A stretch of 64,000 nucleotides of DNA from Bacteroidales bacterium. Its GTDB lineage: Bacteria; Bacteroidota; Bacteroidia; Bacteroidales; Marinilabiliaceae. The stretch lies in contig JALEMI010000072.1 in assembly GCA_022768325.1 (NCBI GenBank), positions 2,318 through 66,317 on the forward strand, written 5' to 3'. Shown piece after piece: positions 1 through 64,000 of the stretch; position 1 is the stretch's first letter; the number at the start of each line of letters is the position of its first letter. The notes below the pieces were generated by a model. That model was not told the DNA's origin. It did not search any database and saw nothing but the letters and a program-made list of their open reading frames with translations. Both the position numbers and the translations under genes were made by a program.

Positions 1-2
1 CT

Positions 3-554
<552 letters not shown>

Positions 555-604
555 CGCCATACCACCACATCGCCACCAGCCCTCCCCGGCGATGTCTTCC
601 CCTA

Positions 605-660
605 AAGACCGGGCACGTTGTTCTACATCATGCGGATAACGTGCCCGGTCTTCTTCTTAC
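605..660 (+). terminator. Rho-independent terminator after guaB
   Basis: A perfect 15-bp inverted repeat, AAGACCGGGCACGTT (605-619) / AACGTGCCCGGTCTT (638-652), is followed by T-rich sequence. Confidence 0.7.
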
Positions 661-1153
661 CCCTCTCGCCGGACGCGTTTGCCTCCTAAACTTCAAAATC
701 CCCTCTAATTGTCTGGATTAAATATAAATTACTATTTAAAGTGGGCATTTTGCGAAATACACTTAGCAAAAACAGCCAAACAATGCGAAATGATGTTTAT
801 ATTTGAGCCGTTGTAAGAAGATAAAGACTTCGTACCCACGTCGCCCTACCTCTTACGACTGTCGCACTTTTCTCCCGACGAGATTTTTCCCCCGTGCGAC
901 CCCCTCTCTCGACATAAGATCTTTTTTCATAGATGTGTTTGAATTGGTGCAGGGTAGCTGAAGACAACGGTCTCGAAAGGCTACCCTGTTTTTTTATTGC
1001 CCCCATTTCCCCTTACTCCTCGCTTTCGTTCATCTCCGCCAACTCGCACATCGTGTGCCATACCCCCTACTTTCGTTGAAATGATTGCCTCCATTTGCCG
1101 CTAATTTTGTTCCTTTGCAGTCTGAAACGAAATGTCTATTCCCGACACACAGA

Positions 1154-2566
1154 ATGACTATCAAGAAAACTAACCATCTCGGACAAAGCCACAAAAAGCA
1201 TTTCGCTAAGCTGGCCGCGGCTCTCACCTTGCTCATCGCAATTTTCGCCGCCTGCAGCGACGAAGATTTCACTCTCAGCGACAGCACCATCAAGAGCAGC
1301 AGCTACGCTGAGATGGTTTCTACAACCAAAATACAGCTCTCAACTTTCCGCCTCGACTCCGTCCTCACTTCGAGCCAAAACCGCATTTGGGTCGGCAAGG
1401 CGCAGAAACCCGCAATCGGCACCATCTGTTCCGAGTCTTTCCTCCGTCTCGACGAGCCTAAGCTCCCAGGCAGCTCGTCCAACTATTATAGCTGGCATGG
1501 CAGCCAAAAAGAGGTCTACGACTCCTGTACCATCGTCCTCTGCCACACGGGGCGGTTCGAGTGTGCGCAAGACCGCGATACCATCCAACCCTTCGAGATC
1601 CGCGTCGAGTGCCTCGCACAAAAGCTCGAGTTCGCCGACGAGAACGAGACCAATTTCTACAACGTCCGCTCTTTCCCCGCCGATTCGCTCCTCGGCTCGT
1701 TCACTTTCAATCCCCGCCCACATTCTCGCCCAAGGCTCCGTTTCCGTCTTAACGACACCTTCGGCCAGAGCCTTGTCGACTTCATCAAGGCGCAGGTGAA
1801 CCTCAGTTCTAAGGACATAACCCAAAACTTCGACCGTTTCCTCAAAGGCATCAAGATCTCTTCCTCCGACGATGCCATGGCTCTCCTCGGCTTCTATGCC
1901 GATTCCACAATGATTTGCCTCCACAGCCACCTGCGTGGCTTCGATGCCGTCAAGGTCGAGAGGCAGTTCCGTATGATGGGGTCCAATCTCCAGTTCAACC
2001 ACGTTTGGAATGAGGATGCCGACGAGCCTTTCTCCCCCGAGAAACTCGAGCACCGTTACATCCAGGTGACCGAGGATTCAGCCGACTTCCAGTCCGTCAT
2101 GTACGAAGGCCTCGGCTACTACACCCGCGTTAATTTCCCATCCATCGAGAGCCTGAAAAACATGAGCAAGTACCAGCACATCGTCAAAGCGGTGCTTAAG
2201 CTCTACCCTAAGGTCGGCTCCTACGATAAGAACCGAATCCCGACAACGTTCTATCTCCACGAGGTCAACAAAGGCAACGTCATCACGGGAAGCGTCATCA
2301 ACGCCCGAGGTGGCAATGTCTATTCCACTCTCGTCTACGACGCCTTCGACAGGTCCCAAATGTACTATTACGTCGATATAACGTACTACATCAACACCAT
2401 CCTCTCCAATGACCTCGTCGACGAGAATAACGGACTCGTACTTACTTGGGGCAGCAGCATGACCCCGACAAACTACAACTTTATGATTTTCAACGGGCAC
2501 GGTGTAGACCTGCATCGCTCGGTGCTCGAAGTAACTTTCTACAACTTCGACCGTGAAGAACGTTAG
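1154..2566 (+). CDS. Lipoprotein of unknown function (DUF4270-like, Bacteroidetes-specific)
   Basis: I start the long ORF at the internal ATG at 1154 (MTIKKTNH...). It has a lipoprotein signal ...LLIAIFAAC-SDEDF. The family name is from memory of DUF4270 architecture and is uncertain. Confidence 0.6.
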   Translation: MTIKKTNHLGQSHKKHFAKLAAALTLLIAIFAACSDEDFTLSDSTIKSSSYAEMVSTTKIQLSTFRLDSVLTSSQNRIWVGKAQKPAIGTICSESFLRLDEPKLPGSSSNYYSWHGSQKEVYDSCTIVLCHTGRFECAQDRDTIQPFEIRVECLAQKLEFADENETNFYNVRSFPADSLLGSFTFNPRPHSRPRLRFRLNDTFGQSLVDFIKAQVNLSSKDITQNFDRFLKGIKISSSDDAMALLGFYADSTMICLHSHLRGFDAVKVERQFRMMGSNLQFNHVWNEDADEPFSPEKLEHRYIQVTEDSADFQSVMYEGLGYYTRVNFPSIESLKNMSKYQHIVKAVLKLYPKVGSYDKNRIPTTFYLHEVNKGNVITGSVINARGGNVYSTLVYDAFDRSQMYYYVDITYYINTILSNDLVDENNGLVLTWGSSMTPTNYNFMIFNGHGVDLHRSVLEVTFYNFDREER

Positions 2567-3803
2567 ACGATTTCTCGCCATCACCTCCCTCGCCCTCGGC
2601 GCTTGCTTTCAAGCCGCCGCGCAACATAGCACTTCCTCACCTTACTCCATGTACGGTGTCGGCATCATCACGCCAAAGGAGGACGCTGCGGCAGCAGCTC
2701 TTGGTCACTCGGGCATCGCTCTCGCGCCTTCCGAGTGGGTCAATGTCTCCAACCCCGCCGGCATCGCCAATCTTGATAGCCTCTCTTTCTATTTCAATTT
2801 CCAATTCCGTGGCTTCTACGCCCGAGAGAAGAGTGGCTACGAGACGGCGTCAATATATTCCGCCAACATCGACGGCATCACGATGGGATTCCGTGGCCGC
2901 AAGTGGCTCGCCATGGCCTTCGGCTATGCTCCCTATTCCACCGTCGGCTATCGCATGAGCGAGAAGAAGACCATCATCGGCACCGATTCTCAATACCGCA
3001 ACGAGCATAGCGGCAGCGGAGGTCTTAGCCAAGCCTTCATCAACGCCGCTTTCACCCTCTTCAACCACTGGACTATCGGCGGCAATTTCGCTGTCCTCTG
3101 GGGCAATATCGAGCATCTCGAAAAAGCATGCTTCTCCGAGAGCATCGGCGGCGAGGACATCTACAATAAGCGCAACTACGCCCTCAATAACATCTTTTGG
3201 GAGGTCGGCACACAGTTCGATTTCAATATCGGCGAGAACAATTTCCGCTTCGGCGCCGTCTATTCTCCAAAGATTTGGCTTCACACCTCCTACGACCAGA
3301 CCATCTACAACAGCATCACTGAGCTCGAAAGCGACGACTCCACGCCCGACCGTTTCTACATCCCCCGCACCTACGGCGCCGGCTTCGCCTATCAACGCAA
3401 GAAGCTCCTCGGAACTGTCGAGTACAAGGTCAGCGAGTGGGGCGACATCGAGAACAACAAGTTCAAGGAGAAAGTCTCTTTCCGAGACACGTACACGGTC
3501 TCCGGCGGTCTCCAATACTCCCCGGGCAAGCCCACCGACCCCTTCTACAAAAGGATGCGTTACCGCGTCGGCGGTTTCTACGGCCGCGACTATATCGACC
3601 TCGAACCCGTCAACCTCATGCAGAGCGGCTTCTCGCTCGGTCTCACCGTCCCACTCGGACGCTCCCACAACGCCATTACCATCTCCTACGAACACCAACA
3701 ACGTGGCATCTCGACCAACGGCATGATTAAGGAGACGTTCAACAACTTCAAGGTCGCACTCAACATCAAGGAGACCTGGTTCATGCGCTCCAAGTTCGAC
3801 TAA
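2553..3803 (+). CDS. Outer-membrane beta-barrel protein (FadL/PorV-like, unknown substrate)
   Basis: It has a GTG start that overlaps the upstream stop by 14 nt. The signal peptide ends AAAQ and is followed by the SPYSMYGVG motif common at the N-terminus of Bacteroidetes OM barrels. The C-terminal residue is aromatic (..RSKFD). Confidence 0.6.
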   Translation: MKNVRRFLAITSLALGACFQAAAQHSTSSPYSMYGVGIITPKEDAAAAALGHSGIALAPSEWVNVSNPAGIANLDSLSFYFNFQFRGFYAREKSGYETASIYSANIDGITMGFRGRKWLAMAFGYAPYSTVGYRMSEKKTIIGTDSQYRNEHSGSGGLSQAFINAAFTLFNHWTIGGNFAVLWGNIEHLEKACFSESIGGEDIYNKRNYALNNIFWEVGTQFDFNIGENNFRFGAVYSPKIWLHTSYDQTIYNSITELESDDSTPDRFYIPRTYGAGFAYQRKKLLGTVEYKVSEWGDIENNKFKEKVSFRDTYTVSGGLQYSPGKPTDPFYKRMRYRVGGFYGRDYIDLEPVNLMQSGFSLGLTVPLGRSHNAITISYEHQQRGISTNGMIKETFNNFKVALNIKETWFMRSKFD

Positions 3804-3842
3804 CCCAAACCAATTAAGTACATCTGATAGAACATAACATAT

Positions 3843-5012
3843 ATGATTAGGCCTTTTGCTAAAACCCTGACTGCCATAGCCCTCGCCTCTATCGCCTTTC
3901 TCACGTTCGGATGCGAAGAAGAGGATAACGAGATTCATCAGGGAAACTGGAGGAACACATATAAATATTTCCTCGGTACGCCGAGAGGTGGAGCCGTCGC
4001 GTTCCAACTCGTCGTCGACGATACCCTAAGGGCCATTGTCGGAACGGGTGCCAATATGTCCAATGTCCAAGACTTGGACCGTTTCTCCGATTTCTATATG
4101 TTCACCTACACCGACAAGGGCCTCAAGGAGTCCGTCCGCTACGATAGGCTCACCGATGAGCAGAAGGCCTCCGTCCGCTGCACTCAAGCCGTTGCCTCTC
4201 TGCCCGCCGCTGCCAGGGCTCGCAATGGTGCTGTCGCTTTCGCCCTCAACAATAAGGGCTACGTCGGCCTCGGCTACGACGGCACTAACTGCCTCAACGA
4301 TTTCTGGTGCTTCGATCCCGAGACTAACTCTTGGTCGCAAGCCCCGTCCTATTTGGGCGACGCCGTCCGCTTCGCCTTCGCGTTTGTCATCGACGGCTAT
4401 GCCTACGTAGGTGGCGGCGAAGATGCCGACAACAACATCATCGGCGATTGCTACCGCTTCGACGGGCAAAAGTGGGAACCCGTCAAGAATTGCTTCGTCC
4501 CCCGTTCCCAAGCCTCAGCGTTCGTCTGCAACGGCAAGGGCTACCTCTACGGCGGCACCAATGGCGGCAAGATCTCAACCCTCGAACGCTACGACCCTGC
4601 CACCCAAGACTGGGTCCAAATGGCGCAACTCCGCGATGCGACAGAGGAGACTTTCGACGACCAATATACCCAACTCGCCGGCTACGGTGCCACGGCTTTC
4701 GTCCTGAACAACAACACCAACGAGACCCGAGCCTACATCACGACAGGCGGCCCCAACGGCAGCGGTCAGCTCACCTGGGAATACAACCCATTCACCGACA
4801 GGTGGATTCAAAAGGCCTCTTTCGAAGGCGGCCCGCGCAAGTTCGCCGTCTCCTTCGTCCTCGATGCCAATGTCGACGGCAATACCTGGCAACAAACGGG
4901 CTTCGTCACAACGGGCGGAACGAGCGACCTCACCGTCTCAGGCTCCAACGGCAAGTTCTACGCCGATACGTGGGCTTTCCTCCCCACAGAGCAGTGGAAC
5001 GAGAGGGACTAA
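3843..5012 (+). CDS. Kelch-repeat (beta-propeller) lipoprotein, paralog 1
   Basis: It has the lipobox LTFGC-EEED. Recurring GxxGYVGLGYDG / YVGGG / GYLYGG blades are typical of Kelch/galactose-oxidase propellers. Confidence 0.75.
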   Translation: MIRPFAKTLTAIALASIAFLTFGCEEEDNEIHQGNWRNTYKYFLGTPRGGAVAFQLVVDDTLRAIVGTGANMSNVQDLDRFSDFYMFTYTDKGLKESVRYDRLTDEQKASVRCTQAVASLPAAARARNGAVAFALNNKGYVGLGYDGTNCLNDFWCFDPETNSWSQAPSYLGDAVRFAFAFVIDGYAYVGGGEDADNNIIGDCYRFDGQKWEPVKNCFVPRSQASAFVCNGKGYLYGGTNGGKISTLERYDPATQDWVQMAQLRDATEETFDDQYTQLAGYGATAFVLNNNTNETRAYITTGGPNGSGQLTWEYNPFTDRWIQKASFEGGPRKFAVSFVLDANVDGNTWQQTGFVTTGGTSDLTVSGSNGKFYADTWAFLPTEQWNERD

Positions 5013-5125
5013 CGTCAATAATTGAACTCCCCGCGACGCTCGCCCCCGCCTAAGGACACTTTCGTTGATTACTTCTCAACGCGATTAAGAATCTAATTAT
5101 CTTTGCAATAAATCTAAATGACGAT

Positions 5126-6349
5126 ATGACAACTCGATTCGCCAACATGCTCAAAGCCCTGGCCATCGTGATTCTCGCTGTTACAATCTCTGCCTGCGAG
5201 GACGAAACGGAGCGCAAGACGTATGGCAACTGGTTTCAAACTTACAGCTATTTCCCCGGTGTCCCGCGTGGCGGCGCCGTGTGCTTCCAACTGACTGTCG
5301 GCGATACTCTTTGCGCTTTCATCGGAACGGGTGCCAATACCAACAAGACCGAGGAGCAAGAGCGTTTCCGCGATTTCTACATGGTCTGCCTCAACTCCGA
5401 AGGCCGCCCCAGCTGGACAGCGCGTTACGAGAAGCTCTATTCTGAGACCGATTCCGCCAAGGCCGAGACAACTCAGAAATACTATAAGGAGAACGTCCCC
5501 TACAACATCGCCGTCGCCTCAATGCCTCGCGAAGCCGCCGCTCGTAATGGTGCCGTGGGCTTCTCCATCAATGGCAAAGGCTACGTCGGCCTCGGCTACG
5601 ATGGCGAGAACTACCTCAACGACTTCTGGTGCTACGACCCCAAGACCAACTCGTGGGAACAGGCTCCTACCTACCCGGGCGATGCCGTCCGCTACGCCGT
5701 CTCGTTCGTAATTGACGATGTCGCTTACGTCGGCTGTGGCGAGGACTACGATAACAACATCCTCGGCGATTTCTACAAGTTCGATGGCAAGACGTGGACT
5801 GCTGTCCAGAGCATCGGCGTTCCCCGTACCCGTGCCACTTCCTTCGTCTGCCATGTCGACGGCAAGGCCTACGGCTACGTCTTCGGCGGCAGCAATGGCG
5901 GTCCCACCGAGTCTTTCCAACGCTACGATCCCGAGACCAATACTTGGCAATCGCTCCGCAACTGCAAAGACCAGTCTTTCGACACCTTCGATGATGCCTA
6001 CCGCGACCTCGCCCGCTACGGTGCTACGGCTTTCGTCGTCGACGATGGCACCGACGATTGCCGAGCCTACGTCACCATGGGTACAACCCTTGCAGGAGCC
6101 TCCGCCACAACGTGGCAATACAACCCCAAATACGACTACTGGATGCCACGCGGCAACTTTGAGGGCTCGTTCCGTATATTCAGCGTCGCTTTCACGCTCC
6201 ATGGCGACCTCGACGGCCGCGGCGCACGCGATGTCTCCTACATCACTACGGGCGCAAGCAACGACATGACGGTCACTGGCTCCGGCGGTACGTTCTACAA
6301 CGAGACTTGGGCCTACGAACCGCAAGCTTTCAGAGAGACGAGAGACTAA
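5126..6349 (+). CDS. Kelch-repeat (beta-propeller) lipoprotein, paralog 2
   Basis: It has the lipobox TISAC-EDE. It aligns over its full length with the 3843..5012 product (NW..TY.YF.G.PRGGAV.FQL...GTGAN ... FY..TWA). Confidence 0.75.
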   Translation: MTTRFANMLKALAIVILAVTISACEDETERKTYGNWFQTYSYFPGVPRGGAVCFQLTVGDTLCAFIGTGANTNKTEEQERFRDFYMVCLNSEGRPSWTARYEKLYSETDSAKAETTQKYYKENVPYNIAVASMPREAAARNGAVGFSINGKGYVGLGYDGENYLNDFWCYDPKTNSWEQAPTYPGDAVRYAVSFVIDDVAYVGCGEDYDNNILGDFYKFDGKTWTAVQSIGVPRTRATSFVCHVDGKAYGYVFGGSNGGPTESFQRYDPETNTWQSLRNCKDQSFDTFDDAYRDLARYGATAFVVDDGTDDCRAYVTMGTTLAGASATTWQYNPKYDYWMPRGNFEGSFRIFSVAFTLHGDLDGRGARDVSYITTGASNDMTVTGSGGTFYNETWAYEPQAFRETRD

Positions 6350-6390
6350 TATTGCGGCAAGACCCGCAGGCCTCTCTCTGCCACACACAT

Positions 6391-6446
6391 AACGAGAAAA
6401 CCCCTCCAACCCTTCCCAACGGTAGACGAGGGGTTTTCTCGTTCTT
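6391..6446 (+). terminator. Rho-independent terminator after the Kelch pair
   Basis: A 16-bp inverted repeat, AACGAGAAAACCCCTC (6391-6406) / GAGGGGTTTTCTCGTT (6428-6443), is followed by CTT. Confidence 0.7.
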
Positions 6447-6474
6447 AACAATTTAGGAACAATATACCACAAAG

Positions 6475-7500
6475 ATGGATTGTGACAGCAATAACCAACG
6501 TCGCCAGCGCATCGTCGAGGTCGCTATTGTCTTAGGTTTCGCCATTATTTTCGCCGCCCCTTTGCTCATCAAGGGTGGGGTGGAGTTTGTCCCTTATCTC
6601 GCCAAGATGCTCATTGTCAGCGCGACGGCTTTCTTTGTCAATGTCCATATCCTAGCGCCGCGCCACCTCTTCCGGGGCCTATACCTCCGCTACATCGCCG
6701 GGGCGCTCGTCCTCATGGCGGTCATGCTCCTCGTCATGCGAATCCTCGACCCCTGGAAGGAGTACCTCAACATCCCCGCCAATCCCGGCGGCCTCAACAT
6801 ACCGTTCCGATGGTTGCTCCCGCTCGTCGGGATGCTTTTCGTCAGCACAATCTACTCCTTTTTCCTCCGCGAGAAGAGCGTCAAAAACAGGGAGATTGAC
6901 CTTAAGCATCAGAACATCGAGTTCGAGATGAAGTTCCTAAAGACGCAAATCAACCCACATTTCCTCTTCAACGCCCTCAACAACATCTACGCCCTTTCCA
7001 TCATCAAGAGCGAGCAAACGCCCGAGATGATTCTCAAACTCTCTGATATGCTCCGCTTTACGCTCTACGACAGCGAGAACAAGAAGGTGAAGCTAAAGCG
7101 CGAGATTGAGTACATCAACAACTTTATCGAGTTCCAAAAGCTCAAAACCGATTCCGACCTCAATATCCGTGTCGACACGTCGGGATGCAACGATGAGTTC
7201 ATGATTGAGCCAATGCTGCTCATCCCCTTCATCGAGAACAGCTTCAAGCACGGAAACATCGACAATCCCAAGAAAGGCTGGTTGCAAGTCTCCGTCAAGA
7301 CGCTCGGCCCCATTCTCGTCTTCCAGGTCCGCAACTCCCTCCCCCCCATCGCCATCAATAAGGATGTCGTCGGCGGAATCGGTGTCGAGAATGTCCGCAA
7401 AAGGCTCAACATTCTCTACCCCGCGCGTTACGAGATGAAAATCGATAAGACGGAGACCGAGTTCGGTGTCTTCCTCAAAATAGACACTTTCGTAGCATAA
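6475..7500 (+). CDS. Sensor histidine kinase, LytS/YehU-type
   Basis: The N-terminus contains several TM helices. It then shows the NPHFLFNALNNIY H-box of the His_kinase family and a GIGVENVRKRL ATP-lid motif. Confidence 0.85.
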   Translation: MDCDSNNQRRQRIVEVAIVLGFAIIFAAPLLIKGGVEFVPYLAKMLIVSATAFFVNVHILAPRHLFRGLYLRYIAGALVLMAVMLLVMRILDPWKEYLNIPANPGGLNIPFRWLLPLVGMLFVSTIYSFFLREKSVKNREIDLKHQNIEFEMKFLKTQINPHFLFNALNNIYALSIIKSEQTPEMILKLSDMLRFTLYDSENKKVKLKREIEYINNFIEFQKLKTDSDLNIRVDTSGCNDEFMIEPMLLIPFIENSFKHGNIDNPKKGWLQVSVKTLGPILVFQVRNSLPPIAINKDVVGGIGVENVRKRLNILYPARYEMKIDKTETEFGVFLKIDTFVA

Positions 7501-7535
7501 GACCCTTTTTTACTACTTTTGCAACAACGTGACAC

Positions 7536-8312
7536 ATGGACAGCCTCAATAAAATAAGATGCCTCATCGTCGACGACGAGTTCCCCGCACGAATCCTGCT
7601 CAAGGAGTTCATCGAGAAAGTCCCAAACCTTCAACTCGTTGCTAATTGCAAGTCGGGTCTCGAAGCCCTTCCGCTTGTACAGCAGGGTGGGGTGGACCTC
7701 ATCTTTCTCGATATTCAGATGCCCGACATCACGGGGCTCAATTTCCTTAAGATGCTCACGTCGAAGCCGCTCGTCGTCTTCACCACGGCTTATTCCGACT
7801 ATGCCATCGAGAGCTACCAGCTCGACGTCCTCGACTATCTCCTGAAGCCCTTCTCTTTCGACAGGTTCATGCAGTGCGTCGGCAAGGCCATGCAGCGAAT
7901 CGCCGAGAGCCGTGCCCATTCCGCCACATTGACAACGCCTCCTCCCGCAGCCCCGGCTGAGCCACGTGAAGCCGACCCCAACGACGGCATCCTAATCGTC
8001 AAGGCCGACCACAAGATTTTGCGAATCCGCATCGATTCCATCATCTACATCGAGGGCCTCCGCGAATACGTGGCCATCTACACCCAAGGCTCCGACAAAA
8101 TCGAGAAGGTCATCACGCTCGAGTCCCTCAGAAATCTCGAGGAGACGCTCCCCGCGTCGCTCTTCATGCGAATCCATAAGTCATATATTGTCCGTATCGA
8201 CCGCATCAAGGCCCTCTACGGTGCGCAACTCAAATTAGACGGTGTCGAGGCCTACGTCCCAATAGGCAAGTCCTACAAAGACACTGTTCAGCAAAAACTC
8301 TTCAATATCTAA
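7536..8312 (+). CDS. LytTR-family response regulator
   Basis: The receiver domain shows LIVDDE...DLIFLDIQMPD. A C-terminal LytTR-like segment follows (ILRIRIDSIIYIEGLREYVAIYT). It lies directly downstream of the kinase. Confidence 0.85.
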   Translation: MDSLNKIRCLIVDDEFPARILLKEFIEKVPNLQLVANCKSGLEALPLVQQGGVDLIFLDIQMPDITGLNFLKMLTSKPLVVFTTAYSDYAIESYQLDVLDYLLKPFSFDRFMQCVGKAMQRIAESRAHSATLTTPPPAAPAEPREADPNDGILIVKADHKILRIRIDSIIYIEGLREYVAIYTQGSDKIEKVITLESLRNLEETLPASLFMRIHKSYIVRIDRIKALYGAQLKLDGVEAYVPIGKSYKDTVQQKLFNI

Positions 8313-8316
8313 CCCC

Positions 8317-9675
8317 TTGGCACACAAAAGACTATCTCTCATACTCGCGGCAGTTCTCCCCCTCTTTTCTCTCCATTCGCTGGCGCAAGACGATTTCGAA
8401 GCCGTAGCCGATACGGCCGCTTTAGACGTCGATTCCGTCTCGTTCAACAACGATCTCCCGCGTTACGAGGTCGATAGCCTCATTTCCGCTTGGTATTCGC
8501 GCCCGCGCCTCGTCACCAACGACTTTGTCCCCGATTCTGTGGCTGTGGCCGATAGCCTCATCGCGGGAATACCCGATTCCGTTTTCGTCAATCGCTTGCA
8601 AGCCATGATGTCGCCAATTCCCCTCGTCTTCAACGAGCAGGTGCGTCGCTTCATCGAGCTTTACGTCGTCCGTCGCCGATACCTGGTCCAGAGGATGCTC
8701 TCCCTCTCCCAATACTATTTCCCCATGTTCGAGCAAATCCTCGACGCCAACGGTATGCCCCTCGAACTCAAGTATATGGCCATTATCGAGAGCGCCCTCA
8801 ATCCCAACGCCCTCAGCCGCGTAGGTGCCTCTGGTCTTTGGCAGTTCATGTACTATACAGGCAAACGCTACGGGCTTGATGTCACGAGCTATGTCGACGA
8901 GCGTCGCAATCCCGTCAAGGCCACAGCGGCCGCAGCCGTCTTCCTCCGCGAACTCTATAATATGTACGGCGATTGGCATCTTGCCATTGCCGCTTACAAC
9001 TGCGGCCCGGGCAATGTCAACCGCGCCATTGCGCGTTCTGGCGGACACAAGGATTTCTGGAAGATTTACTACAATCTCCCCCGCGAGACGCGTGGCTATG
9101 TCCCCGCTTTCATAGCCGCCGCCTACGCCATGACCTACGCCCGCGAACACAAGATTTTCCCCAACGAGGAGGAGGCAATTCTCCCAACCGATACGGTCAT
9201 GGTCTATCAGCCCCTCCATTTCAACCAGGTTACGTCCGTCCTCGGCATCCCGACAGACCTCATCCGCCAGCTCAACCCGCAGTATAAGCACGACGTGATT
9301 CCCGCCCTCGAGGGCAAGACCTACACTCTCACCCTCCCCGTCGAGGCCACGTTCCAATTCGCCGCCCGCGAAGACTCTATCTACGCCCGCGACCGAATGA
9401 AGTACTTCCCCGATAACAAGATCGTCAAGATTACCGATGCCCACGGAGCCGTCTACGCAGGACGTACGCCCGACGGCAAGGCCAAGCTAATCTACACCGT
9501 CCGCAACGGCGATGTCCCAGGCTCCATTGCCAAACGCTTCGGCGTGCGTGTCAACGACCTCATCTATTGGAACAACATCCGCCGCAGCATGATACGCGTC
9601 GGGCAGAAGCTCGTCATCTACGTGCCAAAACATAAGGCCGACCGTTATGCGGGCGTGGCCAAGGTCGCCAAGTGA
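8317..9675 (+). CDS. Lytic murein transglycosylase with C-terminal LysM domain (MltD-like)
   Basis: It has a TTG start and a signal peptide. The SLT motif is IESALNPNALSRVGASGLWQFM, and the LysM domain is YTVRNGDVPGSIAKRFGVRVNDLIYWNNI. Confidence 0.8.
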   Translation: MAHKRLSLILAAVLPLFSLHSLAQDDFEAVADTAALDVDSVSFNNDLPRYEVDSLISAWYSRPRLVTNDFVPDSVAVADSLIAGIPDSVFVNRLQAMMSPIPLVFNEQVRRFIELYVVRRRYLVQRMLSLSQYYFPMFEQILDANGMPLELKYMAIIESALNPNALSRVGASGLWQFMYYTGKRYGLDVTSYVDERRNPVKATAAAAVFLRELYNMYGDWHLAIAAYNCGPGNVNRAIARSGGHKDFWKIYYNLPRETRGYVPAFIAAAYAMTYAREHKIFPNEEEAILPTDTVMVYQPLHFNQVTSVLGIPTDLIRQLNPQYKHDVIPALEGKTYTLTLPVEATFQFAAREDSIYARDRMKYFPDNKIVKITDAHGAVYAGRTPDGKAKLIYTVRNGDVPGSIAKRFGVRVNDLIYWNNIRRSMIRVGQKLVIYVPKHKADRYAGVAKVAK

Positions 9676-9692
9676 TAAACAGTCTCCCCCCC

Positions 9693-10679
9693 ATGAGCAG
9701 ATTCCTAAAGTTCTACATACTTGTCGCACTCGTTTCGCTCTTCGTCTCGCCCGCCGTCGCGCAGATTGAGGGAGGAGACCTCTTTGGGGGCACCATCCGG
9801 TACAACCCCCGAAAGGGCGACTACCACGGCGACGCAAAGAAGCGTCAGGTCGAGAAGCTGAAGCATGCCATGCGCGACGACATCCTATGGCACGCCGAGG
9901 CCGCCAATGTCGTCTACCGCCATGCGGGCAATGTCTCGCTACTCTCCGCTTCGCGGTGGGGGCTTTCCGAGAAGATCGAACTCTCTACGTACCTCGCCCT
10001 CGACGTCATCCGCCCTACCGTCTACGTCAAGGTGCTCTGGAAGGTCTTCGACAAGCGGTGGTTCCTCGCGTCGCGTTTCAACGTGGCCAATGCCTATACG
10101 GGTATGTCGCTCGCGCAGACGCTCGGTGTATCGCGCGTAATATCCGATACCGCCCAGATCCCGACGGCCTTTGAAGTCGGTCACGAGATGCTTCTCTCCC
10201 GCGCCTGGTTCTCAGACCAGAACTGTTCCGACGGCTCGGTCTACCTCGTTCTCACTGCCGGCCTTGGCATCTATGGCGGTTTCAATGTCTCGTCCGTCCC
10301 CGACCTCGACCAGGTCCGTTTCCATTTCCTCGCCAATCGCGGCGAGACGGTGACGGGTACAGGCTGGCGGGGTAGGCTCAAATTCTGGGCCGACGGGCGA
10401 ATTAATGCCCGAATTTTCCTCCACGGCGGCCTCGCCTACCATTTCGGCTCTTTCTCACACCATCACACCATCGAGCTTCAGGGGGAGGGTGAGTATTTCT
10501 TCAACAGCAAGTTCAGCGCAAAGCTGGGCTTCCTAACCAGCTTCGGAAGCTACACCCGTGTTGATAAGAACGCCGCAATATGGCCAATTATCGACTTGAC
10601 CTATTATTTCGGTAAAAAGGACATGAGCCGGCGCTCCTCTCTCTTCGAGAGGGGCATCTACAAAGGTTCCAACCTCTAA
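9693..10679 (+). CDS. Exported hypothetical protein (possible OM beta-barrel)
   Basis: I start the ORF at the ATG at 9693 (MSRFLKFYILVALVSLFVSPAVAQ, a signal peptide). I recognise no domain. Confidence 0.55.
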   Translation: MSRFLKFYILVALVSLFVSPAVAQIEGGDLFGGTIRYNPRKGDYHGDAKKRQVEKLKHAMRDDILWHAEAANVVYRHAGNVSLLSASRWGLSEKIELSTYLALDVIRPTVYVKVLWKVFDKRWFLASRFNVANAYTGMSLAQTLGVSRVISDTAQIPTAFEVGHEMLLSRAWFSDQNCSDGSVYLVLTAGLGIYGGFNVSSVPDLDQVRFHFLANRGETVTGTGWRGRLKFWADGRINARIFLHGGLAYHFGSFSHHHTIELQGEGEYFFNSKFSAKLGFLTSFGSYTRVDKNAAIWPIIDLTYYFGKKDMSRRSSLFERGIYKGSNL

Positions 10680-10694
10680 ACATCTCTCCCCGAT

Positions 10695-12758
10695 TTGGAT
10701 ATTGAGCTGGATAACAAAGACTTTCAAAACGTCTGGCGGCTCGTTACCGAGTCGTCCACTTCCGTGTTCATGACGGGAAGGGCCGGGACGGGCAAGTCCA
10801 CTTTCCTCCGCTATATTGTCCAAAATATCAAGAAAAAGACCGTCGTCCTCGCCCCAACAGGCATTGCCGCTGTAAATGCCGGCGGCGTCACTCTCCACTC
10901 TTTTTTCAAGATTCCCCTCCAGCCCTTCGCCCTCGACGATGTCAACTACTCCACCGCCGCCAGGGTCAAGGAGATGCAGAAATACGATTCCGATAAGCTG
11001 CGCCTTCTCCGCGAGGTGGAGCTAATCGTGATTGACGAGATTTCCATGGTTCGCGCCGATGTCCTCGATTTCGTCGACCGAATCCTCTGCATATACAACC
11101 CCAAGAAGAGAGAGCCCTTCGGCGGTAAGCAACTTCTCGTCGTGGGCGACGCTTTCCAGCTCGAGCCCGTCGTTACGGGGCAGGAGTGGGACATTCTCCG
11201 ACGGTTCTATACCACGCCCTATTTCTTCGGAGCCGCCGTCTTCAATTACGTCAACCTCGTTCAGGTTGAGTTGCAAAAGGTTTATAGGCAAAAGGAGGCC
11301 GATTTCCTCTCGCTGCTCGACCGCATCCGTGTAGGGCAGGCGGGGCAAGAAGACATCGACCTCATCAATTCGCGCGTCGATAAGGCTTTCAATCCCGATG
11401 GCGATGAGATATACATGACCCTCACCTCCACTCGCGCCGCGACCGACGACCTCAATACCCGCCGCCTCGAAGAGCTCGATTCCGAGCCTGAGGTCTTCGA
11501 GGGCAAGGTTGTGGGCGATTTCCCCGAGTCGTCAATGCCTACCAACCGAAGCCTGACGCTCAAGGCCGGTGCGCAGGTGGTCTTCGTCCGAAATGACAAT
11601 GAAGGCCGATGGTTCAACGGCACAGTCGGGCGCATTGAGCGTTTCGCCGACGACGGGGTGTGGGTTCGTGTCGAACGCGACGAGACAAAGAACCCGACGC
11701 CCGACGATGGCGAGGAGACCCCTCCCGACGACCTCTTTTTCGTTGAGCCAATGATGTGGGAGAACGTCAAGTATCGCTACGACGAGAAGAAGCACAAGGT
11801 CGTAACCGAGCTTCTCGGAACGTTTACGCAAATCCCCCTCAAACTCGCATGGGCAATCACCATCCACAAGAGCCAGGGCCTCACGTTCGACCGCGTCATC
11901 ATAGACCTCGGCCGTGGGGCTTTCGCATGCGGACAGCTCTACGTCGCGCTGAGCCGATGCCGGACGCTTGCGGGTATTGTGTTGCGCTCGCCCGTCACGC
12001 AGTCCGATGTCAAGACGAGCCTCTCGGTTCGCAATTTCTCCTACGGGGCTAATAACGAGGCTCTTATAAATTCTCAACTCGAAAGTGCCAAGGCGGGAAA
12101 TCTTGCCCGACAGGCCTCCGACGATTTCCGCAATCGCCGTTTCCGCCAAGCCGTCGACAATGCCTTTGAGGCTTTCGCGCTAAGCCCCGATTCGTTGCGC
12201 AATCCAGCTCTCCGCCGATATGTGGCCTCGCGTCTCGCCATTGTCGACCGCCTCAATCAGCAAATTGAGGACCTCCTCGCCAAGCAACGGCAGATGAAGG
12301 AGAAGAATTTCGAGTTTGCCTACGAGTATTACCTCCTCGCCGCCGAGTGTATGCATAAGTACGACGACGCCCGTGCCGCGCGTGCCAATCTCAATAAGGC
12401 CATAGCCCTCGCGCCCGATTATCCCGAGGCGCGTCTCCTCCGCGCCCGCATATCCTACGACTCCGCCGACTACGACGAGGCTCTCGACGACCTCAACGTC
12501 GCCCTCCGTCCCAATGCCCTCCGCAAGAAGAACAGGCTCGCCGAGGCTCTCTTGCTCCGTGCGCGCGTCTTCTCCGCCAAGAGGCTCTGGGAGAAGGCCA
12601 TAGCCGACGCCATGTCCGCCCTCCAACTATCCAAAGACAGGGCCACGCTCCTCTTCCTCGCCGATGTCCACCGACGGGCGGGCGACAACGATAAGGCCGA
12701 GCGTTTCTCCGCCCTCGCCGACGACTTACTCAACAACGATGACGATGACGACGATTAA
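10695..12758 (+). CDS. PIF1/RecD-family (SF1B) DNA helicase with TPR-like C-terminal extension and poly-Asp tail
   Basis: Walker A is GRAGTGKST and Walker B is IVIDEISMV. The C-terminal helicase motif is ITIHKSQGLTFD. The tail is helical-repeat and ends NNDDDDDD. The start is TTG. Confidence 0.8.
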   Translation: MDIELDNKDFQNVWRLVTESSTSVFMTGRAGTGKSTFLRYIVQNIKKKTVVLAPTGIAAVNAGGVTLHSFFKIPLQPFALDDVNYSTAARVKEMQKYDSDKLRLLREVELIVIDEISMVRADVLDFVDRILCIYNPKKREPFGGKQLLVVGDAFQLEPVVTGQEWDILRRFYTTPYFFGAAVFNYVNLVQVELQKVYRQKEADFLSLLDRIRVGQAGQEDIDLINSRVDKAFNPDGDEIYMTLTSTRAATDDLNTRRLEELDSEPEVFEGKVVGDFPESSMPTNRSLTLKAGAQVVFVRNDNEGRWFNGTVGRIERFADDGVWVRVERDETKNPTPDDGEETPPDDLFFVEPMMWENVKYRYDEKKHKVVTELLGTFTQIPLKLAWAITIHKSQGLTFDRVIIDLGRGAFACGQLYVALSRCRTLAGIVLRSPVTQSDVKTSLSVRNFSYGANNEALINSQLESAKAGNLARQASDDFRNRRFRQAVDNAFEAFALSPDSLRNPALRRYVASRLAIVDRLNQQIEDLLAKQRQMKEKNFEFAYEYYLLAAECMHKYDDARAARANLNKAIALAPDYPEARLLRARISYDSADYDEALDDLNVALRPNALRKKNRLAEALLLRARVFSAKRLWEKAIADAMSALQLSKDRATLLFLADVHRRAGDNDKAERFSALADDLLNNDDDDDD

Positions 12759-14829
12759 TAAGTTACTTGCCCTGACGATTCTCTCCCTCGTCGCGCTTTT
12801 CTCCGCATCCCAAACGACCCATGCGCAGGTGAACACCAACCGAATGATGCAAGTGGGCCGAAACGCCCTCTATTTCGAGGATTACGTCCTCTCCATCCAA
12901 TACTTCAACCGCGTCATAATCGTCAAGCCCTACCTCGCCGACCCCTACTATTACCGCGCCATCGCCAAGTTCTACCTCGACGACCTCACGGGATGCGAGG
13001 CCGATTGCAATGTCGCCATTGACATAAACCCCTTCCTCATTGGCGCATACAATCTCCGAGGCATAACACACCTACGCCAAGACAAGCCCGCCGCGGCAAG
13101 GGACGATTTCGAGAAAGGGCTATCCTACGAGCCGGAGAATGTCAATATGCTTCTCAATCTCGGAATCGCCAATATCAATCTCGAAGAGTACGACAAGGCG
13201 ATTCAGCAATACGATAAACTCCTCACCATCGACAAGCGCAATGTCCCCGCAATCCTCTACCGCGGAATTGCCTACGTCGAGAAGGGCGACACCATCACCG
13301 CGCTCGCCGAGTTCGAGAGGGCCACAAAGATTAACGCCTATTCCCCCGAGGCGTTCACGTATCTCGGCATGATTCGCTATCAGAAGGGCGATTTCCAGGC
13401 TGCCCTGAAGTGCTACGACCGCCTCGCCGAGATTCGCCCCAAGGACCCCTTTGTCTACGTAAACCGAGCCATCACAAAGTACAACCTCGACGATTTGCGC
13501 GGATGCATGGCGGACCTCGACGAGGCCATACGTCTCGACCCAAAGAATAAGCTCGCGTTCCAAAACCGTGGCCTTCTCCGTGCCGAGGCGGGCGACCTCA
13601 ATCAGGCGGCCGAAGACTTCTCCCGAGCCCTCGCCATCGACCCGTCCGACGACATAACGCTCTTCAACCGCGCCATTGTCTACGGTCAGCTCGGTATGCC
13701 ATCCCGCGCTCTCCAAGACCTGAACATCATCATTGCAAAACACCCCGACTTCGGCACAGCCTACGCCCAACGAGCCATTGCCAAGAGGCAGCTCGGCGAC
13801 AATAAGGGGGCCGAGGAGGACTATTATACCGCCGTGACGTTCGAGCAGGAGAAGAGCAAAAGGCAGCCCTCCGCCCAACAGACATCCGATGCCGACAAGG
13901 CCGACAAGCCCAAGCGCGAGAAGAAGAGCTCGCGCGGAAAGAACGACGACGACATGAAAAAGTACGACCAGATGGTCGTAGTGGCCGACTTCGGCGACAC
14001 CGACGACAAGCTGCGCCAGGAGAATAAGGAGACAATCCGAGGCCGTGTGCAAGACCGCGACATCGCCATTGACCTGGAGCCGGCTTTCAGCCTCTCGTTC
14101 TTCAACGCCGATACGCTCCTCCCCAATGCGCCATATTACAGCCCCTCGGTCGTCAAGTTCAATGCCGCGGGCATATCCGATCTTAAGATGGTCGTGACCA
14201 ACCGCGACGTGGCGGCCGACGATGTCTCAGCACGCGTGTTCACCATGATTGCGGGCGTCAACCAACGCCTGGAGGCCGACCCTTGGGACGCTTCGCTCTA
14301 CATCCTCAGGGGCACTCTCTACTCCGTCGTCATGAACTACAACAGCGCGATAACAGACCTCTCGGCCGCAATTCTCAAAGACCCCGGCAACGTCGTCGCC
14401 CTTTTCAACCGCGCCGCCACACGCTACAAGATGGTCGAGACGATACGCGACATGGACTACGAGGCGGCAGCCCCTTTCGATGGCGCCCTCGATGCCGCGC
14501 GAAACATCCGCCAAGAGGTCACCTTCCTCGACTACGACCTCGTCATGCAAGACCTCCAAAAGGTAGCAGAGCTTGAGCCGGAGAACGAGTTCGCCTATTT
14601 CAACATGAGCCTCGTCTTCTGCCAACGCAAGGAGTTTGAGCAAGCCCTCCAGCAGCTCGACAAGGCCATCGGGATATACGACCAATTCGCCGAAGCCTAT
14701 TTCAACCGCGGAATCATAAAGCTATACCTCGGCAAGGAGGAAGAGGGCGTGGCCGACCTCAGCCGCGCCGGCGAGCTCGGTATGTTCAAGGCCTACAACG
14801 TCATCAAACGCTTCCGAGCCAAATCATGA
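12739..14829 (+). CDS. TPR-repeat protein (exported)
   Basis: I start it at the ATG at 12739 (MTMTTINKLLALTILSLVALFSASQTTHAQ). There are many 34-aa TPR units (..Y.NRG......G....A..DF..A...). The start overlaps the helicase 3' end by 20 nt. Confidence 0.8.
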   Translation: MTMTTINKLLALTILSLVALFSASQTTHAQVNTNRMMQVGRNALYFEDYVLSIQYFNRVIIVKPYLADPYYYRAIAKFYLDDLTGCEADCNVAIDINPFLIGAYNLRGITHLRQDKPAAARDDFEKGLSYEPENVNMLLNLGIANINLEEYDKAIQQYDKLLTIDKRNVPAILYRGIAYVEKGDTITALAEFERATKINAYSPEAFTYLGMIRYQKGDFQAALKCYDRLAEIRPKDPFVYVNRAITKYNLDDLRGCMADLDEAIRLDPKNKLAFQNRGLLRAEAGDLNQAAEDFSRALAIDPSDDITLFNRAIVYGQLGMPSRALQDLNIIIAKHPDFGTAYAQRAIAKRQLGDNKGAEEDYYTAVTFEQEKSKRQPSAQQTSDADKADKPKREKKSSRGKNDDDMKKYDQMVVVADFGDTDDKLRQENKETIRGRVQDRDIAIDLEPAFSLSFFNADTLLPNAPYYSPSVVKFNAAGISDLKMVVTNRDVAADDVSARVFTMIAGVNQRLEADPWDASLYILRGTLYSVVMNYNSAITDLSAAILKDPGNVVALFNRAATRYKMVETIRDMDYEAAAPFDGALDAARNIRQEVTFLDYDLVMQDLQKVAELEPENEFAYFNMSLVFCQRKEFEQALQQLDKAIGIYDQFAEAYFNRGIIKLYLGKEEEGVADLSRAGELGMFKAYNVIKRFRAKS

Positions 14830-14837
14830 CGCTCAGA

Positions 14838-14869
14838 TTTGCGCCTTTAAAGATAAAATGCTAACTTTG
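14838..14869 (+). promoter_or_regulatory. Bacteroidetes sigma-A promoter for rpmH
   Basis: TTTG (14838-14841), a 20-nt spacer, then TAACTTTG (14862-14869). This matches the TTTG / TAnnTTTG consensus and lies 39 nt upstream of the rpmH ATG. Confidence 0.65.
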
Positions 14870-14907
14870 CGTCCGATTTGAATTCAATCTTTTAAAGTAA
14901 TCGTACG

Positions 14908-15069
14908 ATGAAAAGGACATTCCAGCCTTCGAACCGTAAGCGCATCAACAAGCATGGCTTCCGTCAAAGGATGTCTACAAAGAATGGTCGCAGGGTTCTG
15001 GCCGCTCGCCGTGCCAAGGGTCGCAAGAAACTCACCGTTTCCGACGAGGCAAAAGGCAAGGCTTACTAA
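14908..15069 (+). CDS. rpmH: 50S ribosomal protein L34
   Basis: This 53-aa ORF is not in the supplied track. Hand translation gives [53 protein letters not shown], the canonical L34 sequence. Confidence 0.95.
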
Positions 15070-15084
15070 GGCACAGCCACTTAA

Positions 15085-15116
15085 AGCTCCGAAGAGATTC
15101 GGGGCTTTTATTTTTT
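15085..15116 (+). terminator. Rho-independent terminator after rpmH
   Basis: The stem AGCTCCGAA / TTCGGGGCT has a GAGA loop and is followed by TTTATTTTTT. Confidence 0.75.
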
Positions 15117-15248
15117 CCCGTCCGTGGTGCGCTTTCTCCAAAAGGGTAGGGGGAGCTCTCGCCCCCCTCGTTACGTAAAACGCCTTTCAAAACCCTTTCG
15201 AATGCCTTTCAAAAACCGCTTAAAACTCGTGCTCTCATTTCTCTCCAT

Positions 15249-16988
15249 TTACTTAACCACAACAACCTCCTCCGTCGCGGTGATGCTCTTAGGTGTGCCA
15301 GTGTCATCTCGCGAGAGGACGAGGTATGAAACCTCCGCCATAGGCTTGCCGTCGCTGTCGGGGCAGAAAACGGCCTTGTCGACAGTCAAGAAGCTGTCAT
15401 GTCCCGACGAGTAAAGCGTCTGATTAGGCGACTTCACGATGACAACGCCGCACGGGAACTCGTACCCGGGGCTCGGCCGCTTAATGTTAGTGACCTCGAT
15501 AGCCAACGACAAGTTGCTGAATACCAAAAACTCGCGCCATACGCCGTCCTTTTCCCGAAAACGGCGAAGTGCCACAACGTCGCCATCTCCCACCGACAGC
15601 AAGTCCGTGGTGTCGCCAAGCCACGTCTCGTACGACGCAAATCGCGGGAGCCTGTACCACGAGGTGATGTGCGATGTCCTGAAGTCAGTCCCGTTCTCCG
15701 CCGCCTCCGTCTGGCATTGCACGTATATGTAATCCCTCGATATCATCCATACGAGAGGCATGGGCGTGAAGTCGTCGTCGGCTGTCGTTGTCGCGTAGTC
15801 CTCATTGCCAACGTAATTGGACTTGACTACCGATTTGTCTATCACTAAGCTCTGGAAACTCAACACTTTGCCGTTGGACCCGACGTATTTGTCAAAGGCA
15901 ATGCGCGCCGGGCGGAACGTTTCTGTCGTTATGCCCGTTAGGAGGCTACCGTCTTCGTCATAGAGTTTGAGACTGTAGTAGGCCGCCTTTTGTGAAGTGA
16001 TATTCTTCCCTTCCACGAGTGTGCGGAATACGTCTGCTCTCTCGGCGTAGGCCACCATCTGGCCGTTGTCGTCAAAAAAGGTCATGACGTATATCGATTC
16101 GCGATGTTTGGATCCGTTTTTGGGGAAATAGCGGGTGAAAAGGTAGCCGTCGGCAAAGGCCTCGATGTGGCAGAACTCGCCACGGTTCGTCCGCCATAGG
16201 CGAGTCTTGGGCAGCTCGATGTCTACGCTGCGACCCATCAGTCTGTCGTTTACGCTGCGGAGGGCGTCAGTACGTGTGTTGACGGCTATGTTGCTACATA
16301 CCCCGCTGACCAAGTTGATGATGTCCATTATGGTCACTCTCTTCGCCGTAGGGCCTGTTGTGCGAGCCTCGAGGTTCTTGCACTCTTTCTCCAAAAATGG
16401 GTTCACCTCGTAGAACGCCCCACGCGGATATAGCCTCCCGAGTGTCTCTTTCAGCCCCTCGATAGTCGTCGAGTACAGGTCGGTTTTGTTCTCCTTGTCG
16501 CCGTCCTTGCTGCTAAAGGGCGACAAGAATGGTTCGCCATATTCGTCTGGCAGACCCGTTTCCTTGTTTGCTTTTTCTGCGGCTCGGTAGTATACCAAAA
16601 ACACCAGTGCCGGGTCGAGTTGAGACAGCATCTCCACGTTATTGGCGTCTGGCTTCGTCAGTTTTCCGGGCATCTCGTCAACGCCCAGCAGGTAACGCAT
16701 TATGCTTATGAAAAATTCATGGTCCTTTGTGCCGCGCATCCTCCCTCCAAATGGGTTGCGCTTTGGGGTCAACGTTTTCTTTAGTTCCGTGCCGCTTGCA
16801 AATGCCGAATAAGATTCGAGAAACTCGTCGATGTCGACATAGGGGTACAACGCCTCACATTTTTTGCGAATGTGCGACAGGATGTCGCTGTCGTTCAAGA
16901 AGTGATTATACTTGTTATCCCATTCCGTCTTGGTGCGCGTGAAGAGCCTGTGCTCTTTGATGCACTGAACTTTTTCTGAATCTGTCAT
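15249..16988 (-). CDS. Hypothetical cytoplasmic protein, about 579 aa, no recognisable domain
   Basis: I start the long ORF at the ATG at 16988 (MTDSEKVQCIKEH...). It has no signal peptide or TM segment, and no Walker, nuclease or HTH motif that I can identify. The composition looks like a genuine protein, and the opposite-strand ORFs look like shadows. Confidence 0.7.
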   Translation of the reverse strand: MTDSEKVQCIKEHRLFTRTKTEWDNKYNHFLNDSDILSHIRKKCEALYPYVDIDEFLESYSAFASGTELKKTLTPKRNPFGGRMRGTKDHEFFISIMRYLLGVDEMPGKLTKPDANNVEMLSQLDPALVFLVYYRAAEKANKETGLPDEYGEPFLSPFSSKDGDKENKTDLYSTTIEGLKETLGRLYPRGAFYEVNPFLEKECKNLEARTTGPTAKRVTIMDIINLVSGVCSNIAVNTRTDALRSVNDRLMGRSVDIELPKTRLWRTNRGEFCHIEAFADGYLFTRYFPKNGSKHRESIYVMTFFDDNGQMVAYAERADVFRTLVEGKNITSQKAAYYSLKLYDEDGSLLTGITTETFRPARIAFDKYVGSNGKVLSFQSLVIDKSVVKSNYVGNEDYATTTADDDFTPMPLVWMISRDYIYVQCQTEAAENGTDFRTSHITSWYRLPRFASYETWLGDTTDLLSVGDGDVVALRRFREKDGVWREFLVFSNLSLAIEVTNIKRPSPGYEFPCGVVIVKSPNQTLYSSGHDSFLTVDKAVFCPDSDGKPMAEVSYLVLSRDDTGTPKSITATEEVVVVK

Positions 16989-17196
16989 GCTAATATGTTT
17001 TTGGGCGACTAAAAGTAATGTAAAATGTGCTACATACGCAATAGCTCTTCCTCTCAGCGGAAAAACTGCGCTCGCCAATGCTTTACCGATGCCGACCCTT
17101 GCAGGAAGTGAAAAAAGGAGGCGTCCCCCCTGAAAAAATTAGACAGGCGGTTTTCCTTTTTAGATATTCGTTCTCGCAAAATCAAGGGAGAACACT

Positions 17197-17658
17197 ATGC
17201 CTAACGCAGTAAGAACAAACGACCTGACGCCAGAAGTAATCGGGAAACTGACCGAGATTGTAAAGTGCTTGCGACAAAACGGAGTGATAAGCGCCAACTT
17301 GGCCGAAGAGATTGGACAGGCTGGTGTCCAACGCCTCGAAAAGTTGAGAGACTTGCTAATCCAAGGCCTCGACGGAATCGAAAAGGCCGATGTCACGATG
17401 GTCTCAAATGTCGACACCCTCCACGTCGCGGCACTAATAAGGTATGCTAAGGAGATTCTGCTGCCCGATGCCGACAGCCTCAGTCTGTCGCTCTGCGAGA
17501 AAATAGCGTCGGGACGCTCGACCCTCTTCCTGGCGAACGTGAAGAAGTTCGTACCCCTCAGCCCGGAGGAGAACAAATACCTGATAATCGAAAGCAACAT
17601 GCTCGGCTCCGATGTCCGCAACATTTTCGTTGGCAGCCTGTTGCTTCTTATAAAATAG
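17197..17658 (+). CDS. Hypothetical 153-aa helical protein
   Basis: It is divergent from the 579-aa gene. Its sequence is plausible for an alpha-helical protein (…EVIGKLTEIVKCLRQNGVISANLAEEIGQAGVQRLEKLRDLL…). The antisense ORFs 17160..17708 and 17434..17712 are S/R-rich shadows. Confidence 0.55.
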   Translation: MPNAVRTNDLTPEVIGKLTEIVKCLRQNGVISANLAEEIGQAGVQRLEKLRDLLIQGLDGIEKADVTMVSNVDTLHVAALIRYAKEILLPDADSLSLSLCEKIASGRSTLFLANVKKFVPLSPEENKYLIIESNMLGSDVRNIFVGSLLLLIK

Positions 17659-18173
17659 GGCGCACGAGGCTTTGACTGTCCTCCGCTTGGCGCACTTCCG
17701 AAAAACAAGCATCCCGCCAGAGGGCTACTCTGACGGGATGTCTGCTTATAAGGGGCCGCACCTTATTGGATGTTTAAACTCCTAAAAATAGGATTTGGGT
17801 GCCTCGCTACTCAGTAATCTCCCTGTCGCACATTGGCGAAACCACCTTGCGGTGGCGGAGCCCGCCTTCATAACGATTAAGCGTCGCCCAGTAGGATTTT
17901 TAATATGTTGAGTTTAACGATCAAAAATCCGATGCGGCTTTTTCTCTTAGGCTTGTATCACAAATATAGTAACATTTTTTTAACAATGCGGCTTCGCGCC
18001 ATTTTTTTTTCGCCCATTTTCACGGCTCTTTCTTTATCCGTGTCAATATGACGAAGCGGTGTCCCGGCTTCCCCCCCCACTTCCACACGTAAAGAAGCTC
18101 CGCAGGCGGCCAGCATGGCCATATCCAGGTGCGAAATACTATTTGCGCAATCTCTATAAGAAAGGCCCGTGGC

Positions 18174-19256
18174 TTATTCAGCTTTCAACGACGGCCAACC
18201 CTTTGCGTCCCATGCGATTTTGCGCAAGATAAGCTCCGAAAATCCGTCTTCATGACGATAGGCGTGCATGATCATGTAGTCTTGCCCGCGCAGGGTGGCG
18301 ACGGCGCAATGCCCGTAGGCCACATATCGGGCTTTGTCCGCCTCGGGAAGGTCAATGCGTGTGCCACCGCCCAACGCCATGCTCTCGCCCGCCATGTCCT
18401 CATACGGGCCGCGTATGTCGCGGCTACGCCCACAGACGACATGGTACGTGCTGTTCTCGCCGCGGCAGCAGTAGTCGAACGAGACGAAGAGATAGAACCA
18501 GCCGTCGTGCTTGAAGATGAACGGCGCCTCAACAGCCCCCTCGCCAGGCTTCTCGGCGGTGTCCTTAGGGTTGAGTATGGCGGGGCGCGACGAGAGGGTA
18601 TGCCACTCTTGCGGCTCAGCCACGTGGCTCAGGTCGTCGCTCAGCCTCACCATTTTTATGCCGCCCCAGAACGAGCCGAAGTTCATCCATGCCGAGCCGT
18701 CGGCGCAGATGGCAATATTGGGGTCTATGGCGTTCCAATTGTCGCGGTTGGGGACCGACTGGACTATAAGCCCCCTGTCTACCCACTTGTAGGCGGGGCT
18801 TCGGCGGTTGAGGGTCTTATTGGTAAGGTGGCCAATTACGGACTTGTTCGTCGCGAAGACCGACGAGCAGTAGAAGAGGTGCCACTCGCCGCCCGCAAAG
18901 ATGATGTCCGGCGCCCAAAGGTGCATCGTGGCCTCGGGGTTTCGCTCCAAGACCCACTGGGGCAGGCTGTCAAGACATGGGCCGTCAAACTCCCATCTCT
19001 TCATGTCGACCGACATGAGCTGATGTATGCCGTGGCCTGTCGTGAAGGCGTAGACGGTGTCTCCCTCCACGGCCACGACGGGGTCGTGCGCCCACGGGCG
19101 TTCGGGGTCAAATTCTGGTCGCTTCCGCAGTGTGTCGTTGGCTGAGGCAGTGGTCGGTGCTGTGGCCGATGCCTGGGGAGTCTCGTGAGTGCATGATGTA
19201 GCCAATGCGGACAGGGCAATGCCGACGATGGCTATGATTCTTTCGCTACGTATCAT
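18174..19256 (-). CDS. GH43 glycoside hydrolase (endo-arabinanase-like) lipoprotein
   Basis: The lipobox is ALATSC. It carries the GH43 hallmarks WAPDIIF..GEWHLFY and EAPFIFKHDGWFYLFVSFDYCC. Confidence 0.8.
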   Translation of the reverse strand: MIRSERIIAIVGIALSALATSCTHETPQASATAPTTASANDTLRKRPEFDPERPWAHDPVVAVEGDTVYAFTTGHGIHQLMSVDMKRWEFDGPCLDSLPQWVLERNPEATMHLWAPDIIFAGGEWHLFYCSSVFATNKSVIGHLTNKTLNRRSPAYKWVDRGLIVQSVPNRDNWNAIDPNIAICADGSAWMNFGSFWGGIKMVRLSDDLSHVAEPQEWHTLSSRPAILNPKDTAEKPGEGAVEAPFIFKHDGWFYLFVSFDYCCRGENSTYHVVCGRSRDIRGPYEDMAGESMALGGGTRIDLPEADKARYVAYGHCAVATLRGQDYMIMHAYRHEDGFSELILRKIAWDAKGWPSLKAE

Positions 19257-19457
19257 TGTTCTTTGCGTATTCAGAAAGTAGGGTAGGAGGTCATCTCCCC
19301 GTATCGCAGTGAGACCGAGCTTTTTTTAACACACGGAGAGGTGCGATAGGGTTAATATTTCTAAATACGAAGTTGTGGAAAATGCCGCCCTTACTGGTGG
19401 ACTAAATTTCCGTTTAAGTGGACAAAGTGCCTTTTGCCCCACGAATGCGACTTTTGT

Positions 19458-19853
19458 CTACTCTCCAGCTTCTTCTTCGGGCGCGTCTTGCGCATGGTCA
19501 ATCTCTGTCCCGAGCCATTCGTCGGTAAGTCGTCGGCCCGTAACGATGAACCGCACGACGTCTACAATGTTAAAAATTGGTAGTAAAAGGAGTATGTTCC
19601 TCACCAATGCTGTTTGCCATCCGGAGCGTCCTCCGTCCGAAACTCGCGTCACGACGAGCTTATAGAGCCTCTTGCCCATGCCTGCGCCAAACACGTCGCG
19701 CAGCAAAAAATAAGAGACGCCGGCCACGTTCCCAAACATTCCGGGGAAGGTGGCCAGCGTCGCTGTCAGTATAAGGTCCACGGCCAACGCAGCCTCGCGC
19801 TCTACTCGCGGTTTCGTTATAAGCCCGATGGCTATATCGCGTAGGGTGGACAT
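19458..19853 (-). CDS. Small membrane protein, RDD-family-like
   Basis: It has two or three hydrophobic segments and conserved R/D residues (FLLRDVFG). It lies directly downstream of der. The family assignment is tentative. Confidence 0.5.
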   Translation of the reverse strand: MSTLRDIAIGLITKPRVEREAALAVDLILTATLATFPGMFGNVAGVSYFLLRDVFGAGMGKRLYKLVVTRVSDGGRSGWQTALVRNILLLLPIFNIVDVVRFIVTGRRLTDEWLGTEIDHAQDAPEEEAGE

Positions 19854-19881
19854 TGGGTCTCTGTTTTCGTATGGATTTCTC

Positions 19882-21189
19882 CTATTTCTTACGCATCACG
19901 ACCGTCAAGGGTACGCCGCAGAAGTCCCACTCTTTGCGTATCTTGTTCTCCAAGAACCTCTTATACGGGTCGCGGACATATTGGGGGAGGTTGCAGAAGA
20001 AGGCGAAAGTAGGTGTCGGGGTGGGTATCTGGGTCACGTACTTAATCTTGACCACCTTGCCCTTCGTCTCGGGCGGAGGGTATGCGCCAATGGCGGGGAG
20101 CAGAAGCTCGTTCAGCTGCGACGTGCCCACTTTGCGCTTCATGTTGTCGTATACGCGGCAGGCCTCCTCGACGACTTTGTGGATGCGCTGCTTGTTGGGA
20201 ACGGAGGTGAAGATGATAGGGATGTCGGTGTATGGGGCGAACTCGGCGCGGATGGTGTCCTCCCATTTCTTCATCGTGTTGTTGCTCTTCTCTATGAGGT
20301 CCCACTTGTTGACTACAACCACGACGCCTTTCTTGTTGCGCTCAATGAGGCTGAAGATCTTCTTGTCTTGCGCTTCGAGGCCTCGCGCGGCGTCGAGCAT
20401 CAGGATGCAGACGTCGGAGTTCTCTATCGCGCGTACGCTGCGCATTGTGGAGTAGAACTCCACGTCGTCCTTCTCCTTGTTGCGCTTGCGGAGGCCGGCC
20501 GTGTCTACAAGGTAGAAGTCGTGCCCAAACTTGTTGTAACGGGTGAAAATGCTGTCGCGGGTCGTTCCGGCAATGTCGGTTACGATGTTGCGCTCTTCGC
20601 CAATGAAGGCGTTGATGATGGAGCTCTTGCCGGCGTTGGGGCGTCCGACGACGCAGAATTTTGGCAACGTGTCGTCAATGTCGCTCGACACGTCGTCGGG
20701 CAGCATTTCGAGAATCTTGTCGAGCAGGTCGCCCGTGCCGCTGCCGTTTGCGGAGCTGATGGCGAAGATGTCGCCCAGCCCGAAGCTGTAAAACTCATGC
20801 ATCCCGACCATCTTGTCGCCCGTGTCGGCCTTGTTGGCCACGACTATTACGGGCTTGCGCGAGCGGCGGAGCATATCGGCCACGAGGTCGTCATAGTCCG
20901 TGATGCCCGTCAAGACGTCGACAACGAAGAGGATAAGGGCCGCCTCGTCAATTGCGAGCTTCACCTGCTTGCGAATCTCGCCCTCAAAGATGTCGTCAGA
21001 ATTGCTGGAGTAGCCGCCCGTGTCGATGATTGAGAACTCTTTGCCGTTCCATTGGACCTTGCCGTACTGGCGGTCGCGGGTTACGCCCGCAACTTCGTCG
21101 ACAATGGCCTGGCGTGTGCCGACAAGGCGGTTGAATAGTGTGGACTTGCCGACGTTGGGGCGTCCAACGATTGCCACGATGTTTGCCAT
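19882..21189 (-). CDS. der: Ribosome-associated GTPase Der (EngA)
   Basis: The start is at [22 protein letters not shown]. There are two tandem GTPase domains (GRPNVGKST and GRPNAGKSS) and a KH-like C-terminus. Confidence 0.95.
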
Positions 21190-21348
21190 TTTTTCTTTCT
21201 TTTTTGTTTCTTGGCTCCCGATGCCGGGTGGCTTCACAGCCGCCTGTCGCATCGACGGTTTCCCGAGAGACGGCCTTATGCCGCTTTGCGCGAGGTCTGC
21301 CCCCCGAGCCGAATTTGTTATGTCATTAATTTACGCGAAGTTAACTCT

Positions 21349-22095
21349 TTATTTCCTTACAACAAGGATGCTCGCCTCATAAAGCAGCCACACGGGGAGG
21401 CTTACGAGTGCCAATGTCAAGACGTCCGTCGTAGGGGTGACAATGGCCGAGAGCGTCACGATGGCCAGCAGGGCGTGACGACGGTATCGCCTCATGACCC
21501 CGCGCGTCAATAGCCCCAATGCGCTCAAGACACGCGCCACGACGGGCAGCTCGAACAATACGCCCATCAGGAGGCACAACAGCAACAGGTTGTCAATGTA
21601 AGACTGGAGGTTTATCATGTTCTGGACGTCGGGCGAGACCTGGTACGTCATCAGGAATTGGTACGCCAAAGGGAAGATAAGCACGTAGGCCACGGCTGCG
21701 CCGACAGCGAACAAGAGGCCGCCCCACACGAAGACCGCCGTCATGGCCCGCCTCTCTTGCGCATAGAGGGCGGGAGACAAGTATCGGGCCACCATGAAGA
21801 TGACGACAGGCGCCGAGAGGCACACACCCGCGCCCAGTGCCACCTTGAAGTGCATCATGAGCTGGCCCGAGAGGCTCGTGTTGATGAGGCCGCCCTCAAT
21901 GCTTGGCGGAATCAGCCCCCCAAGGATCCGATAGAGGACGAAGTCGGGATGCGACGGCGCCATGACGATGCCAAACAGCTCGTCTTTAAAGCAAAAGCAT
22001 ATAACGGACAGGGCGAAGACGACAGCCACGATGCGTATCAGGAGTCCGCGCAGGTCGTCAAGGTGTTCCCAAAACGTTTTTTCTGGCTCTGCCAC
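21349..22095 (-). CDS. tatC: Twin-arginine translocase subunit TatC
   Basis: It is a six-TM protein with the N-terminal FWEHLDDLRGLLIRIV motif. Confidence 0.9.
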   Translation of the reverse strand: MAEPEKTFWEHLDDLRGLLIRIVAVVFALSVICFCFKDELFGIVMAPSHPDFVLYRILGGLIPPSIEGGLINTSLSGQLMMHFKVALGAGVCLSAPVVIFMVARYLSPALYAQERRAMTAVFVWGGLLFAVGAAVAYVLIFPLAYQFLMTYQVSPDVQNMINLQSYIDNLLLLCLLMGVLFELPVVARVLSALGLLTRGVMRRYRRHALLAIVTLSAIVTPTTDVLTLALVSLPVWLLYEASILVVRK

Positions 22096-22326
22096 TTACT
22101 GCTTGGTGTCGTCGTTTTTCTCGCTGGGCTTTTTCTCCTCCGGCTTGTTTTTGTCGTCAGCCTCGTCGCCCGTGGTTGCTCCGTTCATTCCGTCGCGGAA
22201 GCTCTTGACGCCTTTGCCCATGCCTTTCATCAGCTCTGGGATTTTCTTTCCTCCAAAAAGTAGCAGTACGAGGATGGTGATGACGAGGACCTCTTGGCCG
22301 CCAAGACCTAATAGGAGCAGTTTCAT
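22096..22326 (-). CDS. tatA: Twin-arginine translocase subunit TatA/E
   Basis: It has a single TM helix followed by FGGKKIPELMKGMGKGVKSFR. Its stop directly abuts the tatC start. Confidence 0.9.
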   Translation of the reverse strand: MKLLLLGLGGQEVLVITILVLLLFGGKKIPELMKGMGKGVKSFRDGMNGATTGDEADDKNKPEEKKPSEKNDDTKQ

Positions 22327-22543
22327 CTTTTTCGCAACACATTAATTTGTATTGCGCAAAATTAGCTTTTTGGCAGAATAGCTATGCATAAGGGGCGGTC
22401 AACGTCACGTTTTTTTCAACGAATGGCGTTTCGGGGCATACGTGTCCGTTCACCTCCCATGCCGCCCCGATTGTTGAAAATTTTTCGCCGCCGTGCGCCG
22501 CCTTGGCATATTCGCGTCAAGAAATCAAAACAACGAGTAGAAT

Positions 22544-23983
22544 ATGGAAATCAAGAAATACTTGCTGGCCTCAGCTGCCAGTCTCGCTTGTGCCGCTTTC
22601 GGCGCATACCTCTATTCCCGTCACGTCGCCGCTCAGTCGGTCGCCACGCCTGTCGCCATTCCGACCCAGACGGTCATTAACGCCCCCTCAGCGCCAACCG
22701 ATTTCACGGCCGCCGCCGAGCTTACCGTCAACGGCGTTGTCCACATCAAGGTGTCGCAACAAACCTATGGACAGCAATATGGCGGAAGCTCAGACCTCTT
22801 CGACTTCTTCTTCGGCCCGGGCTTCGGGCGGCAACAGCAGCGTCCGCAGCAGACGCAAGGCTCGGGTTCGGGTGTCATAATAAGTGCCGACGGATACATC
22901 GTCACCAATAACCACGTAATCAATGGTGCCGACAAGATTGAGGTCGTCCTGAACGACAAACGCTCTTTCGCGGCCACCCTTGTAGGCTCCGACCCCACCA
23001 CCGACATCGCTCTCGTAAAGATTGAGGCCGACGGGCTTCAGCCCCTCACGTTCGGCAACTCGGACAATGTCCGCATCGGCGAGTGGGTCCTCGCTGTCGG
23101 CAACCCGTTCAACTTGACGAGCACCGTCACGGCGGGCATCGTCTCGGCCAAAGGTCGCCACGTGGGCATCAACACGTCAAACATGGCCATCGAGTCTTTC
23201 ATTCAGACCGATGCCGCCGTCAACCCGGGCAATAGCGGTGGCGCCCTTGTCAATACGCGTGGCGAGGTCATAGGCATCAATACGGCCATAGCCTCGCCCA
23301 CGGGCTCTTTCTCGGGCTACTCCTTCGCCGTGCCCGCCAATATTGCCCAAAAAGTGGCGCAAGACCTCATGACCTACGGCGAGGTTCAGAGGGCACTGCT
23401 CGGCGTGACAATCCGCGAAGTCGACGCCCAAGTGGCCGAGGAGCTTGACCTGAAACGCCCCGAAGGCGTCCTCGTGGCCAGTGTGGCCGACGGTGGTGCC
23501 GCCAAAGAGGCGGGCGTGAAGGAGAATGACGTAATCGTAAAGATTGACGACGAGGCGGTCAACTCCGTGCCAGACCTCCAGTCTCGCGTGGCGCAACATC
23601 GTCCAGGCGACTCTATGAAGCTGACCGTGGTCCGCGACGGCAAGGAGCAAAACATCGTGGCGACTCTCAGGAATATGCGCGGCACGACAGGCATCGTCAA
23701 AGGTGCCGACTCCGAGATGCTCGGGGCTAAGCTCACCCCCATCACTGCCGCCGATGGCAGCAAGCTCGGTCTCCGCTTTGGCCTCCGCATTGAGGACCTT
23801 GGCGACGGCAAGCTCAAAGAGGCGGGCGTCCGCAAGGGCTTCATCATCACCAAGGCCAACCGCGTCCCGCTAACGTCGGTCAAGGACTTCCAACAGGTCG
23901 TGGCATCGGCTTCCGACGGTCTCTTCCTTGCCGGTGTCTATCCCAATGGCCAAGTCCGCTACTTCGCCATCGATCTCCAATAA
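22544..23983 (+). CDS. htrA: Periplasmic serine protease, Do/HtrA family, with PDZ domains
   Basis: It has a signal/TM segment and the catalytic motifs TNNHV..., DIALVKI and GNSGGAL. Two PDZ-like C-terminal segments follow. Confidence 0.9.
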   Translation: MEIKKYLLASAASLACAAFGAYLYSRHVAAQSVATPVAIPTQTVINAPSAPTDFTAAAELTVNGVVHIKVSQQTYGQQYGGSSDLFDFFFGPGFGRQQQRPQQTQGSGSGVIISADGYIVTNNHVINGADKIEVVLNDKRSFAATLVGSDPTTDIALVKIEADGLQPLTFGNSDNVRIGEWVLAVGNPFNLTSTVTAGIVSAKGRHVGINTSNMAIESFIQTDAAVNPGNSGGALVNTRGEVIGINTAIASPTGSFSGYSFAVPANIAQKVAQDLMTYGEVQRALLGVTIREVDAQVAEELDLKRPEGVLVASVADGGAAKEAGVKENDVIVKIDDEAVNSVPDLQSRVAQHRPGDSMKLTVVRDGKEQNIVATLRNMRGTTGIVKGADSEMLGAKLTPITAADGSKLGLRFGLRIEDLGDGKLKEAGVRKGFIITKANRVPLTSVKDFQQVVASASDGLFLAGVYPNGQVRYFAIDLQ

Positions 23984-24197
23984 TGCGCAAACAACCATAG
24001 GCAACAACAGCCCCCGCTCCTCCGCCCCCGTTTGGTTTTTGGGGTATGAGGGGCGGGGGATTCTATTAATTTATCTTAAAATCAAACCTTTGTGCGTCCC
24101 AAACGTATGTATGGACAGCAGGCTTGCAAGCCAATTTTAATTAACTTCGCGTTTGCAATTCAATTGCGGGATTGAAATTAAGTGTAACGGGAAAATA

Positions 24198-25061
24198 ATG
24201 AGGCAACTTAAAATTTCAAAGTCCATCACGAACCGTGAAAGCGCTTCGCTGGACAAGTACCTTCAAGAAATCGGTCGTGAAGAGCTCGTAAGCGTCGACG
24301 AAGAGGTAGAGCTCGCGCAACGCATTAAGCAGGGCGACCAGGCAGCTCTCGAGAAGCTGACCAAAGCAAATCTCCGTTTCGTAGTCTCCGTAGCAAAACA
24401 ATATCAGAACCAGGGACTTAGCCTCCCGGACCTCATCAATGAGGGCAACCTCGGTCTCATCAAGGCGGCCGAGAAGTTCGACGAGACCCGTGGTTTCAAG
24501 TTTATCAGCTACGCTGTGTGGTGGATTCGCCAGTCCATCCTTCAAGCTCTCGCCGAGCAAAGCCGTATCGTGCGACTCCCCCTCAACCAGGTTGGCTCGC
24601 TCAATAAGATCAACAAGGCGTACTCCAAATTCGAGCAAGAGAACGAGCGCAAGCCCTCTGCCGAGGAGCTGGCCGAGAGGCTCGACCTCCCTGCCGATAA
24701 GGTTCAGGACACGCTCCGCGTCTCTGGCCGCCACGTGTCTGTCGATGCGCCCTTCACCGATGGCGAGGAGAACAGCCTCCTCGACGTCCTCGTGAACCAG
24801 GACTCGCCAAACGCCGACCGTGGCCTCATCAGCGAGAGCCTCTCCCGCGAGATTGACCGCGCTCTGAGCACCCTCCCCGAGCGCGAGAGCGACATCGTCA
24901 AGTCCTTCTTCGGAATCGGTTGCCAAGAGATGACGCTTGAGGAGATTGGCGAGAAGTTTGGTCTCACCCGCGAACGCGTCCGTCAGATTAAGGAGAAGGC
25001 CATCCGCCGCCTCCGCCAAGGCACGCGTTGCAAGCTCCTGAAGAGCTACCTCGGCCAATAA
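24198..25061 (+). CDS. rpoD: Primary RNA polymerase sigma factor (short Bacteroidetes sigma-A form)
   Basis: The start is at [14 protein letters not shown]. Regions 2-4 are present ([49 protein letters not shown]), and region 1.1 is absent. Confidence 0.9.
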
Positions 25062-25078
25062 GGTCACCAAGATATTTT

Positions 25079-25120
25079 AAACGGAAAAAGGACGGCAGAA
25101 ATGTCGTCCTTTTTCCGTTT
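25079..25120. terminator. Bidirectional terminator hairpin between rpoD and the AAA+ ATPase gene
   Basis: A 16-bp inverted repeat, AAACGGAAAAAGGACG / CGTCCTTTTTCCGTTT, lies between the convergent genes. Confidence 0.75.
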
Positions 25121-25140
25121 AACGTGTGTGGCAAGCCCGA

Positions 25141-26466
25141 TTACAAAAACATAACGTCGTAGACGGGCAGGTACGTCACGCCCCCCTCTTGGTAAATCTG
25201 GCGTTCGTTGGAGAGTACCACGGCGCGGCGTATGTTATACTCGTCGATGTTGAGGAAACGGTCCAATGCGCTGTGCACCCTGTAATCCTTGCCAGACTTC
25301 ACCTCCACGGGTACGACGGACAGGTTCTCCTGGTCGTCAATTAGGTAGTCTACCTCGCCCAACTTCGTGTTGTCGTGGTAGAAGAGTTCATGGCCATGCG
25401 CCCTAAGCTCTTGTGCCACAACGGTCTCGTATACCGCCCCAAGGTTGACGCTTGCCGTGTCGCGCAAGATGGGCAAGATGTTGGAGCCGTACAAGGCGTT
25501 GGTGAGTATCCCGACGTCGTTGAGGTAGAGCTTCAGGAGGTTCTTGCCGCAATTTTGCACCAGAGGGTAGCTGGGCTTGCTTATCGCCTTGACCTCAAGA
25601 ACCACACCCGCCGAGATTAGGTATTCAAATTCATCGAGATAGTCCGTCATGCGCTTGCCTTGCTTGCCCTCGATCTCCTTTGCCACGACGCGCTTCTTCC
25701 TGCTCTCCATGTTTGACGGGATCATGTTGAAGATGCGCATGGTCTGCAACTTGCGCGACGAGTCGTGCTCGTACTTTGATGCGTCGTCGCCGTAGAGGTC
25801 GTGGATGTCGGTCTGTACGTGTCGGGTCTCGGCTATGTTGTGCGTCGTGAGGAACGTGTTGACGGCGTCGGGCATCCCTCCCGTGAGCAGATAGTTGCGG
25901 AAGAGCGACATGACCTTGTTGTGGATGGTCTCTGGCATGGAGGTCTGGTTGACAAAGCCCTCTCGCAAGGCGTCGACAAACGATTCGCCCACGCCGTTTG
26001 CCCATAGGAATTCCTCAAAATCCATTGGGTACATACGCTTGCGGTTGATGCTGCCAATGGGGATGGACTGCGTCTTCTTTAGCGTGACTCCCAGGAGCGA
26101 GCCGCTGGCTATGTACGTGAAGCGATGGTCCGCCATGAGGAACTTCACGAGCGTGAGCAGATGGTCGTAGGCCTGTATTTCGTCTATGAAGACGAGGGTG
26201 TTCTCCCGCTGCTTCATCCTGTTGCCGCCCACAATGCTCAGTGCGAGGTAGAAGTCGTTTACGGTCTTGGCTTCGGCAAAGACGCGGTCGCCCAGCTTGT
26301 CGGCCTCCATGTTTATCTCTATGTAGTTGGAGAACATTTGTCGGCCTACTTTTCTGATGACGTACGACTTGCCTATTTGTCGCGCTCCGTCGATGAGCAT
26401 CATTTTGTTGGAATTGCTTGACAAATAGGCTCTTATGTCGTCCTCTATCTTTCTTCTGAATGCCAT
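25141..26466 (-). CDS. AAA+ ATPase (COG1373-type, AAA_14 + DUF4143 architecture) with C-terminal PD-(D/E)xK-like motif
   Basis: Walker A is GARQIGKSY and Walker B is LVFIDEIQ. The C-terminal segment LGEVDYLIDDQENLSVVPVEVKSGKD fits a D...ExK nuclease-fold signature. Confidence 0.8.
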   Translation of the reverse strand: MAFRRKIEDDIRAYLSSNSNKMMLIDGARQIGKSYVIRKVGRQMFSNYIEINMEADKLGDRVFAEAKTVNDFYLALSIVGGNRMKQRENTLVFIDEIQAYDHLLTLVKFLMADHRFTYIASGSLLGVTLKKTQSIPIGSINRKRMYPMDFEEFLWANGVGESFVDALREGFVNQTSMPETIHNKVMSLFRNYLLTGGMPDAVNTFLTTHNIAETRHVQTDIHDLYGDDASKYEHDSSRKLQTMRIFNMIPSNMESRKKRVVAKEIEGKQGKRMTDYLDEFEYLISAGVVLEVKAISKPSYPLVQNCGKNLLKLYLNDVGILTNALYGSNILPILRDTASVNLGAVYETVVAQELRAHGHELFYHDNTKLGEVDYLIDDQENLSVVPVEVKSGKDYRVHSALDRFLNIDEYNIRRAVVLSNERQIYQEGGVTYLPVYDVMFL

Positions 26467-26470
26467 GGCT

Positions 26471-26811
26471 TACACTTTTCCGTTGTTTTGGATGCCTCAA
26501 AATTACACTTTTCCTACGTTTTTAAGTGTCTAAAACTACACTTTTCCGTCATTTTGTGGGTCTGAAACTACACTTTTCCTACGTTTTGAGGTGTCTAAAA
26601 CTACACTTTTCCGTCATTTTGTAGGGTCTGAAATTACACTTTTCCTACGTTTTGGGATGTCCAAAACTACACTTTTCCTATGTTTTTAGGTGTCCAAAAC
26701 TACATTTTTCCTATGTATAAGACCTCTGAAAACTACACTTTTCCTGCGTTTTGGGGTGTCCAAAACTACACTTTTCCTACGTTTTAGCCCCCCGAAAACT
26801 ACACTTTTCCT
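26471..26811. repeat. Tandem array of 11 x 33-bp direct repeats (consensus TACACTTTTCCTACGTTTTGRGGTGTCYAAAAC)
   Basis: The core TACACTTTTCC recurs at 26471, 26504, 26537, 26569, 26602, 26635, 26668, 26701 (TACATTTTTCC), 26734, 26767 and 26800. The units are contiguous, with no unique spacers. Confidence 0.95.
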
Positions 26812-26899
26812 TCGCGATGCTCGGTCTCTCTCGCGTCCCATGCTACATATAACGCGGCAAATGAATATATTTGCGACATCATCAAAAAAACTCAGAATC

Positions 26900-27361
26900 A
26901 TGAACGTTGGCGACAAAATTCCCGAGATTCTCGGCATAGACCAGCACGGCAACACGATAAAAAGCAGTGACTTCAAGGGGCGGAAAATCGTATTGTATTC
27001 ATACCCCAAGGCCAATACCGCCGGCTGCACGGCCGAGGCTTGCTCACTCCAGGCCCACAAAGCCGAGCTTGAGGCGCAAGGCTACGCCATCATTGGCGTA
27101 AGCAAGGACAAACAGGAAACGCAGCTGAAATTTGCCACAGCCCAAGGCCTTGAGTTCCCGCTGATTGCCGACACGTCGACCGAACTTCTCCAAACACTCG
27201 GGTGCTGGGGCGAGAAAGTGGCGTGTGGACGCAAGACAATAGGTACTATCCGCACCACATACCTCGTCAACGAGGAGGGCGTCATCGAGCGCATCATGGG
27301 GCCAAAGGAGATAAAGACCAAAATCCACGCTGAGCAAATTCTCGACGCGATAAAAAAGTAG
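26900..27361 (+). CDS. bcp: Thiol peroxidase / peroxiredoxin Bcp
   Basis: I start it at the ATG at 26900 (MNVGDKIPEILG...). The active site is YPKANTAGCTAEAC. The longer track ORF from 26690 only translates the repeat array. Confidence 0.9.
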   Translation: MNVGDKIPEILGIDQHGNTIKSSDFKGRKIVLYSYPKANTAGCTAEACSLQAHKAELEAQGYAIIGVSKDKQETQLKFATAQGLEFPLIADTSTELLQTLGCWGEKVACGRKTIGTIRTTYLVNEEGVIERIMGPKEIKTKIHAEQILDAIKK

Positions 27362-27382
27362 GTCGGTTTCTATCCAGTATTC

Positions 27383-27416
27383 AAACGCCGTTCAAATACC
27401 TTTTGAACGGCGTTTT
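27383..27416 (+). terminator. Rho-independent terminator after bcp
   Basis: The stem AAACGCCGTTCAAA / TTTGAACGGCGTTT has a TACC loop and a trailing T-run. Confidence 0.8.
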
Positions 27417-27538
27417 GCCGTACAGTGACGCAACGTGAGGCGTAATAGGCTGTTCGTAGAGTTCGCCCTTTTCCTTTGGAATATTGATGTTTTTAGTTAT
27501 GTTTGCTGTGTGTTTCATTTTTTAACCGTGCCAAACTG

Positions 27539-29134
27539 ATGAAGACATCCTGCATCCTTGCTCTCATCGCGTCAATATGCGTCGCCGAAGCGTCGGCTGT
27601 AAACCCTTATCTCCCCCTGTGGGAATTCACGCCCGACGGCGAGCCGTACGTGTTTGAAGACCCCGACAATCCGGGGCGTTATCGCGTCTATGTCTATGGC
27701 TCTCACGACATTGAGCGGACGATGTATTGTGGGCGGGACCTTGTCGTATGGTCGGCTTCGGTCGATTCGCTCGACACGTGGCGATACGATGGCGTGATAT
27801 TCACCTCTTGCGCCGACAGGGACGGGAAACCACTGTCGGCCGATGGCCTCTGCGACGTCCTCTATGCGCCCGACGTCGCCGCCCGACGTGAGGCTGACGG
27901 CCGAATGGCATACTATCTCTATCCCAACAACCAGGCATGGGGACGCAACGGCATGGTTGCCAAGAGTTACAGACCCGACGGCCCGTTTGAGGTCTGCAAC
28001 TGGAGCGAAGCCAACCCGACGGAGACGGATGGCGTCTTGCGTTTCGACCCCGCCGTCTTTGTGGACGATGACGGGCGCGTGTACGGCTATTGGGGCTTCA
28101 AACACTCATGCGCCGCGGAGCTTGACCCGGCTACAATGGCGACAGTCCGCCCTGGCACGGACATCGTGGACGGGCTAATCCCGAGTTGCGACGATGATAC
28201 GCTTTTCCGATTCTTCGAGGCGTCGTCAATGCGCAAGGTGAAAGACAAATACATATTGATATACAGCCGCGTGACGAACAATGGCGAGTGGGGGCTCCCG
28301 GCCACTAACTATACCCTCGCCTATGCCTATTCCAATTCGCCCCTCGGCCCGTTCACGTACGGCGGCACCATAATTGACGGTCGCGGCAAGGAGAGGCGGC
28401 CCGACGGCACATACGTCCCCACGGCAACATTCTACGGCAATACTCACGGAAGCATTGCCCAGATACGTGACCAATGGTACGTATTCTACCACCGCCAAGC
28501 CGATACGACGGAGTTCTCGCGTCAGGCGATGGTTGCCCCCATAACGGTCGACGTGACCGAGGGCGCGGATGGCAAGGTCGTAATCTCCGAAGCCGAATAC
28601 ACATCCGAGGGCTTCGAAATTAATGGCCTCAACCCGCTCCGCACGTACGCCGCCGGCATCGCCTGTTACTATACCCACCCCGAGCCCATGTGGCAAGAGT
28701 ACCCCAGCATGATATACCCCGGCTCGCACTCCCAGGCCGTGAGGTCGGTCTACAATGGCCATGGAGACCCATACTCGCCCGACATCAACCGCTGCCCGAT
28801 GGTCAACAACACCGACGGCTCAGTGGTCGGCTACAAATACTTCAACTTTTCTGGCACGCGTGGCGTTAAGGGTCTCAAGATGAATTTGAGCTACGTCCCG
28901 TGCGGGATAGGTGGCTCGGTCGATATATGGCTTGACGCCCCCGAAGGACAAAAAGGGCGGCGCATAGCGAGCTTCGCCGTCAAGGCCTCAGACCCACAGA
29001 CCGAAAAGACAATCAGCCTGCCAGTAGGCCAATTGGCGGGACTTGATGGCAAACACGCCATCTTCCTCGCCTTCCATGCGGACAAGCCCCGCGCCTCGCT
29101 CTGCACCCTCCTCACCGTTGGTTTTGGTGAGTAG
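27539..29134 (+). CDS. GH43-family glycoside hydrolase with C-terminal beta-sandwich (CBM-like) domain
   Basis: The start is at MKTSCILALIASICVAEASA (signal peptide). GH43-like blades are visible (YAPDV, WGFKHSCAAELD, FFEASSMRKV, GNTHGSI). Confidence 0.75.
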   Translation: MKTSCILALIASICVAEASAVNPYLPLWEFTPDGEPYVFEDPDNPGRYRVYVYGSHDIERTMYCGRDLVVWSASVDSLDTWRYDGVIFTSCADRDGKPLSADGLCDVLYAPDVAARREADGRMAYYLYPNNQAWGRNGMVAKSYRPDGPFEVCNWSEANPTETDGVLRFDPAVFVDDDGRVYGYWGFKHSCAAELDPATMATVRPGTDIVDGLIPSCDDDTLFRFFEASSMRKVKDKYILIYSRVTNNGEWGLPATNYTLAYAYSNSPLGPFTYGGTIIDGRGKERRPDGTYVPTATFYGNTHGSIAQIRDQWYVFYHRQADTTEFSRQAMVAPITVDVTEGADGKVVISEAEYTSEGFEINGLNPLRTYAAGIACYYTHPEPMWQEYPSMIYPGSHSQAVRSVYNGHGDPYSPDINRCPMVNNTDGSVVGYKYFNFSGTRGVKGLKMNLSYVPCGIGGSVDIWLDAPEGQKGRRIASFAVKASDPQTEKTISLPVGQLAGLDGKHAIFLAFHADKPRASLCTLLTVGFGE

Positions 29135-29233
29135 GCCGGAAGCCTTCAGCGGCCTCGTTTCCGCTGAGGATGTTTGAGGTCTAAAACTTGGCGACCGGGC
29201 AAAGATACAGTTTCGTGAGTTGTTTTTGAGAGG

Positions 29234-29276
29234 AACAGCCAGCTGCGCTTTTGGGTGCGGTTGGCTGTTTCTTTTT
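29234..29276 (+). terminator. Rho-independent terminator after GH43 gene
   Basis: The stem AACAGCCA (29234-29241) / TGGCTGTT (29262-29269) is followed by TCTTTTT. Confidence 0.6.
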
Positions 29277-29745
29277 GGGGGGCGACGGGGGGGATTGTGG
29301 TGGATGGGGCGAAAGTTGGGTTAAGAAATCCAATCTCTCCCACCCCATAACTATCAACTTATCATCTCCTTCCCTTTGACCGTCAAGACGTACTTTGGCG
29401 TTTCGCATCCTCGGTTTTGTCATAGTGCAACGCATCAGACACGTAGCCAACCTATCAGCATCAGACTTGGTAATGACTTGGCAATCCGTTCCGCAACTAC
29501 CTCAATATCAGCCTCATTAACCTGTAAATCGACTAGGAAATTATCAACATCATCCTCCCTCATCCCCCATCAAGCTGTTTTACTAATGGCGTGTCCGCAG
29601 CGACTATCTCCGTCCATAATGCCGGCTCGTTTTGACGCATTGGGATACATCCCCCCACATTTATCCTTTTTTAAGCCCCTCCCTTCCCAGCGCCTTGGTA
29701 AATTTGCCACATTAAACATCATCATCCAACCAAGACGCAAAAACA

Positions 29746-30951
29746 ATGACTACGGGACAACAACCGACCGGCGAAAAAATGACACCTCGCCATTGGGCCG
29801 CACTCGTCAGCCTCACCATGGGAGCCTTCATCTTCAACACTTCCGAATTCGTCCCCATAGGCCTCCTTACAGACATCGCCGCCGATTTCGGCAAGACTGA
29901 GAGCGAGACGGGTATGCTCATCTCCGTCTACGCGTGGATGGTTGCCCTCATGTCACTCCCCCTCATGATTTTGGCCAGCCGCATGGAGATGCGCAAGCTC
30001 ATGCTCCTCCTTACGGGCGCCTTCGCCTTCTTCCAATGCCTCTCGTGGCTCTCCACATCCTACGCCTTCCTTATGGTCTGCCGAATTGGCGTGGCTTGTT
30101 GTCATGCCATCTTTTGGAGCATCGTCTCGCCCATGGCCGTCCGCATCGTCCCCGATAGCCATAAGGCCGTCGCCCTCAGCACCATCGTCACGGGTTCTGC
30201 CGTCGCCATGATTCTCGGCCTCCCCCTGGGTCGTGCCATAGGCCTATGGGTCGGCTGGCGGATGACGTTCCTCTGCGTCGGCGGATTCGCCGCGTGCATC
30301 CTCATCTTCATGAGCCTGACGCTGCCACAGCTGCCCAGCCGTGGCAAGTTCTCCGTACGGCGACTACCTGAGCTCCTTTCCAACAAAGCCCTCCTCGGCA
30401 TCTACGCCTTCACGCTCGTATGGGTCATTGGCTATTACACCGCGTACAGCTACATTGAGCCCTTCCTCGCGCAGGTCGCCCAGATGCCCGAGGACGTCAT
30501 CACCCTTACGCTCATGCTCTTCGGCGTGGCGGGAATCCTCGCAGGTCAGATTTTCGCACGTTTCTACACTCGCGGACCTCTGCGTTTCATTGGGTGGATG
30601 ACCATCGGCATGGCGGTCTGCCTCTTCCTCTTGTGGCCCTCGTGCGTCGCCGTGTGGGTCGTCATTGGCGTAAGCCTCTTGTGGGGCGTGTGCAATACGT
30701 GTAGCAACGTGGCATCGCAGAGCGAACTCATCGCCATGACTCCCCCCGAGGGCACGGCCGTCGCCATGAGCATCTATTCAGGAATCTTCAACCTCGGCAT
30801 TGGCACGGGAGCCGCCGTTGGTGGTGTCGTCTGCGCGGCTGCCACAATCAATTGGATAGGTGTCGTGGGCGGCATCTGCTCCCTTGGCGCTGTCGCAATA
30901 TGGTTCTTGTGGCTAATGCCGCAATTGAGGAATCTGAGGGAGAAGAAATAA
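29746..30951 (+). CDS. MFS transporter (sugar-efflux SotB/SetA-like)
   Basis: It has 12 predicted TM helices and an N-terminal segment typical of MFS_1 sugar efflux proteins (FNTSEFVPIGLLTDIAADF). Confidence 0.75.
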   Translation: MTTGQQPTGEKMTPRHWAALVSLTMGAFIFNTSEFVPIGLLTDIAADFGKTESETGMLISVYAWMVALMSLPLMILASRMEMRKLMLLLTGAFAFFQCLSWLSTSYAFLMVCRIGVACCHAIFWSIVSPMAVRIVPDSHKAVALSTIVTGSAVAMILGLPLGRAIGLWVGWRMTFLCVGGFAACILIFMSLTLPQLPSRGKFSVRRLPELLSNKALLGIYAFTLVWVIGYYTAYSYIEPFLAQVAQMPEDVITLTLMLFGVAGILAGQIFARFYTRGPLRFIGWMTIGMAVCLFLLWPSCVAVWVVIGVSLLWGVCNTCSNVASQSELIAMTPPEGTAVAMSIYSGIFNLGIGTGAAVGGVVCAAATINWIGVVGGICSLGAVAIWFLWLMPQLRNLREKK

Positions 30952-30957
30952 GTCCCC

Positions 30958-33645
30958 CTACAACCCCATAACAATCACATTCCCATACGCCACGCCAGCC
31001 GACATCTGAGAGTCGGCATATCGGCACACGGTCTTAGCCGACGGCGAGGCCGGCTCTATGGCATCGGCCTGCTGGTGCCATACGTCTTTACGCTTGCCCA
31101 TCAGGCAATTGTCGCGCATCCAACGTGGCGATGCCGTGAGCCTGAATGTCCGTGTGGCGTGTCCCGTGCGAGGCTTAAAACCGAGCGTCATGGCGCACCA
31201 TTCGCGCGTCGCCTCGTCGCCAATGTCCGACCCCACAAAGCTCCCGCTCACTACGGTCGTGACGCCCGTGGCAATAATGCTCTCAACGTGACGGCGGAAG
31301 CCCTCGGTGTAAATGCTGTGCCTAAATCCGGCGTCGCCATAGCTCGTCGTGCGCTGACGGTCGAGGTTAATGCGGACAAATGCATACCGCGTCGTGTCTT
31401 GACCCGATGTGTCCGCGTCAAAGAAGCTCTTTGTCACGCCAACAAATGAGTAGCCCTCCAGTCGCATACACATCGCCACACCCGACGGCCCCCCCGACAT
31501 CGTGGCCGAGCCAGCCATTGCCACGCACTCCATGTCGGCATACGACGCTCCACACCCAGGCTCGTCGTCATCTTTCCACTCGTTATTCGTATCGAAATCA
31601 TACTGCTCGCCCGTAGTATAACGGTCGCCATGCCACGGCGCGCCCGGGTCTTGGCCCACCAATACGCCCGACCAACTCGGCGAGCGCAATGTGGCAGGGG
31701 CCGCCAGTCGGTCCATCCCCTCAACCAACAACGCCTTACGCCCATTTCGCCACAGGCAGGCGGGCACAGCCTCCGAGGGCAGGCTTCGCCCTCCCGGGCC
31801 AATGGCTACGACCCTGTACGTCCGAATCTTGCCGTCAAGCGGCTGCCGCACCATTGCCACGGTGTCGCTTGTCGTCATCATGAGACGATCGCCCTGATAC
31901 ACCTCATACCGCTCCGCCACGGCCGACGGCTCAAGGGTGTCGGGCGTGAAGCTCCAATGAAGCGACAGCGTGTCGCCTTGCTCGAAACGAACCCCGACGC
32001 GGCTCGGGGCAAGGGGAGAGACGGCGGCATCGTTTCCCGCCAAGTATCGCAATATGCCCTTATAAATCGAGCGGGCTGCGTCGCGCCTAAATGCAGGGTG
32101 GAGCGCATGGCTGATGTCCGCCACGTTCTGGTGCGACATCAGTTCGAGCAATAGGGTAGGGACGTCGGGCCGGCGGCTCTCCGAGTAACTCTTGTCCGTA
32201 ATTCCGCGGAAAAGCCACTTCTTGTTCCAGCTGCGGCGTATGTCCATCCGCAGGGCGTTCAAGACGTGCCACGCCAATTGGCGCGACGTGAGTGTACTCC
32301 GCCCGTCGGCCAGTTTGCCCCCCCTCTTTGACGTGGAGACAATGCACAGCGTCCCGATAACGGAGTCGTTCATCGTCACAAAGGCATCGGTATGCAGGGC
32401 AAGAGCCATGTCTATGGGGATATGCTTGTCCGCCACGAGTGAGTTGACCCACTCGCCGCGGCAGTTGATGTCGTCGGTATACTCGTTGCGCCCTTCGCTC
32501 ACGCTCAACACTTTGGCGTAGTCAAATCCGTCGGTCTGGAGGTAATATCGCGCCCCCTCGGCCCATGCCGGCATTCCGCTAATGCTCCCTCCGCGTTCCA
32601 CGGTCCCCATTCCGCCGCCAATGCGCACCGCGTCGGCCGAGACAAGCCCGCGCCCTTTTATCGTCACGCTCCATTCGCCGCCCTCCCTGAAGGGCGACAT
32701 CCCAAGCGGCATCCACATCCCGCCGCCCATCCGTTGGTCGAGCGTGTAGTGTGTCGTGCCGACGGCGTGGCGAACCGTGACGCTCACGGGACCCGCGGCC
32801 TCGGGTGTCCGGGCATACGCCACGTAGACCATCATCCGCCCCGTGGCTGGTGCCAAGCCTCTAAATGTCAACGAGTCGGCGTCGGTCATGTTGAATGTCT
32901 GCGCGTTGCCAAGGGCAAAGGGGTTGGTCTTGCCGCTCAGGGTGCTGTATTTGCCAAAACCCTTTGTCTTGCTTTTCGCCGCGAGGGTGGCCGTGAAGCC
33001 CGTTTCCGTGTCGTCCACAATTACGCACGTCTGCGTCGTGTCGCGCTCGCGTGGGGTTAAGACCATTGCCCCGGCGTTCTCCAACATCGGAATCAGGAAG
33101 GGCAGGGCTATGGACGGTGTCAGCAGGTCCTCCACGGTCGTGTTGAGCCGCCCGCGTTGCCACTCCCATCGCCCGAGCGATGGCTCATAATAGCGTCCGT
33201 GGCTGGGCCATAGGGCAATGTTGCGCCCCGCGAGGGGACGGCCAGCCTCTTCGTCCTGTCGTACCACGGGCTGCGCGTGGGGCGGCATCCCGCAGGTCGT
33301 GGTGTCGTCCGAGGCTTGGGCGGCAAGGTCCGTCTTGCCCGTCATGATTTCAAGCCTTGCGTGAGGCATCCCGAGCCACTGACGAAGGCTGTCTTGCGCC
33401 GTGGCAATCATTTTGCGCGTCAAGGGGAGCAGGTCCGCATTGCTCGACAGGCGGACGCGTATTGTCCGGTCGCCATCTGCCACAATCGATTTGACCGCAA
33501 TGGGGCGGTCGAGGCGTATGTAGTCGGGGCGCAAGATGTTCACGAGGCTGTCGGTCGGCACTTTGTCCATCACCGACTTCACCTGTGCCGAGGCAATGGT
33601 TGCCACCAGTGCGGCAACAAGGGCAAGTATGGTTTTTCTTATCAT
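30958..33645 (-). CDS. Large exported protein with a putative MurNAc-LAA (amidase_3-like) central domain
   Basis: The signal peptide is MIRKTILALVAALVATIASAQ. The central segments ALALHTDAF... and PTLLLELMSHQN resemble zinc-amidase motifs. The rest is unassigned. Confidence 0.55.
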   Translation of the reverse strand: MIRKTILALVAALVATIASAQVKSVMDKVPTDSLVNILRPDYIRLDRPIAVKSIVADGDRTIRVRLSSNADLLPLTRKMIATAQDSLRQWLGMPHARLEIMTGKTDLAAQASDDTTTCGMPPHAQPVVRQDEEAGRPLAGRNIALWPSHGRYYEPSLGRWEWQRGRLNTTVEDLLTPSIALPFLIPMLENAGAMVLTPRERDTTQTCVIVDDTETGFTATLAAKSKTKGFGKYSTLSGKTNPFALGNAQTFNMTDADSLTFRGLAPATGRMMVYVAYARTPEAAGPVSVTVRHAVGTTHYTLDQRMGGGMWMPLGMSPFREGGEWSVTIKGRGLVSADAVRIGGGMGTVERGGSISGMPAWAEGARYYLQTDGFDYAKVLSVSEGRNEYTDDINCRGEWVNSLVADKHIPIDMALALHTDAFVTMNDSVIGTLCIVSTSKRGGKLADGRSTLTSRQLAWHVLNALRMDIRRSWNKKWLFRGITDKSYSESRRPDVPTLLLELMSHQNVADISHALHPAFRRDAARSIYKGILRYLAGNDAAVSPLAPSRVGVRFEQGDTLSLHWSFTPDTLEPSAVAERYEVYQGDRLMMTTSDTVAMVRQPLDGKIRTYRVVAIGPGGRSLPSEAVPACLWRNGRKALLVEGMDRLAAPATLRSPSWSGVLVGQDPGAPWHGDRYTTGEQYDFDTNNEWKDDDEPGCGASYADMECVAMAGSATMSGGPSGVAMCMRLEGYSFVGVTKSFFDADTSGQDTTRYAFVRINLDRQRTTSYGDAGFRHSIYTEGFRRHVESIIATGVTTVVSGSFVGSDIGDEATREWCAMTLGFKPRTGHATRTFRLTASPRWMRDNCLMGKRKDVWHQQADAIEPASPSAKTVCRYADSQMSAGVAYGNVIVMGL

Positions 33646-33654
33646 CTAAGGCAA

Positions 33655-33726
33655 GAAAAAAAAGACGAGGCCCCGTGCGCCGCGGCCATGCCTTTTCGGG
33701 CTATTGGTCCGCCATGGCGCACGGGG
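33655..33726 (-). terminator. Terminator after rsmG (minus strand)
   Basis: An 11-bp stem, CCCCGTGCGCC (33671-33681) / GGCGCACGGGG (33716-33726), is followed on the minus strand by a T-run (plus-strand A-run at 33655-33663). Confidence 0.65.
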
Positions 33727-33753
33727 TCGTATATCTTGGGCGTTAATGCGGGG

Positions 33754-34383
33754 CTATATCTCTATGTGGACAATGCGTTTGTCTTCTGCGAAAAACGGGA
33801 TGTCGGGGAAGTATGGCGCAATGTCGCACCAAATGGCTTTGCGGCCAAAGGGCTGAAGCTCACCCTCAATGGCCCCGCCTTTCAGGTACAAGACGCCGTT
33901 CATTATGGCGTTGTTGTAATGCTTCGTGTCGACAAGGTGACGCGTCATGCGCACAAACTCGCTCAGCCCGCTCACTCCGCGCCCCGTCACGAAGTCATAT
34001 TTTCCTTTCAAATCTTCCGAGCGGGTCTTGATGGCCTCTACGTTGCTCAGTCCCAATGCCTTAGCCACCTCTTCAACAACGGTTATCTTCTTGCCTATGG
34101 AGTCCGCGAGGGTAAAGCTCACCTCGGGAAACATTATGGCAAGAGGTATGCCCGGAAATCCGCCTCCCGTCCCGACATCGACAATCCGTGTCCCGGGCTT
34201 GAAATGTGTAAATCGGGCTATGGCGAGAGAGTGGAGCACGTGGTGCGTCATGAGTTCGCCTATGTCCTTGCGCGACACGACGTTAATCTTCGAGTTCCAA
34301 TCCTCATAAAGGGCCTGGAGCTGGTCGTATTGGCTTTTCTGCGTGTCGCTGAGCTCTTTGAAATAGGTCTCTACAATGCTCAT
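33754..34383 (-). CDS. rsmG: 16S rRNA (guanine527-N7)-methyltransferase
   Basis: It carries NVVSRKDI...HHVLHSL and the SAM-binding motif VDVGTGGGFPGIPLAI. Confidence 0.9.
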   Translation of the reverse strand: MSIVETYFKELSDTQKSQYDQLQALYEDWNSKINVVSRKDIGELMTHHVLHSLAIARFTHFKPGTRIVDVGTGGGFPGIPLAIMFPEVSFTLADSIGKKITVVEEVAKALGLSNVEAIKTRSEDLKGKYDFVTGRGVSGLSEFVRMTRHLVDTKHYNNAIMNGVLYLKGGAIEGELQPFGRKAIWCDIAPYFPDIPFFAEDKRIVHIEI

Positions 34384-34997
34384 TTCTCGGGGGCGTTTTC
34401 GGTGTTTTTCAAGATGTTGTAGAGCAACTCGCGTGAGCGGAACAGCTGCGCCTTGACCGTCCCGAGGGGCATCTGGAGTTGCTCGGCAATCTCCTCATAG
34501 CTCAGCTCTTTGAAGTAACGCAACTCGACAAGTGTCTTGTAGCGCGGCTTGAGCTTGTCCACGACGGCGCGGACAGCCTCGACTGTCTGATTCTTGATGA
34601 GGCACTCCGATGGGTCGGGCGCGTCAGATGGAATTGTTATCGGGCGCGAGCCGCCCTCCTCCTTGTCCTCCATTTCCTGGTCTACGCTGACGAGCTTGCA
34701 ACGCTTGCGGCGCAAGAAGTCGATGCCGTTGTTCGAGGCAATCTTGAAGAGCCACGTCGAGAACGCGTAGGTTGGCGAGTAAAGCTCTATGTTGCGAAAC
34801 GCTTTGCCAAAGGCCTCTATGGTGAGGTCTTCCGCGTCGACTTTGTTCCCCACCATTTTGAGGAGCATGAAATATATGGAGTCGCGATAACGAGACAGCA
34901 GGCGGGCGTACGCTTTCTGGTCGCCCTTTTTGGCTCGCTCCACAAGCTCCATGTCATACAGGGCCTTGTCTGAATGTATGCTCTGGTTCACTTCCAT
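34380..34997 (-). CDS. ECF-type RNA polymerase sigma-70 family factor
   Basis: Region 2 (YARLLSRYRDSIYFMLLKMVGN) and region 4 (LSYEEIAEQLQMPLGTVKAQLFRSR) are present. I chose the start at 34997 (MEVNQ). The alternative ATG at 35033 would overlap the upstream GT2 gene. Confidence 0.8.
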   Translation of the reverse strand: MEVNQSIHSDKALYDMELVERAKKGDQKAYARLLSRYRDSIYFMLLKMVGNKVDAEDLTIEAFGKAFRNIELYSPTYAFSTWLFKIASNNGIDFLRRKRCKLVSVDQEMEDKEEGGSRPITIPSDAPDPSECLIKNQTVEAVRAVVDKLKPRYKTLVELRYFKELSYEEIAEQLQMPLGTVKAQLFRSRELLYNILKNTENAPEK

Positions 34998-36214
34998 GTC
35001 TTGCTGGTTTGCGTAAGGCGGCCGGTTATCCATGCTAAGGATTGCATCCACGGCACCATAATATCCATTGGCAGGGCCAAGAGCCACAAGTGACCCTCGC
35101 CCATATTGCGCGCGGCCAAGCCCATTGCCGTGTACGTCAATATCGTACGCAGGCCAAATGCCGCGCTTGCCGCAATAAGTAGTATGTCGCTTTTCAAGTA
35201 TAGGCCAAGGGCAACGGTCGCCGCCGTGCCGAGCCAAAAGAGAAGACGCGTGGCTTGCTCTGTCACGAGCCAAAACTTGACCACCCCCGGATAGAGCGAG
35301 GCCGTCGTCAAGTGGCGGCTCTTCTGCGCCGAGTAGGTAAGCCACGTGCGCTTAGGCTCACTCACGGTTTGCGACGATTTCTCGAACACAATGGCCGTGT
35401 TTGAGCGATGCCCCATTTCGCTGACGAATAGGTCGTCGTCGCCCGAGAGGACGTAAAGATGCTTGCGGAATTTCGAGCTGCGCTCAAAAAGCTGTTTCGT
35501 GTATGACAGGTTTCGCCCAACGCCCATGAACGGCTTGACGGCCCGCGCCATGCCAAAATATTGTACGGCGTTCCAAAACGTCTCATAGCGCAACATGAGG
35601 TTCAACAGCCCCGGACGCTTGGCGTAACGCCCGTAGCCCAAGACCAGCTCTACCCCCTTCGTGGCATAGCCCTCCATCATGAGCGTCAGCCAATTCTCCG
35701 AGGCGGGCAGGCAGTCCGCGTCGGTGAAGAGGATATGCTCATGCTTCGCGGCCTTGATGCCCACTGTCATGGCCAGTTTCTTGCCATGATGAAAAACGGA
35801 GTCGGTTGGGATGGTTGTTGTGTAAAGCTCGTCGGGATATTGAGCCCTGAGGCGGGCAAGAATTAGCGGGGTGTCGTCCGTCGAGCAGTCGTCAACAACG
35901 ACTATTTGCTTCTTTCCCGCATATTTTTGCGCAATAAGCACCGGAATCAGCCGGCCCAGGTTGTCTTCCTCATTGCGAGCGCATATCACTATGCTTACGT
36001 CGGGCAGGGATGAGGCCAAATTGCGTGGCTTGCGGCGGACTCTGAACATGAAAAACGCCCAGTAGAAAAGCTGCCATGCCAGGGCGAATCCCAATACAGA
36101 GACGACGATTATTTCTGTCGTGCTCACTTTTTCGCTGTTTAATTTTCGTGTGTATCCAAAAATGACAGGATGTCCCGCCGTTTTATTGTCAAACAGTGGG
36201 GCAAATATACACAA
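34988..36214 (-). CDS. Family 2 glycosyltransferase (membrane-associated)
   Basis: It shows VSIVICARNEEDNL...VVDDCSTDDT...FTDADC, with TM segments at the C-terminus. The exact start is uncertain; an internal GTG near 36126 is possible. Confidence 0.75.
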   Translation of the reverse strand: MCIFAPLFDNKTAGHPVIFGYTRKLNSEKVSTTEIIVVSVLGFALAWQLFYWAFFMFRVRRKPRNLASSLPDVSIVICARNEEDNLGRLIPVLIAQKYAGKKQIVVVDDCSTDDTPLILARLRAQYPDELYTTTIPTDSVFHHGKKLAMTVGIKAAKHEHILFTDADCLPASENWLTLMMEGYATKGVELVLGYGRYAKRPGLLNLMLRYETFWNAVQYFGMARAVKPFMGVGRNLSYTKQLFERSSKFRKHLYVLSGDDDLFVSEMGHRSNTAIVFEKSSQTVSEPKRTWLTYSAQKSRHLTTASLYPGVVKFWLVTEQATRLLFWLGTAATVALGLYLKSDILLIAASAAFGLRTILTYTAMGLAARNMGEGHLWLLALPMDIMVPWMQSLAWITGRLTQTSKTWK

Positions 36215-36271
36215 TTCCGTTAAAATAAAACAGCGCAGTTGTCCGCTTGACGATGTGTCTCGCTATGAGAA

Positions 36272-37546
36272 TCAAGCTTTTTGCGGCGCAGGGGGCGGCG
36301 GCGTCTCCTGTGGGTCGGTCGCCATTCCGTCGCGAGGCGATTTCATGCGCTCAATGGCCGTGCTGACCGACCCATGCCGCTCTGCGTAAGCTATTTGCGC
36401 CTTTTGTAGCCAACAGGCTATGATGAAATACCCGATGGTCTGAATCCACAGGCAGGTCACCTCATGCCCCACTGTGGCAATGTTGCCGCCCATCGATAAT
36501 ATTTTGACGTGCGCATTCAGCCCAAATGTTGAGGGAAACAGCCAACTGACGAATTTCCACACGGGCGGGATGCTTACTGACGGCCATGACATGCCGCTCA
36601 GGAAGAGCAACGGGACCGACATGAAGACGAAAATAAGCATACTGTCCTCGCGGCGGTATATCATGCCCGTGCAAACAATCGTGAAGCATGAGCAGGCCAA
36701 GATATAAGGCACCAACATCCCCACCCACGACCAGTAGGAGCCAACATGAGGCAGGTCAAAGCCCAAAATCACGAAGACGTACATATAGAGGGCCATGAAG
36801 AAGAACAGCGGAAAGACGACAAACACTTTGCCAAGGATTACGGCCATAGGGTTGTCATAGCCCGACACGCCGCGGTATATGGCCAGGCCGCCGTTCTTCT
36901 CGCGGGTGCGCCCCATCGCCATGCCCAAGCCCAAGACCATGGCCTGCTGGATTATGAGCATCAAGATTGGGGGGATGAGGAACGAGGCGTAGCCGCCCTG
37001 AGGGTTGAAGAGCATCACGTGTTCGTAGGTTATAGGCTCACGGGCAATGTCCAACTCCCTGTCGCTCAGGGCTGTGGCCCCTATGCTCTCAATCTTGATG
37101 CCCTTATTCATGTCTTGCGCAATGTTTGAGCATGGCAAGAGGATGCTCTTGTAGTAAATCAGCGAGCTGACGTCCGAATAGGCGGCAATGCGCGTCTGCC
37201 GTCCGTGGCGTATGTCGTCCAAGAACGACGACGGGATGCGGATTATGCCGTACACGTCCGATCGCTCCATCAGCAGGCGGGCCTCGGTCATGTCGGCGCA
37301 TCGGGCGCGCACTGCGGCGTCGGGGCTCGCGTCGAGCTTGCGGATGAACTCGCGAGAGAGGTCGCTGTGGCTCTCGTCCACAACGGCCACGGGTATGTCG
37401 CGAGACAGCTCGGTGCTGTAGACGTAATAATAGACAAGAGGGTAGGCTATCGGCAGGCCGAGGAAGAAAATCAAGACGCCCACGTCGTGCGACATCTCTT
37501 TGACCTCTTTCCACCAGACGTTCAGTGTGTCTTGCAATAGGCTCAT
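36272..37546 (-). CDS. ABC-2 family transporter permease
   Basis: It has one N-terminal TM helix, a large loop and five C-terminal TM helices. It is paralogous to the adjacent gene. Confidence 0.75.
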   Translation of the reverse strand: MSLLQDTLNVWWKEVKEMSHDVGVLIFFLGLPIAYPLVYYYVYSTELSRDIPVAVVDESHSDLSREFIRKLDASPDAAVRARCADMTEARLLMERSDVYGIIRIPSSFLDDIRHGRQTRIAAYSDVSSLIYYKSILLPCSNIAQDMNKGIKIESIGATALSDRELDIAREPITYEHVMLFNPQGGYASFLIPPILMLIIQQAMVLGLGMAMGRTREKNGGLAIYRGVSGYDNPMAVILGKVFVVFPLFFFMALYMYVFVILGFDLPHVGSYWSWVGMLVPYILACSCFTIVCTGMIYRREDSMLIFVFMSVPLLFLSGMSWPSVSIPPVWKFVSWLFPSTFGLNAHVKILSMGGNIATVGHEVTCLWIQTIGYFIIACWLQKAQIAYAERHGSVSTAIERMKSPRDGMATDPQETPPPPAPQKA

Positions 37547-37557
37547 AGCTAACGTTT

Positions 37558-38748
37558 TTATGGCTTATATTCCACCGTGTTGAACGCATTGCGATAGCGG
37601 CGGAGAAACAAGAGGGGGAGGGCCATGATAATCAGCATGGCAAGGATGGGTTTCCACGCGAAGATTATCGAATAGCCGTTTAGCGCCTGGTTGGCGTAGA
37701 TAAGGAAGTAGTCGCGCAAGGGGAAGATGTACGACAGGTTTTGCAACAAGCCCGTCATGGCCGGCACGGGGTATGAGAACCCGGCCATCGAGATGGACAA
37801 GACGCCCAAGAGGGCGCAGCCCGACATGGCCATGCGCATCTGACCAACAAAGACCCCAAACATCGAGACTCCCATGGCCTGAGCCGTCAAGACGGTCATG
37901 AAGCCAAGCAAGAACATAGGCCCGAGCCCGCATTGGCACGGGTAGCCCAAGATGCGGTACAGGTATATGTCGTTGCCAATGAAGATTGTCGTGTAGAGGA
38001 TTGTCTGCGGCAATAGCTTACCCGTCAGGACCACGGGCACCGAGCCGCCCCCCATCTTGTTCAGGAGGCTTTTCTGCGTCCCAATCTTCCACTCCATGCC
38101 AATGGTGTAGGTGGTCGTAATCATGATCAGGATTATGACAATCCCGGGGATTATGAGGTTGTTCAGCAGGATGCCGTAGTTGAGGTAGGGGTTAGACAGC
38201 GGGTGGGTCTCCATCACGATGGGCTGAAGTATCCCCATTACGCTGCTCGCGGGTACGCCCTTCGCGCTGAGCGTCTCGCGGGTCACCGCCAGTCCTGACA
38301 GCTCCGACAACGTCTTGAGGTCTTTCATCAGCAGGGCGGCGGGGATGTAATACGTGTCCGCCGTGTAGAAGGAGATTTTCGGCTGACGTTGGCCTATGGC
38401 TTGCTCCGTCGTGCCCTTCGGGATGTAGAAGAATGCGTAAATCTCGCCCTTCTGCATGGCGCGGCGCGCGTCGGAGAATGTGGCGTAACGGTGGTCAAGG
38501 CCCGTGGTCTTCATCGACGAGAGGATGCGGACAAGCTGGCGCGTCGTCGGGCTGTCGTCTTCGTCCACGAGGCCCGTCGGAAGCCTGTCGGGCAGCCCTT
38601 GCTCCATGAGCGACGTGAAGTAGAGCGTCACGAAGATGGGGGCCACGAGCATGCAGAAGATCAAGAGGGGACGACGCTTGAAGACGCCTATCTCGCGGCG
38701 GCTAATCCGCAAGACCCTCGCAATCCGGTCTTTATATGCCTGGAGCAT
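37558..38748 (-). CDS. ABC-2 family transporter permease
   Basis: It has the same topology as 36272..37546 and lies in an operon with the HlyD-family gene. Confidence 0.75.
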   Translation of the reverse strand: MLQAYKDRIARVLRISRREIGVFKRRPLLIFCMLVAPIFVTLYFTSLMEQGLPDRLPTGLVDEDDSPTTRQLVRILSSMKTTGLDHRYATFSDARRAMQKGEIYAFFYIPKGTTEQAIGQRQPKISFYTADTYYIPAALLMKDLKTLSELSGLAVTRETLSAKGVPASSVMGILQPIVMETHPLSNPYLNYGILLNNLIIPGIVIILIMITTTYTIGMEWKIGTQKSLLNKMGGGSVPVVLTGKLLPQTILYTTIFIGNDIYLYRILGYPCQCGLGPMFLLGFMTVLTAQAMGVSMFGVFVGQMRMAMSGCALLGVLSISMAGFSYPVPAMTGLLQNLSYIFPLRDYFLIYANQALNGYSIIFAWKPILAMLIIMALPLLFLRRYRNAFNTVEYKP

Positions 38749-38757
38749 GGCCTCCTC

Positions 38758-39747
38758 CTATTTGCCCTTGTTGATTATCGCGCTCATGCCTTCGCGGACG
38801 CCCTCCACGTCGGCCATGTTCACGGGCACGGCCTTGACTTCAAATGTCTTGAGGTCATATTGCCCGAGGGCTTTGGTGGCTTTCCAGATGGCGTAGGTCC
38901 CCACGTCTTTCATCTTCGTGACGCGCACGCCTATGCTCTTGTCGAGGGCGGGGATGTAGATTTGCGTCTCCGTGCCTACGCTCAGCCCGGGGAGCAGGTC
39001 CTCGCGGACGTTGAATACGAACCACACCTTGTCGGTCATGGCGACGTTGAGCAGGGGTGCGCCCGTGCCAACCAGTTCGCCAAGCTCGGGGAAGATGTCG
39101 GTCACTTGCCCATCGGCCAAGGCCACGAGGGTCATCTCGTCAATGTATGACGACACCTCGCTCACAGCCCCGCGCGCCCTCTCCACTTGTGCTCGGGCTG
39201 CCGCGCGGTCTTCGGCTTGTGCGCCGTGGACTGCCATGTCATATTGGCTCTTGGCGGCGCGTTCTGTGGCCTTGTAGGCGTTGAGTTGTGCGAGGGCTTC
39301 GTCGTGCTTTTGTGCGCTCACTACGCTGTCTTTGTACAGGGCTTCTACGCGGGCGTAGGTCTTTTGCGCCACGTCGAGGCCTGCCAATGCCTTTTGCCAC
39401 ATCTCGTAGGCGGCCTGTACCTGCTCGCTGCGTGCGCTGCCCGTGGCTTTGTCTTCTACGGCGCGGGCGGCCTCAAGGGCGGCGTTGGCCTGTCCGTATT
39501 TGGCCATCACGTCCGGAGCCTCCAAGATTACGAGGGTGTCGCCCTTGTGGACGAAGTCGCCCTCTTCTACGCGAATCTCTCTGATGCGGCCCGGCACTTT
39601 GCTGCTGACGCGGTAGTCGGTCATCTCGGCCTCGCCTTGTATCGTCTCTACGCTTTCGGGCTGGCATACGCCTACAATAATCACTGCCGCAATCAGGCAT
39701 AGCAATACGACTGCGAAGATTAATGTGATGTTCGCTTTCTTCTTCAT
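38758..39747 (-). CDS. HlyD-family membrane-fusion (periplasmic adaptor) protein
   Basis: The start is at MKKKANITLIFAVVLL (TM anchor). It has a lipoyl-like segment (GDFVHKGDTLVILE), a coiled coil and a beta-barrel segment. Confidence 0.8.
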   Translation of the reverse strand: MKKKANITLIFAVVLLCLIAAVIIVGVCQPESVETIQGEAEMTDYRVSSKVPGRIREIRVEEGDFVHKGDTLVILEAPDVMAKYGQANAALEAARAVEDKATGSARSEQVQAAYEMWQKALAGLDVAQKTYARVEALYKDSVVSAQKHDEALAQLNAYKATERAAKSQYDMAVHGAQAEDRAAARAQVERARGAVSEVSSYIDEMTLVALADGQVTDIFPELGELVGTGAPLLNVAMTDKVWFVFNVREDLLPGLSVGTETQIYIPALDKSIGVRVTKMKDVGTYAIWKATKALGQYDLKTFEVKAVPVNMADVEGVREGMSAIINKGK

Positions 39748-39993
39748 TTTCTGGGATTCTTTTTTTTCGAGGCGGAGGCGGCGATGTGTTTGAATCCGCG
39801 ACACGTCTCGGGGGTATTTATCTCTTTTCTGTTGATATTCTCTAATGCGGATACAAATTACTGAAACATTGCCGTCCTTTGCAAGTCTCTTTTGAGCTAA
39901 TAATTGGAGAAATGTATCACGTTATGACTATTTTTGCCCCGATTTCCTCGTTTTTTTGTTTCAAAAGCATCATCATCAATACTGCTGCATAAA

Positions 39994-40890
39994 ATGGAGA
40001 GCGCACTGAACAATATTTCCATTTCAAAACTTAAGGACATGGGCTTCGACGGTGTCGTGTCCTATGCCGACGATATTATCCTGACCGACAGCATTGACCA
40101 TCTCGACGTGTTCCGCGACCCGTGCCGTGTCGACGGCATTGTCCTTTTCATCTGTCTTGAGGGTAAGGTCGTGTGCGACATCAATTTAAAGCGTCACGTC
40201 CTGGAGCCGGGCGATATGATTGTGAGCATGAATAGCAACATCATTCAGGTTCAAAACGCCAGTTGCTTCAAGGCCATGGCCATTCTCGTCACCATGGACT
40301 ACCTGAACAGGTTGCGTTTCGACATCAACAGCCGGCTCTCCATCTTTATGAATGTCATTAAGTCTCAGGCCACGGTTTCGCTCCCTCCGTCTGAGATTGA
40401 GGGCTTCAGCATGATTTTCCGCCTCATCATCAAGGCCATTGTGGACAACCGCCCCGATTGCCAAGACTTCATCTCCGTAATGTTGCAAGCCCTCTGCAGC
40501 TACGTGGTCTCGGCCGTGCAGACCTTCGCGCCACAGTCTTGCGGCGAGCGCAAGCCACAACGCACGGAGCTAATCTTCGAGCAATTCATGCAACTGTTGA
40601 CCAAGCATCACGTCAAGGAGCGCAACGTAGGCTTCTACGCCGACCTGATGGGCCTCTCGCCCAACTATTTGTCCCAGTCCGTAAAGACGTACAGCGAGCG
40701 CAGCGCCGCCGAGTGGATTAATGAATACACCATAACGGAGGCCAAGGTTCTGCTCCGTTTCTCCGAGTTGAGCGTACAGCAGGTGGCCGAGAAGCTCAAC
40801 TTCTCGTCTCAATCAGCTTTTGGCAAATATTTTAAGCAATACGTAGGTACAAGCCCCAAGACGTTCCGCCGCGAGAGCCGCGAGGGCTAA
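39994..40890 (+). CDS. AraC-family transcriptional regulator
   Basis: The C-terminal double HTH is GFYADLMGLSPNYLSQSVK...VQQVAEKLNFSSQSAFGKYFKQYVGTSPKTFR. It is divergent from the HlyD/ABC-2 operon. Confidence 0.85.
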   Translation: MESALNNISISKLKDMGFDGVVSYADDIILTDSIDHLDVFRDPCRVDGIVLFICLEGKVVCDINLKRHVLEPGDMIVSMNSNIIQVQNASCFKAMAILVTMDYLNRLRFDINSRLSIFMNVIKSQATVSLPPSEIEGFSMIFRLIIKAIVDNRPDCQDFISVMLQALCSYVVSAVQTFAPQSCGERKPQRTELIFEQFMQLLTKHHVKERNVGFYADLMGLSPNYLSQSVKTYSERSAAEWINEYTITEAKVLLRFSELSVQQVAEKLNFSSQSAFGKYFKQYVGTSPKTFRRESREG

Positions 40891-42347
40891 CGGCTCCTGA
40901 TGTTCGGCGCGCTGTTGCCTTTGCCCTTGTCCAACCAGCTGTTGCCCTGGCTTGTCGATGTGCGTCGGCTGGTGCTTTGGCGGCTCTGCCCGCTCCATTT
41001 GTCGGAGCTTGAGCTGCGGCGTGTTGTGCGGGTCACGGGCGACGTCCCGCCTGCCGATGCTCGTGGCTGGCGGTTTTGGTTCAGTGGCTCGTAGTTGTCG
41101 GCCAGTGTCTCCTCATCTTCTTTGTTTGGCTGAGCCCCCTTTTCTTTTGTCACCTGGATGTCGGACTGGAATTTCCATCCGTCGTCGGTCAGCAGGTATG
41201 CGTCGTAGCTCAGGTCGGGTCCGTAGAACTCGGGGCGACCTGTCATGATGCGGCTGTTGGCCTCAAGGTGGTCAAAGACAATCATTTCGGCTTTCGCGTC
41301 ATAGCGCATTGTCATGCTGGCGTTTATCGAGTATTTGAATATGCGCCGGCGGAAGCGTTGCTTAGGGTGGATGAACGATTTCGCCTGCCCAAAGGTAAAT
41401 TGCCCGCCAGTGCCCTCGCTCACAACCTCTATGACGCGCGTCTTCGTTGTCGCGTCCGCCCCTTTGTAGCCCAAGAGGGCGTAGTAGTTCTTACGGTCTT
41501 GACGGAACTGTATGATGCTCGTATAGAGGGCCCCGTACCACGATTTTGAGTTCAGCACGGCCATTTCGGGCGCCCCTATCTTGTGCGTCGTGTCGGTCAG
41601 TCGCTCAATGTGCGTCCCGTGCTTGGTGCGCATGGCCATCCATCCGCCGCATCGCGAGCTGAAGTCGCTGTATGCCAACATATACGTCACGGTTCGCAAG
41701 GCCTCGTCGGGCGAGTCGCAAACTGTCAGTTCGGGCATTCCGCTCAGGTCGCCCGTCAGGGTGGCTGTGGCCTTGTTGAGCCTCTTTATTACCACGGCCT
41801 CAGCTGCGTCTTTCTCGCTGTCCGTGCGGTCGGTGGATGATGTCACGATGCGCATGGCCATGCGGCTCACAATGTCGCCTATGGTCAGCTTGGCGGAGTT
41901 GCCGAGCGTGTCGGTGACGCATATCCCGTCCAGTCCCTCGTTCACCACGTGGCGGATTACGAAGGCAGAGTCCGTGCTGCTGAGGTCGTCCACGAAGGCC
42001 ATCGTCTCCCTTTGCTCCCCTACTTTTGCCGTGGCCATCCATACGAGGCGGCTCTGACCCTTGCGGGCCCACGTGGCGCACCATGCCGTCGCGTCGCCAC
42101 TTGCGGCGTCTATCCTGATTAGGTTCTTCGGCCGCCATTCGCGCAGGGCGGAGTCCGTGGCGGCGGCCATGTGCCTCTCTACTGCCGCCCTCCATGCCGG
42201 CTCGTCATACGATATGGCGTGTGCGTCAGGCTGTGAGATGAAGGTGTTGGTCATGCGCTCAACGTCGTCGAGAGGGTTGGGCTGACCCGATGCGGTGAGG
42301 GCGGACAAGGCCGTTGCGATTATCGCGCAGAGGGGACGAAGTGTCAT
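40887..42347 (-). CDS. Exported hypothetical protein with basic Ser/Thr/Arg-rich C-terminal tail
   Basis: The signal peptide is MTLRPLCAIIATALSALTASGQ. I recognise no domain. The last roughly 80 aa are low-complexity (..TRTTRRSSSSDKWSGQSRQSTSRRTSTSQ..). Confidence 0.6.
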   Translation of the reverse strand: MTLRPLCAIIATALSALTASGQPNPLDDVERMTNTFISQPDAHAISYDEPAWRAAVERHMAAATDSALREWRPKNLIRIDAASGDATAWCATWARKGQSRLVWMATAKVGEQRETMAFVDDLSSTDSAFVIRHVVNEGLDGICVTDTLGNSAKLTIGDIVSRMAMRIVTSSTDRTDSEKDAAEAVVIKRLNKATATLTGDLSGMPELTVCDSPDEALRTVTYMLAYSDFSSRCGGWMAMRTKHGTHIERLTDTTHKIGAPEMAVLNSKSWYGALYTSIIQFRQDRKNYYALLGYKGADATTKTRVIEVVSEGTGGQFTFGQAKSFIHPKQRFRRRIFKYSINASMTMRYDAKAEMIVFDHLEANSRIMTGRPEFYGPDLSYDAYLLTDDGWKFQSDIQVTKEKGAQPNKEDEETLADNYEPLNQNRQPRASAGGTSPVTRTTRRSSSSDKWSGQSRQSTSRRTSTSQGNSWLDKGKGNSAPNIRSR

Positions 42348-42446
42348 TATTTTTTTCTGTGGTTGGTTATTGGGGCTGATGCCGATCGCGCAAAAGTAAG
42401 AATGTCTTTGCTAAATTTGTGAAAACAAGATTCATACCATACTTTT

Positions 42447-44534
42447 TTGCCGACAGAACTTAAATACCTCAAGGGCGTCGGCCCTCGCAGGGCAGATGTT
42501 TTGGCCAAGGAGGCCGACATCCACTCCGAGACGGATGTCCTTGAATATTTCCCCTACAAATACGTCGACCGTAGCCGGATTTACAAGATAAACGAGCTTA
42601 CGGCCGACATGAGCTATGTCCAGCTCATCGGGCGGTTCGTGGCCAAGGAGGTTGTCGGGGTCGGAACGAAGAAACGCCTCTCCGCAAGGTTTGTCGATGG
42701 CTCGGGGGCAATGGAGGTGGTGTGGTTCAGAGGGTTGAACTACATTGACGGCCAGATTAATACGGCCGACGAGTACCTCCTTTTCGGCAAGCCCACCTTC
42801 TTCAATGGCCGCATGAACATGGCGCACCCCGACATTGAGCGAAACCCCGACCGCCTGCAATTCTCAGGCAAGCTCATGCCCATGTACACCACCACCGAGG
42901 GCATGAAGCGGGCCATGATTACGAGCAAGGTGATGCAGTCCATCGTCGAGGCGGCTTTCGAGTCGGTGCGCCTCACGGGAGTCCGCGAGACACTCCCCGC
43001 GCAGCTCATTGCCCGCCACAATCTCATGACGCGGCCCGATGCCCTCTGGGCTATCCATTTCCCTCCAGACCTCAAGACGCTCGAAAAGGCGCGTTTCCGC
43101 CTCAAGTTCGAGGAGCTTTTCTATATCCAGCTCGCCCTGTTGCGCAGCAGGAACATCAACCGAAGCCAAGTGGCGGGGATAAGGTTTGAGGCCCCAGGCC
43201 CAATGTTGGGCAAGTTCTACAAGGAGCACCAGAAGTTTGAGCCGACAGGGGCGCAAAAAAGGGTGGTTCACGAGGTGTGGGGCGATTTCAAGAGCGGTAA
43301 GCAGATGAATCGCCTCGTGCAGGGCGACGTCGGCAGTGGCAAGACGCTCGTCGCGCTCCTCTGTATGCTCATTGTCGCCGGCAATGGGATGCAGTCTTGC
43401 CTCATGGCTCCCACGGAGATTCTCGCCAATCAGCATTACGAAAACCTCGTCGGCGAGTTGCGTGGCATGGAGGTCCGGGTGGCCCTCCTGACGGGTTCTG
43501 TCAAGGGCAAGAAGCGGAAGGAGATTCTCGACGGCTTGGCCAATGGCTCAATAAGCATCGTCATCGGGACTCATGCGCTTATTGGCCCCACCGTCGCTTT
43601 CAATAGCTTGGCTCTCTGCGTCATCGACGAGCAACACCGCTTTGGCGTCGCCCAACGCGCCATGTTGTGGGCCACGAACTCATGCCCGCCCCACGTCCTC
43701 GTCATGACCGCCCCGCCCATTCCACGAACCCTCGCCATGACAATCTACGGCGACCTCGACGTGAGCGTCATCGACGAGATGCCGCCAGGGCGAAAGCCCG
43801 TCTACACCGAGCACTATTTCTATTGCAATCGCAACAAGCTCAACGCTTTCATCCGTTCCGAACTCCAAAAGGGCCGTCAAGCCTACGTCGTTTTCCCCCT
43901 CATTAAGGAGAACGAGAAAATGGACTACAAGAATCTTGAAGAGGGGTTCAAATTCATGACGGAGTGTTTCCCCGAATACAAGGTCTGCATGGTTCACGGG
44001 AAGCTCCGCACCGACGAGAAGGACGAGGCCATGCGCCAATTCGTGAGCGGCGAGGCGCGGATAATGGTGGCCACCACGGTCATCGAGGTGGGCGTCAATG
44101 TCCCCAACGCGTCTGTAATGGTCATCGAGAGTGCCGAGCGTTTTGGCCTCAGCCAGCTCCATCAGCTCCGAGGGCGTGTGGGGCGCGGCGCCGACCAGAG
44201 TTTCTGCATCCTCATGACGGCCAATGAGTTGGCTCGCGACACGCGTCGGCGCATTGAGATAATGTGCCAGACTACCGACGGCTTCGCCATTGCCGAGGCG
44301 GATATGCGTCTCCGTGGTCCTGGCGACATCGAGGGTACTCAGCAAAGCGGCGTCCCCTTCCGGCTCAAAATATCCGACCTCGCCCGCGATGCGCAAATCC
44401 TCAGTTTCGCCCGCGATTGCGCAAAAGAGGTCTTGGCCGACGACCCCATGCTGACCTCGCCCCAGAGCGTCGTCATGACGCAGCGGCTCGCCGAACTTCA
44501 AGGCAATGCCATGAATTGGAGCCGTATATCATGA
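42447..44534 (+). CDS. recG: ATP-dependent DNA helicase RecG
   Basis: It has a TTG start and the N-terminal wedge motif LKYLKGVGPRRA. The helicase motifs are GDVGSGKT, DEQHRFG and QLRGRVGRG. Confidence 0.9.
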   Translation: MPTELKYLKGVGPRRADVLAKEADIHSETDVLEYFPYKYVDRSRIYKINELTADMSYVQLIGRFVAKEVVGVGTKKRLSARFVDGSGAMEVVWFRGLNYIDGQINTADEYLLFGKPTFFNGRMNMAHPDIERNPDRLQFSGKLMPMYTTTEGMKRAMITSKVMQSIVEAAFESVRLTGVRETLPAQLIARHNLMTRPDALWAIHFPPDLKTLEKARFRLKFEELFYIQLALLRSRNINRSQVAGIRFEAPGPMLGKFYKEHQKFEPTGAQKRVVHEVWGDFKSGKQMNRLVQGDVGSGKTLVALLCMLIVAGNGMQSCLMAPTEILANQHYENLVGELRGMEVRVALLTGSVKGKKRKEILDGLANGSISIVIGTHALIGPTVAFNSLALCVIDEQHRFGVAQRAMLWATNSCPPHVLVMTAPPIPRTLAMTIYGDLDVSVIDEMPPGRKPVYTEHYFYCNRNKLNAFIRSELQKGRQAYVVFPLIKENEKMDYKNLEEGFKFMTECFPEYKVCMVHGKLRTDEKDEAMRQFVSGEARIMVATTVIEVGVNVPNASVMVIESAERFGLSQLHQLRGRVGRGADQSFCILMTANELARDTRRRIEIMCQTTDGFAIAEADMRLRGPGDIEGTQQSGVPFRLKISDLARDAQILSFARDCAKEVLADDPMLTSPQSVVMTQRLAELQGNAMNWSRIS

Positions 44535-44600
44535 CGTGCGAAACAGAAAAAGATATATTTTTGTTAAAAAGGTATTCCTCCCAAAAACACGATAATAGTA

Positions 44601-46631
44601 ATGGCTAAAACAAGAAGTTTCTTATTGACTGTCATCGCGGCTCTGATGATATTCTGCGTCCCAGCTCAAGCGCAGAAAAAGAAGTACAAGACAACCGATG
44701 ACAAGAAGGCCTACGCCTTCTACAAGGAGGGCAACGACATCCTCATCATGGCTGGCCGAAACAACGTCGACAAGCTCAACGAGGCGCTCGCCAAGTATAA
44801 GCAGGCCCTCGAACGCGACCCTGAATATATTGAGGCGCTCTACGCGACATCGGAGGTCTACGCCGACCTCGGGCAGCCGGGAAACCAGATTGGCTATCTC
44901 CAGAAAGCCGTAGGGCTGGACTCCACTTATTGGGTGGCGGCCTATTACCGTTGCGCCGTGGCTCTGTGCCAAAAAGAGCGTTATGAGGAGTCCGTCAAGT
45001 GGTTCAAACTCTTCGACCGTTTCTCAAAAGTCAAGAAGACCTCGGTGAAGCAAGACCACCAATGGAGGCGCAAGGCCATGGCTATGGTCAACACCATGAG
45101 CCACCCCGTGCCATTTGAACCCCGATACCCAAGCCCCCTCATTGAGCAGTCGCCCTACGAGACCTATTGGCCCTCGCTCTCGCTCGACGAGACGGAGCTT
45201 GTCGTGACGTCGCGTCTCCCCATCGACACCGTCGCCTTCCGCAACGACCCGACAATGATTAACCGAATCAACAACAACGAGACGCAAGAGGACCTCTACG
45301 TCATGACGCGCGAGAACCCCGATGTCCAATGGCGACCGCTTCAACCTATCTACACCGTCAACACCGACTTTAACGAAGGAACGCAGTCCATCTCGCCCGA
45401 CGGCCGATGGATGTTTTACACGGCCTGCGGCTATCGCGATTCTAAAGGCTCGTGCGACATATATTTCTCGCAGAGGACGGCGCGCGGATGGACTAAGGGC
45501 GTCAATGTGGGCGAGCCTGTCAACTCACCCGCATGGGAGTCGCAGCCCTGCTTCTCGGCCGACGGTAAGACTTTGTTCTTTGTCCGTGGCCGCTCCAATT
45601 CTTATAAGAGGAATGGCAACATCATGATGGCAAACCTTAAAGGCGTAAGTCCCAAGGGCGTCCCCATCTTCTCCGAAGTCCGCAACCTTGGCGACTCCAT
45701 CAATACGAGCGGCGACGAGAGCCACCCCTTCATCCACCACGACGGCGAGACGCTCTACTTCTCGTCCGACACGTGGCCAGGCGTTGGCGGCCGCGACATC
45801 TTCGTCAGCCGCATGAAGAAAGACGGCACATGGTCGCGCCCCCGCAACATCGGCTTCCCAATCAATAACACTGAGGACGACGACGGCCTTGTTGTCAACG
45901 CGAGCGGCACGACGGGATATTACAACTCCGTGCGGATTGTCGACGGCCGACGCAAACGCGAGGTCCGTATGTTCGACCTCTATCCCGAGATTCGTCCTCG
46001 GCCTGTCCCCTTCATCCGCGGATACATAAGCGACTGCGACACGAAAAAGAGCATCGCCGCCACAATCCTGCTCGACCGTATGCCCGACGGTGTCAACATT
46101 GCCACCGCCCGCGCCCTCGACGACGGCTCGTTCACCCTCGCTGTCCCCGGCCCTTCAGATTATCTCCTCTCCGTCAATGCCAAAGGCTATTTCTTCCGCT
46201 CCCATAAATTCAGCGTCGCCGATGTCGAGAAAATGCACGGCCCCATAAAGCTCGAGTCTGAACAAGTCTGCCTTACGCCCCTCAAGGTCGGCAAGAAGAT
46301 TGCCCTCCGCAACATATATTTCGACACCGACAAATATGAGGTCAAGCCCGAGAGCCAAGTCGAGTTGCAAATCTTGATCCGCATCATGAAAGAGAGCCCG
46401 ACAATTCGCATCGAGATAAGCGGCCACACCGATAGCCGCGCCTCAGAGCAGCACAACAAAACCCTCTCCCTCAATCGCGCCAAGGCCACCGTGGCATACC
46501 TCGTCGAACACGGCATAGACCGCAAGCGTTTCGAGATTAAAGGCTATGGCGAGAGCCAACCATGCGCCACGAACGACACCGAGGAGGGCATGGCCCTCAA
46601 CCGCCGTATCGAGGCCAAGATCATAGAATAG
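44601..46631 (+). CDS. OmpA-family protein with TPR and TolB-like beta-propeller regions
   Basis: It has a signal peptide. The C-terminal OmpA_C domain is IYFDTDKYEV...ISGHTDSRASEQHNKTLSLNRAKAT...GYGESQP...NRRIE. Confidence 0.8.
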   Translation: MAKTRSFLLTVIAALMIFCVPAQAQKKKYKTTDDKKAYAFYKEGNDILIMAGRNNVDKLNEALAKYKQALERDPEYIEALYATSEVYADLGQPGNQIGYLQKAVGLDSTYWVAAYYRCAVALCQKERYEESVKWFKLFDRFSKVKKTSVKQDHQWRRKAMAMVNTMSHPVPFEPRYPSPLIEQSPYETYWPSLSLDETELVVTSRLPIDTVAFRNDPTMINRINNNETQEDLYVMTRENPDVQWRPLQPIYTVNTDFNEGTQSISPDGRWMFYTACGYRDSKGSCDIYFSQRTARGWTKGVNVGEPVNSPAWESQPCFSADGKTLFFVRGRSNSYKRNGNIMMANLKGVSPKGVPIFSEVRNLGDSINTSGDESHPFIHHDGETLYFSSDTWPGVGGRDIFVSRMKKDGTWSRPRNIGFPINNTEDDDGLVVNASGTTGYYNSVRIVDGRRKREVRMFDLYPEIRPRPVPFIRGYISDCDTKKSIAATILLDRMPDGVNIATARALDDGSFTLAVPGPSDYLLSVNAKGYFFRSHKFSVADVEKMHGPIKLESEQVCLTPLKVGKKIALRNIYFDTDKYEVKPESQVELQILIRIMKESPTIRIEISGHTDSRASEQHNKTLSLNRAKATVAYLVEHGIDRKRFEIKGYGESQPCATNDTEEGMALNRRIEAKIIE

Positions 46632-46652
46632 AATTTCACAAACCCTTTCCCA

Positions 46653-46690
46653 CCACCCTCGTGCTGAAAATCAATTCGGCGCGAGGGTGG
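46653..46690 (+). terminator. Hairpin after the OmpA-family gene
   Basis: The stem is CCACCCTCG (46653-46661) / CGAGGGTGG (46682-46690). There is no clear T-tract. Confidence 0.45.
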
Positions 46691-46723
46691 GTTGTATTCC
46701 GTTATATGTGTTGCGCCCAAAAT

Positions 46724-46738
46724 CGTAGTGTGGCTACG
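46724..46738. promoter_or_regulatory. Dyad CGTAG-N5-CTACG, copy 1, upstream of the ATPase/RloB pair
   Basis: Read directly from the sequence: cgtagtgtggctacg. Confidence 0.3.
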
Positions 46739-46785
46739 AAATTGCCTTTGTTGTTTAGTTTCTCAAGCTAAATAATGACTATTTT

Positions 46786-46800
46786 CGTAGCATAGCTACG
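46786..46800. promoter_or_regulatory. Perfect palindrome CGTAGC-ATA-GCTACG, copy 2, 25 nt upstream of the ATPase start
   Basis: Read directly from the sequence: cgtagcatagctacg. It shares its half-sites with copy 1, 62 bp upstream. Confidence 0.35.
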
Positions 46801-46824
46801 ATAATGATAATCTGATAACGTGCC

Positions 46825-48105
46825 ATGATTAGAGAGTTTTGGGTGAAAAACTACCTGTCCATTCGCAATAGGCAAGGGTTGAACTTTTTAGCCAAAGGTC
46901 CTGCTTCTGATTTGGTTACAGAAGTCTCTTCGGGTGTGTTTCTGTATAAGCTGGGTGTCTTGTACGGCTCTAATGCCTCGGGCAAATCAAATATGCTGAT
47001 TGCGCTCAACGAGGTCTTCCGACTTTTAGTACACCCCTTGTCCGATGCAAATCGGGCAATTAGCGGCTACTTGCCTTTTGTTCTCACAAAGGGCGACCCG
47101 ACCCAAATGTACGTCTCCTTTTATGCCAACGGCATAAGGTACGACTATTACGTAGAGTTCAACGGCAAGAATATCTTGCGCGAGAGCCTATTCTATTATC
47201 CGAACAAGTCAAAGGCCCTGTTTTACGAACGCACCTTCGTCGGCGACAATGTGCAGGCCGAGATTAAACTTGGCGCAAGCCTTAAATTGTCCGTAAAGAC
47301 GCAGGAAAGCATCCGCGAGAACACGCTAAACAACCATAGTGTGTTGTCCGTTTGCCGAAAAGCCGCCCTGAAAGATGACATTGCCCCATTTAATGCGCTT
47401 CATGGATGGATTATGGCGACGTACAACGACGTGGATGGCGATGATAAAAAGGGATTCGTGGAGATCTTAAAGCAAGCTTTTGACGACCCCCGAAAACGCA
47501 AGTTCTACAACGTGATGCTCCAAAAGGCGGACTTGAATATTTTGGAGTATAAGCCTACCGTCGAAACGCGTGTCGTGCCTAAAGAGTTTCTTGAACTCAT
47601 CAAAAAGGAAAACATCCCAGATGGGGTGAAGGCGGCTCTGCTCAAGCCCACTTCCGACACCGTTACGTTTGTCAATCACTCTGCCGACGGTGATTTTGAG
47701 CTTCCGCTTGCTTTGCAATCCAAGGGAACTCAAAAATACATACGGATTTTGGAGGCTCTCTATGATATGGTGACAGGCGCCCACGTGTATTATCTGGATG
47801 AATTGGGCGAAGATTTGCATTACGACTTGCTCTATTACTATCTCAATGTCTTCATTTTCAACTCACAAAACTCGCAGCTGATTATTACAAGCCAAGAAAC
47901 AACCCTTCTGTCCCAAGACCTTATAAATGAGAATAGGGGCGTGGTTTGGTTCGTAGAGAAGAATAGGGATACAGCCTCGTCAGAGTATTTCCGTGGCGAC
48001 GATTTCGGTCTGCACAAGAATCTCTCTCTCTACAATTCCTATCGCATTGGCCGTATGGGGGCTAAACCGGAGCTGGGCAGCATTTTCATAAATCTCGATG
48101 ATTGA
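46825..48105 (+). CDS. ABC/SMC-type AAA ATPase (AAA_15/AAA_21-like; AbiLi / RloA-like)
   Basis: Walker A is GSNASGKSN. The signature-like motif is LQSKGTQKY. Walker B plus the H-loop is HVYYLDELGEDLH. The codon usage is AT-rich. Confidence 0.8.
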   Translation: MIREFWVKNYLSIRNRQGLNFLAKGPASDLVTEVSSGVFLYKLGVLYGSNASGKSNMLIALNEVFRLLVHPLSDANRAISGYLPFVLTKGDPTQMYVSFYANGIRYDYYVEFNGKNILRESLFYYPNKSKALFYERTFVGDNVQAEIKLGASLKLSVKTQESIRENTLNNHSVLSVCRKAALKDDIAPFNALHGWIMATYNDVDGDDKKGFVEILKQAFDDPRKRKFYNVMLQKADLNILEYKPTVETRVVPKEFLELIKKENIPDGVKAALLKPTSDTVTFVNHSADGDFELPLALQSKGTQKYIRILEALYDMVTGAHVYYLDELGEDLHYDLLYYYLNVFIFNSQNSQLIITSQETTLLSQDLINENRGVVWFVEKNRDTASSEYFRGDDFGLHKNLSLYNSYRIGRMGAKPELGSIFINLDD

Positions 48106-48715
48106 CATGGGGAAACTACGGCAAACGGTTCTCATATTAGGAGAAGGGCCTACGGAATTTTTCTATTTCAAGTCCCTATGCGATGAGTTCAAACGCTTGA
48201 CCATCAAGCCGGACTATCCGAAACATACGAACATGAAAGAGCTTGAGGCTAAAATTGAGGAGGGTATAGCCGTGGGCTTTAGTCACATTTTCTGTATCAT
48301 TGATATGGACACAAAGGACGCGGAGCCCGAACGCTCTCAATATCAGAGGTTAAAGAGCAAGTACGCCAAGCCTATCAATAAGCCCAAGAAAGGCATATTC
48401 TGCCAAGTCGATTTCTTTGAGACACACCGCTGCACTGAGCTGTTCTTCCTCTACTATTTCCGCTATACGGCGCGCCCTTATGACAATCAGGATTTGCTTC
48501 TCAAAGACCTCAACCTGTGCGTCGATTACAAGAAATCGATTGATTTCTTCTCAAAGGTAAAAGGGCTGCATGGCTATTTCTTGCGCAACAAGGGAAGTCT
48601 TGACACAGCAATAGTCAATGCCAATCGTTCAGTCGAAGAACGGCAAAATGACGGAAGAGAATACACATATTCCGAGCTCGGGCGGTTGATGGCAAGGCTA
48701 AAAGAGGATTTTTAA
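48098..48715 (+). CDS. RloB-like (Toprim-related) protein (AbiLii-like)
   Basis: It overlaps the ATPase gene by 8 nt. The N-terminal VLILGEGPTEFFYF matches the RloB CEGxxTEpxYF motif. An acidic IIDMD motif follows. Confidence 0.7.
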   Translation: MIDMGKLRQTVLILGEGPTEFFYFKSLCDEFKRLTIKPDYPKHTNMKELEAKIEEGIAVGFSHIFCIIDMDTKDAEPERSQYQRLKSKYAKPINKPKKGIFCQVDFFETHRCTELFFLYYFRYTARPYDNQDLLLKDLNLCVDYKKSIDFFSKVKGLHGYFLRNKGSLDTAIVNANRSVEERQNDGREYTYSELGRLMARLKEDF

Positions 48716-48894
48716 GTACCATCCAGTCCTGTTTGACGTTTTTTGTGAGTATCTTAAAATGACGTTGAAATGCGTGATTTTCAGATTGGTGCCGTCTTTT
48801 GCCAAATCTTTCAGACATTAATCTTTGATGAGCAATTGTCTCAGTGGGATGTATTTGAGACTATGTATATTTGCAAAATATTTGCGTTTAAAAT

Positions 48895-49908
48895 ATGGAA
48901 TGTATCTATAACTTGGAAGGGAAGAATAAGGCAATTGTTCTCTTTAAATTCTTTGCCGCATTGCTTATTACCTATTCGCACATGGCAATACTGTTCCCGA
49001 AGTTTAATTGGCTTGTAACTGGCGGAGCTATAGGTGACGGGTTATTTTTCTTCTGTTCTGGTTTTACGCTGTTCCTCGGGCGCAAGAGCAGTTTTTCCGA
49101 TTGGTATGGCAGACGTGTGAGTAGGATATATCCCTCCATCATAATGTGGGCTTTGCTGTCCGCTTTGTTTTTCGGTTGGGAGTGGAGTGTGACAGACCTG
49201 TTGACCACACCTAAGTATTGGTTCATACCATGCATCATGGTGTATTACGCCATATTCTATCTCGTCCGAGAGTTTCTTGCTCATCATCTGAATATAGTTT
49301 TTTACGTGTCGTTAGCGTTGATAACGATGGTAAGTTTTTTTGTTCTTGATATGGACAATTCTGTCATGTATGCACAGGTGTCGTTCATGAGGGTATATTA
49401 TTTCATTTTTATGCTGATAGGTGCTGTCACGGCAGTGGATTTGAAGAAAGAACAGAAAGAGAGGGTGTTTGGCTTTTTGTGGAATGGTAATGGAGGAGTG
49501 TTAAGGTCTACTTTCCTGTTTGTAATGTCGATTGTGCTGTATTATGCGTGTATGGCAGCCTATAAATTAGGTCCTTTTTATTGTCATTTTCAGATGGTTT
49601 CGCTTTTGCCACTCATGGCGGCCATATATTACTTATTTGTGATTTGTAGTGACAAGAAGTTGTTGAAAGTGTTCGACATGCCGATTGTGGGAAATGTTGT
49701 ATATGTGATATCGTCGTTGACGTTGGAAATATATTTGGTTCAATATGCAATATTCACAGACAGACTGAATTCTATTTTCCCTTTGAATATTTTTGTGGTC
49801 TATCTGGCAATATTTGCCGTTGCTTACATTCTAAAATGTTTTTCCAACCTCTTCACCCTCGTCTTTTCAAATAGCCATATCTGTTTGAAGCAGATATTCT
49901 CAATATAG
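48895..49908 (+). CDS. Membrane acyltransferase (acyltransferase_3 family)
   Basis: It is a roughly 10-TM protein. The N-terminal FKFFAALLITYSHM...DGLFFFCSGF is typical of O-acyltransferases. The gene is AT-rich. Confidence 0.75.
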   Translation: MECIYNLEGKNKAIVLFKFFAALLITYSHMAILFPKFNWLVTGGAIGDGLFFFCSGFTLFLGRKSSFSDWYGRRVSRIYPSIIMWALLSALFFGWEWSVTDLLTTPKYWFIPCIMVYYAIFYLVREFLAHHLNIVFYVSLALITMVSFFVLDMDNSVMYAQVSFMRVYYFIFMLIGAVTAVDLKKEQKERVFGFLWNGNGGVLRSTFLFVMSIVLYYACMAAYKLGPFYCHFQMVSLLPLMAAIYYLFVICSDKKLLKVFDMPIVGNVVYVISSLTLEIYLVQYAIFTDRLNSIFPLNIFVVYLAIFAVAYILKCFSNLFTLVFSNSHICLKQIFSI

Positions 49909-49937
49909 CCTTTGCATTGGGGCTACAGTCTCCATTG

Positions 49938-49990
49938 GCGACTATCTGTCAGTAGCAACAACTGATTACAGATAGTCGCTCTTCGTTTTG
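49938..49990 (+). terminator. Terminator after acyltransferase gene
   Basis: A 12-bp inverted repeat, GCGACTATCTGT (49938-49949) / ACAGATAGTCGC (49968-49979), is followed by TCTTCGTTTT. Confidence 0.65.
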
Positions 49991-50072
49991 TCATGCGTGT
50001 CGCTTGGCAACCATTTTTTCGCTAAATTCGTAGACCAATTCAAATCCGTCTAACTACTTAATACAGATTGTC

Positions 50073-51671
50073 GTGACTGTCGAGGCTGTACTGCTTGGTA
50101 TATCGTTTCTGTTTTTTCTCAGTATCCTCGCTTGCAAGGCGGGATATAAGTTTGGCGTCCCGTTGTTGCTGCTCTTCCTGGGTGTCGGCATGGTCTGCGG
50201 CAGCGACGGCTTGGGCATCAACTTCGCCAGTCTGCCTTTGGCGCAAGGCATCGGCACTGTGGCTCTCTGCGTCATCCTCTTTTCTGGCGGCCTCGACACC
50301 AAGATTTCAGACATCCGCCCAGTCCTCGGCCCTGGTCTCGTCCTCGCGACGTTGGGTGTCGTCTTGACCGCCGCGCTTACGGGGCTCCTGATTCACCTGA
50401 TTTTCAACATCCCCGCTTTCGGCACCATCCCCCTCAGCCTCACGGCCTCGCTTCTCCTCGCTTCAACAATGTCGTCCACCGACTCGGCCTCCGTCTTCTC
50501 CATCCTGCGCGGCAAGGGGCTTCACCTTAAGAACAACCTCCGCCCCATGCTCGAGCTCGAGAGCGGAAGTAACGACCCCATGGCCTATATGCTCACCGTG
50601 ACGCTCATCGGCCTTGTCGGTCAAGGTGGCTCGCCCGACTATGGCTCTGCCGTTCTTGAACTCGTCACGCAATTTGCCGTAGGCTCGCTTGCGGGCTTCG
50701 TCTCGGGCAAGGCCTTCGTGTGGCTCATCAACCGCCTGCAAATCGAGAACGCGAGTTTATACCCCATTGCGGTCCTCACGTCGTGCATCTTCGTCTTCTC
50801 CGCATCTTATTTCTTGGGCGGAAACAGCTACCTCGCCGTCTACATCGGCGGCCTCGTGGTTGGCAATTCGCGCTTTGTCCACAAACGGTCGTCCGTCAAC
50901 TTCTTCGACGGTCTGGCTTGGCTCTGCCAATTGCTGATGTTCCTCACGCTCGGTCTGCTCGTCAATCCTCATGAGCTTGTGCCGCTCATCATTCCGGGCC
51001 TCGTCATCAGCCTCTTGATGATTTTTGTGACGCGCCCCGTAAGCGTCTTCTTGTGCCTCGCCCCATTCCGCGGAATATCGCCCGACAGTAAGAAGTTCAT
51101 CTCGTGGGTAGGTCTCCGCGGCGCCGTCCCAATCATTTTCGCCATCTTGGCCCTGGCAGCCGAAGTGCCGCACGCCCGATTCATCTTCAACGTCGTCTTC
51201 GTCTGTACGCTCGTATCGCTCATTGTCCAAGGCACGTCGCTCGCATGGATGGCCAAAAAGCTCAACCTCCACGAGGCTCCCGACGAAATCGGAAAGGTCA
51301 AGGACTTCGACATGGAGTTCTCCGACGAAATAAAATCCATCCTCGCCGAGCTTACCATCACGAGCCATATCCTCAACTACGGCGATAAGCTCCTCAACCT
51401 CCCCCTGCCCGAGAATTGCCTCGCCGTACTCGTCAAGAGGCAAGACAGCTATTTCGTCCCGACGGGCAAGACCGAGCTTGTCCTCGGCGACAAGATTCTC
51501 CTCATCTCCGACGACCGCGAGGGTCTCATGGAGGCTCTCGCCCAAATGGGTATCACGCCCGACGAGGCCGATGCCGATACCCCCGACGATGGCAAGTCGG
51601 GCTTCGACTTCGTCAAGGGGCTGCGCGGCATCTCCGAGAATATCAAGAGCGGCAAATATCTAAGATTCTGA
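50073..51671 (+). CDS. K+/H+ (cation/proton) antiporter, CPA1 NhaP2-type with C-terminal TrkA_C-like domain
   Basis: It has a GTG start and about 12 TM helices (GSNDPMAY motif). A soluble C-terminal domain follows. Confidence 0.8.
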   Translation: MTVEAVLLGISFLFFLSILACKAGYKFGVPLLLLFLGVGMVCGSDGLGINFASLPLAQGIGTVALCVILFSGGLDTKISDIRPVLGPGLVLATLGVVLTAALTGLLIHLIFNIPAFGTIPLSLTASLLLASTMSSTDSASVFSILRGKGLHLKNNLRPMLELESGSNDPMAYMLTVTLIGLVGQGGSPDYGSAVLELVTQFAVGSLAGFVSGKAFVWLINRLQIENASLYPIAVLTSCIFVFSASYFLGGNSYLAVYIGGLVVGNSRFVHKRSSVNFFDGLAWLCQLLMFLTLGLLVNPHELVPLIIPGLVISLLMIFVTRPVSVFLCLAPFRGISPDSKKFISWVGLRGAVPIIFAILALAAEVPHARFIFNVVFVCTLVSLIVQGTSLAWMAKKLNLHEAPDEIGKVKDFDMEFSDEIKSILAELTITSHILNYGDKLLNLPLPENCLAVLVKRQDSYFVPTGKTELVLGDKILLISDDREGLMEALAQMGITPDEADADTPDDGKSGFDFVKGLRGISENIKSGKYLRF

Positions 51672-51710
51672 CAATTACGCACGATTAACATAGAACAGTA
51701 AACACAAGGT

Positions 51711-52298
51711 ATGATTCACAAACTCCTCAAAGGTAAGCCCGCCGGGCTGATTTTCGACCTCGACGGCACGTTGATTGACAGCCTCGAACTCAATTGGAAA
51801 GCCATGGATTCGGCCCTCCGAGAGCAGGGCGTTGTCATTGAGCGTCAGGAGTTTATCGACCTCACAGGTCGCTCCATCGAGGAGATTACGGACATTATCG
51901 TGACCCGCCACGGCCGCCCCGATGCCGACCGCAAGGCCATCATAGCCCGAAAAAGGGAACTCGCCAACAGCCACGCCGACGACGTGGTCGAGCATAAGAT
52001 TGTGGCCGATGTCGCTCGCCTGTGCCATGGCAAGATTCCTCTCGCCGTCGGGACAGGTGCCGATGGCCATCGCGCCCGACTGATGCTCAAAGCCACGGGG
52101 CTTCTCGACCTCTTCGACCATATCGTCTCAGCCGACGATGTCGATAATCATAAGCCACACCCCGACACTTTCCTCCGTTGCGCCGAGCTGATGGGCGTAG
52201 ACCCCGCCTTGTGCCAAGTCTTTGAAGACGGCGAGCCGGGGCTGGAGGCCGCAAGGCGGGCGGGAATGATGTATATCGATGTCCGCCCCTTTTTGTGA
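51711..52298 (+). CDS. HAD-superfamily hydrolase (beta-phosphoglucomutase-like)
   Basis: HAD motif I is LIFDLDGTLIDS. Motif III/IV is VFEDGEPGLEAARRAGM. Confidence 0.8.
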   Translation: MIHKLLKGKPAGLIFDLDGTLIDSLELNWKAMDSALREQGVVIERQEFIDLTGRSIEEITDIIVTRHGRPDADRKAIIARKRELANSHADDVVEHKIVADVARLCHGKIPLAVGTGADGHRARLMLKATGLLDLFDHIVSADDVDNHKPHPDTFLRCAELMGVDPALCQVFEDGEPGLEAARRAGMMYIDVRPFL

Positions 52299-52326
52299 TT
52301 ATCCCCTAAAGTCCGCACATCCCAAG

Positions 52327-52368
52327 CCGGGAACGTCGTCCGCAAAGGGCGAAGTTCCCGGTTCTTTC
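52327..52368 (+). terminator. Terminator after HAD hydrolase gene
   Basis: The stem CCGGGAAC (52327-52334) / GTTCCCGG (52354-52361) is followed by TTCTTTC. Confidence 0.6.
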
Positions 52369-52494
52369 GTGTTGTCCGTCCCGTCCCGCTCGTTGTTTTG
52401 GCTACTTATCCCCGATTTCTGAACAATTCTGCATGTGGGCCGTATAAGTGGGCATTTCTCACATTCTTAATAACTAACCTCTTACTCGTAGTTT

Positions 52495-53313
52495 ATGAAA
52501 GAAAAGCTCGGTTCTGCACTGTCGGATCTCATTCCGCAGGCGCTCACCTACGGCAAGATGCTTATCATTGCGCTCATCATCCTCTTCCTCGGCTTCTGGC
52601 TCATCAAGAAGCTCATCCGCGGAATGAAGGCCCTGATGGAAAAGCGTAACCTCGACCCGACGCTCACCTCCTTCTCCGTGAGTGTCATAAACATCGCCCT
52701 CAAGGTCCTTCTCATCATCAGCGTCGTCTCCTACATCGGAATCCCGATGACCTCCTTTGTCGCAATCCTCGGTGCGGCTTCTCTCGCCGTCGGCATGGCT
52801 TTGCAAGGGACGCTCCAAAACTTTGCGGGCGGCGTCATGCTTCTCCTCTTCCGCCCCTTCAAGGTCGGCGATTTCATCGAGGTCAGCGGATATAGCGGAG
52901 TTGTCAAGGAGATTCAGATTTTCAACACCTTCCTGACAACGGGCGACAACAAGGTTGTACTGATTCCCAATGGCGGAATTTCCACAAGCTCCATGACCAA
53001 CTACAGCCGTCTTCCCGAGCGTCGTGTCGACCTCACTTTCGGAATCGGCTATGGCGACGACATCGATAAGGCCTACGAGGCCATCCGTGCCGTGATTGCC
53101 CGCAAGCCCGAGATTCTCACTACCCCCGAACCTTTCATGGCCGTGTCCAATCTTGGCGACAATAGTGTCGACATCGTCGTCCGTATTTGGGTGAAGAGCG
53201 AGGACTATTGGGCCGTCTTCTTCTACATGAACGAGTTCGTCAAGAAAGAGTTCGACAAACAGGGCATCTCCATCCCATTCCCACAACGCGACGTTCATAT
53301 CATTAAAGATTAG
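52495..53313 (+). CDS. Small-conductance mechanosensitive channel (MscS family)
   Basis: It has three TM helices followed by the MscS beta-domain (FRPFKVGDFIEVSGYSGVVKEIQIFNTFLTTGDNKVVLIPNG). Confidence 0.85.
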   Translation: MKEKLGSALSDLIPQALTYGKMLIIALIILFLGFWLIKKLIRGMKALMEKRNLDPTLTSFSVSVINIALKVLLIISVVSYIGIPMTSFVAILGAASLAVGMALQGTLQNFAGGVMLLLFRPFKVGDFIEVSGYSGVVKEIQIFNTFLTTGDNKVVLIPNGGISTSSMTNYSRLPERRVDLTFGIGYGDDIDKAYEAIRAVIARKPEILTTPEPFMAVSNLGDNSVDIVVRIWVKSEDYWAVFFYMNEFVKKEFDKQGISIPFPQRDVHIIKD

Positions 53314-53331
53314 CCCACACTCTCTAAGCAA

Positions 53332-54270
53332 ATGAAAGCCCTCAAACTTAGGCTTATCGCCCTGGCGGCGATGTCTATCTTGACAACATCTTTCTCCGCT
53401 GCCCAAGAAGAGCCAGTTGCCGATACGCCCGAGGCTCCCCCCTCAAAATGGAAGGTCGGCGTATTCTCATCCCTCACGTTCAACCAGATTGCCCTCAAAA
53501 ACTGGGCTGCCGGTGGTAAGAACTCGTTCTCAGGAACATGGCTCGGCAATGCCTACGCCAACTACAAGAGCGATAAGGCAACATGGGACAACACCCTCGA
53601 ACTGGGCTACGGCATCATGAGGAACAAGGGCGAGGACCTCCAGAAGTCCGAAGACAAGATACATATCGCCTCCGTCTACGGCTACGATGCCGCAAGGCAG
53701 AAGCTCTTCTATTCCGCCCTCTTCGATTTTAAGACGCAGTTCGGCAAAGGCTATAAGTACGATGTCGACACGACGCTCGTCTCCAAGTTCATGTCGCCTG
53801 GCTACATCAGCATCTCTGCGGGTATGCTCTACAAGCCCAACGACAAGCTCTCCATCTATTTGTCGCCCTTGGCCGGTAAGGTCACTGCCGTCTCAGACAC
53901 CGCATTGTCCGAGATCTACGGCCTCGACCCGGGTTCACATTCCCGCGGTGAGTTCGGTGCCATCGCCAAGGTGACCTATAACCACCCCAACCTCGTCAAG
54001 AACGTCGACTACTATTTCCGAGGCGATTTCTTCGCCAATTGGAAGGACCATCCCGAGCATATCGATGTCGACATCGAGACGGGCTTCAACTTCAAGGTCA
54101 ACGATTGGCTTACGGCCCTCATCAAGGTCAATGTCCTCTTCGACGACGATATCAAGTACACGGAGCAATATGTCGATGCCGACGGAGCCACGGTCACTCG
54201 CGAGCGCGGCGCACGTGTGCAAGTCAAGGAGCTTTTCGGCTTTGGCCTCGGCTTCAAGTGGGATAAATAG
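53332..54270 (+). CDS. DUF3078-type outer-membrane protein
   Basis: It has a signal peptide. The N-terminal WKVGVFSSLTFNQIALKNWAAGGKNS motif is characteristic of DUF3078. The C-terminus is aromatic (GFKWDK). Confidence 0.65.
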   Translation: MKALKLRLIALAAMSILTTSFSAAQEEPVADTPEAPPSKWKVGVFSSLTFNQIALKNWAAGGKNSFSGTWLGNAYANYKSDKATWDNTLELGYGIMRNKGEDLQKSEDKIHIASVYGYDAARQKLFYSALFDFKTQFGKGYKYDVDTTLVSKFMSPGYISISAGMLYKPNDKLSIYLSPLAGKVTAVSDTALSEIYGLDPGSHSRGEFGAIAKVTYNHPNLVKNVDYYFRGDFFANWKDHPEHIDVDIETGFNFKVNDWLTALIKVNVLFDDDIKYTEQYVDADGATVTRERGARVQVKELFGFGLGFKWDK

Positions 54271-54302
54271 CTCAGACGCTTAAGCACTTAGCCCAATACA
54301 CG

Positions 54303-54346
54303 TCCGCCCCCAATCCTGTCAAAAGGGTTGGGGGCGGATGCTTTAT
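54303..54346 (+). terminator. Terminator after DUF3078 gene
   Basis: The stem is TCCGCCCCCAA (54303-54313) / TTGGGGGCGGA (54328-54338). Confidence 0.65.
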
Positions 54347-54384
54347 GTAGTGTAAGGTAACGTCCTTTTTTGTCTATTATTTTG

Positions 54385-54408
54385 AAAGTAATTAACATCA
54401 ATTACTTT
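54385..54408. promoter_or_regulatory. Perfect 9-bp inverted repeat AAAGTAATT-N6-AATTACTTT upstream of the 54498 gene
   Basis: Read directly from the sequence. TTTG lies immediately 5' of it, and a TATATTTG (-7-like) box lies about 45 nt downstream. Confidence 0.3.
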
Positions 54409-54497
54409 TAAATAGAAATGAAATCTATGGTAATCCGTGACGAATCGTTATATTTGCATCGTCAACAGATGATTAACCTCTAAAACACTCTGCGAAT

Positions 54498-55247
54498 ATG
54501 AAAAAAAGCATCTTTGTTTCAGCGATGACGCTTACGCTCGCTTTGGCTACCCCCGTCTCCTCTTATGCGCAGGATGCGCCAGCCGCCTCCGAACCAGCTG
54601 CTGAGGAAGAGTCCTTGTGGTCCTTCTCAGCTGGTGCCGACCTCGTCAGCGCCTACTTGTGGCGTGGCGCGTTCAACGCAGGTGCAAGTTTCCAGCCCTC
54701 TCTCGGCGTGGCTTGCGGTCCCGTATCTCTCGGAGTGTGGGGGTCTACTGATTTCTCCGGTGAGAGCAAGGAGGTCGACATCGCCCTCGCTTTCGACAAG
54801 GGCGGCTTCAACGCCACTCTCACGGACTATTTCTACCCAGGTGCTGCGCCTTTCTTCACGTGGGATAAGGAGGAGACCTGCCATCAGCTCGAACTCTCCC
54901 TCGCCTACAACTTCGGCGAGAATACCAATGTCCCCATCTCAATCCTCTGGGCTACGATGCTCGGCGGCGACGACTTGAAGGAAGATGGCGGCCGTCAGTT
55001 CTCCAGCTATTTCGAGCTCGGCTACACCTTCCCTGTGAAAGATATTGAGGTCGAGATTGCGGCTGGCTTCACGCCCTTCGACAGCTTCTATCAGGACGGT
55101 ACGGATGGTTTCAACATGGTCAACCTCTCCGTAAAGGGTTCCTACGAAATCAAGTTCAACGACAAGTTCTCACTCCCCGTCTTCGCTCAGTTCGTCCTGA
55201 ATCCCAACACCGAGGATGCCCACATGGCTTTCGGTTTCTCTTTCTAA
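54498..55247 (+). CDS. Small outer-membrane beta-barrel protein (TorF/Gcw_chp-like, tentative)
   Basis: It has a signal peptide and alternating-hydrophobic strands. It carries a YLWRG motif and a C-terminal F. Confidence 0.55.
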   Translation: MKKSIFVSAMTLTLALATPVSSYAQDAPAASEPAAEEESLWSFSAGADLVSAYLWRGAFNAGASFQPSLGVACGPVSLGVWGSTDFSGESKEVDIALAFDKGGFNATLTDYFYPGAAPFFTWDKEETCHQLELSLAYNFGENTNVPISILWATMLGGDDLKEDGGRQFSSYFELGYTFPVKDIEVEIAAGFTPFDSFYQDGTDGFNMVNLSVKGSYEIKFNDKFSLPVFAQFVLNPNTEDAHMAFGFSF

Positions 55248-55268
55248 CCCACGTTTTTCCGCATGATG

Positions 55269-55306
55269 AATCCGCCCTCCGTCGGCCGACGGGGGCGGAT
55301 TTTCTC
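55269..55306. terminator. Bidirectional terminator between convergent genes
   Basis: A long near-perfect palindrome, AATCCGCCCTCCGTCG-GC-CGACGGGGGCGGATT, is flanked by T/A runs. Confidence 0.75.
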
Positions 55307-55318
55307 AAATACCCTATC

Positions 55319-56113
55319 TCAAAACCTAATCCCCACCGCAATCCCCGCGCTTCCATCCGTTCCGAACGTGGGCGAGGCCATGAACCTCATCTTGTGCCTG
55401 CGGCGAAAAAGACCTCTTGTGACGACGGGGTACAACCAATATGCGGCTTCTACGCTAAGTATGCCAATGCCTGCGCCCGCAATGACGTCGGTGAACCAGT
55501 GCCTGTTGTTATACATCCTGAAAAACCCCGTGAACGTCGCGCAAGCATAGCCCCCAATCCCAATCCACGGGTTGACATCCCAATACTCGCGGCGCAAAAA
55601 CTCCGCCCCCATGAAGACTGTCGCCGTATGCCCCGAGGGAAATGAATTCCGTGCGCTGCAGTCCGGCCTCTCAATGCGTGTCGTATTCTTAAGGCTCAAT
55701 ACCGACGCCCCCATTATCAAGTACGATGTCCCGAGGATAATCGTCTTGTCTACGTAATCATGCCTCCCTTCCAGCCCGCACAGCTGCAGCCCGTAGGCCG
55801 ACACCATCGGCAAGTACTGCGTCACGTCGTCAATCTTGAACTTCTCGGGATTATCCTCCTGCAGCTCGTCGCGCATCTCCTTGTTTTGGAACTTCAACCC
55901 GTCGCTTTCAAGCCCAATCAGCCCGGTGCCTATCAATAGGCATGTGGCAATCAGCTGCGTGGGCTTGAATCTGTACGGCTTCATAGCTACGTCAATCCCT
56001 CTCAATGCCGTAGAGTCCATTGGGCTATACTGTGAAAACGCACACAGCTCCGCAACCCCAAAAACAAATAATGCCAATACTCTTTTCATGCCTTTTTTAG
56101 GGCGCAATTTCAC
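55319..56113 (-). CDS. PAP2-family phosphatase (membrane)
   Basis: It has the PAP2 motifs SFPSGHT and NRHWFTDVIAGAGIG. Confidence 0.85.
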   Translation of the reverse strand: MKLRPKKGMKRVLALFVFGVAELCAFSQYSPMDSTALRGIDVAMKPYRFKPTQLIATCLLIGTGLIGLESDGLKFQNKEMRDELQEDNPEKFKIDDVTQYLPMVSAYGLQLCGLEGRHDYVDKTIILGTSYLIMGASVLSLKNTTRIERPDCSARNSFPSGHTATVFMGAEFLRREYWDVNPWIGIGGYACATFTGFFRMYNNRHWFTDVIAGAGIGILSVEAAYWLYPVVTRGLFRRRHKMRFMASPTFGTDGSAGIAVGIRF

Positions 56114-56313
56114 AATCTGCCATTACAAAAGAATTACAACCCCAACACACTCGCGTTAATTCTGCCCCTTTCTCGTTCTGTTTTCCACGAAACTTTTTTT
56201 TAAAGAATAATAATGAGTAAACTTGCAATGCTTTGTTTCGTTTATTCTGAACATCTTTTCAAACGACAAAAGGCATCAATGAAATTATAGAAAGAGATGG
56301 CAATCAAGACGAT

Positions 56314-56520
56314 TTGTTCGCTTTCTTGGTTGAACGAAATATTCCGGCAGATGAAATGACTTTGATGAACATTGCGGAAGACTTATTGAAAAATCCGCCG
56401 CATGTTGGCTATTTGACTATTTCGAATGCACTGCAATGGAGATTACAGTATGGAAGGATTGTGAGTTTGTCTAAGAAAGTTAACGGTATTACGCGAATTG
56501 TGAAGTATGCAGCTGAATGA
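56314..56520 (+). CDS. Small hypothetical protein translationally coupled to the methyltransferase (start uncertain)
   Basis: The frame is open from 56251, with no in-frame ATG upstream; the track start is the TTG at 56314. The 3' end overlaps the MTase ATG by 14 nt. It is AT-rich like the MTase gene. Confidence 0.35.
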   Translation: MFAFLVERNIPADEMTLMNIAEDLLKNPPHVGYLTISNALQWRLQYGRIVSLSKKVNGITRIVKYAAE

Positions 56521-58186
56521 ATTTCTTGGTGGACTTTCGGGAAAAACACTCGAGGAGGCAAACAGAATTGCGGAAGCGGCATGTGGAATTGTTGATTTTT
56601 TTGAAGAAGAATCTTACTGCGTAAATACGGATGCAAATCAAGCGAGTAAGATTGAGTACGGCGATTGGCAGACAAACTTAGAATTAGCCCGAAACGTCTG
56701 CCTTCTCGTTAAGAGTAAATGTATAGTTTCCAGCGTAATTGTCGAGCCCACATGCGGAACTGGCACGTTTATACTCGCATCAATAGCCATTTTTGGAGAC
56801 TCTGTTACGGAAATATACGGTATCGAGATATTCAAGCCCTATCTGAATAAACTAAAATTTCGTTTGCTGGACTATGCTTTGAAAAATCCAGGTGTTATTC
56901 GTTGCAAGATTCATCTTATTCATCAGAACATTTTTGAATTTGATTTCGGTAGTTTGCGCATTTGTAAGGATAAGAATCTGCTTATTATCGGTAATCCACC
57001 CTGGGTTACAAATAGTAAACTCGGCGAGATCAACAGTAAAAACACTCCGCGGAAGTCCAACTATAAGAACGTTAAGGGCTTAGATGCCATTACAGGAAAG
57101 GCAAACTTTGACATTGCTGAATATATAACGTGTAAGTTGTTAGATTACTTTCATGATCGAAAAGCGTACTTGGCTTTTCTGATGAAAAATTCAGTAGCCA
57201 AAAGCATTGTCTATGGACAAGTGTCCGGACGCTATTGCATGGAGAGTATTACGCAGTATGATTTCGACACAAAAAAAGAGTTTGATGTGTCTGTTGCGGC
57301 TTGCCTTTTTGTCGCAAAACTCGGATGTGGACAGGCAAAACAGTGCACAGTAAAGGATTTGTATAGTCACGAGGATAAGTTAAAATACGGATGGGTCGGC
57401 GATTGCTTTGTGTCAAATGTCCAGTTCTATTCTCAGAACTCACATGTCGATGGTAGATGCCAACTTATTTGGAGATCTGGCATGAAGCACGATTGCTCTA
57501 AGGTAATGGAGCTTGAAAAGAGGGGAGGAAAATACTTTAACGCGCTCAGTGAAGAAGTTGATATTGAGCCAGATCTGCTATATCCTTTTCTAAAAAGCTC
57601 AGACATCAAAGAGGAAAAGGTGACGACATTCCGTAAGTATGTTATTGTCACGCAAAGAAGCACGTCCGACGATACGTCAATAATCAAGGAAAAATATCCA
57701 CGCACCTATAAATACTTAGAGAAGCACGCCGAATGGTTCGACAAGAGGGGAAGTGTTATTTACAAGAATCGACCCAAGTTCTGTATTTTCGGCATTGGCT
57801 CATACTCGTTCAAAAAGTACAAGATTGCGATAGCTGGTCTCTACAAATCAACAACATTTTCACTCGTGGGCCCTTTGGAAAACAAGTGTACTATGCTTGA
57901 TGACACTTGTTATCTTCTTGGTTTTGATAATGAGGAAGTTGCGCTGTGTTTCTTGAAGATACTTAACAGTCCACTGGTGCAAAGGTTAATGCTGTCGCTT
58001 GTCTTTTTTGACGCAAAACGTAGTATCAATAAGGATTTGCTAATGCGTATTGATATAGAAAAGGCGGCCAGCTGCCTTTGTAAAGAGAATTATCTAACAA
58101 GAGAAGAATACTTAGTCGTGGGTGCTTATTTTAAGTCTCTTAAAAGGTCGAATGCTCAGCAACTAAAGTTTGACTTCTGTATATAG
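56507..58186 (+). CDS. Gamma-class N6-adenine DNA methyltransferase (M.TaqI/Eco57I-like) with C-terminal target-recognition region
   Basis: Motif I is VEPTCGTGTFILA. Motif IV, LIIGNPPWV, lies downstream of it. About 300 aa of C-terminal TRD-like sequence follow. Confidence 0.8.
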   Translation: MQLNEFLGGLSGKTLEEANRIAEAACGIVDFFEEESYCVNTDANQASKIEYGDWQTNLELARNVCLLVKSKCIVSSVIVEPTCGTGTFILASIAIFGDSVTEIYGIEIFKPYLNKLKFRLLDYALKNPGVIRCKIHLIHQNIFEFDFGSLRICKDKNLLIIGNPPWVTNSKLGEINSKNTPRKSNYKNVKGLDAITGKANFDIAEYITCKLLDYFHDRKAYLAFLMKNSVAKSIVYGQVSGRYCMESITQYDFDTKKEFDVSVAACLFVAKLGCGQAKQCTVKDLYSHEDKLKYGWVGDCFVSNVQFYSQNSHVDGRCQLIWRSGMKHDCSKVMELEKRGGKYFNALSEEVDIEPDLLYPFLKSSDIKEEKVTTFRKYVIVTQRSTSDDTSIIKEKYPRTYKYLEKHAEWFDKRGSVIYKNRPKFCIFGIGSYSFKKYKIAIAGLYKSTTFSLVGPLENKCTMLDDTCYLLGFDNEEVALCFLKILNSPLVQRLMLSLVFFDAKRSINKDLLMRIDIEKAASCLCKENYLTREEYLVVGAYFKSLKRSNAQQLKFDFCI

Positions 58187-58300
58187 ACAAGGCGTATCGG
58201 GTGTATTCTGTGCTTCTTGATTGCGTGTCCCGTTTTACTGAGTCATAAAGCCACAGCTGCCCGATTCCGTATCATAATCATTCTCCACCCCCACAAACAC

Positions 58301-58338
58301 AAAAAAAAGGCGACCCCTCCCCCAAGGGAAAGGTCGCC
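58301..58338 (-). terminator. Rho-independent terminator after eno (minus strand)
   Basis: The stem GGCGACC / GGTCGCC (58309-58315 / 58332-58338) is followed on the minus strand by T8 (plus-strand A-run at 58301-58308). Confidence 0.75.
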
Positions 58339-58360
58339 ATTATCAATTTAAGCCTTCAGC

Positions 58361-59680
<1,320 letters not shown>

Positions 59681-59944
59681 TTAATAAAAGTATTACTTGT
59701 TGTTCTTTTTTTTGAACTTTCCTCTCGTTGATTTGCCGAGAGGGTGGGGGAGTGTCAATGCCTTGTCTTTTTTCTGCTGAGGCCTTGACTTCGACCCTTT
59801 TATCTAAACGGCGAAAATAACCTTTTCCGCTTTATTATCCAAGAACATCCCACTCCCTTTTCTCGTTTTCCGGGCTCTCTTTATATTTCATTCAGAGGCT
59901 CGGCTTGGCTTCCTTTTCCCATTTTTTACGTTATTTTTGTAATC

Positions 59945-61837
59945 ATGTTGCGCATTAAGTCTTTTTCGCCGCATTGCATCATCGTGGTGTTGATGGCTTT
60001 GCTTTCGCTTGCCGACCTTTCGGCAGGGGCTCTCGCTAAGTCCCGCCGACGGGGTAAGGTCTATGAGAATATCCTCGATTTCGGCTCTTGCGGTCGCCAT
60101 CTCTTCTGGAAATTCGAGGCCGGTGTCCTCAAAATCAGGGGCTTCGGCCCAATGGACAATTTCCCCACACCCTACGATGCCCCCTACGCCCCTTTCGCCA
60201 AAGACATCATCTCCGTTGTCCTCTCCGACAGCGTCACCAGCATCGGCTCCAATGCCTTCGCGCTCTGCTCAAATCTCCAGTCCATCAATATCCCGCGCTA
60301 TGTCGACCGCATCGGCCAACGGGCTTTCTACGGCTGCTCCCAGCTCGCCCAGCTCGATATGCCGCCCTTCATCGACCGCTTCGGCGACTACGCCTTTTTC
60401 CGATGCCTAAAGCTCACTACGCTCCCCATCCCTAAGAAGGTCCGCAAGATTCCCGCCGGCTGTTTCCAAGGCTGTGCGGGCATCACCAGTGCCGATGTCC
60501 CCGCAGGCGTCACGTCAATCGCGTCCCTCGCTTTCGCAGGGTGTAAAAATCTCTCGTCGGTCTCCATCCCAGCCTCGGCAACGTATATCGACGGCACAGC
60601 CTTTTCAGATTGCCCCGCCCTCGCCGATCTCAAAGTGGCGTCCGGAAATCCCGAGTACGAGACTCCCGGAGGCATCCTCATGACCCGCGACCACACTAAG
60701 CTCCTCCTCTATCCGTCGCTCCTCGCAGGCGAGTCGTATACCATCCCCGACGGCGTCCGACAAGTGGCGCAAGGCGCTTTCTATGCCGCTTCAAACCTCA
60801 AGGAGGTGACGTTCCCCCAAGGAGTCGACAGCATCGGAAACGGTGCTTTCTCCCATTGCGAGTCTCTTTATAAGATAACCATCTACGAGCCTTTCGATAA
60901 GTTCGGAACCCACGTCTTCGCCAATTGCCCAAACATCTCCGAAATCCACATAACGTCTACGGGCGAGTCCTACGCCATCATCGACGGCGTCCAATTCTCG
61001 GTCGACCGCAAGAAGCTCCTCGCCTATCCCATCCAACGCAAGGCCGAGGAGTATGTCGTCCCCGATGGCGTCGAGGTCATCGGTGCCAAGGCTTTCGCCT
61101 CATGCCCCAATCTCCGGACGGTCAAGATATCGCAGTCCGTTCACACCATCGAGAACGGTGCTTTCCACAAGTGCGGACTCCTGGAGACTGTCGCCCTGCC
61201 CGAGCAACTCGATAGCATCTGCCGCGGCGCGTTCTCCGAGTGCCCCTCGCTTAGGAATATCCAAATTCCTGAGACGGTCACGCTCATCGGCCCCTATGCG
61301 TTCTACAAGTGCGTGTCGCTCCGCAAGATTGTCCTCCCTCCCGGCCTCGGTCGCCTCTCGCAACACGCCTTCTCTTCTTGCTCGTCGCTCGAGACGGTCA
61401 GACTGCCCGAGGATATGGCGACAATCGATCCCTACGCCTTCGCGCAATGCTCAGCTCTGAAAAATTTGGAACTCAATCCCCTTCTCGATTCCATCGGCAA
61501 TTTTGCGTTCCAAGATTGCTATTCCCTCAATTCCATCGAGTTGCCGGCCGAGCTTCATTTCGTCGGGCGTGGCGTGTTCGAGAATTGTGTCGCGCTTACG
61601 TCCGTCACGCTCAATGAGAATATCCAGGTTTTCCCCCAACGCCTTTTCAACGGCTGTCGCTCTCTGGCGCAGTTGGTCGTCCCTACCGTCGCGCCGCCAA
61701 GGCTTGACCAGTCTCCGCTCCAAGGCGTGAATCTCGATAGGCTTGTCGTCGTTGTCGACGAGGAGTTTCTGAGTGCCTTTAAGAAAGATCTCTTTTGGGG
61801 TAAGATTCCCAATTATGAGACGTTCTCTCTGAAGTAA
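59945..61837 (+). CDS. Leucine-rich-repeat surface protein (BspA-like)
   Basis: It has a signal peptide and about 20 repeats of the pattern IP..V..IG..AF..C..L.. Confidence 0.85.
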   Translation: MLRIKSFSPHCIIVVLMALLSLADLSAGALAKSRRRGKVYENILDFGSCGRHLFWKFEAGVLKIRGFGPMDNFPTPYDAPYAPFAKDIISVVLSDSVTSIGSNAFALCSNLQSINIPRYVDRIGQRAFYGCSQLAQLDMPPFIDRFGDYAFFRCLKLTTLPIPKKVRKIPAGCFQGCAGITSADVPAGVTSIASLAFAGCKNLSSVSIPASATYIDGTAFSDCPALADLKVASGNPEYETPGGILMTRDHTKLLLYPSLLAGESYTIPDGVRQVAQGAFYAASNLKEVTFPQGVDSIGNGAFSHCESLYKITIYEPFDKFGTHVFANCPNISEIHITSTGESYAIIDGVQFSVDRKKLLAYPIQRKAEEYVVPDGVEVIGAKAFASCPNLRTVKISQSVHTIENGAFHKCGLLETVALPEQLDSICRGAFSECPSLRNIQIPETVTLIGPYAFYKCVSLRKIVLPPGLGRLSQHAFSSCSSLETVRLPEDMATIDPYAFAQCSALKNLELNPLLDSIGNFAFQDCYSLNSIELPAELHFVGRGVFENCVALTSVTLNENIQVFPQRLFNGCRSLAQLVVPTVAPPRLDQSPLQGVNLDRLVVVVDEEFLSAFKKDLFWGKIPNYETFSLK

Positions 61838-62548
61838 ATGGTCAGGTTCACCTTCTCCAAGCGAGGTTTTGCTGTTGCGTTCAAGCTCTTGGCCCTTCTT
61901 TTGGTCATGCCCTTTGTCGGGGTCTTTCTCTGCGTCCTTATCTATCGTTTCGTCCCCGTCACCGACACTGTCTACATGAGGCAGATGGCCGAGAAGAATA
62001 ATGCCGAGGTGCGTCAGCAGTGGGTCCCGCTCTCACAGATTTCCACCAATCTCCCGCTGGCTGTCGTTTCGTCCGAGGATAATCTTTTTACAAAACATAA
62101 CGGTTTCAGCTGGACAGCCATCGAGAGGGCGTATAACGAGAGCAAGAAGGGGAAGCGTGTTCGTGGCGGAAGCACCATTTCGCAACAGACCGCCAAGAAT
62201 GTCTTCCTTGCCAATAGCCACTCTTTCGTGAGGAAGATTTGCGAGGTCCCAATAACGCTGATGATTGAGCTCGTTTGGGGAAAACAGCGGATTATGGAGG
62301 TCTATCTCAATGTTGTTGAACTCGGCCCAGGGCTCTATGGTGCCGAGGCGGCTTCAAGAAAATATTTCAAACATCCGGCCAAGAGTTTGACCCCTGCCGA
62401 GGCCGCTCTCATGGCCGCTGTCCTGCCCAATCCCGTAAAGTTCAAGATTTCCGCCCCTTCGCCTTACATCCGTCGCCGCCAAGGGCAAATCGTTGCGCTA
62501 ATGCGCAAGATTCAAAAAGTTGACTATAATCGAGGCGACAAAGATTGA
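61838..62548 (+). CDS. mtgA: Monofunctional biosynthetic peptidoglycan transglycosylase
   Basis: It has an N-terminal TM helix and the GT51 motifs SSEDNLFTKHNGF and RGGSTISQQTAKNVFL. Confidence 0.9.
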   Translation: MVRFTFSKRGFAVAFKLLALLLVMPFVGVFLCVLIYRFVPVTDTVYMRQMAEKNNAEVRQQWVPLSQISTNLPLAVVSSEDNLFTKHNGFSWTAIERAYNESKKGKRVRGGSTISQQTAKNVFLANSHSFVRKICEVPITLMIELVWGKQRIMEVYLNVVELGPGLYGAEAASRKYFKHPAKSLTPAEAALMAAVLPNPVKFKISAPSPYIRRRQGQIVALMRKIQKVDYNRGDKD

Positions 62549-62664
62549 TTCCTCTTGCCTCGCTATGATGGGCGAACGCGCAAATTCTTACCGCTCAAGT
62601 TCCACCTTTTTCTGCAATATTTTAAACAAATTTATTAAAGGCTCGTAAAAACCGATGATTTCGA

Positions 62665-62705
62665 CACTTGCGAGCTTCTTTGCCGTTTCCGCAAGTGCTT
62701 TTATT
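62665..62705 (+). terminator. Terminator after mtgA
   Basis: The stem CACTTGCG (62665-62672) / CGCAAGTG (62690-62697) is followed by CTTTTATT. Confidence 0.65.
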
Positions 62706-62725
62706 CAACTTTTTCGGTTTAACTG

Positions 62726-64000
62726 ATGACGTTAAGAAATAAAATACTCTGTTCTGTCGTGCCGACAATGGCCGTTGTTATGCTCATTTCCGCCATTGTC
62801 AACTTTTATACAATTTTTAACCACCAAAAGGCGTCAAGCGAAGCGTCGCAACTTCTCCTGTCACGGCTCACCGCAAGACAGGTCACCGAGAGTCTCGATA
62901 ATTTGGTGGAAGAACTGACGTGGATGTCAATGCGTCCCGAGGTTCAAACTATGGATTGGGACCAGATGTCAGGATACCTCGGCCGAAAGTCCGCCGATAG
63001 CCAAGACAAGTTCTCAATGCTCATGGTCATAACTGCCGAGGGCGAGTATTATGTCGCCGGGCGAGGCTTCGTCCCCGACAGAAATCTGTCCGATCGCAAG
63101 TATTTCAAGCAGGTGATGTTCGATGGGAAGGCTTCCGCAATGACGAGCCCAGACCTCTCCAAGTCAACGGGCGAGATGAAGTATACCGTAGCCGTCCCCA
63201 TCTGCGATGCCGAGCACAATGCCGTGGGTGTCCTCGCCGCCAATGTCAGCCTCTCCACGCTCTCGTCCCTTGTCGCCGCCGATACCACTTCCGCCGATAG
63301 CTTCGTCTGGGCGCTCGACGAGAAGACTACGGTCATCGGCGCGTCCGACCGCTCGCTCCTCATGAAGTGCAATCTCGATTCGCTCTCCATGACCTGCGCG
63401 GGTGTCGATTCTATCGCCCAAGCGGTCAAGATTCAGCAAGTCAAGAGCGGATACATCACCATGCCCGGCGGAAACACCTATTTCGCCACTTGCCAACCTA
63501 TCGGCAACACGCCGGGTTGGTCCCTGCTCACGGCCGAGTCCAATAATAAGCTCCTCGAAGTCGCGCGTGTCACGTTGTCCCAGTCGCTCATCATGCTCTT
63601 CATCATGCTCGTCATAGTCGCTGTCCTGGTCTACATCTTGCTGAGGGTTTGGCTCTCACGCCCCCTCGATAAGCTCTCCAGCGTCATAGCCCAAGTTGCC
63701 GACGGAAATCTCAATGTCGAGGCTGATCTCAAGAGCAATGGCCGCGACGAGATTTCACTCATCTACACCTCTGTGCAGCTCATGTGCGAAAGGCTTTCAT
63801 ATATTGTGTCCGATATTAAGAAAGCGTCGGAGTCGCTCGCCTCATCAAGTCAGCAGGTCTCTTCGCTCTCGCAAAATCTCTCTTCCGGAGCCAAACGCCA
63901 GGCTGTGAACATCAAGGCCCTGACAGAGTCCACAACCAACATGGTCTCCGACATCCAAGCCAATTTTGCCAACACCCGAAAGGCCGATAGTGCTTTCTCT
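62726..64000 (+). CDS. Methyl-accepting chemotaxis-type receptor (Cache-like sensor + HAMP + start of MCP signalling domain), 3' end outside window
   Basis: It is not in the ORF track because it runs off the window edge. Hand translation starts at ATG 62726 (MTLRNKILCSVVPTMAVVMLISAIV..., TM1). About 270 aa of periplasmic region follow, containing YFKQVM...YTVAVPI. TM2 is LIMLFIMLVIVAVLVYILL. HAMP is RPLDKLSSVIAQVADGNLNV..GRDEISLIY. The sequence then reads SSSQQVSSLSQNLSSGAKRQAVNIKALTESTTNM. Confidence 0.75.
   Translation, partial: MTLRNKILCSVVPTMAVVMLISAIVNFYTIFNHQKASSEASQLLLSRLTARQVTESLDNLVEELTWMSMRPEVQTMDWDQMSGYLGRKSADSQDKFSMLMVITAEGEYYVAGRGFVPDRNLSDRKYFKQVMFDGKASAMTSPDLSKSTGEMKYTVAVPICDAEHNAVGVLAANVSLSTLSSLVAADTTSADSFVWALDEKTTVIGASDRSLLMKCNLDSLSMTCAGVDSIAQAVKIQQVKSGYITMPGGNTYFATCQPIGNTPGWSLLTAESNNKLLEVARVTLSQSLIMLFIMLVIVAVLVYILLRVWLSRPLDKLSSVIAQVADGNLNVEADLKSNGRDEISLIYTSVQLMCERLSYIVSDIKKASESLASSSQQVSSLSQNLSSGAKRQAVNIKALTESTTNMVSDIQANFANTRKADSAFS

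Follow-up and report, generated by a model that had tools for sequence, protein, structure and literature searches.

Organization of the array and its neighbours in the window

Within the 64,000-nucleotide stretch of DNA analysed here (the window), an array of 11 direct-repeat boxes lies between a gene encoding an AAA+ ATPase with a C-terminal nuclease domain and the gene for the peroxiredoxin Bcp (Table 1). Read on the strand of the ATPase gene, the box is the 11-nt sequence GGAAAAGTGTA, and consecutive boxes are separated by spacers of 21-22 nt. A sequence-only reading of this DNA had placed eleven copies of a core here with a period of 32-33 bp. The core was recovered as TACACTTTTCC on the + strand at each of those positions, with a unit spacing of 33 bp and a single unit of 32 bp; the copy at 26701 carries one mismatch (TACATTTTTCC), which had gone unmentioned. 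Allowing at most one mismatch, the core matched 14 times in the window against 0.67 matches expected, and none of 100 shuffles reached 14.

Tandem Repeats Finder reported 10.4 copies of a 33-bp period across 26471-26811 (score 285), along with periods of 66 (score 341) and 99 (score 353), and these scores support the 65-66-bp higher-order repeat that had been proposed. The 66-bp periodicity results from the near identity of spacers 6 and 8 and of spacers 7 and 9, which agree at 19-20 of 22 positions. Box 1 ends 4 nt (AGCC) before the ATG of the ATPase gene at 26466, so the first unit does abut the start codon as described. The reported minus-strand sequences resembling TAnnTTTG were also found, as TAGTTTTG at three junctions and as TAATTTTG at the junction nearest the gene.

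CRISPR arrays have repeats of 23-55 bp, unique spacers of similar length and, usually, cas genes. Reading the window array as an 11-nt repeat with a 22-nt spacer was rejected, in agreement with the earlier dismissal of a CRISPR array: the conserved repeat is only 11 nt, the spacers are paralogous (up to 20/22 identical) with a fixed A/T pattern, and there are no cas genes among the genes neighbouring the array.

Table 1. Positions of the array, its parts and the adjoining genes in the window.
Feature	Position	Strand	Basis
ATPase-nuclease gene, 441 aa, AAA_14 + DUF4143, PD-(D/E)xK C-terminus	25141..26466	-	Pfam, PADLOC
Arg272 codon, residue co-varying with the box	25651-25653	-	protein alignment vs box class
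Box array, 11 copies	26471..26811	-	repeat finder and core scan; period 32-33 bp
Box 1, gene-nearest, predicted in the 5' UTR	26471..26481	-	same position in 28 related loci
Predicted -7 box TAATTTTG (TAnnTTTG), end of box 2 and start of last spacer	26498..26505	-	related-loci junctions
Box 2, penultimate; terminal TA starts the predicted -7 element	26504..26514	-	core scan and related loci
Boxes 3-11, upstream of the predicted promoter (core starts 26537, 26569, 26602, 26635, 26668, 26701 with one mismatch, 26734, 26767, 26800)	26537..26810	-	core scan
Unique segment between array and bcp	26812..26899	.	sequence
Putative bcp -7 box TATATTTG	26866-26873	+	inferred from the Bacteroidota promoter consensus
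bcp/peroxiredoxin gene (AhpC-TSA), neighbour outside the element	26900..27361	+	Pfam

The adjacent gene encodes a PDC-S01 ATPase-nuclease

The identity previously given to the ATPase was correct, with Pfam matches to AAA_14 (E 1.5e-22) and DUF4143 (E 5.6e-21) that are both above the cut-offs. The PADLOC profile for PDC-S01 (PDLC04792) aligned end to end over residues 3-441 with an E-value of 3.2e-174, and the protein is therefore assigned to PDC-S01, a single-gene candidate phage-defence family. Recent surveys rank PDC-S01, an ATPase fused to a PD-(D/E)xK domain, first in frequency among single loci of 6530 rumen genomes and fourth among the defence systems of prokaryotes, and list it as a candidate with experimental validation pending (PMC13356809, PMC12988326). 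The gene family is also reported to be frequently transferred between lineages (PMC12988326).

Among 30 homologs, the Walker motifs and the nuclease residues D373/E388/K390 were invariant. Cultured Segatella hominis and Bacteroides are among the carriers of homologs. An AlphaFold2 model of the window ATPase (pLDDT 79.8, pTM 0.83) was compared with the PDB by Foldseek, and its best matches were ORC1/ORC4/Cdc6 structures (2qby and 2v1u among them), including archaeal Orc1/Cdc6 on origin DNA; these matches are weak (E 3e-5 to 3e-4, TM 0.25-0.33). Profile and sequence searches detected no solved-structure relative in the PDB, and no Pfam DNA-binding domain, winged helix included, was identified in the ATPase by sequence. 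A relaxed Pfam search of residues 190-345 and 341-441 returned only DUF4143 and a weak UPF0102/YraN match.

The array is associated with the ATPase family across phyla

A single genome of each species was scanned for pairs of exact boxes separated by 21-23 nt, and at least 120 loci matched. Among the matches listed (122 arrays), 63 were followed by an ATPase homolog in the same orientation at 27-80% identity, 49 of which aligned over at least 300 aa and 14 partially. An N-terminal ATPase remnant only (M..RKI) followed 9 of the listed arrays and a C-terminal fragment directly followed 3, while in 7 the contig or locus ended within 150 nt. About 30 were orphans with no ATPase adjoining; the listed arrays outside these tabulated groups are unresolved cases or have distant homologs further downstream. 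The genes that follow orphan arrays are unrelated ones, miaA, Vsr, GmrSD, RhuM and Macro among them, and at several loci (L004/L090/L105 and L069) the array and the first few ATPase codons are fused to differing downstream genes. If the orphan arrays are functional, regulation in trans would be needed.

The association was also found in the reverse direction. Eighty metagenomic loci were picked by protein similarity only (51-80% identity), of which 78 were testable upstream, and the 200 nt before the start codon were matched to themselves without reference to any motif. The best self-similarity lag was 32-33 bp in 76 of the 78 loci. Summed over the loci, the score was 1814 at a lag of 33 and 284 at 32, compared with at most 63 at all other lags; for control DNA downstream of the same genes it was at most 62 at any lag. 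The co-occurrence with COG1373/DUF4143 ATPases that had been put forward for checking therefore holds in both directions, and the arrays track the ATPase family instead of being a generic dispersed repeat unrelated to it, the outcome that had been named as fatal to the idea. The ATPase is the sole gene that consistently adjoins the array, with other neighbours varying between loci.

Boxes of the GAAAAGTGT type were also found upstream of distant homologs (28-41% identity) from cultured Collinsella, Glaesserella, Vescimonas, Acinetobacter and Vibrio; in Acinetobacter and Vibrio these are palindromic pairs 32 bp apart. Because isolate records of distant homologs carry boxes, the element crosses phyla, while the phylum labels of metagenome-assembled genomes call for caution. 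A phage origin of the array was rejected, since no more than 4 viral contigs out of 2.9 million carry the box pair. The literature searched on DUF4143, COG1373, PDC-S01 and the box sequence gave no published description of the box array, in line with the earlier statement that no described element was known.

Box sequence and ATPase residue 272 vary together

Across ATPase clades the boxes fall into the types GGAAAAGTGTA, TTGAAAAGTGTA, GGAAAACGCAG, TTGAAA(A/T)GTCA, GGAATAATTCC, GGAAAAAGTCC and GGAAAAAGT(A/C)AC, with several rarer ones. They have in common a 5' half of GGAA(A/T)A or TTGAAA and differ in the 3' half. Boxes within one array all agree. The same box is found across several phyla, and different boxes are found within one phylum, following the ATPase clade. 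In a neighbour-joining tree of 130 proteins, the nearest relative that was not a close one had the same box type in 98 cases, compared with a mean of 36 and a maximum of 56 in the shuffled control; linked inheritance alone would give some of this match.

A single protein position, residue 272 in the numbering of the window ATPase, follows the 3' half of the box. With GTGTA it is Arg in 72 of 73 proteins, including members only about 30-40% identical; with GTCA it is Thr in 25 of 26, and with TCC it is Gln in 12 of 12. Residue 272 is Thr or Ser with GT(A/C)AC, Ser with AGTGG and GTaGt, Ala with AGTTGT and Lys with ACGGA. A small GTGTA clade nested among GTCA proteins again has Arg272. The GTGTA class has 105 columns that are at least 90% conserved. 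Column 272 alone among them has another majority residue in 8 of the 11 other classes, and the runner-up has one in 4. The CGCA class keeps Arg272 and has Trp in place of the neighbouring Gly270, and Arg272 is also kept in the AAATG box class. Arg is present in every one of eight distant plasmid-borne homologs, of which five or six carry boxes of the GTGT type; the Agathobacter homolog has a different box.

Residue 272 ends a highly conserved, basic stretch of the model with low confidence (250-272), before a helix at 274-285. A windowed mutual-information analysis of protein columns against box class made no domain stand out, with only 141-160 mildly enriched, and the residue 272 signal emerged only on asking for columns invariant within the GTGTA class. 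Shared ancestry could contribute to the co-variation, about eight switches being counted that are perhaps not all independent. An Arg that accompanies G and is replaced when the G changes has the look of direct base readout, suggesting that the ATPase itself reads the boxes.

A repeat unit conserves the box and its spacing, and no hairpin

In a comparison of 180 distinct units, conservation was limited to the box and the length of the spacer, and no conserved spacer sequence was found. Successive boxes were 33 bp apart in 182 cases, 32 bp in 15 and 34 bp in 5. At spacer positions 13-16 and 25-28, nearly every base is A or T whichever strand is read, and in the same 180 units a T two bases ahead of the next box is favoured. 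Counting the AAAA inside the box, each unit has three A/T tracts about 11 bp apart, and because the pattern is strand-symmetric, the tracts are a property of double-stranded DNA and not of RNA. The boxes stay identical while the spacers diverge, both within arrays and across phyla.

The dyad GTTTT-N9-AAAAC had been noted in most units, and its exact form is present in 6 of the 10 window spacers. The hairpin it implies is not conserved family-wide: in 125 units from different loci the positions paired in 46.4% of cells compared with 44.2% when shuffled, and registers slid by one to three columns paired equally well or better. The dyad is a local form of the general A/T pattern. The gene-sense RNA of the window array has an unremarkable fold (z -1.34), while its + strand folds better than shuffles (z -3.78). 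An Rfam search of 25000-28500 at E-values up to 10 gave no match in the array. A multi-hairpin leader or ncRNA, one of the three explanations originally offered, is disfavoured by the equal pairing of the shuffled and slid controls, and further by the position of most boxes upstream of the predicted transcription start.

The predicted promoter lies in the last full unit

The expectation that the promoter lies inside the array was borne out, with the predicted promoter located in the last full unit. In Bacteroidota-type loci whose last box abuts the ATG, TAnnTTTG occurs at the penultimate-box junction in 27 of 28, compared with 5 of 57 junctions further upstream and none of 28 after the last box. 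The element is made up of the terminal TA of the penultimate box and the first six bases of the spacer. In the window, TAATTTTG lies where the -7 element of a Bacteroidota housekeeping promoter is expected (TAnnTTTG about 25-40 nt before the start codon), with its G 31 nt before the ATPase ATG; TAnnTTTG recurs at junctions 201 and 234 nt upstream.

In the TTGAAA-type (Firmicutes-type) loci, TTGAAA(box)-N17-TATAAT/TAAAAT is present in 31 of 35. Here the box supplies the -35 hexamer, usually at the penultimate box, and a GGAGG ribosome-binding site is mostly present. Units further upstream are without -7/-10 elements yet keep the box, and no terminator was found in or after the array. Both architectures are therefore predicted to place one box over the core promoter, one in a short 5' UTR and the rest upstream. 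These positions of boxes and promoter, together with the missing terminator, identify the layout as that of an operator array and not of a transcribed repeat RNA.

Copy number and gain of the module

Among 126 non-redundant loci, 55 had 3 boxes, 41 had 4 and 19 had 5; at least 3 were present in 119, and lineages ranged from 2 to 11. The 11 boxes of the window are the largest number seen, leaving aside L079 with at least 8 units. The near-identical spacer pairs (6/8 and 7/9) indicate that the window array grew by duplication of two-unit blocks.

Two conspecific contigs that span the array, with ATPases 98% identical, have 11 units each; one of them shows five spacer differences, none in the boxes. 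Three further contigs (L127-L129) end inside the array, an assembly artefact caused by the repeat. Copy number was likewise constant in three other groups of near-identical loci, including those of other species with 5 in L168/171/173-175/177 and 4 in L155/157/158. The proposed comparison across strains thus revealed no copy-number variation among the sampled contigs, and this small sample, with 11 units in both spanning conspecific assemblies and constant numbers elsewhere, speaks against a copy-number-variable (VNTR) expression switch. The 11-box expansion appears to be fixed in the species of the window.

In a sister species (bcp 91% identical) with the same TatC-TatA-HtrA-sigma-bcp order, only 162 bp separate the sigma-factor gene from bcp, with neither ATPase nor array. 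The gene and array therefore form one insertion/deletion module of about 1.75 kb. Describing the array as filling a divergent intergenic region was right as to the flanking genes; that region did not pre-exist, array and gene having been inserted together. The next-closest ATPases (80% identity) lie in other genomic contexts. Exact insertion boundaries or target duplications could not be defined, as the sister species has intergenic DNA that fails to align to the window.

Proposed function and alternative explanations

Of the three readings originally offered, an iteron-like protein-binding array is the best supported, given its tie to the ATPase family across phyla, its phasing, its overlap with the promoter and the co-variation with residue 272. 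The array is probably a phased operator whose reader is the ORC/Cdc6-like ATPase encoded next to it, and autoregulation is its likeliest purpose. The operator would consist of an 11-nt box (GGAAAAGTGTA) recurring every 33 bp, about three helical turns, with a promoter built into the last full unit such that the penultimate box covers the core element and the last box lies in the 5' UTR. The ATPase would bind the boxes sequence-specifically, with residue 272 helping to read the 3' half, and binding would be cooperative, each unit taking one protomer. Transcription of the ATPase gene itself would be set by occupancy of the two boxes nearest the promoter, most probably through repression of a potentially toxic nuclease gene, and the extra upstream boxes would add cooperativity. 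The window would represent an expanded version produced by two-unit block duplication, with 11 boxes against the usual 3-5. We infer that the ATPase is the binder and that DNA rather than RNA is the target, although the last box may be bound as transcript instead of DNA. It is the position of the boxes that points to repression rather than activation.

A related possibility, which we judge tentative and rather unlikely, is that the boxes are the cognate sequence of the effector and the array a DNA 'antidote' or docking platform, on which the effector would be held polymerised and inactive, one protomer per 33 bp on its own chromosome, until infection releases or redirects it. An RNA element, with the transcribed repeats acting as a ToxI-like antidote or as a leader bound by the ATPase-nuclease, is unlikely. 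The repeats do immediately precede a candidate defence gene with a nuclease domain and share its orientation, the predicted 5' UTR takes in the last box, the TAnnTTTG junctions 201/234 nt upstream could start multi-unit transcripts in the window, and the + strand of the window array folds well (z -3.78). However, the predicted promoter falls in the last unit in both phyla, which would leave most boxes untranscribed, and no terminator separates the repeats from the gene. The spacers are unconserved, the hairpin pairs at 46.4% against 44.2% shuffled with slid controls equal or higher, the gene-sense fold is unremarkable (z -1.34), the A/T tracts are strand-symmetric and Rfam gave no match; the protein, according to Pfam, is not a ToxN/AbiQ-type RNase. 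Reading of the boxes by some other binder, for instance a phage-encoded protein or a global regulator of the host, fits the orphan arrays before miaA, Vsr, GmrSD, RhuM and Macro, but is quite improbable when box type follows the ATPase clade and not the phylum, the ATPase is the only consistently adjacent gene and its residue 272 tracks the box sequence.

A low probability is likewise given to the array being a replication origin or a recombination/mobility site (iterons, homing or cassette exchange) of a minimal selfish module. The weak structural matches to an ORC/Cdc6-like fold, the behaviour of gene and array as one insertion/deletion unit, the frequent transfer reported for the family (PMC12988326) and the retention of the array with the first ATPase codons on other genes (L004/L090/L105 and L069) are all compatible with it. 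Weighing more heavily on the other side, the gene stands alone among chromosomal housekeeping genes, without replication, mobilisation or integrase genes close by, neither insertion boundaries nor target duplications are definable, the boxes hold fixed positions relative to the promoter and start codon as regulation would have them, and of 2.9 million viral contigs just 4 have the box pair. It is very improbable that only the unit next to the promoter matters and that the boxes further upstream are relics without a function, left behind when promoter units were duplicated by slippage or unequal crossing-over. Clear recent block duplications in the window array and copy numbers of 2 to 11 between lineages fit such an origin, but the boxes remain identical while the spacers diverge, 119 of 126 loci have 3 boxes or more, and loss of the -7/-10 elements with retention of the box upstream is the opposite of what neutral decay predicts. 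A VNTR phase-variation switch for the ATPase gene is scarcely credible. A tandem repeat abutting the start codon would suit one, and the array is where several short-read assemblies break off (L127-L129), but both spanning conspecific contigs have 11 units and differ by substitutions only, unit number is constant in the sampled contigs of other species, and units added or removed upstream would shift neither the promoter nor the reading frame.

Comparison with known systems

The array appears to be iteron- or ORB-like in its working and is probably a member of neither family. Like plasmid iterons with their Rep proteins (R6K pi, F RepE, P1 RepA), it consists of helically phased tandem direct repeats beside the gene of the putative binder, overlapping that gene's promoter (autoregulation in the plasmids), with copy number differing between replicons in the one case and between lineages in the other. 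Iterons differ in being 17-22 bp long, usually at 22-bp spacing, whereas here 11 nt are conserved in a 33-bp unit; the protein is an AAA+ ATPase with a PD-(D/E)xK nuclease and not a Rep, encoded by a single chromosomal gene. No replicon genes or origin features were found around the array, the module being located between a sigma-factor gene and bcp. Origin iterons, which belong to a replicon with an AT-rich unwinding element and DnaA boxes and bind a Rep-family initiator, were rejected as a class for the array, which is a chromosomal insertion with an AAA_14/DUF4143 protein instead of a Rep protein. Archaeal ORB and mini-ORB elements at orc1/cdc6 are similar in that short boxes are repeated directly upstream of an AAA+ gene, of ORC/Cdc6 type there and putatively so here; they differ from the present case, with its regular 33-bp spacing, nuclease domain, bacterial hosts, weak structural similarity and no origin context.

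BrxR/CapW-type regulators and toxin-antitoxin autoregulation offer a parallel in which a potentially harmful defence gene is apparently checked through sites in its own promoter. There, a separate small HTH or WYL regulator acts at one or two palindromes, whereas here the effector itself apparently reads the DNA, at a long phased array of direct repeats. ToxI of the type III toxin-antitoxin system ToxIN likewise immediately precedes a defence gene, in the sense orientation, with tandem repeats some 33-36 nt long, but its units are conserved over their full length, and it has an upstream promoter, a terminator before toxN and pseudoknots, none of which are present here. A type III toxin-antitoxin assignment was rejected on the promoter in the last unit, the lack of a terminator, the unconserved hairpin and the different protein family. 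MalT is a further likeness, as an ATP-dependent, oligomerising STAND/AAA-type regulator that recognizes short asymmetric boxes in phased direct repeats upstream of a promoter; it belongs to another protein family, has no nuclease domain and activates other operons rather than its own promoter.

Significance for the PDC-S01 family

Should the docking-platform alternative be true, PDC-S01 immunity would involve a DNA-sequence-guided mechanism of self/non-self discrimination or sequestration, and the specificity code pairing residue 272 with the box's 3' half would have diversified from clade to clade. Under the preferred reading of a phased operator, the array predicts that the ATPase is a sequence-specific reader of nucleic acid, names its likely recognition sequence and suggests autoregulation. 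At a practical level, the array explains why short-read assemblies break at PDC-S01 loci and is a possible cis-signature for annotating family members and their remnants. For PDC-S01, a defence candidate that surveys place among the most abundant in prokaryotes, the box array together with residue 272 provides a first concrete handle.

Features flanking and encoding the ATPase

The 16-bp perfect inverted repeat separating the convergent sigma-factor and ATPase genes (AAACGGAAAAAGGACG ... CGTCCTTTTTCCGTTT) looks like a bidirectional terminator. A simple terminator scan did not pick up this repeat, presumably because of its 10-nt loop. In the sister species, which lacks the ATPase and the array but keeps the gene order, a different hairpin occupies the equivalent position.

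Within the ATPase itself, residues 250-272 form a basic, highly conserved stretch with many invariant residues; at its end stands residue 272, which co-varies with the 3' half of the box. Despite this conservation, the model confidence is below 50 across the stretch, and these residues may be ordered only on nucleic acid or within an oligomer.

Coordinates of the features associated with the ATPase and its boxes
Feature	Source	Coordinates	Strand	Description
Inverted repeat	window	25079-25120		between convergent sigma-factor and ATPase genes
ATPase residues 250-272	window	about 25651-25719	minus	PSNMExKKKRxxxKxIExKxGKR
Array	L004 (genome_contigs locus)	about 1859-1902		
Array	L090 (genome_contigs locus)	about 3966-4009		
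Array	L105 (genome_contigs locus)	about 7552-7595		
Second short array	L009	7205-7248		just 3' of intact ATPase gene
Second short array	L059	7883-7926		just 3' of intact ATPase gene

Box variants and arrangements among homologs

Three metagenome loci (L197-L199), whose ATPase carries Gln at residue 272, display two box types, GGAAAAAGTCCC and GGAATAATTCCC, alternating within one 33-bp register upstream of the match at 1501; the TCCC 3' half is common to both types. On plasmids of Acinetobacter towneri (L216) and Vibrio coralliilyticus (L217), which encode gammaproteobacterial homologs of 28% identity, the half-site AAAAGTGTA forms palindromes (TACACTTTTATGCGCATAAAAGTGTA); two or three of these, 32 bp apart and 50-120 nt 5' of the ATPase start, replace the direct repeats. 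On the Vescimonas fastidiosa plasmid (L210), the direct boxes are preceded by another set of three that point the other way (GTGTCCACTTTTGAAAAA-like); these are spaced at 42 bp and lie about 130-240 nt 5' of the ATPase gene's start. Three conspecific contigs from short-read assemblies (L127, L128 and L129) stop within the array, with 2 to 7 units left before the ATG; metagenome assemblies will frequently split or under-count loci with such arrays.

Arrays associated with other genes

Three contigs (L004, L090 and L105) have the same left flank, followed by two boxes and the same truncated beginning of the ATPase (MLFRKIKS*), and the genes 3' of this shared start differ between them, including a RhuM gene in L090 and a GmrSD_N/DUF262 gene in L105. 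At a further locus (L069), the array is followed by MLYRKIQ fused to an ORF that is unrelated and carries a signal peptide. The pattern looks like a gene-replacement hotspot directly 3' of the ATPase start codon.

At two loci (L009 and L059), the intact ATPase gene has its own upstream array in addition to the second, downstream one, which in L009 lies ahead of a gene encoding a GIY-YIG/T5orf172-like protein (annotated by eye from its N-terminus). About 30 of the loci listed in the exact-box scan (L001-L120) are orphan arrays of 2-4 exact boxes with the ATPase absent downstream (e.g., L029, L100, L102/L118, L016, L101 and L117). They lie upstream of methylglyoxal synthase-like, miaA-like, Vsr, Macro-domain and serine-recombinase genes; the array before the miaA-like gene was found in two different MAGs and has a TAnnTTTG box 14 nt past its last box. 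The orphan arrays may be relics, or they may be targets under regulation in trans.
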